A DNA stretch of 64,000 bases from Mobula hypostoma (lineage: Eukaryota), in the NCBI RefSeq assembly GCF_963921235.1, contig NC_086097.1, positions 161,760,001-161,824,000 of the forward strand, written 5' to 3'. Shown here in pieces: positions 1 through 64,000 of the stretch. The translations under genes and the position numbers were made by a program. The notes below the pieces were generated by a model, which had not been told where the DNA came from, made no database searches, and saw only the letters and a list, made by a program, of their open reading frames with translations. How positions within the stretch are numbered: position 1 is the stretch's first letter; every line of letters begins with the position of its first letter.

Positions 1-1699
1 AGCAGGATTTGAGAATGTTCATGATGTGGTGCTTTGTCCTGGAAGAAAGGGGCCTTGAGCAAAGTGCTGTCTTTAGGAATCTGATGTAAGGTTTGAAGGT
101 GATGTGATCTGTACTGGATCTGGATGAGTACGAGCACCCTGTTGATGGGAATATTGGTTAAAGGAAGAACGCGGCCTCTAGATTTATAAATTTGTCTTGG
201 TGGTACTTAGCCAGTGTGCTGAGATTTTACTGTAATTCTGTCTGTGAAGCATACTGGTGTGTTTGGACCACTATTCTTAAGCAAGTTTAAAAGTTAGTGC
301 TTGCTTTGAGGATTGGTCTTTGAACACACTTTTTTTTCTGTTTGGAGACTGTTAGCAAAATGGAGGCAGAAATGAGTTTTGTCATAATGATGTGCCTTAG
401 CTGAGACATGCTCCCATAGTACGGATGGTCTTTCAGATTCTCAGTGTCAGTTTGCAGATATGGTTTGCATCAAAAGCTGAAGCTTTAAGCCCTTGTTGAT
501 TCCTACATTGAAACATGATGGAAATGGCCCTTAATTGTTTCCAAGCACAGTGCTGATGCAGAAATACTGTAAAATCTGAAATATTATTCACATTAAAATA
601 AACACCTAAATTATGCACTGCATCTGTATTCACAGCATTAATTACATGCAGTGGAAGTGCCTGTATATCAACAGTATGCAATTGTCAATGTCGCTAGATG
701 TATGTGGAGTGATGAACTAAAACCTAAATATTGTTTAAAATCTTCCAGGTAACAGCAGTAACAGCAGTTCATTCAAATCAAACTGATTGTGATTTGTGAA
801 TAAAGTTGATTTTAATGGTGAACCTACGGCCAGGATTGCAGTGACACCAGAGTACTCTGATCTCTAAGGCCTTTCCTTCCCCATGTTGCATCACCAGCTT
901 TTTGGAGGGGTTTGTGCTGTCAGTGCCCTGATGAGGTCAGTGACTGCTGTCAACGGCTATACTTAGTACAAGTGAAGGCTAATGAAACCACTTCAGTATC
1001 TGTGTCCAGAGTGTGAGGTTCGCCTTAGCTCTAATATTGATCTGAACAGAGTACATGAGCCAGAGTGTAAGCTTTACCCAGATCCTTGTCAACCCTAGCA
1101 ATACCTGGCATTGAGCCGTTTGCTTATGATTTCTTTTACAGAGCAGATGTCAGAAACCTGTTTCTGGAGATGGAAAACTCTCGACTGGTGTTTTCTATTT
1201 AGCTTTTTGAGAAGGTAGAACTCTGAGTGGGCAAGTGGATTCTTCCTTGATTATTTCAAAAGGTGGTACAAACAATGGCATCCTGTGAGTTCATGATTTG
1301 TCATGCTGTTTAGTGTCTTTGGAGTATTTCAATCCTCCATCCAGAATGGCATCTACTAAAGCATTCGGATGTTGTTGGGATTATTTCACTCTGGAGTGGA
1401 ACCTATTCTCAGACCCAACTCTACCAAAGCTGTCTAATAATTACTGAGAAGTTTGCAATCTTTTCTTTAACTGAATTGTTGCAATACTAGGAAGTATGTT
1501 TAGGTTGATTCTTCCAGCAGAAAACTATTTGGATAGATTATGGGTGAATGTTCAGTCTTTTTCCTGGCCTCACCTTGGCAGAGGAGGCCAAGCACAAACC
1601 AGAAGAACAGAACCTCATTTTGCCTCAGTTTATAACCCTGCAACACTGAATTCTCCACTTTCATGTGACCTATTTGCCTCTGTCCCCTTTTCTCTATTC

Positions 1700-2190
1700 C
1701 TGGATTCTTCCACATACCCTTATTTTCCATAGCCTCCACCCCTCACTTCTCTACCTATCACCCACACTCTCCTCACAACTGGGTCCTTATTCATTCCTCT
1801 CTTGAACCCACATCCCCACTATTCCAATCTAACCACCATCCCTCCTTTATTTGGTTCCGTTTCACCCTTTTTAAAAAAAAAAAATCAAATTCTATATTCG
1901 GCAACTCTTGTTGCTACTTACCACCTCTCAGCCTCTGTCACCATATCTACCCTTTCCACTGGCACAAGTCTCCAATTCCGAATGAACACATCACCTGTAA
2001 CCCTCAGTCGCTTGCCATCTGTTCCATCACTCCTCCTCACTTTATACTGGCTATCTCTCCTTTATCAGACCAGATGAAAATCTTGACTCAACCTCAACTG
2101 ACAGTTTATCTCCACAGATGCTACCTGGCCCACTGAGTTCCTCTGGCAGCTTGATTTTTACTCCAGATTCCAGCATCTGCAATCTCTTGT
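1700..2190 (+). mobile_element. Old Penelope-like element 3' region (pyrimidine-rich tract plus terminal repeat, decayed hammerhead)
   Basis: C/T-rich tract followed by CCACAGATGCTACCTGGCCCACTGAGTTCCTC...CCAGATTCCAGCATCTGCA, the same terminal motif that lies downstream of the GIY-YIG ORF at 20410-20500. Confidence 0.6.
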
Positions 2191-3869
2191 TTCCATTGTT
2201 ATTTTGTTTCTGGATATTGCTATGTTATCCTGCTGATATTTTAGCAAGGCAAGTGTTCCCCACATCTAAAAGTGTACACCTTGATCAACCACAGGCCGTG
2301 AAGTTAATAACCAGTCCAGAGTCTAGTTAACTTGCACAATGTATTTTCTTTACTTGAAAATAAATACATATCCATTTGTGTGGATTTATTAGTATATAAT
2401 TAATATCCCAGGAAAATAAATTTGGCTTACTTTGCCTATTTTGGCAAAAGGGCTTTTAACAAATTAGAGATTCTACTGTATTGAAAACAACTTTTTAAAC
2501 TTAAATTTTTTACTTTTTGACATGTGGGCATAGTCTGTTGCTTATAAATTTAAGAAGTGCTCCATATGAACTTTTTATATTTAGGCATATTGATAGGGAA
2601 TGACAGTGTAACTAATAGGTTTACTTTATATCTGACTAAGTTACTAAATCAAATGCCAAATCAAATGAGCTCTGGAGATTACTCACTGTAAAGGAATTGA
2701 TTAAGCATGGAAAAATGTTGCTATATACTGGGGCATGTTTTGATCTGTCTTTCAGCTGCAATGTTTATAAAACATGGTGGAGTTCTAATCAGGAGAGGAT
2801 TGTAACTTGAAAAAAGCACAATGGGCAGGCTTGAATTTCCTGAAAAGCCGATTTGTACCTTACTGTGAAAAATGCAATTTTGGGATCTTTTGAATTGTGC
2901 AAGTGGAGGTATGTAAAATAGCAAATTAAAACTCCATAGTCATTTGTTTAAACAGTGAAATTGCATTCCTTCCATTTTCAGTGCTAACATCCAACAGAAA
3001 GTGTTCATTATAATCTAAGATATGGTGAATTGTTAAACATCATTCAACGTAATTATGGCTGCCTGTATGGATTTACACTTTCTCTTCATATTTTGTAAAT
3101 GAAATTGTTCGGATAATTGCCAGAAAGAAAACATTTAAATGAAATAAAAGTGAGGTGGTGCACGTTCTAGGAAAGTGAAACAAAGCAAGCAATACTGACA
3201 ACATTGAACATGTTGGACATTGTTTTTGGCAAGATTAGGTAAAGTTTAAATATTTTGTTTAATGTTATTTTGATATGATTTGGTTAATGTCTGTTTTATT
3301 TAATTTGTGAGATTTTGCAAATGACTAAGGATGAACAGGATCGGGTGCAAGAAAAATGATCACTAATTAGAAAGAAGAAATGGTTTGATTATATTTCAGA
3401 AAGTTGTAAAGAAGAAAATGGGAGAAATATAGCGGATGAGCAGGAATGTAAGACTGTTGAAGCGGTCCAAGATGGACAAAGTAGAGACCGGTAGCAGTGA
3501 TGAAAGTGGGGGAGAAGTGAAAAGGTGGTGATATCAAGGGTGTGGATGGTTCTGACCGCTTTAGGCAAAATCTTCCCAAGAATCCCTTTTGCTCTGCACC
3601 CAGCCCAAAGTGCAATCATCAACAAAATGTGTAGTGATTACAATTATTGAGCACAGCCCTTTTTGATGTGCATTTTCCATCTTGGGAGAAAGTATTGTTA
3701 CCCTGTGTTCTGTTTCAACTGAAAATTAAGCGTAAAAAGTTATACCTTTCTAAACTGTTCCAGTTTAAATAGGGTTTCATTGGTAATAGTTTGATATCTT
3801 ATTGTCATAGCTGCAAAATATTGCTGGAAGAATTTTTTCCTTCCTTTCATTAGGCAAAGATTACAAACT

Positions 3870-4165
3870 TCATAGTTATACATATGTCATGAGTCCACAC
3901 CAACTGTAATGCACATGAATCTGACACTAATCCCGTTTTATTCTCCTCACACACTCAACAACTCCCGCAAAGTTTTACTGCTCACGTGGGCATGAGGGAA
4001 AATTTTAGTGTTTATCTAACCTACAAAACTACATGTGTCGATGTGGGAAGAAGCCAATGCACCTGAATAAACCCCATTCTGGCACATGGAGAACGTACCA
4101 ATTCTACACTCAATACTGAGGTCAGGACTAAACCTGGGTTGTGAGGCAGCTATGCTGCCCAAACA
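3870..4165 (-). mobile_element. Degenerate SINE
   Basis: Resembles the SINE bodies at 34665-37110 (ATGTGGGAAGAAGCCAATGCACCTGAATAAACCCCA...GGAGAACGTACCAATTC). Confidence 0.45.
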
Positions 4166-4409
4166 GCTCTTAACTTTAATATTCTTGAATCTTTTTTCCC
4201 AACCACTTTCTTCTGACGCTGTCTTCCCTATCCCCACCCCAATCTTCATCCTCACTGCTTTCTGCTTCCCTTCTGATTTTCCCCCTCCTTTCTAATCCTG
4301 AGTGATCAGTCCTCAGTAGGAGTCAGTGTTTCTTCTTCCTATATCACCATTGTAAAGATTTGAATCAAGAATAATGATGCACTTTCCCTGCCTGGGAAGA
4401 GAGGAGGTA

Positions 4410-5180
4410 AAAGTGTGAGGTGGTACGCTTTGGAAGGACAAACTCCAAGGCGGAGTACAAAGTAAATGGCAGGATACTTGGTAGTGTGGAGGAGCCGGAG
4501 AACCTGGGGGTACATGTCCACAGATCCCTGAAAGTCGCCTCACAGGTAGATAGGGTAGTTAAGAAAGCTTATAGTGTGTTAGCTTTCATAAGTCGAGGGA
4601 TATAAGAGTCGCGATGTAATGATGCAGCTCTATAAAACTCTGGTTAGGCCACACTTGGAGTACTGTGTCCAGTTCTGGTCGGCTCACTACAAAAAGGATG
4701 TGGAAGCATTGGAAAGGGTACAGAGGAGATCTACCAGGATGTTGCCTGGTTTAGAGAGTATGCATTATGATCAGAGATTAGGGGAGCGAGGGCTTTACTC
4801 TTTGGAGAGAAGGAGGATGAGAGGAGACATGATGGAGGTATACAAGATATTAAGAGGAATAGGAAGAGTGGATAGCCAGTGCCTCTTTCCCAGGGCACCA
4901 CTGCTCAATACAAGAGGACATGGCTTTAAGGTAAGGAGTGGGAAGTTCATGGGGGATATTAGAGGAAGGATATTTACTCAGAGAGTGGTTGGTGCGTGGA
5001 ATGCACTGCCTGAGTCAGTGGTGGAGGCAGATACACTAGTGAAGTTTAAGAGACTACTAGACAGGTATATGGAAGAATTTAAGGTGGGCGGTTAAATGGG
5101 AGGCAGGGTTTGAGGGTTGGCACAACCTTGTGAGCCGAAGGGCCTGTACTACGCTGTACTATTCTATGTTCTATGTTCTA
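4410..5180 (+). mobile_element. 5'-truncated CR1 LINE, ORF2 C-terminus and 3' tail
   Basis: ORFs 4420-4605 and 4619-5095 (LYKTLVRPHLEYCVQFWS, LERVQRR, FTQRVV..WNALP); (TTCTATG)n tail; flanking direct repeat TAAAAGTG at 4408-4415 and 5179-5186. Confidence 0.95.
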
Positions 5181-5392
5181 AAAGTGGAAGTGTTTTCTGA
5201 TAACACTATCTGCCCTCTTATCTCTTCTGCTTCTGCCTTTGCCTATTTCTTTGGCTCTGAAAAGGTTAAGTTTCAGAAAGATTGTCTCTTATTCCTTTAA
5301 ATTTGAGAGTATATTCCTTGCATTTCATCTCTTCTATTATGCCTTTTTATTCTTACCAACCCCTTTAAATGATTCTCAGGTTTGTATGTGGT

Positions 5393-6600
5393 AACATAAG
5401 ATATAGGAGCAGAACTAGGCTATTTGGCCCATTGAGCCTGCTCCACCATTTCATTGTGGCTGATCCATTTTTTTCCTCTCAGCTCCAATCTTCTGCCCCG
5501 CCCCAGTAGTTCCTTCATGACCTGACCAATCAAGAATCTATCAACCTCTGTCTTAAATATACATAAAGACTTGGCCTCCACAGCTGCCTGTGGAAATGAA
5601 TTGCACAGATTCACGACTAGCTAAAGAAATGCTCCATTCCAAAAAGATGCCCCTCTTTCTGGGGCTGTGTTCTCTGGTCGTAGATTCTCCCACCATAGGA
5701 AGCATCCTCTCCACATCCATTCTATCAAGGCCTTTCACCTTTTGACAGGTTTCAATTAGATCATTGCTCATTGTTCTGAATTCCAGTGAATACAGGCTCA
5801 GAACCATCAAATACTCTTCATATGACAAACTGTTTAATTCTGAATTTATTTTCACGAACCTCCTTTGAACTTCTCCAGTTTCAGCACAACCTTTCTAAGA
5901 TGAAGAGCCCAAGGTTCCTCACAGTATTCCAAGTGAGGCCTCACCAGTGTTTTATAAAGTCTCAACATTACATCCTTGCTTTAATATTTTAGTTCTCTTG
6001 AAATGAATGTTCACATTGCATTTGCCTTGCTCACCACAGACTCGACCTGCAAGTTAATCTTTGCAGAATCCTGCACAAGGAATCACAAATCCCTTTGCAC
6101 TCCCAGTTTTTTGTATCTTTACCTCCATTTAGAAAGTAGGCAACCCTTTCATTTCATATACCAAAGTGCATGACCATACACTTCATGACACTGTATTCCA
6201 TCTGCCACTTCTTTGCCCATTCTCCCAATTCAAGTCCTTTTGTAGCCTCTATTTCCTCAAAACTTCCTGCCCCTCCACCTATCTTGTGTCATCTGCAAAC
6301 TTGGCAACAAAACCATCAATTCCATCATTCAAATCGTTGTCATATAACAAAAATAATCAGTACCAACTCAGACACCTGTGGAATACCACTAGTCACCGGC
6401 AGCCCGCCAGAAAGGACTCCGTTTATTCCCACTCTTTGCCTCCTGCTAATCAGCCACTGCTTTATCCATGCTAGAAACTTTCCTGTAACACCATGGGCTT
6501 GTTAAGCAGTCTTATGTATAGCACTTTGTCAAAGGCATTCTGAAAATGCAAGATACAACATCCATTGATTCGCCTTCGTCTATTCTGCTTGTTATTCCTT
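5393..6600 (-). mobile_element. Decayed CR1 LINE (RT and 3' end)
   Basis: Minus strand shows KFADD (TCATCTGCAAACTT on + near 6290), WLPVTSG and LYSLEFR motifs; tail CATAAGATATAGGAGCAGAA. Confidence 0.9.
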
Positions 6601-7149
6601 CATGTATGTACTCTGATAATAAATTTTACTTTGAATTTTGACATTATCTACTTTAAAATGGTCTATTCCCTTTTTTTTAAATAACGTGTGATGATGCAAT
6701 GTATCTTGTACACCATGAGACAACCTTGTCAGTTTACGAATACCTGTTGTAAGATAACCATCTCTGTACTTACTTGTCATTCACTTGAATTAAGTTTTTG
6801 AAAGCTGTTGAATTTGTACAGGGGAATAATTGTTTCTGTGGGAGTTGGTTCAGGCAATGCTGGCTCCATTGGTTCTGATTTAAGCATGGTCTAAAACCAG
6901 TAGTTCACTTGGATCTGTATCAAAGCATTAGAAATTAAATTCAGAAAGAGGTTACATAAAGTATGGTTCCACACATAGTATGTAAGTCTTACCCTGGAGG
7001 AGTGTTGGTCTGGCTGACTAACTAAATCACTTCTTGCTACACAAGTTGAGGAACTTCATTTGTCCACTTGTCTCTTTTTTCCACAGTTTGTGAATCATAT
7101 TCAGCATACTTGTAATACCATGTGCAGATGAACTGGAAATGTGTACTAT

Positions 7150-7985
7150 AAATGTGTTACAATGTTGGAAAATGCATGGTCATGTACTTTGGTAGCAGAA
7201 AGGAATGTGCGGACTATTTTCTAAACGGGGAGAAAATCCAGGAATCTGAGATGCAGAGGGACTTGGGGAGTCCTTGTTCAGAACACCCTGAAGGTTAACT
7301 TGCAGGTTGAATCAGTGGTGAGGAAGGCAAATGCCATGTTAGCATTCATTTCAAGAGGTCTAGAATACAAGAGCAAGAATGTGATGCTGAGGTTTTATAA
7401 GGCACTGGTGAGGCCTCACCTTGAGTATTGTGAACAGTTTTGGGCCCTTCATCTCAGAGAAGATGTGCTGGCATTGGAGAGGGTCCAGAGGAGGTTCACA
7501 AGGATGATTCCAGGAATGAAAAGGTTATCATACGAGGAACATTTGATGGCTCTGGGTCTGTACTTGCTGGAATTCAGAAGGATGAGGTGGGATCTCATTG
7601 AAACCTTTCAAATGTTGAAAGGCCTAGACAGAGTAGATGTGGAAAGAATGTTCCCACGGTGGGAGAGTCTGGGACAAGAGGCCACAGCCTCAGGATAGAG
7701 GAGCGCCCTTTCAAAACAGAGATGTGAAGAAATTTCTTTAGCCAAAGGGTGGTAAATTTGTAGAATTTGTTGCCATATGCAGCTGTGGAGGCCAGGTTGT
7801 TGGATGTATTTAAGGTAGAGATTGATAGGTTCTTGATTGGACATGGCATCAAATGTTGCAGGGAGAAGACTGGGAACTGGGGTTGAGGAGGAGACAGGAA
7901 AAAGGATCAGCCATGATTGAATGGCAGTGCAAACTCGATGGGCCAGATGGTCTAATTCTGCTCCTATGTCTTATGGTCTTACAAC
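7150..7985 (+). mobile_element. 5'-truncated CR1 LINE
   Basis: ORF 7300-7698 (FYKALVRPHLEYCEQFW, LERVQRRFTRMIPG); tail TCTGCTCCTATGTCTTATGGTCTTA. Confidence 0.93.
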
Positions 7986-8169
7986 TTAATAAAGGGAGGA
8001 AAATTGTTTGGCTCTGTTTTGAAAATAGTTTCCTAAAGAGCCTTTTAACTTTTAATCTTGAAGTACAGTAGCTGACTTTTCTAAAATGCAGTGTTGAAGT
8101 TGTGTAAGTGGCAAATCTAAGTTGCCTTAAAAAATTTTAAAAATTAAATTTATGAACCTCTGACTTCCT

Positions 8170-8919
8170 GTCAAATTGCTGGTAGGTGGTAAGAATGGGC
8201 TCCCTCAGCTCTGCCCCTCTGACCCTCAACATGGGTGCTTCTCAGGGCTGTATACTAAGCCCCCTCCTGTCGCCACCCACAGCTCTAATCTGCTAATTAA
8301 ATTTGCTGATGACATGACACTCAGTAATAAATCTCAAATAATAATGAGGCAGTCTACAGAGAAGTCATCACCCTGATACAGTGGTGTCAAGAAAACAACC
8401 TCTCCTTCAATGTCGCAAAAACAAAGGAGCTGGTTCTGGACTACAGGAGGAATGGAGACAGGCTAACCCCTGTTGACATCAGTGGATCTGGGGTTGAGAG
8501 GGTGCATCACTGCCTGGTATGCAAACTGTACTTCCCTCAATAGCAAGACCCTGCAGAGAGTGGTGTGGACAGCCCAGTGCATCTGTAGATGTGAACTTCC
8601 CATGCTTCAGGATATTTACAAAGACAGGTATTAAAAAGGGCCTGAGTTACCCCAGTCACAAACTGTTCCAGCTGCTACCATCTGGGAAACGGTACCGCAG
8701 CATAAAAGCCAGGAGCAACAGGCTCCAGGACAGCTGCTTCCACCAGGCCATCCGACTGCTTAATTCATGCTGACGCAACTGTATTTCTATGTTATATTGA
8801 CTATCCTGTTGTACATATTTATTATATATTACTATAATTGCACGTTTAGATGGGGACGTAATGCAAAGATTTTAACTCCTCATATATATGAAGGGCGTAA
8901 GCAATAAAGTCAATTCAAT
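8170..8919 (+). mobile_element. Rex1/Babar-like (L2-related) LINE fragment with internal deletions
   Basis: LIKFADD RT motif (ORF 8176-8376), WCQENNLSFNVAKTKEL in an adjacent frame, C-terminal FQLLPSGKRYRSIKARSNRLQDSCFHQAIRLLN, tail AATAAAGTCAATTCAAT. Confidence 0.8.
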
Positions 8920-9354
8920 ATTAGGATTGCAATGGCACAGAACAATAAACAGCACTAAAATCATGATTAAAAGATATTTAAACTATATAGATTGTGGTTA
9001 TTATCTGAAACTAAAGAAATTGAAGTGATGACCTGCAACATCCAGCAGAACTAGGAATGAAATTACAGGAAAAATTGATAGAAATGTAAAAGTTTGAAAG
9101 GGTATTGCTGAGAAACCAGAATGTGGTACTTGATGAAAAAACTAACTGGAGGGAAAAATTGTAATTAAAATTAAGTTGTATTTTTGTCATTGCACAAAGA
9201 CGGGAGCAAATTCATTTCTAAGGTAATAGTTCCCTTAATTGCCTTATTTTTCAGTTTGAGCTATGTTGGTTCATTGCTCAGGCCTGTTTGCCCTTCAAGT
9301 TATGGTATGCTACATTCTTGAACATTTTCTGAAAGTGCTACCATATGTTGGACA

Positions 9355-11610
9355 TGGACCATAAGACAGGAGCAGAATTAGGCTATTCAGTTCATCAGGT
9401 CTGCTCTGCCATTTCATCATGGCTGATCCATTTCCCCCTCAAACCCATTCTGCTGCCACCTTCTTGCCCTGACTAATGAAGAGCCTACAAACCTCTGCCT
9501 TAAACATACACAATGACTTAACTTCCACAGCCACCTTTGGGAACAGTTTATATAGATTCACCACCCTTTAGCTAAAGATATTCCTCTTTGTCTCCATTCT
9601 GAATGGATGGCCCTCTATTCTGAGATTGTGCCTCCTGGTCTTAGACTCCCCCACTATACAAAACATACTCTCCACGTCCACTCTACCCAGACCATTCAAC
9701 ATTTGATAGCTTTCAAAGAGTTCCCCCAGCATTGCAAGTAAAGGCCCGGAGTCATCAATTACTCCTCATGCCTTTCATTCCCAGAATCATTCTTGTGAAT
9801 CTCCTTAGAACCCTCTCCAATGTCAACACATGTTTTCTTGAATAAGGGACCCAAAACTGCTCACAGTCTGCTCCAAGTGAGTCTTCACCAGTGCCTCAAG
9901 TACTCAGGACTACATCCTTGCTTTTATTTCAAGTCCTCTCAAAATGAATGCTAAAATTGTATTTGCCATTCTCACCACCAACTCAACCTGCAAATTAATG
10001 TTTAGGAAATCCTGCATGAGGACTCCAAGTCCTTTCGCACCTCAGATTTTTGAATTTTCTCCTCATTTAGAAAATAGGCTATTTTCCGACAATGTCACTG
10101 TTTTGCCCATTCTCCTAATCTGTCCAAGTCCTTTTGCAGCCTCCCTGCTTCCTTAACAATAACTGCACCTCCAACTATCTCCTATCATCTGCAAACTTGA
10201 CCACAAAGGTGTCAATTCAGTCTTCCAAAACAATGACATACAACGTAAAATGAGGTCCTACCAGCGACCTTTGAGGAGCACCACTAGTCACCTATAGCCA
10301 TTCAGAAAAGGCTCCTTTAATTCTCATTCTTTCCCTCCTGCTAATCTTGTATCCATGCGAGTATCTTTCCTGTAATACTGTGGGCTCTTGTAAGCAGCCT
10401 CATATGTCGTACCTTGTCAAAAGGCTTCTGAAAATCCAAATACACAACATCCACCAATTCTCTTTTCTCTATTTCCTTAAATAATTCTAACAAATTCTAA
10501 CAGATTTTTACTTGAGGAAACCATGCTGATTTTGGTCTATTTTACCATGTGCCTCCAAGTATCCTGAAATTACATCCTAAACAATTGACTCTGTCTTTCT
10601 GATTACTAACGTCAGGCTAACTGGCCTATAATTTCCTTTCTTCTGCCTGTCTTCTTTCCTTCCTTGAGGAGCAGAGTGACATTTGGAATTTTTGGAATAG
10701 TTAGTATCTATCATGCGCCTTCCAAATTTTTCTCTGCAACTCTAGTCATTGTTGCTTTGCTATCATCCTTGCTAGTGTCCCTTTCCAATATCCAATAACC
10801 TCTCTGATTTTGTTCCCCTTTTACACTGCAACTCATCCCACTGACTGCAACTTTGACCAGCTCCTGTCTCTTGCCTCTGTAATTCCCTCTACTCTACTAT
10901 AATACTGATACATCTGATACTGCTTCTCCCTCAAATTGCAGGGTGAATTTGATCATATTATGATCACTGTTTCCTAAAGGTTCCTTTACCTTAAGCTCTC
11001 TAATCAAATCCAGTTCATTCCATAACACCCTATCCAGAATAGCTGCTCCCCTAATGAGCCCAACCATGAACTGCTCTGAAATGCCATCTTGTAGGCATTC
11101 TACAAATTCTGTCTTGGGGATCCATCACCAACCTGATTTTCCCAATTGTAGGCATCCTACAAATTCTGTCTTGGGGATCCATCACCAACCTGATTTTCCC
11201 AATCTACCTGCATATTGAAATCCCCCATGTCTATTGTAACATTGCCCTTTTGACAACCCTTTTCTATCTCCCACTGTAACTTGTAGCCCACATCCTGACT
11301 ACTGTTTGGAGGCCTGTATATAACTCCCACCAGTGTCTTTTTACTCTTGCAGTTTCTTAACTGTACCTGCAAGGATTCTACATCTTCTGATTCTACGTAA
11401 CGTCTTTGATTTCATATTTTACCAACAGAGCCACACCTTTCAATGCAATGCGTATCTTTTGATGTTAGGGCCCCAACTATAAATCATCTTTCAGCTGCTA
11501 CTCAGTGATGCCTACAATGTCATACCTCCCAATGTCTAAGTGTGCTACTAGATCATTTACTTTATTCTGTATACTGTGTGCATTCAAATATAAAACCTTC
11601 AGTTCTATAT
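9355..11610 (-). mobile_element. Decayed CR1 LINE spanning APE endonuclease to 3' tail, with internal deletions
   Basis: ORF 11157-11372 (GVIYRPPNS, MGDFN) is APE-like; RT relic near 10180; CATAAGACAGGAGCAGAA tail near 9360. Confidence 0.88.
11089..11202. repeat. 57-bp tandem duplication inside CR1
   Basis: TTGTAGGCATT/CCTACAAATTCTGTCTTGGGGATCCATCACCAACCTGATTTTCCCAA at 11089-11145 and 11146-11202, one mismatch. Confidence 0.95.
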
Positions 11611-11889
11611 CCAAGGATGTTGGTCCCCCTCATCTGGAGTTATAGAATTATGATTTTAGGATTTGGACCCATAGACAAAGAAGTAATAGCTGTGTATTTC
11701 CAGTCTGCATAATATTCAACTTGGAGGAGAACCTGCAGGTGGCAGTGTTACTATGTGCCAACTACCTTTGTCCTTGGTGACAGAAGGAAATTAGCTTGGG
11801 CCTGATAGAAAGGCAGAAGTAATGATTTTGGAAGGTGGCATTGGAAAAGTTAGACAAGTAATAGTTCATTTTGTAGATGGTATGTATTG

Positions 11890-13797
11890 CATAGAAACCA
11901 TAGAAACTACAGCACAGAAACAGGCCTTTTGGCCCTTCTTGGCTGTGCCGAACCATTTTCTGCCTAGTCCCACTGACCTGCACATGGACCATATCCCTCC
12001 ATACACCTCCCATCCATGTATCTGTCCAATTTATTCTTAAATGTTACAAAAGAACCCGCATTTACCACCTCGTCTGGCAGCTCATTCCATACTCCCACCA
12101 CTCTCTGTGTGAAGAAGCCCCCCCCTAATGTTCCCTTTAAACTTTCCCCCCCTCACCCTTAACCCATGTCCTCTGTTTTTTTTCTCCCCTTGCCTCAGTG
12201 GAAAAAGCCTGCTTGCATTCACTCTATCTATACCCATCATAATTTTATATACCTCTATCAAATCTCCCCTCATTCTTCTACGCTCCAGGGAATAAAGTCC
12301 TAACCTATTCAACCTTTCTCTGTAACTGAGTTTCTCAAGTCCCGGCAACATCCTTGTAAACCTTCTCTGCACTCTTTCAACCTTATTTATATCCTTCCTG
12401 TAATTTGGTGACCAAAACTGAACACAATACTCCAGATTCGGCCTCACCAATGCCTTATACAACCTCATCATAACATTCCAGCTCTTATACTCAATACTTC
12501 GATTAATAAAGGCCAATGTACCAAAAGCTCTCTTTACGACCCTATCTACCTGTGACGACACTTTTAGGGAATTTTGTATCTTATATTCCCAGATCCCTCT
12601 GTTCCACTGCACTCCTCAGTGCCTTACCATTAACCCTGTATGTTCTACGTTGGTTTGTCCTTCCAACATGCAATACCTCACACTTGTCAGTATTAAACTC
12701 CATCTGCCACTTTTCAGCCCATTTTTCCAGCTGGTCCAAGTCCCTCTGCAGGCTCTGAAAACCTTCCTCACTGTCTACTACACCTCCAATCTTTGTATCA
12801 TCAGCAAACTTGCTGATCCAATTTACCACATTATCATCCAGATCATTGATATAGATGACAAATAACAATGGACCCAGCACTGATCCCTGTGGCACACCAC
12901 TAGTCACAGGCCTCCACTCAGAGAAGCAATTCTCTACCACCACTCTCTGGCTTCTTCCATCGAGCCAATGTCTAATCCAATTTACCACCTCTCCATGTAT
13001 ACCTAGCGACTGAATTTTCCTAACTAACCTCCCATGCGGGACCTTGTCGAAGGCCTTACTGAAGTCCATGTAGACAATATCCACTGCCTTCCCTTCATCC
13101 ACTTTCCTGGTAACCTCCTCGAAAAACTCCAACAGATTGGTCGAATATGACCTACCACGCACAAAGCCATGTTGACTCTCCCTAATAAGCCCCTGTCTAT
13201 CCAAATGCTTGTAGATTCTGTCTTTTAGTACTTCCTCCAATAACTTACCTACTACTGACGTTAAACTCACCAGCCTATAATTTCCCGGATTACTTTTCGA
13301 TCCTTTTTTAAACAACGGAACAACATGAGCCACTCGCCAATCCTCCAGCACTTCACCTGTAGACAGCGACATTTTAAATATTTCTGCCAGGGCCCCTGCA
13401 ATTTCAACACTAGTCTCCTTCAAGGTCCGAGGGAACACTCTGTCAGGTCCCAGGGATTTATCCACTTTAATTTTCCTCAAGACAGCAAGCACCTCCTCCT
13501 TTTTAATCTGTACAGTTTCCTGGGTCTCACTACTTGATTCCCTCAATTCCATAGATTTCATGCCAGCTTCCTTAGTAAATACAGATGCAAAAAACCTATT
13601 TAAGATCTCCCCCATTTCCTTTGGTTCCACACAAAGCCGACCACTCTGATCTTCAAGAGGACCAATTTTATCCCTTACAATCCTTTTGCTCTTAATATAC
13701 TTGTAAAAGCTCTTTGGATTATCCTTCACTTTGACTGCCAAGGCAACCTCATGTCTTCTTTTAGCCCTCCTGATTTCTTTCTTAAGTATTTTCTTAC
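11890..13797 (-). mobile_element. Young 5'-truncated CR1 LINE
   Basis: Long ORF2 remnants 12581-13741 and 12082-12612; (CATAGAAAC)2 tail near 11890. Confidence 0.97.
12082..13741 (-). pseudogene. CR1 ORF2 reverse transcriptase, frameshifted near 12590 and in a C-run near 12120
   Basis: PGNYRLVSLTS, QHGF, YMDFSKAFDKVPH, SGVPQGSVLGPLLF, KFADDTK motifs. Confidence 0.95.
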
Positions 13798-14180
13798 ATA
13801 CTGCATTATTGCTGGTGGAGGGAGTGAGTGCTTAGAATGAGTCATTTTGGCTGCTTTGTCCTGTGCAATTTTTTTTTGTTTTGTTAGACTTGGCAATAAT
13901 ATTATAAAGAATTCTTCCAACTTGTACAGTGATTTCATGAGATTTGGACTAGTATATGTAGCATTGGATTCTGAAAGAGCAATTAATTGGTCTTGAATTA
14001 GTTCAGTGTACAATTGCACAATTTTTGGATGTGGGTTTGGCACATGAAGGGCAATTGAGGAAGCTTGGACTATATTTATTGTAGTCAACAAGAATTGAGT
14101 GATCTTATTCAGATATTGTTTCTTAATAGGCTTGCACTGTAGATCCTGAGAGGCTGTTTCTCTTTTGTTGGCAAAAAGAA

Positions 14181-14282
14181 TTAGTCCTGACGAAGGGTCT
14201 CGGCCTGAAACGTCGACTGCACCTCTTCCTACAGATGCTGCCTGGCCTGCTGTGTTCACCAGCAACTTTGATGTGTGTTGCT
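14181..14282 (+). mobile_element. ~100-bp solo Penelope-like terminal repeat fragment
   Basis: Near-identical to the reverse complement of 20445-20545; TAGTCCT occurs at both 14182-14188 and 14282-14288. Confidence 0.85.
14182..14219 (+). ncRNA. Minimal type I hammerhead ribozyme motif
   Basis: TAGTC-CTGACGA-AGGGTCTCGGCCT-GAAAC-GTC-GACTG: stem I AGTC/GACT, CUGANGA and GAAA core boxes, short stem II, GUC cleavage triplet ending at 14214. Confidence 0.8.
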
Positions 14283-14456
14283 AGTCCTCAGATACTAGGC
14301 TGATTATTTAATTGAATTGACTTTTTTTCTTACATCCTTCACATACATGAGGAGTAAAAATCATGTATGTGAAATATGTAAGAAATAATTAGTCTCAGGA
14401 TACTAGGCTGACTATTTAAAACTAGGATGTGAAATTGCTTAATACCAAGAGTTGTA

Positions 14457-14817
14457 CAGTACTGTGCAAAAGCCTTAGGCACGTATGCCAAGGGTGCCTA
14501 AGAGTTGCACAATACTGAATTTGTCAATGTGGAGTGGAGAGTGAGTTTGTAAACTTGGAGGGAGCAAAGGATGTTGGGAATAGGGAGAGTGGAGTGCTGT
14601 TAGGGGTGGGATAGGTGGCTGAGAAGGAATGTTAGGGCAGGGGGTGGTGCAGTCCACAACAGAGGCCCATATTGGAATCAGATTTATCATCACTCACATA
14701 TGTCATGAAACCTTTTTGTGCAGTTGTACCAGTGCAATACATAAAGTTACTACTGTACTGTGCAAAAGTCTTAAGCACAATAGCTATTTATATGTACCTA
14801 AGACTTGCACAGTACTG
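14457..14817. mobile_element. Tc1/mariner-type MITE with four TIR copies
   Basis: TA|CAGTACTGTGCAAAAGCCTTAGGCAC ... GTACCTAAGACTTGCACAGTACTG|TA; extra TIR copies near 14494-14517 and 14753-14778. Confidence 0.8.
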
Positions 14818-15354
14818 TATATTTAAGAATTCTCCACCCCAGATGGCTATTAATGTTTGGTTATTGACAGTCATCAAGGCTGAGATCAATAGATATTAAG
14901 GGACCTGGACATAAATTACTGGCCAAGAACAAGGAACAGGTTCAGCTGTTAATTTATAGAATGGAGAACCAAGTTCAAAGTGTTATAATCTGGTTTTATT
15001 TATTTTCTTAAATTGAGAGATCTTATTAAACTTTGGAGAGAACCCAAAGAAAGCAGTCCTTTGGTGATTTTTATAGATGGTACTTGTGTGTTGCTACATT
15101 GCCCAAAGTTAACCGTCTAAGTTAGATTTAGTTTTATGTTCAAACTATAAAAGGTAACTTCAGTTGTTAGAAGTTCCTTCAGAATTTGATAAGAACCTTG
15201 GAATGTATTTCCTAGTAAAATCAAGGATAGTTCAGAAACAAAAAGATATAGTACTTAGTTAAAGGGTGAACTAAAACAAACTGAAGGATGAACCAGCGTG
15301 CCAGAACAGATAGTGGAGTGTTTGTGGAAAAAGATGTTGTTAAGCAGATGTACA

Positions 15355-15810
15355 AAGTCAAGAATCAAAATGTTGAACATGGTGGGACTGAGCTGTGTAT
15401 ATTTCAATGCAAGGAGGAATGTTGGAAAGGCAAATAAGCTTGAGGATCAGCACATGGAATGATGCCATTGTAGCTATTAGAGACTTCGTTGCAGGAGGGG
15501 CAGGACTGACAGCTCAATGTTCCTGGGTTCTGTTGTTTTAGATGTGATAGAACGCGAGGGATTGAAGGGGAATGGGTGGCATTACTTGATAGGGAAAATG
15601 TCATGGCAGTGCTCAGCCAGGACAGACTGGAGAGCTTGTCTAGTGCAGCTTTATGGGTAGAATTGAGGAATAAGAAAAGTATCCCCATGTCAATGGGGAC
15701 TATATTATAGACCACCAGACAGGATTTAGAGGAGCAAATTTGTTGAGAGATCACAGACTGTTCTAAGAAACGTAAGGTTATAATAATAGGCGATTTTGGC
15801 TCTCCGTACA
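15355..15810 (+). mobile_element. Decayed CR1 ORF2 endonuclease N-terminal fragment
   Basis: Relics of CVYFNAR, ETSLQEGQD, PGFCCFRCDR, YYRPP and IIGDF in shifting frames. Confidence 0.75.
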
Positions 15811-16149
15811 TATATTGACATGCAAGGTGGCATCTGATGATGGTGAACTTGCATAGAAAGTATATAAGGGTAGTAGTGTTGTAGAAGACATGAGATTGCA
15901 GAGCTGGAATCTAGAGCAACACAGTCTGCTGGAAAATCGCATCAAGGATATGCTCTTACTTCAAGAAGAGGAAGTTGACTGTCAGATTGTTTGTTGATTG
16001 AAACAGATTTTACATCTGAGGTCATACTGACCTGTAGCTAGTAATGTGTCACAATCTGACAAGTATGAACTGAGAAGAAAAATCTTTATCAAATAGATGA
16101 GAATATTGTCTCCTCCAGCCGGACCATTTTCCATGTCATCTAGTACAGT

Positions 16150-16560
16150 GAACATTGAATATAGCATACTGTACAGCACAGTATGGGGCCTTTGGTCTAC
16201 GATGATGTGCCAACCTAAACATACTCCACAATTAATCCAAACCTTCCCTCCTATATACCCATTACCCTTTTCTTTTTTTCCTCCCATCTCCATCCCTATC
16301 TAAGAGTCTTGTAAATGTTCCTATTGTATTAATTGCTACCACTACCCCAGCAGTTCATTCTGGGCACCTAGAGCTCTCTGTAAAATAAAAGCTACCTCTA
16401 ATCCAGGCAGCATCCTGGTAAATCTCCTCTGCATCCTCTCTGAAGCTTCCACATCCTATAATGATATGACCAGAACTGAACACAATGCTCCAAGTGTGTT
16501 CTAACCAGAGTTTCATAGAGCTGCAGCATAATCTCAAGATTCCTGAACTCCATCCCCTAA
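16150..16560 (-). mobile_element. Decayed CR1 3' fragment
   Basis: AATCCAGGCAGCATCCTGGTAAATCT and CCAGAACTGAACACAATGCTCCAAGTG match the other CR1 copies. Confidence 0.75.
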
Positions 16561-16974
16561 TGTAGACTATAATTGCAAACCATGACAGCACCACATGGTA
16601 GAAAAAAATCAGATGTTGTTGAGGCAAATTTATAAGTTAAAGCTATTAGCTCATTGGAAAGAAAATTACACAACTTTGAGTGATGGGTATGTTCTTTAAT
16701 ATAATGTGGACCCAGATAATAAGTTCTGATGCATTTGACATGAAGTTTAAAGATTGTGTGATCATGATATCAAAGGGCGCATCAAAGGGGTGGAAAGCAA
16801 ATAGTGTCAAAAAGTTGGCTTCAAAGAGGGGAGGAGTGGGAAAATTAGTAAGCTTAAAATACAAATTTCAGCTGACCTAAGGGAACTTGTAATTTGTGAA
16901 GTATGGGAAGTCTGATGTTAAGAGGGTTGTTTATATGACTGGACATGAGAGATGGATAGATTTAAACAAGAAAA

Positions 16975-18066
16975 TCTATATACTACTAAAACTCTCATGC
17001 TCTGTCTGTCTGTTTATCTGTTTGTGACCTCCAATTAGCGCAAACGGTGCATTACAGCGGCACTTTTTTTTTTGCTAAATCGAATTAAAATGCGCGAACT
17101 TACAGAATGCAGGCAAAGTTCAGGGTTATATATTCTTATAAAATGGCTCATTTGCAAAAATCAACAGGCTCTGTTTCACCCGAGAGCCAATCTGCCATCA
17201 TGGAAATCGGGACGCGACAGCCCGATGCATGCGCACGGCCAGCCTCAGCAGCGTCACCTACGAGATCAAAAGGGCAGGGCAGCTCTATTTTGAGCGGTCA
17301 CATTCTGCTAATCACCATCAGCATGTGCAGGATTGGGACAGGTCTAACTGCCACCCATCAATAAGAGATAATTAAATCTTATTGTATTGACGTACTTTGA
17401 GACACCCATAAAACCCTTTGCTGCAGTCAAAGGACAGTGGTGACTATATCATATCCATTTAGGAGAGCACCAACCACATCATCAAGAATAATCAGCATCC
17501 TTTGGTGTTACTGCTTCGTATCTTCTATCCAGCATTAGGGTAAAAAAAATAGCCTAATTATGCCGCGTGGAAAGGGAAGGGGGACATTATGGTCAAGAGA
17601 TGACACCAAACATCGTCGGGAAGCGGCAAGAGGAGGGAGAGAACAAGAATTTGATGAGGCCAGGGACGCACGACTCCAGGATCAAAGAGTCAGGACAAAA
17701 ACAGATGAGAGAAGAAGAGACAGAAGAGGAGAGGCATGCACGTCTCCAAGATCAGAGACAAACAGCAGAAGAGATGAAGAGATGGGGGATGAAAGGACTG
17801 CACGTCTCCGGAATGACAACGAGAGGCACAAGAATGGCAGGTAAATCAGAAATGATGCCATCAAAAGTGTCCTTCGTTAAACAAGGAGGAGCTATATTTG
17901 CTTTGCTACGTGTCGTTCTTCTTTAATAAACTGAGGTTTTCTACTTCAGTTTCCAAATCAAAGCGATACCAATAGCATTCAGGAAAATTTAATGTTCACT
18001 CTGGTCACATCAGACTGCACTACCCTTCTCTCAAAGGGTGCCCCAACGGGTCACTCCGTTGTCCAG
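16975..18066 (+). mobile_element. Non-autonomous Helitron (internally deleted)
   Basis: A|TCTATATACTACTAAAA 5' end; 3' hairpin CAACGG-GTCACT-CCGTTG (18044-18061) then CCAG|T (CTAG variant); internal R/E-rich ORF relic. Confidence 0.7.
17560..17926 (+). pseudogene. Frameshifted RepHel N-terminus with STPR-like repeats
   Basis: Three repeats across frames: EQEFDEARDARLQDQR / EEETEEERHARLQDQR / DEEMGDERTARLRNDN; starts MPRGKGR. Confidence 0.6.
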
Positions 18067-18258
18067 TGTTTTATTAAATTAATGTGTTAAGGAACTATTA
18101 GCCAAAATATTTAGCTATTCACTTGTATCTCAGCTTTGGAAGATACAAATATAGAATTTAATTTTTTTAAAAAGCATGGCTCCAAGGCTACATTGTGTAG
18201 TTTTCTATTCTGAAATGTACTGCATTTGTTGGTCAGTCTTTCTGAACAAAATTTTTCA

Positions 18259-18680
18259 AAAGTTCAAAGTAAATTTATTATCAAAGTACGTATGTCACCA
18301 TATACAACTGAGATTCATTTTCTTGCCAACATATTCAATAAATCCTATAAACATAATAGAATCAATTAAGGACTGCACCAACAGGACGGACAACCAGTGT
18401 GTAAAAGACAACAAACTGCAAATACAAAAAGAAAGAAGGAAAAAAATAAGCAAAAAAATATAGAGATTATAAGATGAAGATTCTTTGAAAGTGAGTCCAT
18501 AGTTGTGGGAACAATTCAGTGATAGGGCATGTGAAGTTATTCTGTTTGGTTTAAGGGTCTGATAGTTGAGGAGTGATCATTGATCCTAAACCTGGTAGTG
18601 TTAGTTCTGAGGCACCTGTACCACCGTCCTGATGGCAGCAGTGAGAAGAGAGCATGACCTGGGTGGTGGTGGTCCCTAAT
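18259..18680 (-). mobile_element. Rex1/Babar-like LINE 3' end
   Basis: Tail AAAGTTCAAAGTAAATTTATTAT; body matches 50635-51210 and 55500-56600. Confidence 0.75.
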
Positions 18681-18766
18681 TTTGGTACTAAACCTGGTAT
18701 TGCAGGTATTAAACTCTGACTTGTTAGGCCTTGTGTTCTCTATGCTTAAGTTAGTTTGCTTAAATA

Positions 18767-18910
18767 AAACACAAGGTACTGGAAATACAGAAAAGTTAAG
18801 GCAGCAGCTTGAAATATTATGTTTTTTTCTCTCCTCAAATGCTGGATGACCTGTTGAGCATTTCCAGGATTTTGTTTATTTGAAATTTGCAGCGTTTCAA
18901 ATCTCTTGTA
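18767..18910. mobile_element. Old fold-back Penelope-like terminal fragment
   Basis: AACACAAGGTACTGGAAATAC...GGCAGCAGC followed by the opposite-orientation AATGCTGGATGACCTGTTGAGCATTTCCAGGATTTTG. Confidence 0.5.
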
Positions 18911-19510
18911 CACTATCTCAAGGCAATTATACAGAAGGAGGAACATTTTTATCTGGTTTTGTTTTAAATTTGAATTGGTTAAATTTATCATTTTATGTAG
19001 TCTTTTCAAAACCGAAGAGACAAGATGACCAAGAGATAGAATGTTATACTCGAGTTTTCAGAATTTGTCTACCCCTCAAAGCTGCTTGTGGCTGCTTTAA
19101 ACACATGTGACACGCACAAGTGGCCTATGTCTTGCTTTATTTCTGTTGATGCAAAGAATTCTAATGTTCAAATGTTATCCATGGTTTTTGAGGCAAGAAC
19201 TCAACATTGCCCTTGACATGGTGTGTGGCTGATATGCAACCTGATCTGAGCATAATATTGTCATTGATCGTGTTGCTCTATCATTTTAACTATGCAAGTT
19301 GCTATTTGAAGTTAGGATTAATTCTCAGTTTGTCTCCTGTTCTGAGCTCCGTTGTGAGAAGAGTTTATTAGGCAAATTGAGGGGAAAAATCCAAGCGTAT
19401 GTTATGAGTGCAATGTTCCCACTGATTCCTGGAAGCCTCTGGGCCATGACTGCTCAAAACGAGGAATGACAGTTTTGGGTGATATTCAGAACCTTAAGGC
19501 CATGCAGCAG

Positions 19511-20265
19511 ATTCAATTCAATTCAAGTTTAATTGTCATTCAACTGTACATGAATACCCATAAATGCAGACAAATGAGACAGTTACTCTGGAGCCAAGGT
19601 CCAAAGCACAGTACACAATCACACACTACACAAAGCACACATACCACAGGTAAGATAACAAGTACATGTAAGATGGCAGTAAAATACAGCCATGCAAAAA
19701 AAAAGTCCAGAGCCTTAGTCCAGGAATGCTGTTGAAATCTGTAATCACATCCAGCTTGTCTTTGGCCGAGCAAACACTGGGGGTCAGCACTGACTCCAGC
19801 CTGGAATCCGTGCCACACCGGCTTTGACACCTCTCTCCTGGCAACTGTAAACAGGTGACTGCAGCTTGAGGCCTAGTTCTCGCTATGACCGAGACAAGCA
19901 GCTCCCCTGCTGTCTGCCACTAAATCGGTGAATCAGATTTGCAGTTTTCCACATTTACAATGTCCAAAAAAAAATCACAAGAAAAGCAACTAAGACGGTC
20001 ATTTGCTATTAGACTGCACACCTCCTTCGCGCACTGACTACTCCAAAGACTCTGATGCAAGCAGCAGCACGATCTGCACCAAGTTCAGCTCCTTCAGTTT
20101 CTCCACCACTGAGCAACTTACCCTCGGGGAAGACCTGCAGTACTTTAACTTCTTAATGTCTTGCAGGATTTTGTGATCATAAAAAATACGTTTACAAAGG
20201 ATAGTAGCACCCTTTGACTCTGTAGCAGCTGCTGCGATTGAATATGCTGCCATCTTTCTGGAAAC
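19511..20265 (-). mobile_element. Short non-autonomous LINE-like element
   Basis: (ATTCA)n tail at 19511; AAGATGGC leader near 20250; short ORF relic IFYDHKILQDIKK; no RT. Confidence 0.5.
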
Positions 20266-20505
20266 ACTTGGTGTTTGCAGAAGCTCTGTGGAAGAAGTGC
20301 AAATGGCCCACCTACCCCATTGCTGGAATAGTGCATTTCTCACATTAGTCTTGCTGACCACCACAGAATCCACAAAATTATCATGGAAGCAGTCAGTAGC
20401 ATCTATTCAAACACAAGGAATTCTGCAGATGCTGGAAATTCAAGCAACACACATCAAAGTTGCTGGTGAACGCAGCAGGCCAGGCAGCATCTCTAGGAAG
20501 AGGTA

Positions 20506-20543
20506 CAGTCGACGTTTCGGGCCGAGACTCTTCATCAGGACTA
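20506..20543 (-). ncRNA. Minimal type I hammerhead ribozyme motif
   Basis: Minus strand TAGTC-CTGATGA-AGAGTCTCGGCCC-GAAAC-GTC-GACTG; one mismatch in stem II. Confidence 0.75.
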
Positions 20544-20853
20544 ACTGAAGGGAGAGCTAGTAAGAGATTTGAAAGTGGGAGGGGGAGGGGAGATCCAAAA
20601 TGATAGGAGAAGACAGGAGGGGGAGGGATGGAGCCAAGAGCTGGACAGGTGATTGGCAAAAGGGATATGCAAGGATCATGGGACAGGAGCCCCAGGGAGA
20701 AGGAAAAGGGGAAAGGGGGAGGGGGGGAGAACTCAGAGGATGGGCAAGGGGTATAGTCAGAGGGACAGAGGGAGAAAAAAGAGAGAGAGAGAGAGAGAAA
20801 GAATGTGTGTATATAAATAAATAACGGATGGGGTACGAGGGGGAAGTGGGGCA

Positions 20854-21147
20854 TTAGCAGAGGTTAGAGAAGTCAGTGTTCATACCATCAGGTTGGAGGC
20901 TACCCAGACGGAATATAAGGTGGTGTTCCTCTAACCTGAGTGTGGCTTCATCTTTACAGTAGAGGAGGCCATGAATAGACACATCAGAATGGGAATGGGA
21001 TGTGGAATTAAAATGTGCGGCCACTGGGAGATCCTGCTTTCTCTGGCGGACAGAGCGTAGGTATTCAGCAAAGTGGTCTCCCAGTCTGCGTCGGGTCTCG
21101 CCAATGTATAGAAGGCCACATCGGGAGCACCGGACGCAGTATATCAC
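20854..21147 (-). pseudogene. Penelope GIY-YIG endonuclease domain (truncated ORF C-terminus)
   Basis: IYCVRCSRCGLLYIGETRRRLGDHF..VAAHFN..LEEHHLI..QPDGMN. Confidence 0.92.
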
Positions 21148-21330
21148 CCCAGCCGACTCACAGGTGAAGTGTCACCTCACCTGGAAGGACTGTCTGGGGC
21201 CCTGAATGGTGGTGAGGGAGGAAGTGTAAGGGAACAAGTGCAGAGTTTTCAGTAATACATTTGGTGTTAGAGTCCTTTTACTCCTATAAAAGTATATAGC
21301 AAATTTCAGTTTGTTTTGACTAACCAAATA

Positions 21331-22877
21331 CAGGTTTCCCCCGCCATCCGAAGGTAGAGCGTTCCTATGAAACAGTTCGTGAGCTGGAATGTCGTAAAGC
21401 GAAGAAGCAATTACCATTTATTTATATGGGAAAAATTTGTGAGCGTTCACAGACCCAAAAATAACCTACCGAATCATGCCAAATAACACATAAAACCTAA
21501 AATAACAGTAACATATAGTAAAAGCAGGAATGATATGATAAATACACAGCCTATATAACGTAGAAATACTTCTCTACAATCATTGCCTGCACTATTCTCC
21601 GTAGGGAAAATCTCACGCAAGCACCGTCGGCAAAAACACTCTCTCCAGTAACCTTTAAGCTATGAAGCTGCCAAATCATACCAAATAACACATAAAAATA
21701 CACAGCCTATATAAAGTAGAAATAATGTATGTACAGTGTAGTATCACTTACTGGAACCAGGAAGACATCGTCGAGCACGCTGATGATGGTGTGTTAGGCT
21801 GAGTTGTCAGAGATTGGGGTGGTGCAGTGGCCCCCACCCTGCAGGCTGCCGACCAATACTGATCAGCGAAGCATGCAGAGGTACAGCGGTAGCCGGGACG
21901 TACCCAGTACATCTTTAAGAAAAAAGCCAATCGGCAATGGCCTCTGATCTGGGACGACATTTAAATGCCGGGCGGCACCTAATTAATTAGCTTGTTTATT
22001 TCAGCTTTTTTTCTTAAAGATGTGCTGGGTGCCTCCCGGCTTCTGCTGCATTCTCCACGAATCGGTATCAGTCCGCGGCCCGGGGGTTGGCGTGGTGGGA
22101 CACTGGCATGCCATCTCATTGTCGTCTGTTTCCATGAGGGCTGGCAGCTCATCTTCTCCTATGACAGCCTGCCTTGATATCGAAGGTTGAGGTTTGTCGT
22201 CTGCTCTGGCTGATGTGGAAGGCTTGAAAAATGACAGTATGCTTGACTGCTAGCTTCACGCATTTTTCTATCATACAGTTCTTCGTAACACTCAAACCAC
22301 CTTGCCAATTTGCCCTAAACCGACGTACCCTTTCAAAATTAAAGTCGTACTTTATCATTGCAGTGAAAATCTCACGCAGTTGCTTCACGTTCAGTTCCTG
22401 GACGACTTCACTTCTGGTCCGTTCGCTACTGCATTCGGTTTCAATTGTTATCCTTTCCTCTTCCAATTGCATCAGCTCTTCATCTATCAGTTCTTGGTCA
22501 TGGGATGCCAAAACCTCTTCAACATCATCTTTGTCAACTTCCACAAGCCAAACTCACTTCGTCCTTGCTTCGTTCACCACGATCGAAACGCTTAATTATG
22601 TCTAGTTTTACGCTAAGTGCAACACCCTTACAAGCTCTTTTAGGCTTTTCCGATACCTTAGAACTCATCTTGCAAGCGGGTGCTCACAAGCACGTGTTTA
22701 AGCAATGCCAGCTAGAATGCAGTTCTGAATCCGGGGGAGAGCGGCTGCTCAGGGCGTGCGCTGCCTTTTTTCGTAACAGTGAAAACACCTTCTGTTAGCG
22801 AAAACAGGTAACTAATGTCGGTCTTTCGTAACAGTGAGGTTTCGTAAAGCGAACGTTCGAAAAGCAGGGGACACCTG
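21331..22877 (-). mobile_element. Tigger/pogo-like DNA transposon deletion derivative (copy 1)
   Basis: TA|CAGGTTTCCCCCGC ... GCAGGGGACACCTG|TA; HTH relic VKLDIIKRFDRGERSKD joined to acidic C-terminus EVDKDDVEEVLASHDQEL. Confidence 0.9.
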
Positions 22878-23757
22878 TAAGTTGTTTTATTGTAAGTTAA
22901 TTTTTTGTCTGAAAAACAGCAACAATGTGAAAGCAAAATGTGGATTCAGAAGCCTGAAAAAAAGCAAAAAAAAAGTTGGATATAACAGTTTGGGAGGTAC
23001 TGTCAAAGCTAGAAAAGGTGAGAAGATTTAAGCAATTGCATACATGAAAAGGAAGAGGATGGAAGAGAGATGCTGAGATGCATCCTAGGATGTGCTGGGA
23101 TGCTAATGCTATAACCTGGGGTCATCAGGTGTTTTGGGTTTTTCAAAATTAGACACTCTTGCCCAGGTGACCCAGTTGGGGTTGATCAGGCCCTGGCTTT
23201 TGTTGCAGCAGCATTTGTCCATGGGTCACACTTCTTGATCCATAGCCATCTAGTAGCTCACTCAGCAGCCCCTGTGATGGTCCTGATGGATCTTTTCTTT
23301 GCAGCTCCCTCAATGGTAAGAAGAGCGCAGGTTCTGCACAGCGAGCAGCCAGCAAAACCTTTACATCCCACCTCTATAGGCTTGCAATATGCCTGTACCT
23401 CTGCCTCTGGTTCTGCTCTACCAGGTCCTGGTGTTTGGTTTACTTGCGATCAAATGCCTCTGCAATCTAGTCTTCCCAAGGAACTGACAGTGTCTGGAAG
23501 AATGACCATGTTTGGCCTCAGGGATGATAATGCAATGAACTCAAAATAGAGTTTCGGTGCCGGTCAGATATGTGGCTGGCAAGCCTGCTAGTGATCTCAC
23601 TGAGGTGGTTGGTCTCAAATGTATAAGAGAGAATAACTGTGATGGGCAAAAGAGGTTAAGTGGTTCTAAAACTTCAGCTGGACTTGAGTATTTCCAGCAA
23701 TTTTTTTTTGGCACAACTTTATCTAGTTGTGTTAATCTTTTGGGTCAGAATTACTTT

Positions 23758-24041
23758 TTCTTTTGGCGTGTGCCTGTGTGCGTGCGAGTCTGTGCGTGCG
23801 TCCGTGATGATGTCTGTTTCATGGCTTTCATAAGGCGCGGAGCGAGAGAGAGACTGGTGGCACGTCACTCCTCACACAGACATTTTGCAGTATTTTTCCC
23901 TTTACTTTACCAGGTCGAGTTGTGATCTCGACACTCAACCCGGCACGGATGGAAATCGTACGGGAGTACCTGACTGGTTTCAAACCCAGGAACCTCCACT
24001 CCCGGGTCCGGCGCCGATGTCATTGTGCTACCAGCCGGCCC
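23758..24041 (-). mobile_element. tRNA-headed SINE
   Basis: Head GGGCCGGCTGGTAGCACAATG...GGTTTGAAACC (A/B-box-like), (GCAC)n tail, 12-bp TSD CAGAATTACTTT at 23746-23757 and 24042-24053. Confidence 0.85.
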
Positions 24042-24109
24042 CAGAATTACTTTGTATAGTTGAAAGAATTAGGTAACAGAGGGTCAGTAGCTTTTAATTT
24101 CTTCACGTT

Positions 24110-24895
24110 AACATATTGGAGGGTTCCCCCCCTCCCCTCCACTCTCCACTGTCCACAGGGCTTGCTCCATCTGCGATTCTCTTGTCCATTCATCCCTCCC
24201 CTCTAATCTCCCTCCTGGCACGTATTCCTACAAGTGACGGAAATGCTACACCTGCCCATTCACTTTCCTTGCCTCCTATTCAAACAGGCCTTCCAGGTTA
24301 AGCAACATTTCAGCTGTGAGTCTGTTGGGATTGTGTCTTGTATTTTGTGCTCGTGATGTGGCAGCCTCTACATTGGTGATACCAAATGTAAATTGGGGAA
24401 CTACTTTGTCGAACACCTCCGCTCAATCTGCCAAAAGTGGAATTTCCTGGTGGCCAACGTTTATAATTCCTATCCCCATTCCTGTTTTTACATGTCAGCC
24501 CATAGCTGCCTCTTTTTCCATGATGAAGCCACTCTCGGTGAAGGAGCAACACCTTATATTCTGTCCAGGTAACCTCAAGCTGATAGCATAAACATAGACT
24601 CCTGGCAACTTATTTTTTAAATTCTTCCCCCCCCCTCCCCTTTACCTCTTCTATTCTCCCTTCTGGTTTCTTATCTCCTGCTTCCCTTTCTCCCATGCTC
24701 CACCCTCCTATCAGTTTCGTTCTTCAGCCCTTTACCTTTCTCACCTACCTGTCTTCAACTTTTAACTATCATTTTCTAGCTAGTCCTCCTCCTCCCCCAC
24801 ACCTTTTTATTCTTCCAGTCCTGAAGAAGGGTCTTGGCCTGAAACTTCGACTGTTCATTCAACTCTGTAGAAGACTATCTGACTTGCTGAGATGG
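24110..24895 (+). mobile_element. Decayed Penelope-like element
   Basis: Homologous to 20408-21235 (LYIGDT and KEQHLIF relics), C/T-rich tract, terminal hammerhead motif. Confidence 0.85.
24816..24853 (+). ncRNA. Minimal hammerhead ribozyme motif (variant)
   Basis: CAGTC-CTGAAGA-AGGGTCTTGGCCT-GAAAC-TTC-GACTG; perfect 5-bp stem I, but G>T breaks the ACGT stem III. Confidence 0.6.
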
Positions 24896-24949
24896 TGTTT
24901 CAATTGATTCTAGTAAAAATACTGTTGTATCTGGAATTCTAACTGCGGG

Positions 24950-25715
24950 TAAGTCAGTATCCTGGTATATACTACACTATGAAGACAAAAGAACACTCCA
25001 AGCAACTTGTAGAGCAGGCTGTCCTCAAAAATTGAGAAGGGGACTTGAGAGAGGTCACCGAGACCTATGACAATTCTGGAAGAGTTACAAGCTTCAGTAG
25101 CTGAGATGGGAGATACTGCACATACAACCATGGTTCCCTGGGTTCTTCATCAGCCGCAGCTTTATGTGAGAGTGGCAATACGAAAGCCACTATTGGTGGG
25201 GGGGGGGGGAGGACTCATGAAATCTTGATTAGGGTTTGCCACAAGACATATGGGAAACTCTGAAGGCAGCAGGAAAAAGGTTCTGTGTCTGATGAAACCA
25301 AAATTGAGCTTTTTGGCTATCAGACTACACGCTATGTTTGGCTTAAGCCTGACACTACACATCATCAAAAACGCATCATCCCCATGCAATCTGACAGAGC
25401 TTGGGCAGTTTTGCAAAGAAGAATGGGGAAAAATTGCAGTGTCCAGATGTGTAAAGCTGTTGGAGACCTGTCCATACAGACTCAAGGCTGTAATTGCTGC
25501 TAAAGATGCATCTACTAAATACTGACTTGAAAGGGGTGAATACTTGAGCAATAAATTATTTTGTTTTACATTTGTAATTAATGTAGGTCGCTTTGTAGAA
25601 ATCTGTTCTCATTTTGACATAAAAGAACCAAATTAAATTCACTGTGATACAATGTTGTAAAACAAGACATGAAAGCTTTGGGGAGGTCGGGGGGAAGTAC
25701 TTTTTATAGGTGCTG
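24950..25715 (+). mobile_element. Internally deleted Tc1-like transposon
   Basis: MKTKEHSKQL start relic, SDETKIELFG, NLTELGQFCKEEWGKI..RLKAVIAAKDASTKY; ends TAGGTGCTG|TA. Confidence 0.85.
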
Positions 25716-25789
25716 TATGCACTCTGATAATAAATTTACTTTGAACTTTGAAAGACTTTGACACACTTCTATAGATGAACTGTGAAAAT

Positions 25790-26318
25790 GCATTATAGCC
25801 TGATAAGAGAATACCATTGCCCAGGAATAGAAACGGCTACAGAAAGGGGTGGATACAGTCCTATCCCTCACGCGCAAAGCCTTGCAAACCATTGAGCACA
25901 TTTACATGGATTGCTGCCAGAAGCAAACAGCATCACCAACCCCCAGCATTCAAGCCATGCCCTCTTCTCACTTCTACCCTTGGGCAAGAGGTACTGAAGC
26001 CCTAAGTCCCACACCAACAGGTTCAGGAACAGTTATTATCCTACAGCCATCTGGCTCCTAAATTGGCATGGATAACTTCAATCACCACCATTCTAAACTG
26101 ATTCTACGATCTACAGGCTCACTTTGAAGGAGTCCTTACAACCTGTGTTCACAGTTTATCTTTGGCGCATTAGTTGTTAGTCCGGTCTTTGTACAAATAT
26201 TTTTTTAATATTCTATTGCATTTCTTTTTTCCCATAATTTCCTGGAAGGAAATTTATTACAGGGTAGTGTAAGGTAACATGTATATGCTTTGATAATAAA
26301 TTTACTTTGAACTTTGAA
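25790..26318 (+). mobile_element. Rex1/Babar-like LINE 3' end
   Basis: RFRNSYYPTAIWLLN relic; ATAATAAATTTACTTTGAACTTTG tail. Confidence 0.75.
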
Positions 26319-27169
26319 TATTTGAGCTTGTGTATTGTTAAATTATTTGTTTCTATAGTCTGTGCTGTTTAAAACGAGTTCTGAAAGTAGCTTTGAGAAT
26401 TTGCAGTGCTGTGGTATAGAACAGGATGAATGGAATTGTTGTACTTGGAGCCAGTTCAAGCTTGGTATGGGTTACTTTCAGTTCTGGGTCTGTTCAGCAT
26501 CTTTTAAAATCATATTAAATATTTGGGTAATTGAAATTGCAAAAGTACACATTACAACGATGAAAGTAGTTCAATTGGAGCCCATTTCTCTATTGTTGTT
26601 TTGAGTGCATTTTGTTCACTAATTCTCAATGAGTTGTATGGTAAAAAGACACCTACCTATTCTAAATGTGAAAAAAACATGAAGCTATCTTGCTTGAAAG
26701 CAGGTTTGTGGAGCTATTCGATGTTTATGCAGCTGCATGAGCTGCAATGACTATGTTTCCCAATTAGCCTTTTAGTTTCCTTTGGATGCATCTGCTTGTA
26801 GCTTAGAGAGACTTGCTCTTGTAGTTATTTCGAGTTACTTGTAATAATGACTAAATTTGGAATTGGAGCCTTGGTCTTTTTTTTATTGTTCCTTCAGTTG
26901 TGTGTTCTCCTTGAACCCTCTTGGTTTACATTTTAAAAATAGTCCTGTTGTAAAATTTCTTTAACCATTGGGCATTGATAATCGTACAGTCTTGCGATAC
27001 AGAAACAGACTCTTTAGCCCACCATGTCTTGCATTGACCAAGTATCAATCCCATCTCCATTTTTCACCCAAATTTTTGAAGTAAATCCAACCCTCACACA
27101 AAAATACAGATAGTTATGCTGTCAAAATTCACACTGCCATACAATTAATTATTGCTTTATGAAAAATAT

Positions 27170-28305
27170 CATAGATAAGGATTTCATAAAGTGCATTATA
27201 TGGGGCTGCTTAACAAGATAAGATTCAATGGTGTTACAAGAAGCATATCGGTATGGATAGAGGAATGGCTGGCAGGCAGGAGGCAGTGAGTGGGAATAAA
27301 GGGTGCCTTTTCTGGTTGGCTGCCAGTGACTTGTGGTGTTCCTCGAGTCAAAATTGGGACCGCTACTTTTCACATTGTTTTTCAGTTATTTAGATAGTGG
27401 AATTGGTGGCTTTGTGGCCAAGTTTGTGGATGATACAAAGATGGGTGGAAGAGTAAGTAGAGATGAGGAAGCAGTGCGATTACAGCAGGACTTCGACAAA
27501 TTGGACAAATGGGCAAAAAAAGTGTTGGCAGATGGAATACAATGTTCGGAATTATATGATGCATTTGGTAAAAGGAACAAAAGTGCAGACTGTTATCTAA
27601 ATGGGGAGAAAATTCAAACATCAGAGATGCAGAGCGACTTGGGAGTCCTTGTGGTGGACTCCCAGAAGGTTGCTTTACAAGTGGTAAACAGGACAAGTGC
27701 CATGTTGGCATTTATTTCAAGGGGAATAGAATATAAAAGCAAGGCGATAATGCTGAGGCTTTATAAGATACTAGAAATATTGTCAACAGTTTTGGGCTCC
27801 ATATCTCAGAAAAGATATGTTGTCATTGGAGAGAGTCCAGAGGAGGTTCACAAGGATGATTCCAGGAATGAAGGGGTTAACATATGAGGAGCGTTTGGCA
27901 GCTTTGGGCCTGTACTCACTGGAATTTAGAAGAATGTGTGGGCACATTAGAAGGACTAGATAAGATGGATGTGGAGAGGACGTTACTGATGGTGGGGGCA
28001 TCCAGAATTAGAGGGCACAGCCTCAAAATTGAGGGGTGACCTTTTAGAACGGAAGTAAGGAGGAATTTTTCAGCCAGAGAGTAGTAAATTTGGAATGCTT
28101 TGCCACAGACTGCGGTGCAGGCCAAGCTTATGGGTATATTTAAAGCAGAGTTTGATAGATTCCAGAATGGTCGGGGCATTAAGGAATATGGTGAGAGGGC
28201 AGGTATACGGGGTTGAATGGATCCGGGATCAACCATGATTGAAATGGCAGAGAGGACTCAATGGGCTGAATGGCCTAATTTTGCTCCTACGTTTTATGAT
28301 TTTAT
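27170..28305 (+). mobile_element. Decayed CR1 LINE (RT to 3' tail)
   Basis: LGPLLF..KFVDDTK, AFISRGIEYKS in ORF 27333-27887; tail TTTGCTCCTACGTTTTATG. Confidence 0.9.
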
Positions 28306-29879
28306 AACCCATATCCAACACTTAACCTTGTAGGATGTAGGAAGTGCATGACATAAATGTATCCTGTGTGTGTTACTGGGTTTCCTCTAATTCACAAGCA
28401 ACATAATGGTGAATGAATAGTCTTCCTCAGCTGTTTTTTTTAAAAACACAGGACACCATGTTAAAACAATAACAGGTACTGTATCATAACAATGCCATCC
28501 ATTTATTCATAATATTTTTAGCAACAAAATTTCTCCATTTTGGATCTCAAGTTTGCTTTGCTTTAAATTCCTGAATCGAGATGGCAGAATTCCATTGACT
28601 TAATCCTTACTACTTGAACTGTTTTGACAATGATTAGGATTTAACCATTGTAAAATGTTGTATAGTTGTAAAAAACGAGCAGAAAATTGTAAAAAAAAAG
28701 AATTTGGATATAGTTTCTGGTAATTCTGTCTTAGGTTATCCATGAATGAAAGCATATTCTTAAAAGCCATTGACAAGTTAAGAAACAGAAATGTATTCTC
28801 ACTATTTCTGGTTTATTAGCTTCAGAAGGTGGCCATGCATATATTGATGTTAATTGAGTGTGAAGCTATAGGGCATGGAGGCAATTTTTAAAAAAGGGAG
28901 CTGCCGAAAATCAATATTCCACATGCTTCAAAGTATCCAAATCTGTATTACACAGTCAAAATGTTTTGCTGAGATTTCTTGATGATAAAATAATTTAGTT
29001 ATTACCAATTGTAAGGAACAAATGTATATTCTTCTGTTTATCACATAACAGAAAATAGTAGTTGGTCTTTTTTGCTTTAATGTGTTAATATGAAAGACTT
29101 GAAGCTTAAGGAAGAATACCCTCCTAATAATTTTTTTGGCAGTTTTTAAATAATTATTTTTCTATGGAGCAAAGGATGGAAGAATTCTTGTCTTCCATGG
29201 CACCCATCCAGCTATTTTACTGAGTTGTTTCTTAGAAGCTGAACTGATCTTCAGAAGTAATGATGTGTAGTTGCTTAGGTGAGATGAAATATAGTAGAGT
29301 TTGTACAGGAATAATTTTGCTATGTGAATTAAACTGCCACTCAATTTTAACTTTGGAAAAACAAAGTAGTCCCATGTGTATTTGATTGTATGGAAATATG
29401 CAATGCCAATTTACCCTCCCTGGTATTCAGTATCCAATACTGAATGTATAATGAATAGAGTTTTACTTTGCCTTGTGGAATGCAACCTTTGTTTGCAAAG
29501 CAGCATTTATTTGGCACCTGAGATGAAAACAGAAAATATTGGATGAATTCCACCACTCAGGCAGAATATGTGGAACGAGAAACAATTGACCTCATGCACA
29601 ACACTTAGAACTTTGGATGTTGCTCATTTGAGAGTGCAGTGGGGGTCATGAATAATAGTGTGAACATAATGAATAAACTCTTCTTGGCCTTCCAGCCTGG
29701 TACAGGTGTTGATTTTTAACTGGCATTTAGATGACAAATCTTCATCAGGAATGATGCCTGGGCATGTCTAGTCCGGTGGTATTAATACTCCTGTCATCTG
29801 TCACTCTTGATTGGTTAGTCCTTGTCTAATTAAGTTTCTGCTATCCTACCTTGTTGACGGTCAAATTCCAGTTCTTAGA

Positions 29880-30860
29880 GTGTTTTCCTTTAAGCTTTCC
29901 CCATCCTATCTTTGAATATATTTCTTTTAGTATTTGATATTTCTGTGCTGGGGAAAAAAATCTGCTTTATCTGAGCCTCTCATGTACTTCTATCATGTTA
30001 CTCAGTTTCTGATGCTGAGGAGAAAACAATTCACATTTGTCTAACTTCTCCTAATAGCTAATATACTCTAATCTAGACGATGATGAGCCACATAAACCCA
30101 CTGGAAGCCTCTACATTCTTCCTGTAATGCGGTGATCAGAACTGCACTGAATTTCTAAATGTTGCCTAACCAAAGATGTTGTTTTTCTTTACAGCTGAAT
30201 GTCTTCCTGGCACCCTGACTGCTGTATGCAAGTATGCCATATGCCACCTTTATCACCCTATTTACTTGCGTTGCCAGATTTAGGGAGCTGTTGGCTTGAA
30301 CCACAGGATCCCTCTGCACATCAATACTCCCAAGGGTCCTGCTATTTACTCAATGCCCTCCTAGGTATGCCCTTCCAGAGTGCACACCTCTCACTTCTCT
30401 GGATTAATCTCTTATCTGCTATTTCTCTGCCCACATTTCCACTTGGCTATAGTGTTTAACAACTTCTGTCACTGTTCACAACTCTGTAATTTTCATAGAA
30501 GCTTGCTATCCAACTCACCTAGACTTTGGTTAAAATAATTTTGTATATCACATACAATAATGGTCCCACCACTGCTCACAGAACTTGCATCAGAATAATG
30601 ACCTTGTACCACCATCTTCTGTCTTCTCTGGCAAAGCCAATACTGCCTTCAGTCTACTAAGTCCCCTTGCAACACATGTTCCTTAATTTTCTGGATTAGT
30701 CCACCATGAGGAACCTTGTCAAAACTTTATTAAAGTCCATGTATGATATCAACTGCCTTACAATGATCTTCTTAAAAAATACTCAGTTAAGTAAGTTTAT
30801 GAGACATAACCTCCTGTCATATATCCATGCTGACTGGCCCTACTAAATTCATGCTTTTCC
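29880..30860 (-). mobile_element. Old CR1 LINE relic
   Basis: CCATGAGGAACCTTGTCAAAACTTTATTAAAGTCCATG (MDFNKVLTRFLM, a decayed DFSKAFDKVPH) and GATCAGAACTGCAC. Confidence 0.65.
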
Positions 30861-33800
30861 AGATGAGAGTTGGAAATTGAGAAAAGTGGGAGAGTATCTG
30901 ACAATAGTGTGGCAACATGGAAGCCAGTTCAGAATTGGCCAATTTGAGATTAGAGTGCCAGTAGAGGAGCAGAAAACTATATATTAGCAATAAAATTCAG
31001 ATGATCCAGCACAGAAAACGATGATTTTGAAATTAGTGAAGGAGGTTTCTGTTGTAGACCCAGATTTGAAACAGTGAAGGAGATTATTGTAAATAAAAAT
31101 TTCAGTCTAATCTTTTTGCTCAAATGAAAGATAAAATTATTTTCCCCATTGTTCCTGCATTATGACTTTTATTCATGTTTGCCAGAGAATTGACATTAAT
31201 GAAATTTGGTTTCACTTCAAATTTCAGGAAAGGTTAAGCAATCAGTTATGTATTGAGCTTTTGCTTGTAATGTGTCAAAGTTCAAATGTGATTTTACCAA
31301 ATTATTTTAGGATTGTCCAGTAATTTGGTCAGTTGATATTATTAGTGAGTGTACATCTTCTCAAAGACCTGAAATATTTGCTCTTCTGTTCTCAAAGATG
31401 CTGCTTGACTTGTGAAGTTTCCCCAATGTTCTGTGTTATTAGTATTTTGCCATTGCATTTTAGCAATAACAGCAAAAGATTATTTTACATGAATTTATCA
31501 GTTTTCTTTGCCAAGAAATTTTAAATTCTGTAAATGTTAATTGGCTTCAGTATGTATTGATTTACGTTGATTAGCATGCTTTTGATATTCAATGTAAATT
31601 GCATGCTGAAGCTACATTGAATAACATACTTTCATATTCAGTCTGGGAAGCAAACAGGTGAGGTACATGAACAGAGCAATTGAAACCTAAACCCTAGTGT
31701 TTTGTAACATGAATAACCTTGGATAATTGGAAGTCATGCATCATATAACTAATATTTAGTACAAGGCAATAGCTAACCATTTTAATTACAAGACTTATTT
31801 TTAAGCAGAATGTTTTAATGGAAGTGTTGTACGTGTGAGTGCATTTGAGTTACATTTTTGGTTATTTTTGTTAGCCCTTCAAGTGCAATGGAAGAATCAA
31901 TGAGTGTCAGTGTTATTTCATAATGCAACAGGAAAATATACAATTTGTCTGTGGAAGTTATTGCTAAATGACAGAACTATTATCACTGTACTCTTTATTT
32001 TCTTCTACCCTTTGATTTTAGAGGAATGTAGACCAATATTTTACAATGTTATCTACAGCTTTGGAGACATGTCTCTTTTTCTTCCACCAGATGGGCTAAA
32101 CTTTATAATTTATTCACAGCCCACAACCTGGGAGGCAGAGCAGAGAAAAAAACAGAAATTGATAAGCACAATGCTGCCCCAGTGTTCTGGTCAGGAACAG
32201 ATGAATAGCAAATCAGGATTTTTTTTCAGAAGATTGAAATGCGGGGGATCAAAGCACAAGTTTATTTTGAGCCTATTGTGTGAATGTTGGCACTTTGCTA
32301 ACTTAGTTTTATTGTAGATTATTAAATGTGCATTTGATGCTTCAAAATTTAGTTCTTGCTAGAAAGTGTGGTAATCTCGGTAAGGCTTTCTTTAAAAGAA
32401 AGTGGAATAAATGACATCAGTGACAACATTGATTTATATTTACTTCACAATCATTTAAAAATGCTGTAGTACTTTTGAAAAATTGGTATATTGAAGAAAA
32501 TTAAGGCTTCAAATAATTCCTGGATTGTGTACCTTTGAGCATTGTGGCATGATTTAAATGCTATGTAGTACAGTGTTATAGAGTCTGTTTATGTGAGCCT
32601 CAGCTGTTACATTACCATGCAGACCCCAGGGATACATGGGCCAGAGGGAAGTTACAAAAATACATGAACCTTAAACAGTGAGGTGGTGACAACATGATTG
32701 TGACTTCGAACAGGATGTAGACAAAGGACACCATAAAAGTGTTCCTATTAAGTATATATAACATAATTAGACAGTCTGATACCTGATAAATCTGAAATGT
32801 TAAAAGCTTGATGAATTCAAAAAGATTTTAGTAACACCACTGGGATTCACAACCCTTTCTAAAAGAATTGCCTTAGCAGATGCTAATGCATGCTGCAGTC
32901 AGTGTATATCTGATATTTTAAAAAAATATTGTTAAATCTATTGTGTGACCAAGAGGCTTGCGTGAATGTGACTCTGCTCTTGAATTCTAGAGCAGCAGTT
33001 ACAACTTTGATAGCAATTGTATTTCACAGTCCAGATTAGAGTTAATCATTGCCAACATAACTGCTGCTTTATTTTCAACTGCAGATTAAATTATATGGAC
33101 TGTACCCATCTGTGAGACAAATAGTCTGGTCTGCTGGAGCTTGTGGGTTGCAATGATTGATGTATATTGTTTCTGATGTGCAGCTTTTGGGTGCTGTGCA
33201 GCAACAAAAGAGTCACGTCATGGTGCTTTAATGCAGGGCTTAGAGCCATTTTTTTCCCCTTTCTCATGTTCAGTTGCTTTGCTGATTTGCCGATGAATTG
33301 CTGCTTTTCTGAACTGATCACTGCTAAATAATATTGCATAAGCATTGTGGAGTTGTTGAGGTTGGGCAAGCAATTGTTTATATGGATGATTTTCTTAATT
33401 GGAAGATGAATAATAAATATTTTGGTAAGTTAATTTATTATGTATTTTCTGATTAATGTAACAATACAAGCTGCATGAATTTCAATTTCCAGATAATTGT
33501 ATGTTAATTTGAAAAGTTGATATTTTATGAGCAAGTCTGTATTGGCACAGCAGAGATATTACTGGTAGAGCAAAATTTAGTTATGTAATTCTGTCGTTTT
33601 TTTTTCAAATTGCACAGGCTTCTGATCATGAAATAAGTAATATTAAAAAGCTACCATTGACTTAGTGTCTGATACTGGTCATTAAAAGACACATGGGGTT
33701 TTAAAACTACTGTTTGAGAGTTGGATTCACGCATTGAGAATTGAAATGCATAACTATCTGTAAAATGGTTGATTCCATATGTTTGTGAGTGATGGCAAAA

Positions 33801-34664
33801 GATAAAACAATTTATAATTTAGCTTGATATAAATCAGGAGGATGTCACATTATGTGTGATGTATGGCAGATTTTGCATGAGTACTTCATGTTGCTATTGA
33901 AAATTCATGATGTGCCTTTTTAGCTAAACCAAGTATATTGTCTTGAAATACCTTTTCTGTTTTTAGTCAGTTTCATAGCAAATTAAATTTATAACATGTT
34001 AAACATAAATTCAAACAGTTGATATAAAATCAGAATAGTATCAACCTTATTCAGAATTACAGTTCCTTTCGTCAACTATCCTGATATCAGTCAATTTGTC
34101 TTTTGGTACTTTAATCTTGAACATTGCTTTGTTTCCATAGCTGTATACTTTATTGTGATTTGAATTTATTTAATTCAGATTAGCCCATCATCTTTAAATG
34201 GCTTTTTGCGTTACAGTATTGGAACTTCAAGTCTGGCCTATACCAGTAGCTGAATATTTCTGTATTGATAACATTCTGCAGTGATGAATTCTGCTCAGTC
34301 ACTGCAAGAATGGAAAATGATTGTAATTGATTTCTGGCTTAAAATAAATAATAAAAGAACTTACCTTAAAAATGCAGTGCAATGAGCTTGTATTTTTTTT
34401 TCTTCTGAGAGCTTAAGCCATGTCCACAGATCTTAACCTCTTTCTTTCAATGTCATAAAACAACAGTTCAACTTTCCACACAATCTTCATCTCTGCCTTA
34501 GATCTGAGACTCCCCCCTACACACATTTCCCATTCTTGAATCCAAAATTAGCCTTCTCCCATCAGTGTTCACTTTGCCATCTGTTTGTAAGTCAGCAGTA
34601 GGTCCTAAATAGTATCAGCTTTAGGAGCCATTCTGTTTACTTTCTTTGTCTGCTTGAATTTATT

Positions 34665-35240
34665 CACTTATTTAGAGATACAGCGCGGAATTGGCCCTTT
34701 GAGCCGCACCATGCAGCATCTCCCGATTTAACCCTGGCCTAATCACATGACAATTTACAATGATCAGTTAACCTACTCACTGGTATGTCTTTGGACCATG
34801 GGGGGGGGGGAAGACTGGAGTACAGTAAACTGTCGAGTTCAATTCATGACCTTGTGCTCTATGTACTGTGCAGTTAATATATTTTGTAGTTTGAAGAATT
34901 TTAGTTATTGTGCTATGTGATAAATATGTTGTGCAGAATTGTGGGTGCGAGATCATTTGGAGTATTCAAAGAGGGTGCCATGAAGGTGTAGTGTTGGTGT
35001 GATGCTGTTGCAGCTATGGGGCTTTCCAGAATTTGGAGTTCAATTGTGGTGCTATTCTGAAAGGAGAGTGTACATCCTCCCTGTGAAATGTGCGGGTTTC
35101 TCTGGGTCCTCAGGTTTCCTCTGATAATCCAAAAACATATCGGGTAGATTAATTGGTCATTGTAAATTGTCCCATGATTAGATTAGTGTTAATCAGATTT
35201 GCCTGGGGTTGCTGGATCCAGAAGGCCCGATCGTATTGGT
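34665..35240. mobile_element. Two related SINE fragments in opposite orientation
   Basis: CATGACAATTTACAATGATCAGTTAACCTAC (~34750) is the reverse complement of GGTAGATTAATTGGTCATTGTAAATTGTCCCATG (~35150). Confidence 0.7.
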
Positions 35241-35719
35241 GGTGCAGGTTTATAAGGATGTCGCATATCCAGGAAACTCTGTGACTCTGACTCAAGTGGG
35301 ACAGCTTCAGGAAGGCACCTTGGTCAGGATGGGAGAATTGAGCTAAAGGACTTGTTTCTGTACTTTGACTTGAGATGACTTTTCATCAAAAGTTGAACAG
35401 TGAGAAAGCAAGTATGTTTTGTGTTGCAGTGCAGGGGTTAGGTTAACAAAGAAACAGTCGAAGATTAAGAGAATCCTGATACAGTTGATAACATCAGAGA
35501 TTGATGAAGGCTTGATACGCGTAATTGATCTGTAAGAGATTGTGTAAATGTAGATGAATGAAGAGAGTGAAAGGAACAGAAAGATCCAAATTGGAAATGC
35601 TGGAACTGGGATGTGGAACATAGCAGTGGCTGGAAATCTGTGGTGAAAAGTAATTTTGGGCATAGGTTGGGTCGCATCAATGGAAGTGAGAAACTGGATT
35701 AATATGGAGGCACAATTAA

Positions 35720-36010
35720 GACTGCAGATATTGAAATGGATCAATACACAAAAAATGCTGGAGAGGTTCAGCAAGTCAGGCAACATCTGTGGAGAGAAAT
35801 GGACAGTAAATATTTTGGGCTGAGACCCAAGACCCTTCAGGACTGGAAAGAAAGGATAGAAGTCAGAACAAAAAGGTGGGGAGGGGAGGGGCATTGGATG
35901 GCACCTGATGGGTAAATTCAGGTGAGAGGGTGAAGATCAGTGGGGGGAGGGGCTGAGTGGGAATGATGTGAGAAACTGGGAAGTGATAGGTGGAAGAAAC
36001 AAAGGCCTAT
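35720..36010 (-). mobile_element. Old Penelope-like 3' fragment with disrupted hammerhead
   Basis: AATGCTGGAGAGGTTCAGCAAGTCAGGCAACATCTGTGG...GGGCTGAGACCC...TTCAGGACTG plus purine-rich tract. Confidence 0.7.
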
Positions 36011-36479
36011 GCCTCTTCCATCAGTGACTGGAAAATAGTAACATGTAATTCAGTGGTACAGTTGCAATCCAGTGGGGGACGAGTTGGTGTCAGAGAACTG
36101 ATGGTTGGGTTCTGCAAAGGAGAGGACAGTGAACTATGCAACAATGCTTCCTTTATTAGCAGATTTTATGACAGTATTGAGAGGAAAGCTGCAAGATCAG
36201 ACTGAAGAAGGTTACAGTGTGTAAAGGTAGTGAAAAAAATCGAGGAAGTCAGCAGTTGGCGATGTATAAATCAAAGGAAGTTGAGGGGTTATAGTTGGAT
36301 TAGGAAATCTGAAGAGGGGAGAAATTGTGTAATAATCCCAGGTGAAGCCTTCTGCCCAAAGAAATGAGGGAAGAAGAGCTTAGTATCATATTATGCTTGG
36401 AATTAATTAAGACTTGGGGAAGATGAAGCTTTGGTCTTTTAAAAATAGGTGGATTCAGAGAGGGGAAGATGAGTAAAAG

Positions 36480-37110
36480 AAAATATTAGCTTTATTTGTC
36501 ACATGTACATTGAAACATACAGTGAAATGTGTTTTGTGTCAGATCAAGTCAGTGAGGATTGTGCTGGACGAGGGTTGCCACACTTCCTGCGCCACCATAG
36601 AATGTCCATGACTCATTAACTCTACGTCTTTGGAATGTGGGAGGAAATTGGAGCACCCAGAGGAAACCCATGCAGTCATAGGAAAAATGTACAAACTTTT
36701 TACAGATAGTGGTAGGAATTGAACTCCGATCTTACTGCTGGCACCGTAATAGCATTACGTTAACTGCCTCACTACCATGCTGTACCACGGATGGTGAAAA
36801 TTCATCAAGGTTCAAGACGAGATGTTTACTTATGCAGTGTGGAGTAGATCCTTCGAGCTATGCCACTTGAGCAAACCTCGACAAACCCAATTAACCCTAA
36901 CCTAATCACGGAACAATTTACAGACCAATTAACCTACCTGGTACATCTTTGGACTGTGAGAGTAAACTGGAGGACTTGGAGAAACCCTTGTATTCCATGG
37001 GGGGAACGTCCAAAGACTCCTTACAGAACAGCACTGTAATTGAGCTCTGAACTCCGGAACACTCTGTGCTACAATAGCATCATGCTAACTGCTATGCTAC
37101 CGAGGCACCC
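36480..37110 (-). mobile_element. Two tandem tRNA-headed SINEs (about 36480-36785 and 36850-37110)
   Basis: TCTTTGGAATGTGGGAGGAAATTGGAGCACCCAGAGGAAACCCA core; heads read on minus as GGTAGCATAGCAGTTAGC and GGAGTTCAAATTCC. Confidence 0.75.
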
Positions 37111-37624
37111 ACGGATAGATGCGGACTTGGGGGAAATGGGAAAGTGGTCTGGCAATAGAATTAAAGAGCTGTTGAAGTGTTTAAAAACAATTGTTTTGTT
37201 CAAAAACCAAATGTGAAAGGGTGAAATGCAACTATAATTCAGGACCGCTTTTAGTGGAGTGAATGAATGCTGCTTGAATTCATAGTGTTAACCATGACTT
37301 TCAGGATACAAGCAAAATCTATGATTTGAGAAACATTGAATAGCTTGAACATGTAATAATGGATGAATCCAATTTGTTAATGGTGACATTTCAGTTGGAA
37401 TCCACATAGAATATCTTTGAGTTGGAGACATGGTTTTGGGAAAGAACCATGGCAATGTATCCTTATCAAAAACAAGAGTAATGTTGAAGAGCTGACTGGT
37501 TCTCTGAAGATGGTGAGCCTAAAGAAATGAGAAATGTAATGATTTATCAGATGGGACAAATAAAGATAGCCTGTGAAAGTGTCGTAGAGATTCTTTCTTT
37601 CAACATTCAGTTATGCAGCTTGTA

Positions 37625-39225
37625 CAAACCCCATTTTCAGAAATGTTGGGATATTTTCCAAAATGCAATAAAAACAAAAATCTGTGATATGTTAATTCAC
37701 GTGAACCTTTATTTAACTGACAAAAGTACAAAGAAAAGATTTTCAATAGTTTTACTGACCAACTTAATTGTATTTTGTAAATATACACAAATTTAGAATT
37801 TGATGGCTGCAACACACTCAACAAAAGTTGGGACAGAGGCATGTTTACCGTTGTGTTACATCACCTTTCCTTTTAATAACACTTCTTAATCGTTTTGGAA
37901 CTGTGGATACTAATTGTAGTAGATTTGCAATTGGAAATTTTGTCCATTCTTGCTTGATATAAGACTTCAGCTGCTCAACAGTCCGTGGTCTCCGTTGTCT
38001 GATTCTCCTCTTCACGATGCGCCATACATTTTCAATAGGAGACAGATCTGGACTGGCAGCAGGCCAGTCAAGCACACGCACTCTGTGTCTACAAAGCCAC
38101 GCTGTTGTAGCCCGTGCAGAATGTGGTCTAGCATAGTCCTGCTGAAATAAGCATGGATGTCCCGGGAAGAGACGTCGCCTTGATGGCAACATATGTCTCT
38201 CTAAAATCCTAATGTACGCCTCAGAGTCAATGGTAGCTTCATATACATGCAACTCACCCATGCTGTGGGCACTGATGCACCCCTGTACCATTGCAGATGC
38301 TGGCTTTTGCACCTTTCGCTGATAACGATCTGGATGGTCGTTTTCATCTTTGGTATGGAGAACTCGACGCCTGTTTTTTCCGAAAACTAGCTGAAATGTG
38401 GACTCATCTGACGACAGCACACTGTTCCACAGTCTTTCGGTCCATCTGAGATGCGCTTGGGCCCAGAGAACTCGCCGGCATTTCTGCATGGAGTTGATGT
38501 ATGGCTTCCTCCTTGCATAATACAGTTTCAAGTTTCATTTCTGGATGCAGCGACGGACTATGTTGAGTGACAATGGTTTTCCAAAGTACTCCGGAGCCCA
38601 GGTGGCTATAATTGTCACAGTAGCATGACTGTTTCTTAGGCAGTGCCGCCTGAGGGCTCGAAGATCACGCACATTCAACAGTGGTTTCCGACCTTGCCCT
38701 TTACGCACTGAGATGTCTCTGAATTTCTCTGAATCTTTTCACAATATTATTTACTGTAGATGTTGAAAGACCTAAATTCTCCACAATCTTGCATTAAGAA
38801 ATGTTCCTTTTGAACTAACAATTCTCTCACGAATTTTGGCACAAAGGGGTGAGCCACGACCCATCCTCGGTTGCAAAGACTGAGCCTTTGATGGACACTA
38901 CTTTTATACCCAGTCATGATACCTCACCTGCTACCAATTAGCCTGCTTAATGTGGAGTCTTCCAAACCGGTGTTACTTGAATATTCTGTGCACTTTTCAA
39001 TCTTATTTTAACTCTGTCCCAACTTTTGTTGAGTGTGTTGCAGCCATCAAATTCTAAATTTGTGTATATTTACAAAATACAATTAAGTTGGTCAGTAAAA
39101 TTAGTGAAAATCTTTTCTTTGTACTTTTGTCAGTTAAATAAAGGTTCACGTGAATTAACATATCACAGATTTTTGTTTTTATTGCATTTTGAAAAATATC
39201 CCAACTTTTCTGGAAATGAGGTTTA
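37625..39225 (-). mobile_element. Full-length Tc1 (DD34E) transposon with 214-bp TIRs
   Basis: TIRs 37625-37838 and 39012-39225 nearly identical; TA at 37623-37624 and 39226-39227; internal transposase. Confidence 0.97.
37845..38864 (-). pseudogene. Tc1 transposase, N-terminal half disrupted, catalytic half open
   Basis: ATG at 38864 (MGRGSPLCAKIRERIV) followed by frameshifts and stops; ORF 37845-38531 has SDESTF, FQQDYARPH, SPDLSPIENVW with 34 residues between D and E. Confidence 0.93.
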
Positions 39226-40009
39226 TAGATAAATATGCAGATGTGTTGAACAGTATTTTGTTTAAAACAAAGTACATGAACTTGAGGTGGTCTAAAGGAA
39301 ACAGGCACAAACCTAATCTTGGTATAATCAAGTTCTGCCACTGTTCAGAGTTGCTGATAGAGTGATAATGAAATTCATGTCAGATTAACGTCAGACATGG
39401 CAGAAGGTAATGGTAATAGTTGCACCTGAGATCTCTGAGGTTGTACATAAAGGGAGCATTCTATATCAGATGCATAGACACTTGTCTAGATCTAAAATAC
39501 CATACAATTAACCCAAATCTGTCTTTTCTCAGGATGTGGCAGTCTCTGTCAAAGTCAGTTTTAATTGCCCATTTTTCTTTTGTTTTTTGGGAAGGGGATG
39601 TTGAGCCATTTACTTGGATCCATTCAGTAATTCTAATGAAAATACTTCTACAATGTGAAGGAACAACTTATATTTTCAAGGCAGGATGATGCATCATTTG
39701 GAGAGTAACCAGCTCATATGCCTGCTGCCTTTGATGGTAGACATCATGAATTTGTGAGATGTTGGGAGTAACTCAAGTGAGTAACTGGTGTTTAATTTGG
39801 TAAATTGGACACTGCAGCTACATTATACCAATGGTGAAGGCAATAAGTGAATAGGATGGTACCAATCAAGTGAGCTGCCATGTCCTGGGTAATACTAAGC
39901 TCTATGATCGTTGGAGTTGTATGCATTCAGGCATGTGGCGACTATTCCATTACAAGCCTGACTTGTGTGAAATTGTGAAAAGGCTTTGGGTTCACTTGCT
40001 CCATCATAG

Positions 40010-41600
40010 AAATAGCCCACAAACAATGGACTCACTTTCTAGGACTCTTCATCTCATGTTTTCGACACTTACTACTTATTAATTTATTATTATTATTCTT
40101 TTTGTAATTGCACAGTTTGTCTTTTGCATGCTGGGTGACCTACTAAGTTTGTGCTTTTTTTTAATTGAATTTTTTTATTATGGTTATTGTTCTATTATGA
40201 ATTAATTGAGTAACATGGCATTTGCCTTCCTCACCAGCAAGTTAACCTTTAGGGTGTTCTGCACAAGGACTTCCAAGTCCAAGTTTTCTCTGGAGCTTCG
40301 GAGGCTGAGGGGAGATCTGGTAGAGGTTTACAAGATTGTAAGAGACGTAGATAGAGTGGACAGAATGTATCTGTTTCCAGGGTTGAAATGTCTAATACAA
40401 GAGGGCACTGCATTGAAGGTGAGAGGGGGTAGGTTCAAGGCAGATGTGAGGGATGTGTTTTTACTCGGAGACTCGTGGATGCCTGGAATGTGTTGGTATG
40501 GTTATAGGGGCAAATACATTAGAGGCTTTGAAGAGGCATTTGGATAGGCACATGGATGTATGGAAGATGGGAGGGATTATGGACCTAGTGTAGTGTTTGC
40601 TGTTTTTTATTTGCTTTTTAGCTAGTTTGGCACAACATTGTGGGCTGAATGGCCTGTCCTGTGCTGTTCTCTTCTTTGTTCTATGAGAAGAACATAGAAT
40701 TGTCCTGGACCCAGCACCTTAGTGCACCTATGAAGAAACAAGGGACCATCTCTCCTTTCTTTGGAGTTTGCGAAGGCCTTTTCTCCTTGGAGCAATGGAT
40801 GATGAGAGGTGACCTGATACAGGTGTACAAGATGATGAGAGGCATTGATCATGTGGATTGTCAGAGGCTTTTTCCCAGGGCTGAAATGGCTAACCCGAGA
40901 GGGCACAGTTTTAAGGTGCTTGGAAGTAAGTACATTTCTTTTCTTATGCAGGAAGCAGTGAGTGCATGGAATGGGCTGCCAGTGGCTGAGGTGGAGGTGG
41001 ATACAATAAGGTCTTTTAAGAGGCTCCTGGATAGGTACATGGGGCTTAAAAAAAAAGGGGCTATGGGTAACCCTAGGTAATTTCTAAAGTAAGTACAAGT
41101 TCGGCACAATGTTGTGGGCTGATGGGCCTGTATTGTGCTGTAGAATTTCTGTTTCTATGCCCACAAGAAAATGCATGTAGGGTTGTATATGGTGACATGT
41201 TTGTATTTTGATAATAAATTTACTTTGAACTCTATAATCCGCCATCCACAACCTTTCAACATTTGATGAGGTTCAATGAAACTTCCCCTCGGCCTTCTAA
41301 ACTCCAGAGAGTGCAAGCTCAGAGCCATCAAATGCTTCTCCTACTTTAAGCCTTTCATTCCAGGACCATTGTCATGACCCTGCTCTGGACCCTCTGCAAT
41401 GCTGGCACATCCTTTGAGATAACTGGACCAAAGCTGCTCCTAATACTCTTAGGGGTGGCCTGACCAATTCTTTTAAAAGTCTCAGCATCCTTGCTTTTAT
41501 ATTCTAGTCCATACAATGAAAGCTAACATGACATTTGCCTTCCTTACCATTAACTCAGCTTACAAGTTATCCTTCAGGGAATCCTGCACGAGGACTCCCA
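40010..41600. mobile_element. Nested cluster: Rex-like 3' end interrupted by CR1 3' fragments (40270-40690 +, 40775-41160 +), then a CR1 fragment 41235-41600 (-)
   Basis: LRGDLVEVYKI and MRGDLIQVYKMMRG motifs, TTCTATG tails, Rex-like tail at ~41210. Confidence 0.8.
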
Positions 41601-43277
41601 ACATCACCCAGAAAAACTCGTGTTAAATTACGGATCTGCCCCAGATTACAGATGCCTGACTTGTGTACAGCCTGTACATAAGAGCTTTAAGGAGACCAGC
41701 GGAATGGATTTCCTGGGCTGTGGGGATGCAGGCATCTTCTGCTGTGTAGAAACTGAGTTCACAGCAGTATCATTGAAAGTTTAAGTTAAATGCCCTTGTT
41801 TAACTACTGTTGCTCTTGGTTGGCCCATGCTTTTATCTCAATATGTTGCTGGCTTGTGAACTGTGGTGCCAACCCACAAAGTCACAGGAATACAAGTAAA
41901 GTTCACTCTGGCAGCAGATACCTCTCTGGAACTTTGAGGCATCAGTGCTAACTGCTGCAAGACTGCGCCACCTAGATATGTGTATATCTTGAGTGTCAAA
42001 AGTACTCGGCTTAAATATTTTAAAACTGATTCAGTTAAATGGTGACTTGGTTGATTTGATACTAATTTGGCCACAAGAATTTGCAAGCCGCGTTTCATCT
42101 ATTAGTTATGAAGGTTGTTTTGAATTTTGTGGAGCTATATTAGAACTATAATTCTGTCATCTTAATTTCCCATGATACATAAATGAGTAACTACAAGAAC
42201 TGTTTGGATTCTGATCGCTGAAAAATCAGTAATTGAAATTTATTAACCTTTAGAAGGCAGCCCAGTTTTCCTCACCCAATCAATCACTCTATCCTTGCAG
42301 TACTTATGTAAAGCAGCTTATCCAGTAGGTGTTTGGTCTGGTGCCAGATTAACAGTCATAGGCCTTGGCACTCCAGAAAATCGTGGGCCTGTAGCATATC
42401 CCTGCTGCCCTTTCCCTGCTATTTAGAATTAATTCTCATTCTAAATATATAAAGATTGCTGCTGTGGTTCTTTCTTTCCAGTCTAGGGAAGATTCCTTTC
42501 AAGTTATTAGTTTAAATAATATTTTAAATTAGCTTTTGTTGGCAGAATATTAATTTAAATTATAAATGGATTTTCTTATTCAAGTAGTTGGTAATTTTAA
42601 TACAGGATTTTTTTCTGGGATTATTGAACTATTTTGAACTTCCATGATTTTGTAACGTGGAAGTTGCATGATAAATTTCCTAACATACTGTAGAACATAG
42701 AATAGTACAGCACAGGAACAGGCCCTTCAGCCCACAATGTTGTGCGAACTCAATTAAATTAGGAATAAAATGACAAACTAATTTTATGCCTACACAATAT
42801 CCATATCCTTCCACTTTCTTCACATTTATGTTCTTATCTAAATGTCTCGTGAAAGTGTCCAATGGTTTTGCCTCTACCAGTATCCCAGGCAGTGCATTCA
42901 GGCACCCACCATTCTGTGTTAATAAGAAAAACATGCCCCTCACATCTTTGAAATTACCCCCTCTCACCTAAAATACGTGACTTCTGGTAATAAATATTCC
43001 AACCCATGGAAAAAGATATTATCTGTTTATCTATGCCTCTCATTATTTTCTAAACTTCTATCAGATCTCTCCTCAACCTCCATCACTCCAGAGGAAAAAA
43101 CACGTTTGTTCAACCTCTCATTATAGCACATACCTTCTAATTCAGGCAACAACATAGTACACTTCTTCGGCACTCTCTAAAGCCTTGACAACTTTACCAT
43201 TATGGGGTGACCAGATATGTATACAATATTCAAGACACAGCCTAACTGGAGTTTTATAAAGCTGCATTATAACTTAA

Positions 43278-43478
43278 AAGTTGCTGGTGAACGCAGCAGG
43301 CCAGGCAGCATCTCTAGGAAGAGGGACGGTCGACGTTTCGGGCTGAGACCCTTCGTCAGGACTAACTGAAAGAAGAGCTAGTAAGAGATTTAGAGATGCT
43401 GCCTGGTCTGCTGCGTTCACCAGCAACGTTTATGTGTGTTACTTGAAATTCCAGCATCTGCAGATTTCCTCGTGTTTG
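43278..43478. mobile_element. Fold-back mini Penelope-like insertion within CR1
   Basis: 43278-43391 is a minus-strand terminal repeat piece, 43391-43478 a plus-strand piece; ~37-bp inverted arms. Confidence 0.88.
43327..43364 (-). ncRNA. Minimal type I hammerhead ribozyme motif
   Basis: Minus strand TAGTC-CTGACGA-AGGGTCTCAGCCC-GAAAC-GTC-GACCG. Confidence 0.72.
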
Positions 43479-46400
43479 CAACAAAACTTCCTGACTTTGA
43501 GCTCAAAGCCTCGAGTAATAAAATCAAGTATGCCATATGCTTTCTTAACCATCCCGTCAACCTGTCAAGCCACTTTCAGGGAGCTATGAACGTGGACCTC
43601 TTAAGATCCCTCTGCTCATCAGCAGAGTTAAGGATATTGCCCTTAATAGTATACACTCTCTTTGCATTTGACCTACCAAGGTCATATCTATAACTGATCT
43701 CTATCCCTTTTTATTCTTTGCCAGTCTTCTCTGTGCTATCCACAACAGCACCAATCTTCATCCATCTGCAAACTTGCTTCACCCATACATCTGCGTTTTC
43801 ATGAAGGTCATTTATATGTGTACATCACAAACAGCAGAAAACCCAATACAAATCCCTGCAGAACATCACTAATGACAGACTTCCAGCTAGAATAAGTCCA
43901 CTACCCTCTGTCTTATATGGGCAAGCCAGTTCTGTATCCAAACTGCTAATTCGACATGGATCCCATGCATCATAATCTTTTGTATGACCCTCCCATCAGA
44001 GACCTTGTCAAACGCCTCACTAAAATCCATGGAGACAATGTCCACAGCTCTGCTTCAGAAACTATTCTCGTCACCTCGTCAAAAAACTCAGTTATGTTAG
44101 TAAGACACAACTTGCCCCTCACAGAGCCATGCTGGCTCTCCCTGATTAGGCCATGGTTTTCCAAGTACATATAAATCCTCTCCCTAAGATTTCTCTCCAG
44201 TAACTTTCCTACCATTGAGTTGAGACTCAGTCTATAGTTTCCTGGTTCAATTCTTGAATAATGGAATAACATCAGCTACTCACCAGTCCCCCAGTGCCTT
44301 GCCTATGGCAAGAGAAGACATAAAGATATTGGTAAAGGTCTCATCATTTTTTTTTCTGTTGCCCCTCAATAACCTGGGGTATATCCATTGTTATGCTCTT
44401 TAAGAGACCCAACACTACCTCCTCCTTTACCTCAATACCCTAGCAAATTAATACAATTGGCACTGGTCTCCCTATCCTCCACATCCCCCGCTTGGTAAAT
44501 ACTCATGTAAAGTACTCATTATGGACCTTGCCCATATCCTCCGCATCCAAGCAAATGTTTCCCCCTTTTATTCTTGAGTGGTTCTACCCTGTCCCTAGTT
44601 GTCATTTTGCTGTTCTATGTATAGTATACCTTGGGGTTCTCTTTAATCCTACTTACCAAGAACTTTTCGTGGCCCCTCCTGGCTTTCCTGATTCCCTTCT
44701 TGAGTTATTTTCTGGCTTCTTTATAATCCTTAAAGGCTCTGTTTAATTCTAGCTTCCTAAGCTTTTCATACTTTTCCTTCTTGCTTCTCACCTCTCTTGC
44801 CATCCAAAGTTTGCTTACCTTACCATTCTGACTGCAACATACCTATCCTGTACTGTGTGCAGTTGGACTTTAAACATTCTCTTTGTATAAGATGTGGACT
44901 TGCCCAAAAATGGTTGTTTGGAATTAATTGTTCCTTGTTCCTGCCTAATACACTCGTAATTTGCCCTGTTCTAATGTAATACTTTTCTGCAAAGATGGTA
45001 CTTATCCTTATCTATAGCTATCTTGAAAGTTAATGAGTTGTGTTCACTGTTTCCTAACTGTTGACCCACTGAAAGGTCAGTCACCTAGTCAAGCTCATTA
45101 CCCAACACCAGGTCCAGTGCAGCTCTTCCTCTTGTTGGACAACCTATGTATTGATTTTTTAAAAAAATCTTCCTGGATGGACCTAACAAATTCTTCCCTA
45201 TCTAAACCTTAGAAGGTCCAAGTTTATATTAGGGAATTTGAAGTCCCCCTATTACAACAACCCAATTGTTTTTTTTACACTTTTCCTTAATCTTCCCACA
45301 TATCTGTTCTTCAAGGTCCCAGTGGCTTTTGGGGGCGGAGGGGGGGGAAGCGGGATGGTTGTCTGCAGTACAATCACATGAGAGTGGTTGCACTCTTCCT
45401 ATTTTTGTTCTACCCATATAGATTCAGTGGATGAGTCCTCCATTATGTCCCCTTTGACTGCAGCCATGACTTTGTCTCTGATTAGTAGTGCAACTCCCCC
45501 ACCTCTTCCACTTCCCCCCTCCTTTTCAAAAACATTGAAACTCTGGATATTAAGTATTAATTTCTGAAACCTCTCAGCCAAATCTCTGTAATAGCCACAA
45601 GATCATTGTTCCTTGTACTGATTCATGTTCAATGTTCATCATCTTTACCCATAATCGTAGCATTAAAGAACACACACCTTAAACTATCTGCCCCATCCTA
45701 TCTGTTACTTTGCTCCTGCCTGTTTTTACTGGACCTGGCATTTACCTTTCTCTCCATTCCTCTACTTCCAGATCTGATTCTCTGGTTCCCATCTCACGAA
45801 TAAACTAGTTGAAACCCTCCTCATTAGTAGTAGGGAACCTCCTGGCCAGGATATTGGCTCCCCTCCAGTATGGGTGCAACCCATTACTCTTGTACAGGTC
45901 ATCCCTACCGCAGAAAAGGTTCCAATTATCCAAAAACATGAAGCCCTGACCCCTGCACCAGTTCCTCAGCCACACATTCATGTGCACATTTGTCCTATTC
46001 CTATTCCTGTCCTGACTAGCACATAACGCTGGGAGTAATCCAGAGATTAGTACCTTGGAGGATCCTGCTCTTCACTCTCTTCCCGAACTCTCAATACTCA
46101 CTGTGCAGGACCTGTTCCCCCTTTCTACCTATGTCATTGGTGCCAATGTGCACCATGACCTCTGACTACTTACCCTCTCTCTTCAGAATATTCTGCAGCT
46201 GCTCTGAGACATTGTTTATCTTAGCATCTGGGAGGCCACTCACCATCCTGGCATCTTTTTCAGGACCACAGAATCTTCTGTCCGTTCTCCCTAACTATTA
46301 ACTCTCCTTTCACTCTTGCACTACCTGACTTTCTCCTTCCCTGTTGAGCCTCAGAGGCAGCACCGTGCTATTGACCTGGCTGATGCTGCTCTGCCCTGAT

Positions 46401-47439
46401 AGGTCACCCCCCCGACCCCCCAGCAGTTATCGAAGGGGTGTACTTGCTGTTCAGAGGAATCCTGTACTACCTGCTCGCTCTTACTTCTGGAGGTCATCCA
46501 TCTATTATCTGAAACCTGCAGTCTGTGTATGACAACCTCAGTAGAAGTTTCACCTGTGGGGTTTTCAGCCTCCCAGAGGGTCCTGAAAACATCCATTTCC
46601 AGTTCCTGAACCATATCATTCAGGAAATGAAGTTGGGTGCACTTCCTGTAGATGTCATCAGGGAGACCATTGGGTACCCTGCAGTCCCACATCCCACAAG
46701 AGGGACATTCCACTGCCTGCTACCATCCTGCTTACGCTGGTTATACCTTTGGCTCTGACTTAAGCTTAACTTCGACATCAACTGAATGATTCCAAACCAC
46801 TTCGCACCCTTAGTCTTAGCCTGTTGAGCCAAAGCCTTTCGCTCTAATGCTGGCTCACTCCAACACTGGCCACTCTGTGTAAACCTCACTTCTTATTGGC
46901 TCTTGCTGTCAATTTTCTGCTTCATAGACAAAGCCCAACAGGCCTGCTCACTGCTTAAAACTAGCATGTAAAGTCCACAAGGAAATGTCTCCAATTTACT
47001 CCACAATCTCGCGTTCACATAGGCACAGTTAATACACAATTTTGAAGAAGTTGGATAGAATTATTCCAGAGGACAGATTGCTTCTAATGGACAGACATTC
47101 TGAAATGTGAACATACAAGATAAGGGTACAAAAAATGTATTTTGTTCTGTGGTTTATTGACCCCCTTCACCTCCTATCTACGGTAATTTGCAAATGTATA
47201 AATGATTCATGCTGCATAATGAATTGTCCTTTGCTGTGTCTCATAATTCATTTTCCTTGATTGGCACTGACATTCTTCTACATCGATACCAGCCTTGGAG
47301 GTGGATTCCTTTGGCACTATTGGATCCTGCCAGCCCAATTACACTAGACTCTGGAGAAGTCATTCTCAAATTATATCCATACTTATTTTCTTCATCTTTA
47401 TTCTTCAGTGACATGATTCAAAGATGACTTCATTTTCCA

Positions 47440-50405
47440 CATGAACGTAGAATAGTACAGCACAGTATAGGTCCTTCGGCCCACAATGTTGTGCCGACCC
47501 TTATTCCCTGCCTCCCATATAACCCCCCCGCCACCTTAAATTCCTCCATATACCTGTCTAGTAGTCTCTTAAATTTCACTAGTGTATCTGTCTCCACCAC
47601 TGACTCAGGCAGTGCATTCCACACACCAACCACTCTCTGAGTAAAAAACCTTCCTCTAATACCCCTTGAACTTCCCACCCCTTACCTTAAAGCCATGTCC
47701 TCTTGTATTGAGCAGTAGTGCCCTGGGAAAGAGGCGCTGGCTGTCCACTATATCTGTTCCTCTTAATATCTTGTATACCTCTATCATGTCTCCTCTCATC
47801 TTCTTCCTCTCCAAAGAGTAAAGTCCTAGCTCCCTTAATCCCTGATCATAACGCATACTCTCTAAACCAGGCAGCATCCTGGTAGATCTCCGCTGTACCC
47901 TTTCCAATGCTTCCACATCCTTCCTATACGGAGGCGACCAGAACGGGACACAGTACTCCAAGTGTGGCCTAACCAGAGTTTTATAGAGCTGCATCATTAC
48001 ATCGCGATTCTTAAACTCTATCCCTCGACTTATGAAAGCTAACACCCCATAAGCTTTCTTAACTACCCTATCCACCTATGAGGCAACTTTCAGGGATCTG
48101 TGGACATGTACCCCCAGATCCCACTGCTCCTCCACACTACCAAGTATCCTGCCATTTACTTTGTACTCTGCCTTGGAGTTTGTCCTTCCAAAGTGTACCA
48201 CCTCACACTTCTCCGGATTGTACTCCATCTGCCACTTCTCAGCCCACTTCTGCATCCTATCAATGTCTCTCTGCAATCTTCGACAATCCTCTACACTATC
48301 TACAACACCACCAACCTTTGTGTCATCTGCAAACTTGCCAACCCACCCTTCTACATCCACATCCAGGTCATTAATAGAAATCACAAAAAGCAGAGGTCCC
48401 AGAACTGATCCTTGTGTGATGCCACTAGTCACATCCCTCCAATTCAAATGTACTCCCTCTACCACAACCCTCTGCCTTCTGCAGGCCTTCTGAATAAGCC
48501 TACTGTGTGGAACCTTGTCAAATGCCTTACTAAATTCCATGTAGATCACATCCACTGCACTACCCTCATCTATATGCCTGGTCACCACCTCAAAGAACTC
48601 TATCAGGCTTGTTAGACACAATCTGCCCTTCACAAAGCCATACTGACTGTCCCTGATCAGACCATGATTCTTCAAATGCCCAGAGATCCTATCTCTAAGA
48701 ATCTTTTCCAACAGCTTTCCCACCACAGATGTAAGGCTCACTGGTCTATAATTACCTGGACTATCCCTACTACCTTTTTTGAACAAGGGGACAACATTCA
48801 CCTCCCTCCAATCCTCCGGTACTATTCCCGTGGACAACGAGGACATAAAGATCCGAGCCCGAGGCTCAGCAATCTCTTCCCTCACCTTGTGGAGCAGCCT
48901 GGGGAATAATCCGTCAGGCCCCGGGGACTTATCCGTTGTAATGTATTTTAACAACTCTAACACCTCCTCTCCCTTAATATCAACATGGTCCAGAACATCA
49001 ACCTCACTCATGTTGTCCTCGCCTTCATCAAGTTCCCTCTCATTGGTGAATACTGAAGAGAAGTATTCATTGAGGACCTCGATCACTTCCACAGCCTCCA
49101 GGCGCATCTTCCCACCTTTATCTCTAATTGGTCCTACCTTCACTCCTTTCATCATTTTGTTCTTCCCAGAATTGAAGAATGCCTTGGGGTGTTCCTTTAC
49201 CCTACTCGCCAAGGCCTTCTCATGCCCCCTTCTTGCTCTCCTCAGCCCCTTCTTAAGCTCCTTTCTTGCTACCCTATATTACTCAATAGACCCATCTGAT
49301 CCTTGCTTCCTGAACCTCATGTATGCTGCCTTCTTCCACCTGACTAGATTTTCCACCTCACTAGTCACCCATGGTTCCTTCACCCAACCATTCTTTATCT
49401 TCCTCACCGGGACAAATTTATCCCTAACATCCTGAAAGAGATCCCTAAACATCGACCACATATCCATAGTACATCATCCCAATTCACACCTGCAAGTTCT
49501 AGCCTCATAGCCTCATAATTTGCCCTTCCCCAATTACAAATTTTCCTGTCCTCTCTGATTCTGTCGTTTTCCATGATAATGTTAAAGGCCAGGGAGTGGT
49601 GGTCACTGTCCCCCAGATGCTCACCCACTGGGAGATCTGTGACCTGACCCAGTTCATTGCCTAATATGAGATCTAGTACAGGTTTCCCCTGCTATCCAAA
49701 TGTAGAGCATTCCTGTGAAACTGTTCATAAGCTGAAATGGCGTAAAGCGAAGAAGCAATTACCATTAATTTATATGGGAAAATATTTTGAGTGTTCCCAC
49801 ACCCAAAAAATAACCTACCAAATCACACCAAATAACACTTAAAAGCTATAATACTAACATATAGTAAAAGCAGAAATGATATAATAAATACACAGCCTAT
49901 ATGAAGTAGAAATGTGTGTATAGTGTAGTTTCACGTAACAGAATCGGAAGCTTTGAGCCAAAATAGATTGGTTGAAAAAAAAATTGGCACGTCACGCATT
50001 CACACGTACACGCACATCATGCATGCCCACGTACACGCATCAACACGTTACACATGCACATGTGCACACATCCTCATGTCATGCATGCGCATACACCTGC
50101 CCGCGCAAGGCTTCGTGGTCATGGTAGTCTTTCGTGGGGTAAACACAAGTTTAAAGTGAGCGTCCTTTTTCGTAAAAGCGAAAATCCTCTTTCGGTTAAT
50201 GAAAACAGGTACTAATGCAGGTCTTTCGTAAAAGTGAAATGTTGTAAAGAGAATGTTCGGAAAGCGAGGGACACCTGTATGGCATTCCCCCTAGTCGGCC
50301 TGACAACATATTGTGACAGGAATCCGTCCTGGACACACTTAACAAACTCTGCCCTGTCTAAACCATTGGAACTAATCAGGTACCAATCAATATTAGGGAA
50401 GTTGT
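47440..50405 (-). mobile_element. Young CR1 LINE (EN C-terminal part, RT, tail) interrupted by a Tigger-like MITE
   Basis: ORFs 48076-49212 (KFADDTK), 47656-48075 and 49404-49628 (HLGDSDHH); same subfamily as 4410-5180. Confidence 0.96.
49679..50277 (-). mobile_element. Tigger-like MITE (599 bp)
   Basis: TA|CAGGTTTCCCCTGC ... GCGAGGGACACCTG|TA; CR1 reads through on removal (ATCTAGTA|TGGCATTCC). Confidence 0.92.
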
Positions 50406-50634
50406 ACTGCATCATTATATCTTGTATAGGAGGTTATTGGAACCTCTTTCTGCTGCCCGCACAGAACACTGACTCCAGATCCTGCTGACAATTTGCTAAC
50501 CGGAATGGGGGCTTCATCCACTCTCTGCTGGTCTGACAGTTGACCACATCTGTGTCAAATTCAGATCAGAAACTTAGACTCCAGCCTTGCCTCTAATTCC
50601 CCTACATCTCTGTTCTTAAACCCTAACCTCAATG

Positions 50635-51212
50635 TTCAAAGTAATTTTTTTAATCCAAGTGTATATATGTCACATAAAACCCTGAGATTCCTTTTCCTGG
50701 GGGCTTACTTAATAAAAAAAAACTTAATACATATAGTAACTGTGTTAGAATCAATGAAAGACTGTACCAACAGGACGAACAATCAGTGTGCAAAAGACAA
50801 CAAACTATGCAAATGAAATACAAAAAGACAGAAGATTAATAAGCAATAAGTATCGAGAACTTGATGAAGAGTCCTTGAAAGTGAATCCATAGGTTGTAGG
50901 AACAGCTCAATGATGGGGAAACTGAAGCTGAGTGAATTTATCCCCTCTGGTTTAGGATCCTGATTGTTGAGTGGTAATAATTGTTCCTGAACCTAGTGGT
51001 GTGAGTCCTGAGGCTGCTGTACCTTCTTCCTGATAGCACCAGCGAGAAGAGAGCAGGATCTGGGTGGTGGGGGTCCCTGATAATGGATATTGCCTTCCTG
51101 CGACAGTGTTTCATGTAGTTGTGCTCCATTGTGGGGAGGGCTGTACCAGTGATGGACTGGGCTGTATCCACTACTTTTTGCAGGATTTTCTGTTCAAGGG
51201 CATTGGTGTTTC
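50635..51212 (-). mobile_element. Rex1/Babar-like LINE 3' end
   Basis: ORF 50938-51171 IIRDPHHP..FSLVLSGRRYSSLRTHTTRFRNNYY..IRILN. Confidence 0.85.
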
Positions 51213-51719
51213 TTCAAGCATCAGAGAGCTTGACTCCTAACTCCCCTTTCCACCCCTAAAACTATCCTTGTGAATTGGGGGGGGGGGTGGAATTCTAAAT
51301 TAAACTATTTTTTAAAAAAAAGCAAATCTGAGCAGCAAACTCAATGGAAGTCCTTGTGTATCCATGTTTGCCAGTTCCCTTAAATTGAGTTCAGCCTCCC
51401 ATTTTAGGTATCTGTAAACTTGTGTTGGAAAATTACGCTAGCCAATTTTTCAATCTCTTCTGACACATTCTACTTGTTCAGTAATGAGGGGGGGCTAACC
51501 TATCAACATGATCTCACCATTCTTTAACTTTCTGAGGACCTATTGATGCTAGTTTTCCATACTCCAGTCGATTGAGGGAGGATCCAAGCTTTTCCTACCT
51601 TTCCCCTCTTGAAATTTGTTTTGTTATTTAGCAGCTGCTAAGTGCCTGAGGATATTTAATGACAGATCAATGAAATTATGTTTGCTCATCCCCATCTTGC
51701 TACTGGTTTCCATTTATCC

Positions 51720-52028
51720 TTTATAGGCATCTGTTAGTCTCGTGAGACCATGGATTTGCGCCTTGGAAGGTTTCCAGGGCGCAGGCCTGGGCAAGGTTGT
51801 ATGGAAGACCGGCAGTTGCCCAGGCTGCAGGTTTCCCCACTCCACGCGACAGATGTTGTCCAAGGGAAGGGCACTACGGCCGATACAGCTTGGCACCAGT
51901 GTCGTTGCAGAACAATGTGTGGTTAAGTACCTTGCTCAAGGACACAACACACTGCCTCAGCTGAGGCTTGAACTAGCGACCTGCAGATCACTAAACCGAC
52001 GCCTTAGCCACTTGGCCACACACCAACA
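51720..52028 (-). mobile_element. tRNA-derived SINE
   Basis: A box TGGCCAAGTGG and B box GTTCAAGCC on minus; 9-bp TSD CATTTATCC at 51711-51719 and 52029-52037. Confidence 0.88.
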
Positions 52029-52193
52029 CATTTATCCGGAGTTCTATATTTTTGAGCTTGACCTCTTGCTCAACTCTTTTATCTCACTAAATGCTTTCCT
52101 TTGTTAATACACTCCATAAAAATGTTTTTGTTCCAATTTTGATCATCCATTTCTTCTGACAATGTGGAATAATGTATGTGAACAAAAATAATA

Positions 52194-53716
52194 CAGATGT
52201 CCCCCGCTTTTCGAACGTTTGCTTTACAAAACCTCACTGTTACGAAAGACCTACATTAGTACCCTGTTTTCACTTTCAGAAGGTGTTTTCACTGTTACGA
52301 AAAAAAATTCAGCGCGCAATAAAAGGCAGTGCGCCCCGAGCAGCCGCTCTCCCCCTGATTCAGAACTGCTTTGCTTTAACACGTTTGCAAGATGAGTTCT
52401 ATGGTATCGGAAAAGCTTGAAAGAGCTCGTAAGGGTGTTACACTTATGGTAAAACTAGACATAATTAAGCATTTTGATCATGGTGAACGAAGTAAGGACA
52501 ACGTGAGTTTGGCTTGTGGAAGCTGATGAACATGGTGTTGAAGAGGTTTTGGCATCCCATCACCAAGAACTGACAGATGAAGAGCTGATGCAATTGGAAG
52601 AAAAAAGGATAACAATCGAAACCGAATCAGTAATGATAAAGTACGACTTTAATTTTGAAAGGGTACGTCGGCTTAGGGTATATTTGCAGGATGGTTTGAG
52701 TTCTTGTTAAAGAACTGTGTGACAGAAAAATGTGCGAGGCTCAGCAGTCAAGTAAGCCTTCCACATCAGCCACCGCAGCCGATGAACCTCGACCTTTGAC
52801 ATCGAGGCAGGCAGTCATAGGAGAAGATGAGCTGCCTGGCCTGATCGACAGTGAGATGACACCCCAGTGTCCCACCACCCCAACCCCCAGGCCACGGACA
52901 GATACCGATTCGCGGAAAATGCGAAGGTAGCCGGGAGGCACACAGCACATCTTTAAGAAAAAAGCCGAAATAAACATGCTAATTAATTAGGTGCCGCCAA
53001 CACGTAATTGTCGGCCCAGATCAGAGATGATGCAATTGGAAATCGGCACTGATCTGGGCCAACAATTACAGGCGGCACCTAATTAATTAGCATGTTTGTT
53101 TCAGCTTTTTTCTTAAAGATGTGCTGTGTGCCTCCCGGCTACCACTGCACCCCTGCGTTCTTCGCGGCAATGTATCGGGTTGGCGGCCCGGAGGGTGGGG
53201 GCCACTGCACCACCCAGCCTGCAATGATTCAGTCTAACACACCATCATCAGTGTGCTCGCTGTCTTCCAGATTCCCGTAAGTGATACTACACTGTACATA
53301 CATTATTTCTACTTTATATAGGCTGTGTATTTTTACGTGTTATTTGGTATGATTTGGCACCTTCATAGCTTACTGGAGAGAGTGTTCTTGCCAACAGCGC
53401 TTGCGTGAGATTTTTTGCCGATGGCGCTTGCGTGAGATTTTCACTACGGAGAACAGTTCAGTAATGATTGTGGAAAAGTATTTGTACTTTATATAGGCTG
53501 TGTATTTATCATATCATTCCTGCTTTTACTATATGTCACTGTTATTTTAGGTTTTGTGTGTTATTTGGCATGATTTGGTAGGTTATTTTTGGGTCTGCGA
53601 ATGCTCACAAAATTTTCCCATATAAATAAATGGTAAATGCTTCTTCGCTTTACGACATTTCGGCTTACGAACCGTTTCATAGGAACGCTCTACCTTCGGA
53701 TGGCGGGGGAAACTTG
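52194..53716 (+). mobile_element. Tigger/pogo-like deletion derivative (copy 2)
   Basis: TA|CAGATGTCCCCCGC ... GCGGGGGAAACTTG|TA; KRARKGVTLMVKLDIIKHFDHGERSKD HTH relic; inverted homologue of 21331-22877. Confidence 0.92.
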
Positions 53717-54679
53717 TATGCATTTTTAAGGCAACTGAAGTCTCTTAAATAAGTTGATCTAGGCAGGGAATTGGTAATTCCTAATGTAGTTTCCTCTTAC
53801 ATCTTTACAGATGTTATGGGATAGCCTAATTTTCTCCCATGCTTGTTTTCTATGAAATGCTTGTAGACAGTCCAGAGTTGCTTATCTCATTATCAGAAAA
53901 TAATCATAGCTATCCATACATTAAAGATTAAAGACAGCTGATGCAACAAAGGATTCAACAATGCCTGTAGGTCCAGTCTCGTGAATGGATTAATGCATTT
54001 ATACTTTTCCTTCTGGACTTGTGACTGAATCTGTTTCAGACAGCTGGCTCAAATATTGTCTGGCTGTTGTATGAGCCTAGAAGAAATAGCTTTTAGCCAT
54101 CTTGTAGCAGTTCCTTGGGGGCTTGTGTTCTCAGCATGCGATGGATGCTAATTTGCCATGAAAGCTTTCACTTGCTGCCAAATGTGAAATCTGTCTTGAA
54201 TTAGTGCTATTGATAAATATAGCGAAAAGTGGGTTTAACACAAAGACCGAATTTTCAATCAGCATCACTCAAGGTTTTTGAGTAGTCCTCTAAGTTCCTG
54301 AAAGTGATATTTTTATTTCCCAGAGAGAATAGTCAGAACAGCTAATCATTTAAATGGGGGTCCTAATAATGAGTTCTCTCATTAATTTTAAATTAGTTAT
54401 TCAATAGCAAATTTGACTTCTTCCTATAATTGTATGTTGAAGTTCCAGCTTTTACAGCAAATTAAGTAAAATACTTCAATGTTGAAAATTTTCAGCAAGG
54501 CTGTGGATAATTTCAGCATAGCTCTTGGAACACGTGGCCCCTCCTGTTAAATGGCAGTTGTCAGCTATCCATGACGTGTTCACAGTGTACGGAATACCCT
54601 GGTTTGCCATACTATTATCTGTTAAGGAATTCTTGGCTTGTTCACCTAGAACCACTGGGGCTGGTTTGGTGAGAAGATC

Positions 54680-56990
54680 CAGGAGCATTTAACTCCAGCA
54701 TACCTCAAGAAAAGAAACAAGTTTCAAAACAGTGAAGCACCAAAAAAATAGTCCATGACCTAACAAACAATGGTGGAAGGAAATATGCAGAAAACATAGA
54801 GGGCATGTAGAATTTTTGGTGTATTAATGCTTTCTAATGCTCAAATATTCAAGGACGCTTTCTTGTCCAAAGAAATTATCAGAGCTCATCACTGACAGGA
54901 CAACTTCCAAGAACTCAATTGTGATAATGTCCTTGACATCAGAACTTCGATTCCATCTCACAACAAATAATTCAATCCAGGGTTGTTGTCATCACCAAGG
55001 AAATTGAGGAGGCCACTTGCATGTAGTAGAAAAACAACAATGCCTTAGGAATTGATTGGAAACTTGGAGGAACTACAATTTAAAAATTGCAGCCTCATTT
55101 TCCACATTTGGGTCAGGGAAGTGAGTGCCATAATTGTAATCTGATTGCAGTGGCCATACAGATTTCTCCTTGCCTGCTGTAGGATAAGTTAATGCAAGGG
55201 CTTACCTCATCCACTATCCGCTTGCTGAGGAGTTGCTCGCTGATCATAATGTGGATTTTGTATATATTGATGCACAATGCATGGGATTGCCACAAAGCAT
55301 CATCTCTAGCAGAAAAACATGCAGGATATTGATAATGATACACAGCCACTTTCGACTTCACAAAAGCCTTGGACTCCATTGATCAAGAAAAATTCTGTAG
55401 TATTGTTTTCAATCTGGTTGTCCTTAGAATTTAGTATCCATCCAAAGACACTCAAACTGTGGTAGGTTTACATCTAGAAAATCTTAATGAAGAGTAGCAT
55501 CAAAGTTCAAAAACTCAAAGTAATTTTATTATCAAAATACATGTCACCATATACTACTGCTGCTTAAGCCTATCACCCCGACTGGAGCATAGGCTGTCAA
55601 CAGAAGCTCACCCGACTCCTCCATCCTGGGCCAGTCTTTCAAGTTCTCCCCAGGTGCAACCCATCAAAGATCCTTCCTCTCTTAGGGATGGGATTTCTGG
55701 AACTTCTGTTAACATTGCTGAAGCTCTGGGTTTTTACAGGATGGGATTGCTAGCCTCATGCCATCTTCCTTCCTTTCGCAACTGGGTTGGAGGCCATCTG
55801 TGGCAAAATTATAGACCACCTTGAGATTCATTTTTTGTAGGCATTCACAGTAAATACAAGGAAGCAGAATAGAATCAATGAAAAATTGCATTCAAGATAG
55901 ATAAACAATTAATGTGCAAAGACAACAAATTGCAAATACAGAAAGGAAAAAATGAGACATCATAATAATAATAAATAATAAAGGATAAATATAGAAAACC
56001 TGAGCTGAAACATCCTTGAAAGTGAGTCCTTAATTTGTGGGAATAGTTCAGTGTTGGGGTGAGTGAAGTTACCCCCTTTAGTTCAAGAACCTGATAGTTG
56101 ATGGGTAATAACTGTTCCTGAACCTGCTGGAGTGGGTCTTGAGGCTCTTGTACTACCTCCAAAGTTGAAATTAAAATTTATTAACGGAGTACATGTTACC
56201 ATCTACAGCCCTGAGATTCTTTTTCTGTGGGCATACTTAGCAAATCTATAGAATAGTAACTGTAAGCAGGATCAATAAACCACAAACTGCAAATGCAAAT
56301 ATAAATAAATAATGATAAGTAACGCATGAAATAAAAAGATGGCGTCCTTAAAGTGAGACTATCAGTTCTGGGAATACCAGAAATAGAATGAGTGCACTTA
56401 TCTCCTTTTGTTCAAGAGCCTGATGGTTGAGGGGTAGTAACTGTTCTTGAACCTATGGTGATGTGTTCTGAGGCTTTTGTACCTTTCACCTGATTGCAGC
56501 AGCGAGAAGAGAGCATGGTCCGGATGTTGGGGGTTTTTGATGATGGATTGTGCTTCCCTGTAACAGTGCTCTTTGTAGATGTGCTCAATTGTGGCAAGCA
56601 AGCAAGGTTCCTGAAAATTCTTTTAATCTTTTGTGCCTTAATGCTGCAGTTCTCCAACAACAAACTTCCTGTCAGAGTGCACTTATTCTACTGTACGAAT
56701 AGGAAAATGTTCTTCCTTTACCAAGATCCCCCCTCAAAATCTATTTAGTAAGCTGCGATGTGCATCTTAAAAAGTCCATATTTAAAGGTAGAGCTTACGA
56801 CCTTGAAATAAAATAGAACCGTCTCCATATCTCAAGAACCATCCCTCAAGGAAGACAGACATTGATGAAATTCATCATCACCTTCAAAGCCTTTTTCCTT
56901 TGGCTGACTGAGAAAAGGAGTATTTGAAGATGAAGACTTTGCAAACCTGGCACAAAGTTTGAGATGATATCCACCCTCCTATGCATTTGA
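54680..56990 (+). mobile_element. Old RTE-clade LINE relic split by later insertions at 55500-56600
   Basis: FDFTKALDSID followed by GCP (~55350-55425); resumes with KTDIDEIHH..KGVFED (~56850-56935). Confidence 0.6.
55500..56600 (-). mobile_element. Two tandem Rex1/Babar-like 3' ends with a small nested insertion (~55555-55810)
   Basis: Two AAAGTT..TTTATTA tails (55501, 56161); ORF 56398-56601 FSLLQSGERYKSLRTH..RFKNSYYPSTIRLLN. Confidence 0.8.
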
Positions 56991-56994
56991 GAAT

Positions 56995-57430
56995 AACACA
57001 CACAATATGCTGGAGGAACTCAGCAGTTCATCAGGATGAAGGGCCTTGGTCTGAAACATTGACTGGTTATTTCTATCCATAGATGTTACCTGATCTGCAG
57101 AGTGCATCCAGCATTTTGTGTGTGTTAGACTGGATTTCTAGCATCTGCTGGAGGGTCACTCCAAATTCTCACTCACCTGTTCTGTCAATTGTCATCTGTC
57201 TTAATGTAGTCTCTATGCCCCACGAGAACCACAGAACAAAGGCAGATGCAAAGCTGGTGATCACATACACAACAGTTTCTGCAAATGCTGGAAATCTGGA
57301 GTTGCACATACACACAAAATGCTGCAGGAACTCAGCAGGTCAGGCAGGATCAATGGAGAGGAATAAAGAGTTGACGTTTTGGGCCTAGACCTTCATTGGG
57401 ACTGGAAAGGAAGTGGGAAGAAGCAAACTT
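56995..57430. mobile_element. Penelope-like terminal fragments: fold-back unit 56995-57150 and minus-strand unit 57265-57430
   Basis: AACACACACAATATGCTGGA ... TCCAGCATTTTGTGTGTGTT arms around GATGAAGGGCCTTGGTCTGAAACATTGACTG. Confidence 0.75.
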
Positions 57431-57594
57431 GTAAGAATATTCAATTCTATTACGGATATTAGCTTCCATAGTAACCAAGACATCAAGGAGTGGTGCCTTA
57501 GGAACGTGATGTCCATCATTAAGGACCCCCTTCACCCAGGGTATGCACGCTTCTCGTTGTTACCGCCGGAAAGGAGGTACAGAAGCTTGAACCA

Positions 57595-57925
57595 GTTTGG
57601 CCATTCCCCTCTGACCTCTCTTATTCACAAGGCATTTTTACTCACAGAACCTCCGCTCACTGGATGCTTTATTTGAATTTTACACTATTCTCTGTAAACT
57701 CGAGAGACTGTCGTGCATGAAAACTCAAGGAGATGAGCAGTTTCTGAAATACTCAAACAACGCTGTCTGACTACAGCAATTATTCCACAGTCATAGTCAC
57801 TTAAATCACATTTCTTCCCCACTGATGTTTGGTCTGAACTGGACTTCTTGACCGTGTCTGCATGCATTTATGCGTTGAATTGCTGCCACATGATTGGCTG
57901 ATTAGATATTTGCATTAGAGTAAGC
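57595..57925 (-). mobile_element. Tc1-like transposon fragment (N-terminal HTH)
   Basis: GKKCDLSDYDCGII..LSISETAHLLEFSCTTVSRVYRE. Confidence 0.8.
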
Positions 57926-58139
57926 ACACAATATTTTTCCCAGGAAGGGGAACTATAAACTGAAAGGCATGGGTTAAGGTGAGAGATGAAAGGGACTTGA
58001 GGGCCAACATCTGTAGAGAGTGGTGCATAAATGGAATGAGCTGTCAGAGGAAGTAGTTGAAGAGAGTACATACAGTAGCAACATAAGTACATAAGATGGA
58101 TTTGGACAGGCCAATGGGCCTTTTGCCAAGCTGCACTAC

Positions 58140-59280
58140 TCACAGGAGAAGGAATTTGTTGAATACCTACGATGTTTTTTTTAAGAGCAGCTTGTATTTG
58201 AGCTACTCAGAGCAAGTATCTTAGATTGGGTGTTGTGTAATAATCCAGATTTTATTAGGGAGCTTAAGGTAAAGGAACCCTTAGGAGGCAGTGATCATAA
58301 TAATGAATTCATTCTGTAATTTGAGAGGGAGAAGCACAAGTCACGTGTATCAGTATTGCAATGGAATAAAGGAAATTACAGAGGCATGAGAGAGGAGCTC
58401 ACCCAGGTGGTTTGGAGGAGGATACTGATGAAGATGACAGCAGAGCAGAGGTGACTGAAGTTTCTGGAAATATTTCACAAGGCGCAGGGTGGAAATGTCC
58501 CACAGAGGTAGTTCTCAAATGACAAGGGAAGTTAAGGACTACATAAAAGCTAAGGAAAAGGCATATAATGTAGCAAAACATCAGAGGTGCAGACTCCCAG
58601 AAGGTTAATTTACAGGTTGAGTCTGTGGTAAAGAAGGCAAATGCAATGTTGGAATTTAGTTCAAGGGGAAAAGAATATAAAAACAGGGCAATAATGACGA
58701 GGCTTTATAAGATACTATTCAGGCGCACTTGGAATATTGTCAACAGTTTTTGGTCCCATATCTCAGAAAAGATGTGTTGTCATTTTAGAGAGTCCAGAGG
58801 AGGTTCACGAGGATGATTCTGGGAATGAAAGTGTTAACATATGAGGAGCGCTTGGCAGCTTTGGGCCTGTACTCACTGGAATTTAGAATGTGGGGGGAAT
58901 CTCCTTGAAACCTAATGAATGTTGAAAGAACTAGATAAGGTGGATGTGGAGAGGATGTTTCCTATGGTGGGGGTGTCCAGAACTAGAGGGCACAGTCTCA
59001 AAATTGAGGGGTGACCCTTTAGAATGGCGGTAAGAAGGATTTTTTTTTTAGCTACAGTGTAGTGAATCTGTGGGATGCTCCAGAGACAGCTGTAGAGGCC
59101 AAGTCCGTGGGTATATTTAAAGCAGAAATTGATAATTTCCTGATTGGTCAGGGCATCCAAGGATATGGTGAGAAGGGAGGTGTATGGGGTTGAGTGGGAT
59201 CTGGAATCAGCCATGAGAGTATGGTGGAGTAGACTCGATGGGCTGAATGGCCTAATATTGCTCCTATGTCTTATGGAGTT
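58140..59280 (+). mobile_element. Decayed CR1 LINE with large internal deletion
   Basis: EPLGGSDH endonuclease end joined to VKKANAML..LYSLEF 3' part and TGCTCCTATGTCTTATGG tail. Confidence 0.85.
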
Positions 59281-60839
59281 GACAAAAAATGTATTTCAGC
59301 CAAAAGACCATGTAAAGGGAAAGTGGATCATGTTGGTGCAGCAGTTGATTTTATATGTGCAACTTTGAATAGCAATTTCTTTTCCCAAATAAACTAAAAA
59401 TTGATTTATTTTGTTTATCTTCCTTGCACCAGCTTTATGAAATGGAGTCATTTTTGATTATCTAGTGTATAAGTTTGCTAATATCTTTAGAAATATAACT
59501 GATTATAAATTTTGTTTTCTTGCAACTCAGGATCATTTTCAAGATGGTTGTATTTTAAGTAGCCATTTTATCATCACCATTAGGTTTAAATCCTGGATAT
59601 TTATGCCTAGAAACATAATGAGAGTGTTTTTTTAACGAGAGATTGTAATGGTTTAGAAAACTGGCAATAAGTGCTGGCCAAATAGACTACACAACTCCCA
59701 AAATTGATAGTCTTCTGTGATTCGTGTGTGTACCTATGCACATAGAGTAAAAAAAACAAACACTTGGATATTTGGAAAATTGGAATCGACCATGCTTTTA
59801 GATCTTGCCATTGATGACTTACCATACAAGTGAAACTATTAGAATTTATTTCATCAATTTAGTTAAACAGAAGTGAGAAGTATCAGATACTTAGCAATTA
59901 CCAAAAACCATAACTGTTTTCATATCTTAATTAAGTCTTTGAAAATAAATTGGATTTACTTCTGATCCATGTGGTTTGTAAAATAAATGTAATTGGTGAA
60001 ATCTGGCTATTAAGCCGAGGTAAACATAAGAAATTGAAGTTTTTTTTAAACAGTGAGAATAATGTTTAAGAAATTTTTCCATAGTTAAGATTGATGTATT
60101 TTCTCCAGGTCAGGTTATGATTTGTTTTATTATTCTCAATTGCTTTTTAAGAAAATCAGCTTAGTATGAAATAGTGTTATTGCAATACTGTATCTTCTGA
60201 ATGCTGTTAGATGATAAATTGATAAAAGAAATGAAAAATCTTTGGATTCTAGAAATATGAAAGTTTAAAAATGATACTGAAAATACTCAGCAGGCCAAGC
60301 AATAGCAGTGGGGAAAAGAAACAGTGTCAGGTAGAAGGCACTTCGACAAAACTCATTTTGATCTTTATGGCAGCATGTATTTGATACTATACATCAGTTT
60401 CATTCTGGTTGTTGCAAGTTAAACTATATAATGTTTATTTTCCTTGTAGTTTAACTTCCTTATGCTTGTATTTTTATATAGTTACCTATGTATATGCATT
60501 TGTTCAGTGTGTATCCCAGTGGTTACAGTTCCTCTATTCTAGACACTTCTTTCTTCTAGTGGTGGGTATCACATTACTTGAATGGGGGCTATCTTATAGG
60601 TTGATTCAAGCAACAGAATTTGAATTGAATCTATTGCTAATTCACGAATTGGTCTAAGAATTCACAAAGAGGCGCTGGGTTTGGTCTCTTTGTCTTTTTG
60701 GGCCTTTGTATCTCTGTCTCTCTTCATAAAAACAGCCATTAGCAAAAAGTTTTATGCCTCATTCTTGACTTCTGAAGAACCTTGGATCAAAAACATCCGT
60801 ATCCAAAAGAGGTAGCAAATACTGGAAGAAATTTTTCCT

Positions 60840-61545
60840 GTTTAAATAATTGAACAATTTTACATGGGGATATAAAGGTCTCAGTGCCGTACAGAGGAGT
60901 GTAAGTGAGGTTGAGGAGTTGCACTACCAATGATAAAGAATGTAATAAAGGTAGTTACAGAAGAAATCCTGGAGGGCTAATCCAATGAGCCAATATGTAT
61001 TGATTCAGGAGTAAGAAAGGTGCAGTTTGATGAGGTTATTCTTTGAGTTTAACAATGGCCAACAGGAAGTAGAGGGGAAAAAGATGGAGGTTGACGATGG
61101 AGAGATATAAAAACAACAGGGTTATTGCAGCAGGTGGCTTCATTTTCTCCAATGGTAACTGTTTCTCACTTGGTATCAGAGGCTTAAGTAGGCAGAATAT
61201 GTTAGGGGATGTGGAGAGGATGTTTCCTATTGTGGAACTGTCTAGACCAGAGGGCACAGCCTCAGAATGGAGGGACATCTGTTTAGAACAGAGATGAGGA
61301 GGAATTTTTTTAGCCAGATGGTGGTTTATCTGTGGAATCAGTTGCCACAGGCGGCTGTGGAGATGGTCATTGAGTACATTTAAAGCAGAAGTTGATAAGT
61401 TTTGATTAGTCAGGGCATTAACGGTTACAGGGTGAAGGCAGGAGAATGGGGTTGAGAAGGAATAATAAATCAGCCATGATGGGATTGTGGAACAGACTTG
61501 ATTGGCCAAATTACCTATTTCTGCCTCTATGTCTTATGGCCTTTT
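60840..61545 (+). mobile_element. CR1 fragments (EN relic plus 3' end)
   Basis: GATGTGGAGAGGATGTTTCCTAT..GGGCACAGCCTCAGAAT and TCTATGTCTTATGG tail. Confidence 0.8.
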
Positions 61546-63564
61546 AACCCAACATTTTTGATCCTTTACTTTTAAAACAAAGATTAGTTCAGCAATTATT
61601 TGTGGCAGAGTATTTCACCCATGATAGGGTTGAATCTTCCTGGATGTCGCCAGTACTCCCACCCATTGGCATGGGAGTAAATTCCAGACTTGTACATTTT
61701 GTGGAGTGTATGGAACTGCAGATTGGTTGTGCAGTGGCAGAGTCCTGCCTGAAATATTGCTACTCAAATCCCATGCCAGGTCAGATTTTATATCAATGGG
61801 GATTGGGGGTCTGTGGATTGAAAGTAAATACCCATTTATTTACCTAATATTTTTGTTTGCTTACATTGTAATGGCTTTGAAAAAAATCTCAGTGGTTAGA
61901 GGTGCACTTCAAAAGCTTACTATCAATGATAATTTGAAAATAAATATAGCTGCATTCTCTCACCTTTACTTTTTGTCAGGAACTCGGAGATCAGAGTTTC
62001 CTTGCATACCTAATGCCTAGTTCAAGGGTGTGGAAGACTAGTGAGGTCAGTCCTCTATATCCAGTACTCATGACTGCGACTGTGCAGGAAAAGTGGGTAA
62101 TGATTCTGAGCCGTTGCTCAGATCTAGCAAAATTCTTCTGTTCTGTAACTGTCTTTTCGCACAAATTTTGTGTGCTGCAATAATATCTTGCAAATGTGTT
62201 GCTTGGATTTCCAGCATCTGCAGATTTTTTCTTGTTTGTGATATTTTCCTTGTTTTTTTTTATATAGATGTTTCCAATGAATATCACTAGATGGATGAGT
62301 GTGTATTACTTAATCTTCTGATACAAGTCTTAGATTAGGTTACTGGGATTTTGATAAAAACCTATTGATCAGATGGTATAATTTGAGTTGTTGGCTTTCA
62401 CTGTATTAACTTACTAAGTTTCTATTAACTTGAGGTTGTCCAAGCTATGATGAAGTCCCAGCTTTTTCCTCTTGCATTTTCCCATCATTCTTGTACTTTC
62501 TAATCTAAAGTAATTCCTGGTTAAGTGATTTTAAATATTCTCACTCTCATTTTTGAATTCCTCATTGGCCGCCCCCTTCTCACCTTGGTAATCACCCCGG
62601 CCCTAAAAATCTCTGCGATATCCATGTCTGTCTAATTCTGGCATCTGACTCATCATCCAGATTTAATTACCATGCCATGACAGCTGTGCCCTCATCTCCC
62701 AAGGCAGTTAGCTCTGTAATTTTCTCCCTAAATTTCACTTCTCTTCTCAACCTTCTCCTTTTAAGATAGTTGCTAAAACTGAGCTCATTCAAGAAGGCTT
62801 TGGTCTTCTGCCCGAACGTCTCTGTGGTTCAGTCAAATATTGCTTAATAATGCTTCTGCAAAGCACCTTGGGGCATTTTGTATACATCAAAGCTACAATG
62901 ATAAATGATAATTGCAATGTTGGAAACACTTTAAGTTGATTAATTAAGATGGTCATTTGTGAAGCATAAAGGTCCACCACTAAATGGAATATGTATTAGT
63001 TTAATGAATCTTCAAGTAAATAGGTAGTACTTGCTGGAACCAAACATTTTTAATATTGTGCAGCATAGCTGAGATCTACACAGCCTTAAGCTTGTATTAA
63101 TAATGAAAATTATATCTTGTTTTGATTTTCTGTCATCAAACATGTTTGTCACACCTGTCTGAAGAGTTAAAAGTCGTTTGAATTACAAAGGTAAGCTCAA
63201 TGAATTTAGAGCTCCATCTGAGTTTATTGACTTTTTAAAAAAAAACAAAAACTGAGTATAGTAGTTAAATACCTAGCATTCATTTAACTGTAGTTATATG
63301 TGAACTTGTATCGGTGGTTAACTGTATTTGTGAAGGATAAAGTGTTACAGTTACAGAAAAAGTGCAGGCAAGCAAACAATTTATATAGTAGATTGTGAGG
63401 TCAAGAGTTCTCATTAAACTCGGGGTTCATTCTGTAGTATTGCAACAGGATAGAAACTTTCCTTGAGCACAGTGGTTTGAATGTGCTTTAGGTTTTTGTA
63501 TATTCATGAGGGGGCTGGAATTATCAGGGTGGGTGGAGTCTTTAAATATGTTGTGTTATATACC

Positions 63565-63960
63565 ACAGAAGACAGGATTTCTTGGTGGCCACCCATTTCA
63601 CTTCAACTTCCCGTTCCCATTCTGCCATGTCGGTTCATGGCCCCTTCTACAGCTACGATGAGTTGGAGGAGCAATACCTCCTATACTGTCTGGTTAGCCT
63701 CCAATCTGATGGCATGAGCATCAATTTCTCAAACTTCTGATTCCTCTCACATCCCTTCTCTTCTCATTTGCCCCTCATCTGCTCATCACTAGTGGTGCCC
63801 CTCCTCCTTGCCTTTCTTGCTCGGTCCACTCTTCTTCCCTATCAGATTCTTCCTCCTTCAGCACTTCTTCCACCTATCACCTCCATCCCTCACCCACCCA
63901 TCTTCTGCCTTACCTGGTTTCACCTATCACTTGCTGGCTTGTGCTCCTTCCCCTTGCCTT
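63565..63960 (+). mobile_element. Decayed Penelope-like fragment
   Basis: GGTGGCCACCCATTTCA..GGAGGAGCAATACCTC..CCTCCAATCTGATGGCATGA homologous to 20854-21030. Confidence 0.8.
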
Positions 63961-64000
63961 AACATCGCCCTGTGCAAGATGAATGTCTTAGCCGCTAACT

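Follow-up and report, generated by a model that had tools for sequence, protein, structure and literature searches.

The hammerhead-bearing insert described here lies in the genome of the ray Mobula hypostoma, within the 64,000-nucleotide stretch that was analysed as a whole (hereafter, the window). We interpret it as a solo, 5'-truncated copy of the 3' end of an abundant, endonuclease-bearing Penelope-like retrotransposon, in which the minimal hammerhead is a likely inactive passenger, and we put the probability of this reading at roughly 0.87. The insert belongs to a family in which the same motif lies downstream of the endonuclease frame; it carries a 7-bp duplication identical to the first seven bases of the ribozyme, and it has accumulated four private changes.

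The hammerhead motif

The minimal type I hammerhead motif occupies positions 14182-14219 on the plus strand (hammerhead numbering and the features compared follow PMC4209133). Stem I is formed by UAGUC (14182-14186) and GACUG (14215-14219), with four Watson-Crick pairs and one U-G pair. The 5' arm is followed by the core segment C3-A9 (CUGACGA, 14187-14193), an unpaired extra nucleotide between A9 and position 10.1 (A14194), and a 4-bp stem II in which GGGU (14195-14198) pairs with GCCU (14203-14206) across the loop CUCG. The GAAA segment (G12-A15.1) lies at 14207-14210, C15.2-G16.2 at 14211-14212, U16.1 at 14213 and C17 at 14214, the cut being predicted after C14214. All that is left of stem III is the palindrome ACGU at 14210-14213. 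The focal copy keeps 12 of the 12 hammerhead core bases, and the original prediction of a complete core with stem I, a short stem II and a stem III reduced to ACGU is thus borne out base by base. A private C-to-T change in CpG context at 14206 (+), position 11.1, where both of the other young copies that cover the site have C, converts the G10.1-C11.1 pair, which is G-C in those two copies, to a G-U that still pairs.

When both strands of the window were scanned with a type I descriptor, a single locus was recovered, 14182-14219, and in 100 second-order Markov simulations of the window, we obtained 0.13 loose matches per window and no strict ones. Two Rfam scans, which returned 12 and 4 weak matches, respectively (E-values up to 10), included no hammerhead model among them; the missing stem III may be the cause. 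The folding energy of the motif is not significant either (z-score of -1.24; 22 of the 200 shuffles were equally good). Given the lack of an Rfam match and the unremarkable folding energy, the case for the motif rests on the core letters and the genomic context, and judged by these, 14182-14219 can be regarded as a confirmed minimal hammerhead motif.

A Penelope-like family with a GIY-YIG endonuclease

Over 102 nt (14181-14282, +), the insert is 94% identical to 20544-20443, that is, to the 3' end of another, endonuclease-bearing copy of a Penelope-like family within the same window, in agreement with the predicted Penelope origin. The focal copy is 5'-truncated and lacks a 35-nt tail; the letters that are certainly inserted are 14189-14281, and two of the four private changes in the 102 nt fall at CpG. 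The absence of coding sequence from the insert, which had also been predicted, reflects its origin: it matches a region ~310 nt past the point where the endonuclease frame stops in the copy at 20408-21231 (-).

The latter copy, characterized by Pfam, protein search and tblastn, is young and itself 5'-truncated, and consists of a broken GIY-YIG endonuclease frame, the 3' region, the hammerhead (20543-20506) and the tail. The endonuclease frame (20857-21171, -) lies upstream of the hammerhead on the same strand, matches the Pfam GIY-YIG profile with an E-value of 0.0018, below the curated cut-off, and is 89% identical to the Mobula Penelope-type protein P0001; a tblastn match of 88% over 142 aa was also obtained for this copy. 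A protein search with this frame yielded seven matches, six of which, at 69-89% identity, come from Mobula hypostoma or Hypanus sabinus, the seventh being 45% identical. In five ray relatives, the endonuclease is preceded by a CxxC linker, and the linker in turn by RT-like sequence. The RT, in which Pfam reported no domain for any of the seven protein relatives, was read by eye; the RT-like sequence of the ray relatives contains a YxDD-type motif, exact in three of the five. The truncated copies in the window lack the RT part. The linker, a CX2-5CxxC zinc finger between the RT and the endonuclease, is present in the five aligned ray relatives and is degraded at 24238, in an older relative (24130-24854, +) that comprises the degraded linker, the endonuclease and a hammerhead with ACUU instead of ACGU. 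The CxxC linker marks the Neptune and Nematis clades (10.1101/2021.04.23.441226), and the family would accordingly be labelled 'Neptune-like' only, an assignment based on the linker and not on an RT phylogeny.

The tail is optional: 3 of the 11 non-self matches to the long copy share an end point that lies 35 nt past where the focal copy stops. A head-to-head inverted pair of the same family is located at 43277-43478 (43391-43277 on the minus strand and 43391-43478 on the plus strand, the plus copy with the tail). An optional tail and an inverted 5'-truncated partner have been described for Penelope elements (PMC11167929, 10.1101/2021.04.23.441226), and these hallmarks are all present in the window, together with a short target duplication (7 bp). 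The inverted pair seems to split a CR1-like LINE fragment and is flanked on either side by AACTT, possibly a 5-bp duplication with a few extra bases. An older inverted arrangement, from a related Penelope subfamily and with a decayed core, is located at 56995-57148, and further decayed Penelope copies were noticed at 57264-57403 (-), 35742-35828 (-), 62195-62238 (+), 63552-63739 (+) and ~2070-2180 (+).

The family of the insert is a very abundant repeat. The summed contig depth in run X1, which is not a copy number, reaches 3.3 million in the bin that contains the insert, compared to 19.8 in the neighbouring bin, and the contigs of organism B show the same pattern, with high depth over the insert bin. 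A search for further copies in public viral contigs, metagenome contigs and prokaryote genomes produced no matches. Two Hypanus gene models, P0004 and P0005, annotated as 'divergent protein kinase domain 1C' and 'mucin-2 isoforms', are made up for the most part of RT-endonuclease sequence from Penelope and are likely to be annotation artefacts or exonised elements.

Junctions and the probable route of insertion

The insert is bounded by two plus-strand copies of TAGTCCT, a 7-bp target-site duplication. The left copy (14182-14188) coincides with the 5' arm of stem I plus C3 and U4, and the right copy occupies 14282-14288. TAGTCCT is the longest word common to both junction zones and occurs 13 times in 128,000 positions. 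The same letters are also the element's own, and the microhomology with the target extends to 8 nt if T14181 is counted. An older host duplicate of the pre-insertion site (14382-14419, +) reads through the site once and can stand in for the empty allele: 34 of its 38 columns fit the empty-site model (score of 52, compared to 43 for the filled junction), and TAGTC is preceded by AAT, as in the left flank, and not by TGC, as in the 3' end of the element. Because the host duplicate reads AAT-TAGTC without interruption, the target apparently held TAGTCCT once and the insertion duplicated it; because the element's own letters equal the target word, the 5' junction is an 8-nt microhomology. The duplication is deduced from this local host duplicate because the true empty allele is not among the 15 joints listed of the 1,720 in the contigs; one X1 contig joins the left flank to 14204 and falls below the 31-letter bridging rule.

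Judging from the junction letters, the 5' junction most likely arose through microhomology, the template being an RNA that had not been cleaved. Rotifer Penelope elements are described as having microhomology 5' junctions and 8-10 bp duplications (PMC3846280). The original statement that the insert begins at the ribozyme is therefore correct with respect to the coordinates but does not hold if the 5' end is understood as a cleavage product, given that the junction consists of the target duplication and microhomology. Formation of this end by ribozyme cleavage was considered and rejected: cleavage would start the insert at 14215 and remove the core, and so cannot have set the end at 14182. We also rejected the idea that a second element unit begins with the right-hand TAGTCCT, because the host duplicate carries the same word.

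We propose that insertion began with an endonuclease nick at AAT|TAG in the target, and that reverse transcription then started at the tail-less internal start, on RNA that was uncut at the focal ribozyme. A second nick would have been made 7 nt on from the first, and the 7-nt end of the target, TAGTCCT, could then anneal to the matching cDNA and prime the second strand. Such annealing would account for the insert stopping at the edge of stem I. The preferred site of the Anolis Poseidon enzyme is ATT, as described in PMC11167929. In the parent element, cutting by the motif would be expected to require the pairing of two tandem copies through ACGU, possibly aided by the element's protein; the lone focal copy has no such partner and is decaying. 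If this scheme is correct, the junction cleanly documents, in genomic DNA, an insertion that relied on uncleaved RNA and a target-primed second strand, the useful detail being that the target duplication and the 5' microhomology are the same seven bases and that the uncut ribozyme was copied whole.

Between the copies of the ~31-38 bp host duplication (14282-14311 and 14382-14419), there is a 66-nt AT-rich imperfect hairpin (14323-14388), possibly an older small insertion.

Predicted activity and conservation of the core

The focal copy is likely to be inactive, as suggested by its solo state, the G-U at 10.1-11.1, the predicted misfolding of the monomer and the published weakness of minimal hammerheads. 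In the predicted minimum free energy structure of the monomer (-11.0 kcal/mol), GACG pairs with CGUC across the core, whereas a fold made up of just stems I and II comes to -7.0 kcal/mol. Pairing of two molecules through ACGU would be weak (-3.1 kcal/mol), and the homodimer is predicted to form an extended, inactive duplex. Replacement of G10.1-C11.1 by G-U would be expected to lower the cleavage rate, and this pair is highly conserved among minimal hammerheads.

The conservation of the pair is reported in PMC4209133, which also describes a minimal motif of S. mansoni as failing to cleave as a monomer and showing low cleavage as a dimer, in line with the original remark that the minimal type I hammerheads of Penelope-like elements are thought to cleave as dimers. 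According to PMC11167929, the Anolis motif cleaved only in the presence of the element's protein, insertion in vitro did not depend on the motif, and its cut site was not marked by any read ends. Among the Xenopus retrozyme constructs described in 10.64898/2026.07.22.740005, one of nine cleaved.

Among the eight aligned copies in the window, the focal copy is the sole one to pass the descriptor. The full core is kept in four of the eight, two on the minus strand and two, the focal copy and one other, on the plus strand; this other plus-strand copy (24816-24853) lies 10.6 kb away and has lost the palindrome (ACUU). None of the nine pairs shows a two-sided compensatory change over the eight copies, several of which are badly decayed, and the fraction of differing cells is 10/94 in the core and 40/240 downstream, in what is a small sample of mixed age.

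A possible host transcript

It had been suggested that, if the plus strand is transcribed as part of a host pre-mRNA, the motif is a potential self-cleavage site. To this claim, the results lend no support: no host gene or transcribed strand is established, the copy is solo, its 10.1-11.1 pair is decayed, and the sole other plus-strand copy in the window with a full core lacks the palindrome. Host genes were sought by running Pfam on 14 of the 47 long frames of the window, and the matches were to mobile-element domains and one weak DUF. A splice-site scan yielded 19 candidate exons, of which the best-scoring alone was examined further. This 164-bp candidate, 20122-20285 (-), located ~120 bp from a Penelope copy, has a strong acceptor and donor and one open frame, for which there was no match in solved structures, protein search, Pfam or Atlas. 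Four phmmer matches to this frame, all to repeat proteins with scores summed over 5-11 repeats (for a mucin, 23.5 bits per repeat), were rejected as evidence of a gene.

In two runs that we guess to be RNA, the unique bin to the left of the insert has no cover and some other unique stretches are covered by low-depth contigs; the contigs reveal neither strand nor transcript ends, and the pattern constitutes evidence neither way. None of the listed contigs of organism B spans the insertion site. Within the frames, exon candidate and contigs examined, we see no sign of host domestication of the focal hammerhead.

Alternative explanations

The 100-nt ribozyme-first unit could instead be a discrete RNA or cDNA species, either a small non-autonomous element or the product of an RT stop at stem I, with its 5' end set by the ribozyme structure and target homology merely helping at this site. 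The 5' end of the insert does lie no more than 8 nt away from the edge of stem I, a joint in run X1 from 14273 back to 14187 (depth of ~210) corresponds to head-to-tail units of ~90 nt elsewhere, and animal retrozymes have been proposed to derive from pseudo-LTRs (10.64898/2026.07.22.740005). However, only one of the three young ribozyme-bearing copies in the window starts at the stem I edge, the others starting 26 nt and ~690 nt upstream; the 8-nt target match suffices to explain the focal junction; and there is no tandem unit at the focal locus. We consider this explanation doubtful, albeit worth keeping in view; it is compatible with an inactive focal copy. The head-to-tail ~90-nt units in the run X1 contigs are themselves possibly retrozyme-like tandems. 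A chance look-alike without ribozyme ancestry, which the Rfam and folding results and the absence of two-sided compensatory changes in nine pairs over eight copies might seem to favour, is by contrast largely refuted and extremely unlikely: none of the 100 simulated windows contained a strict match, the motif sits where Penelope elements carry one, and it displays an extra nucleotide after A9 and a palindromic 15.2-16.2 pair, recurring features that lie outside the descriptor as given in PMC4209133.

Cleavage of a host pre-mRNA would require the focal copy to reside in a plus-strand host transcript and to cut after C14214 by pairing in trans, through ACGU, with another copy. The intact core is in keeping with such activity, and the family is very abundant and represented in contigs of the two runs guessed to be RNA, so that partners could exist. 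Nevertheless, we find this scenario highly improbable, considering the weakness of the ACGU duplex and the inactive predicted homodimer, the lack of ACGU in the sole other plus-strand copy with a full core, the low published activity even in tandem, and the failure to identify a host gene, the best nearby candidate exon being on the minus strand and without a credible homolog. Just as improbable is the bolder scenario in which ray genomes are seeded with huge numbers of ribozyme-first 100-nt Penelope units, the 5' end being fixed at stem I and target bases completing the ribozyme, as in the focal copy, and in which sense copies within long nascent transcripts pair through ACGU, with the help of the element's protein, and cut host pre-mRNA measurably. 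Were it true, the seeded units would amount to a genome-wide distributed ribozyme and offer a direct handle on the role of the Penelope hammerhead.

Relationship to known hammerheads

Under the preferred interpretation, a truncated Penelope-like copy with a passenger ribozyme, the motif type is already known, and the ray family is an addition to a described class. Judging by its features, the focal motif is one of the minimal hammerheads of Penelope pseudo-LTRs, with one conserved pair decayed. It resembles those of the metazoan elements Xena, Poseidon and Neptune, from fishes, Latimeria and Xenopus (Cervera and De la Pena 2014, PMC4209133), in type I topology, a stem I of 4-5 bp, the unpaired base after A9 and the absence of a stem III beyond the palindrome; like the focal copy, these are mostly solo copies of truncated elements scattered genome-wide. 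It differs from the set described there in its host, a ray, and in the decay of G10.1-C11.1 to G-U, and from the S. mansoni motif in the same source in having a stem II of 4 bp rather than 7-8 bp. The ray family further resembles Poseidon of Anolis carolinensis (PAc; Frangieh et al. 2024, PMC11167929), in which two internal RT starts give rise to an optional tail of 30-40 nt, uncleaved RNA serves as the template for insertion and ATT adjoins the nick; unlike Poseidon as described in that work, the ray relatives carry the CxxC linker typical of Neptune and Nematis. With the vertebrate non-LTR retrozymes, reported in one chondrichthyan (10.64898/2026.07.22.740005), the insert shares the character of a short non-coding hammerhead-bearing sequence related to a pseudo-LTR, but those form tandem arrays, whereas the focal copy stands alone between the two halves of a target duplication.

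The addition of a ray family extends a hammerhead class described in fishes, coelacanth and frogs. The hammerheads of RECK and Clec2 are canonical motifs conserved in host genes, whereas the focal motif is part of a young copy of a repeat, lacks stem III and could not be assigned to a host gene. What they have in common is a hammerhead core in non-coding vertebrate DNA, in the domesticated cases a RECK intron and the Clec2 3' UTR (PMC6155905). No description of this ray Penelope-like family was found in the literature searched, which lay outside Repbase-type libraries, subscription papers and preprint supplements, and the two supplementary files of PMC4209133 that were searched contain no shark or skate name. 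In such an abundant family, the position of breakpoints and selection on the core could both be examined across the whole genome, which a single copy does not permit.

Other repeats in the window

The window contains two long LINE RT frames, 12082-13831 (-) and 47656-49278 (-), of 416 and 400 aa, respectively, the first of which matches Pfam RVT_1 with an E-value of 7.6e-37, and many shorter LINE RT fragments are spread across it. A DNA transposon, probably of the Tc1/mariner type, occupies 37623-39227; its terminal inverted repeats measure 216 nt (97% identical), and its DDE_3 frame lies at 37845-38534 (-). A further repeat of ~1.5 kb is present as two inverted copies, 85-95% identical, at 21328-22879 and 52192-53719.
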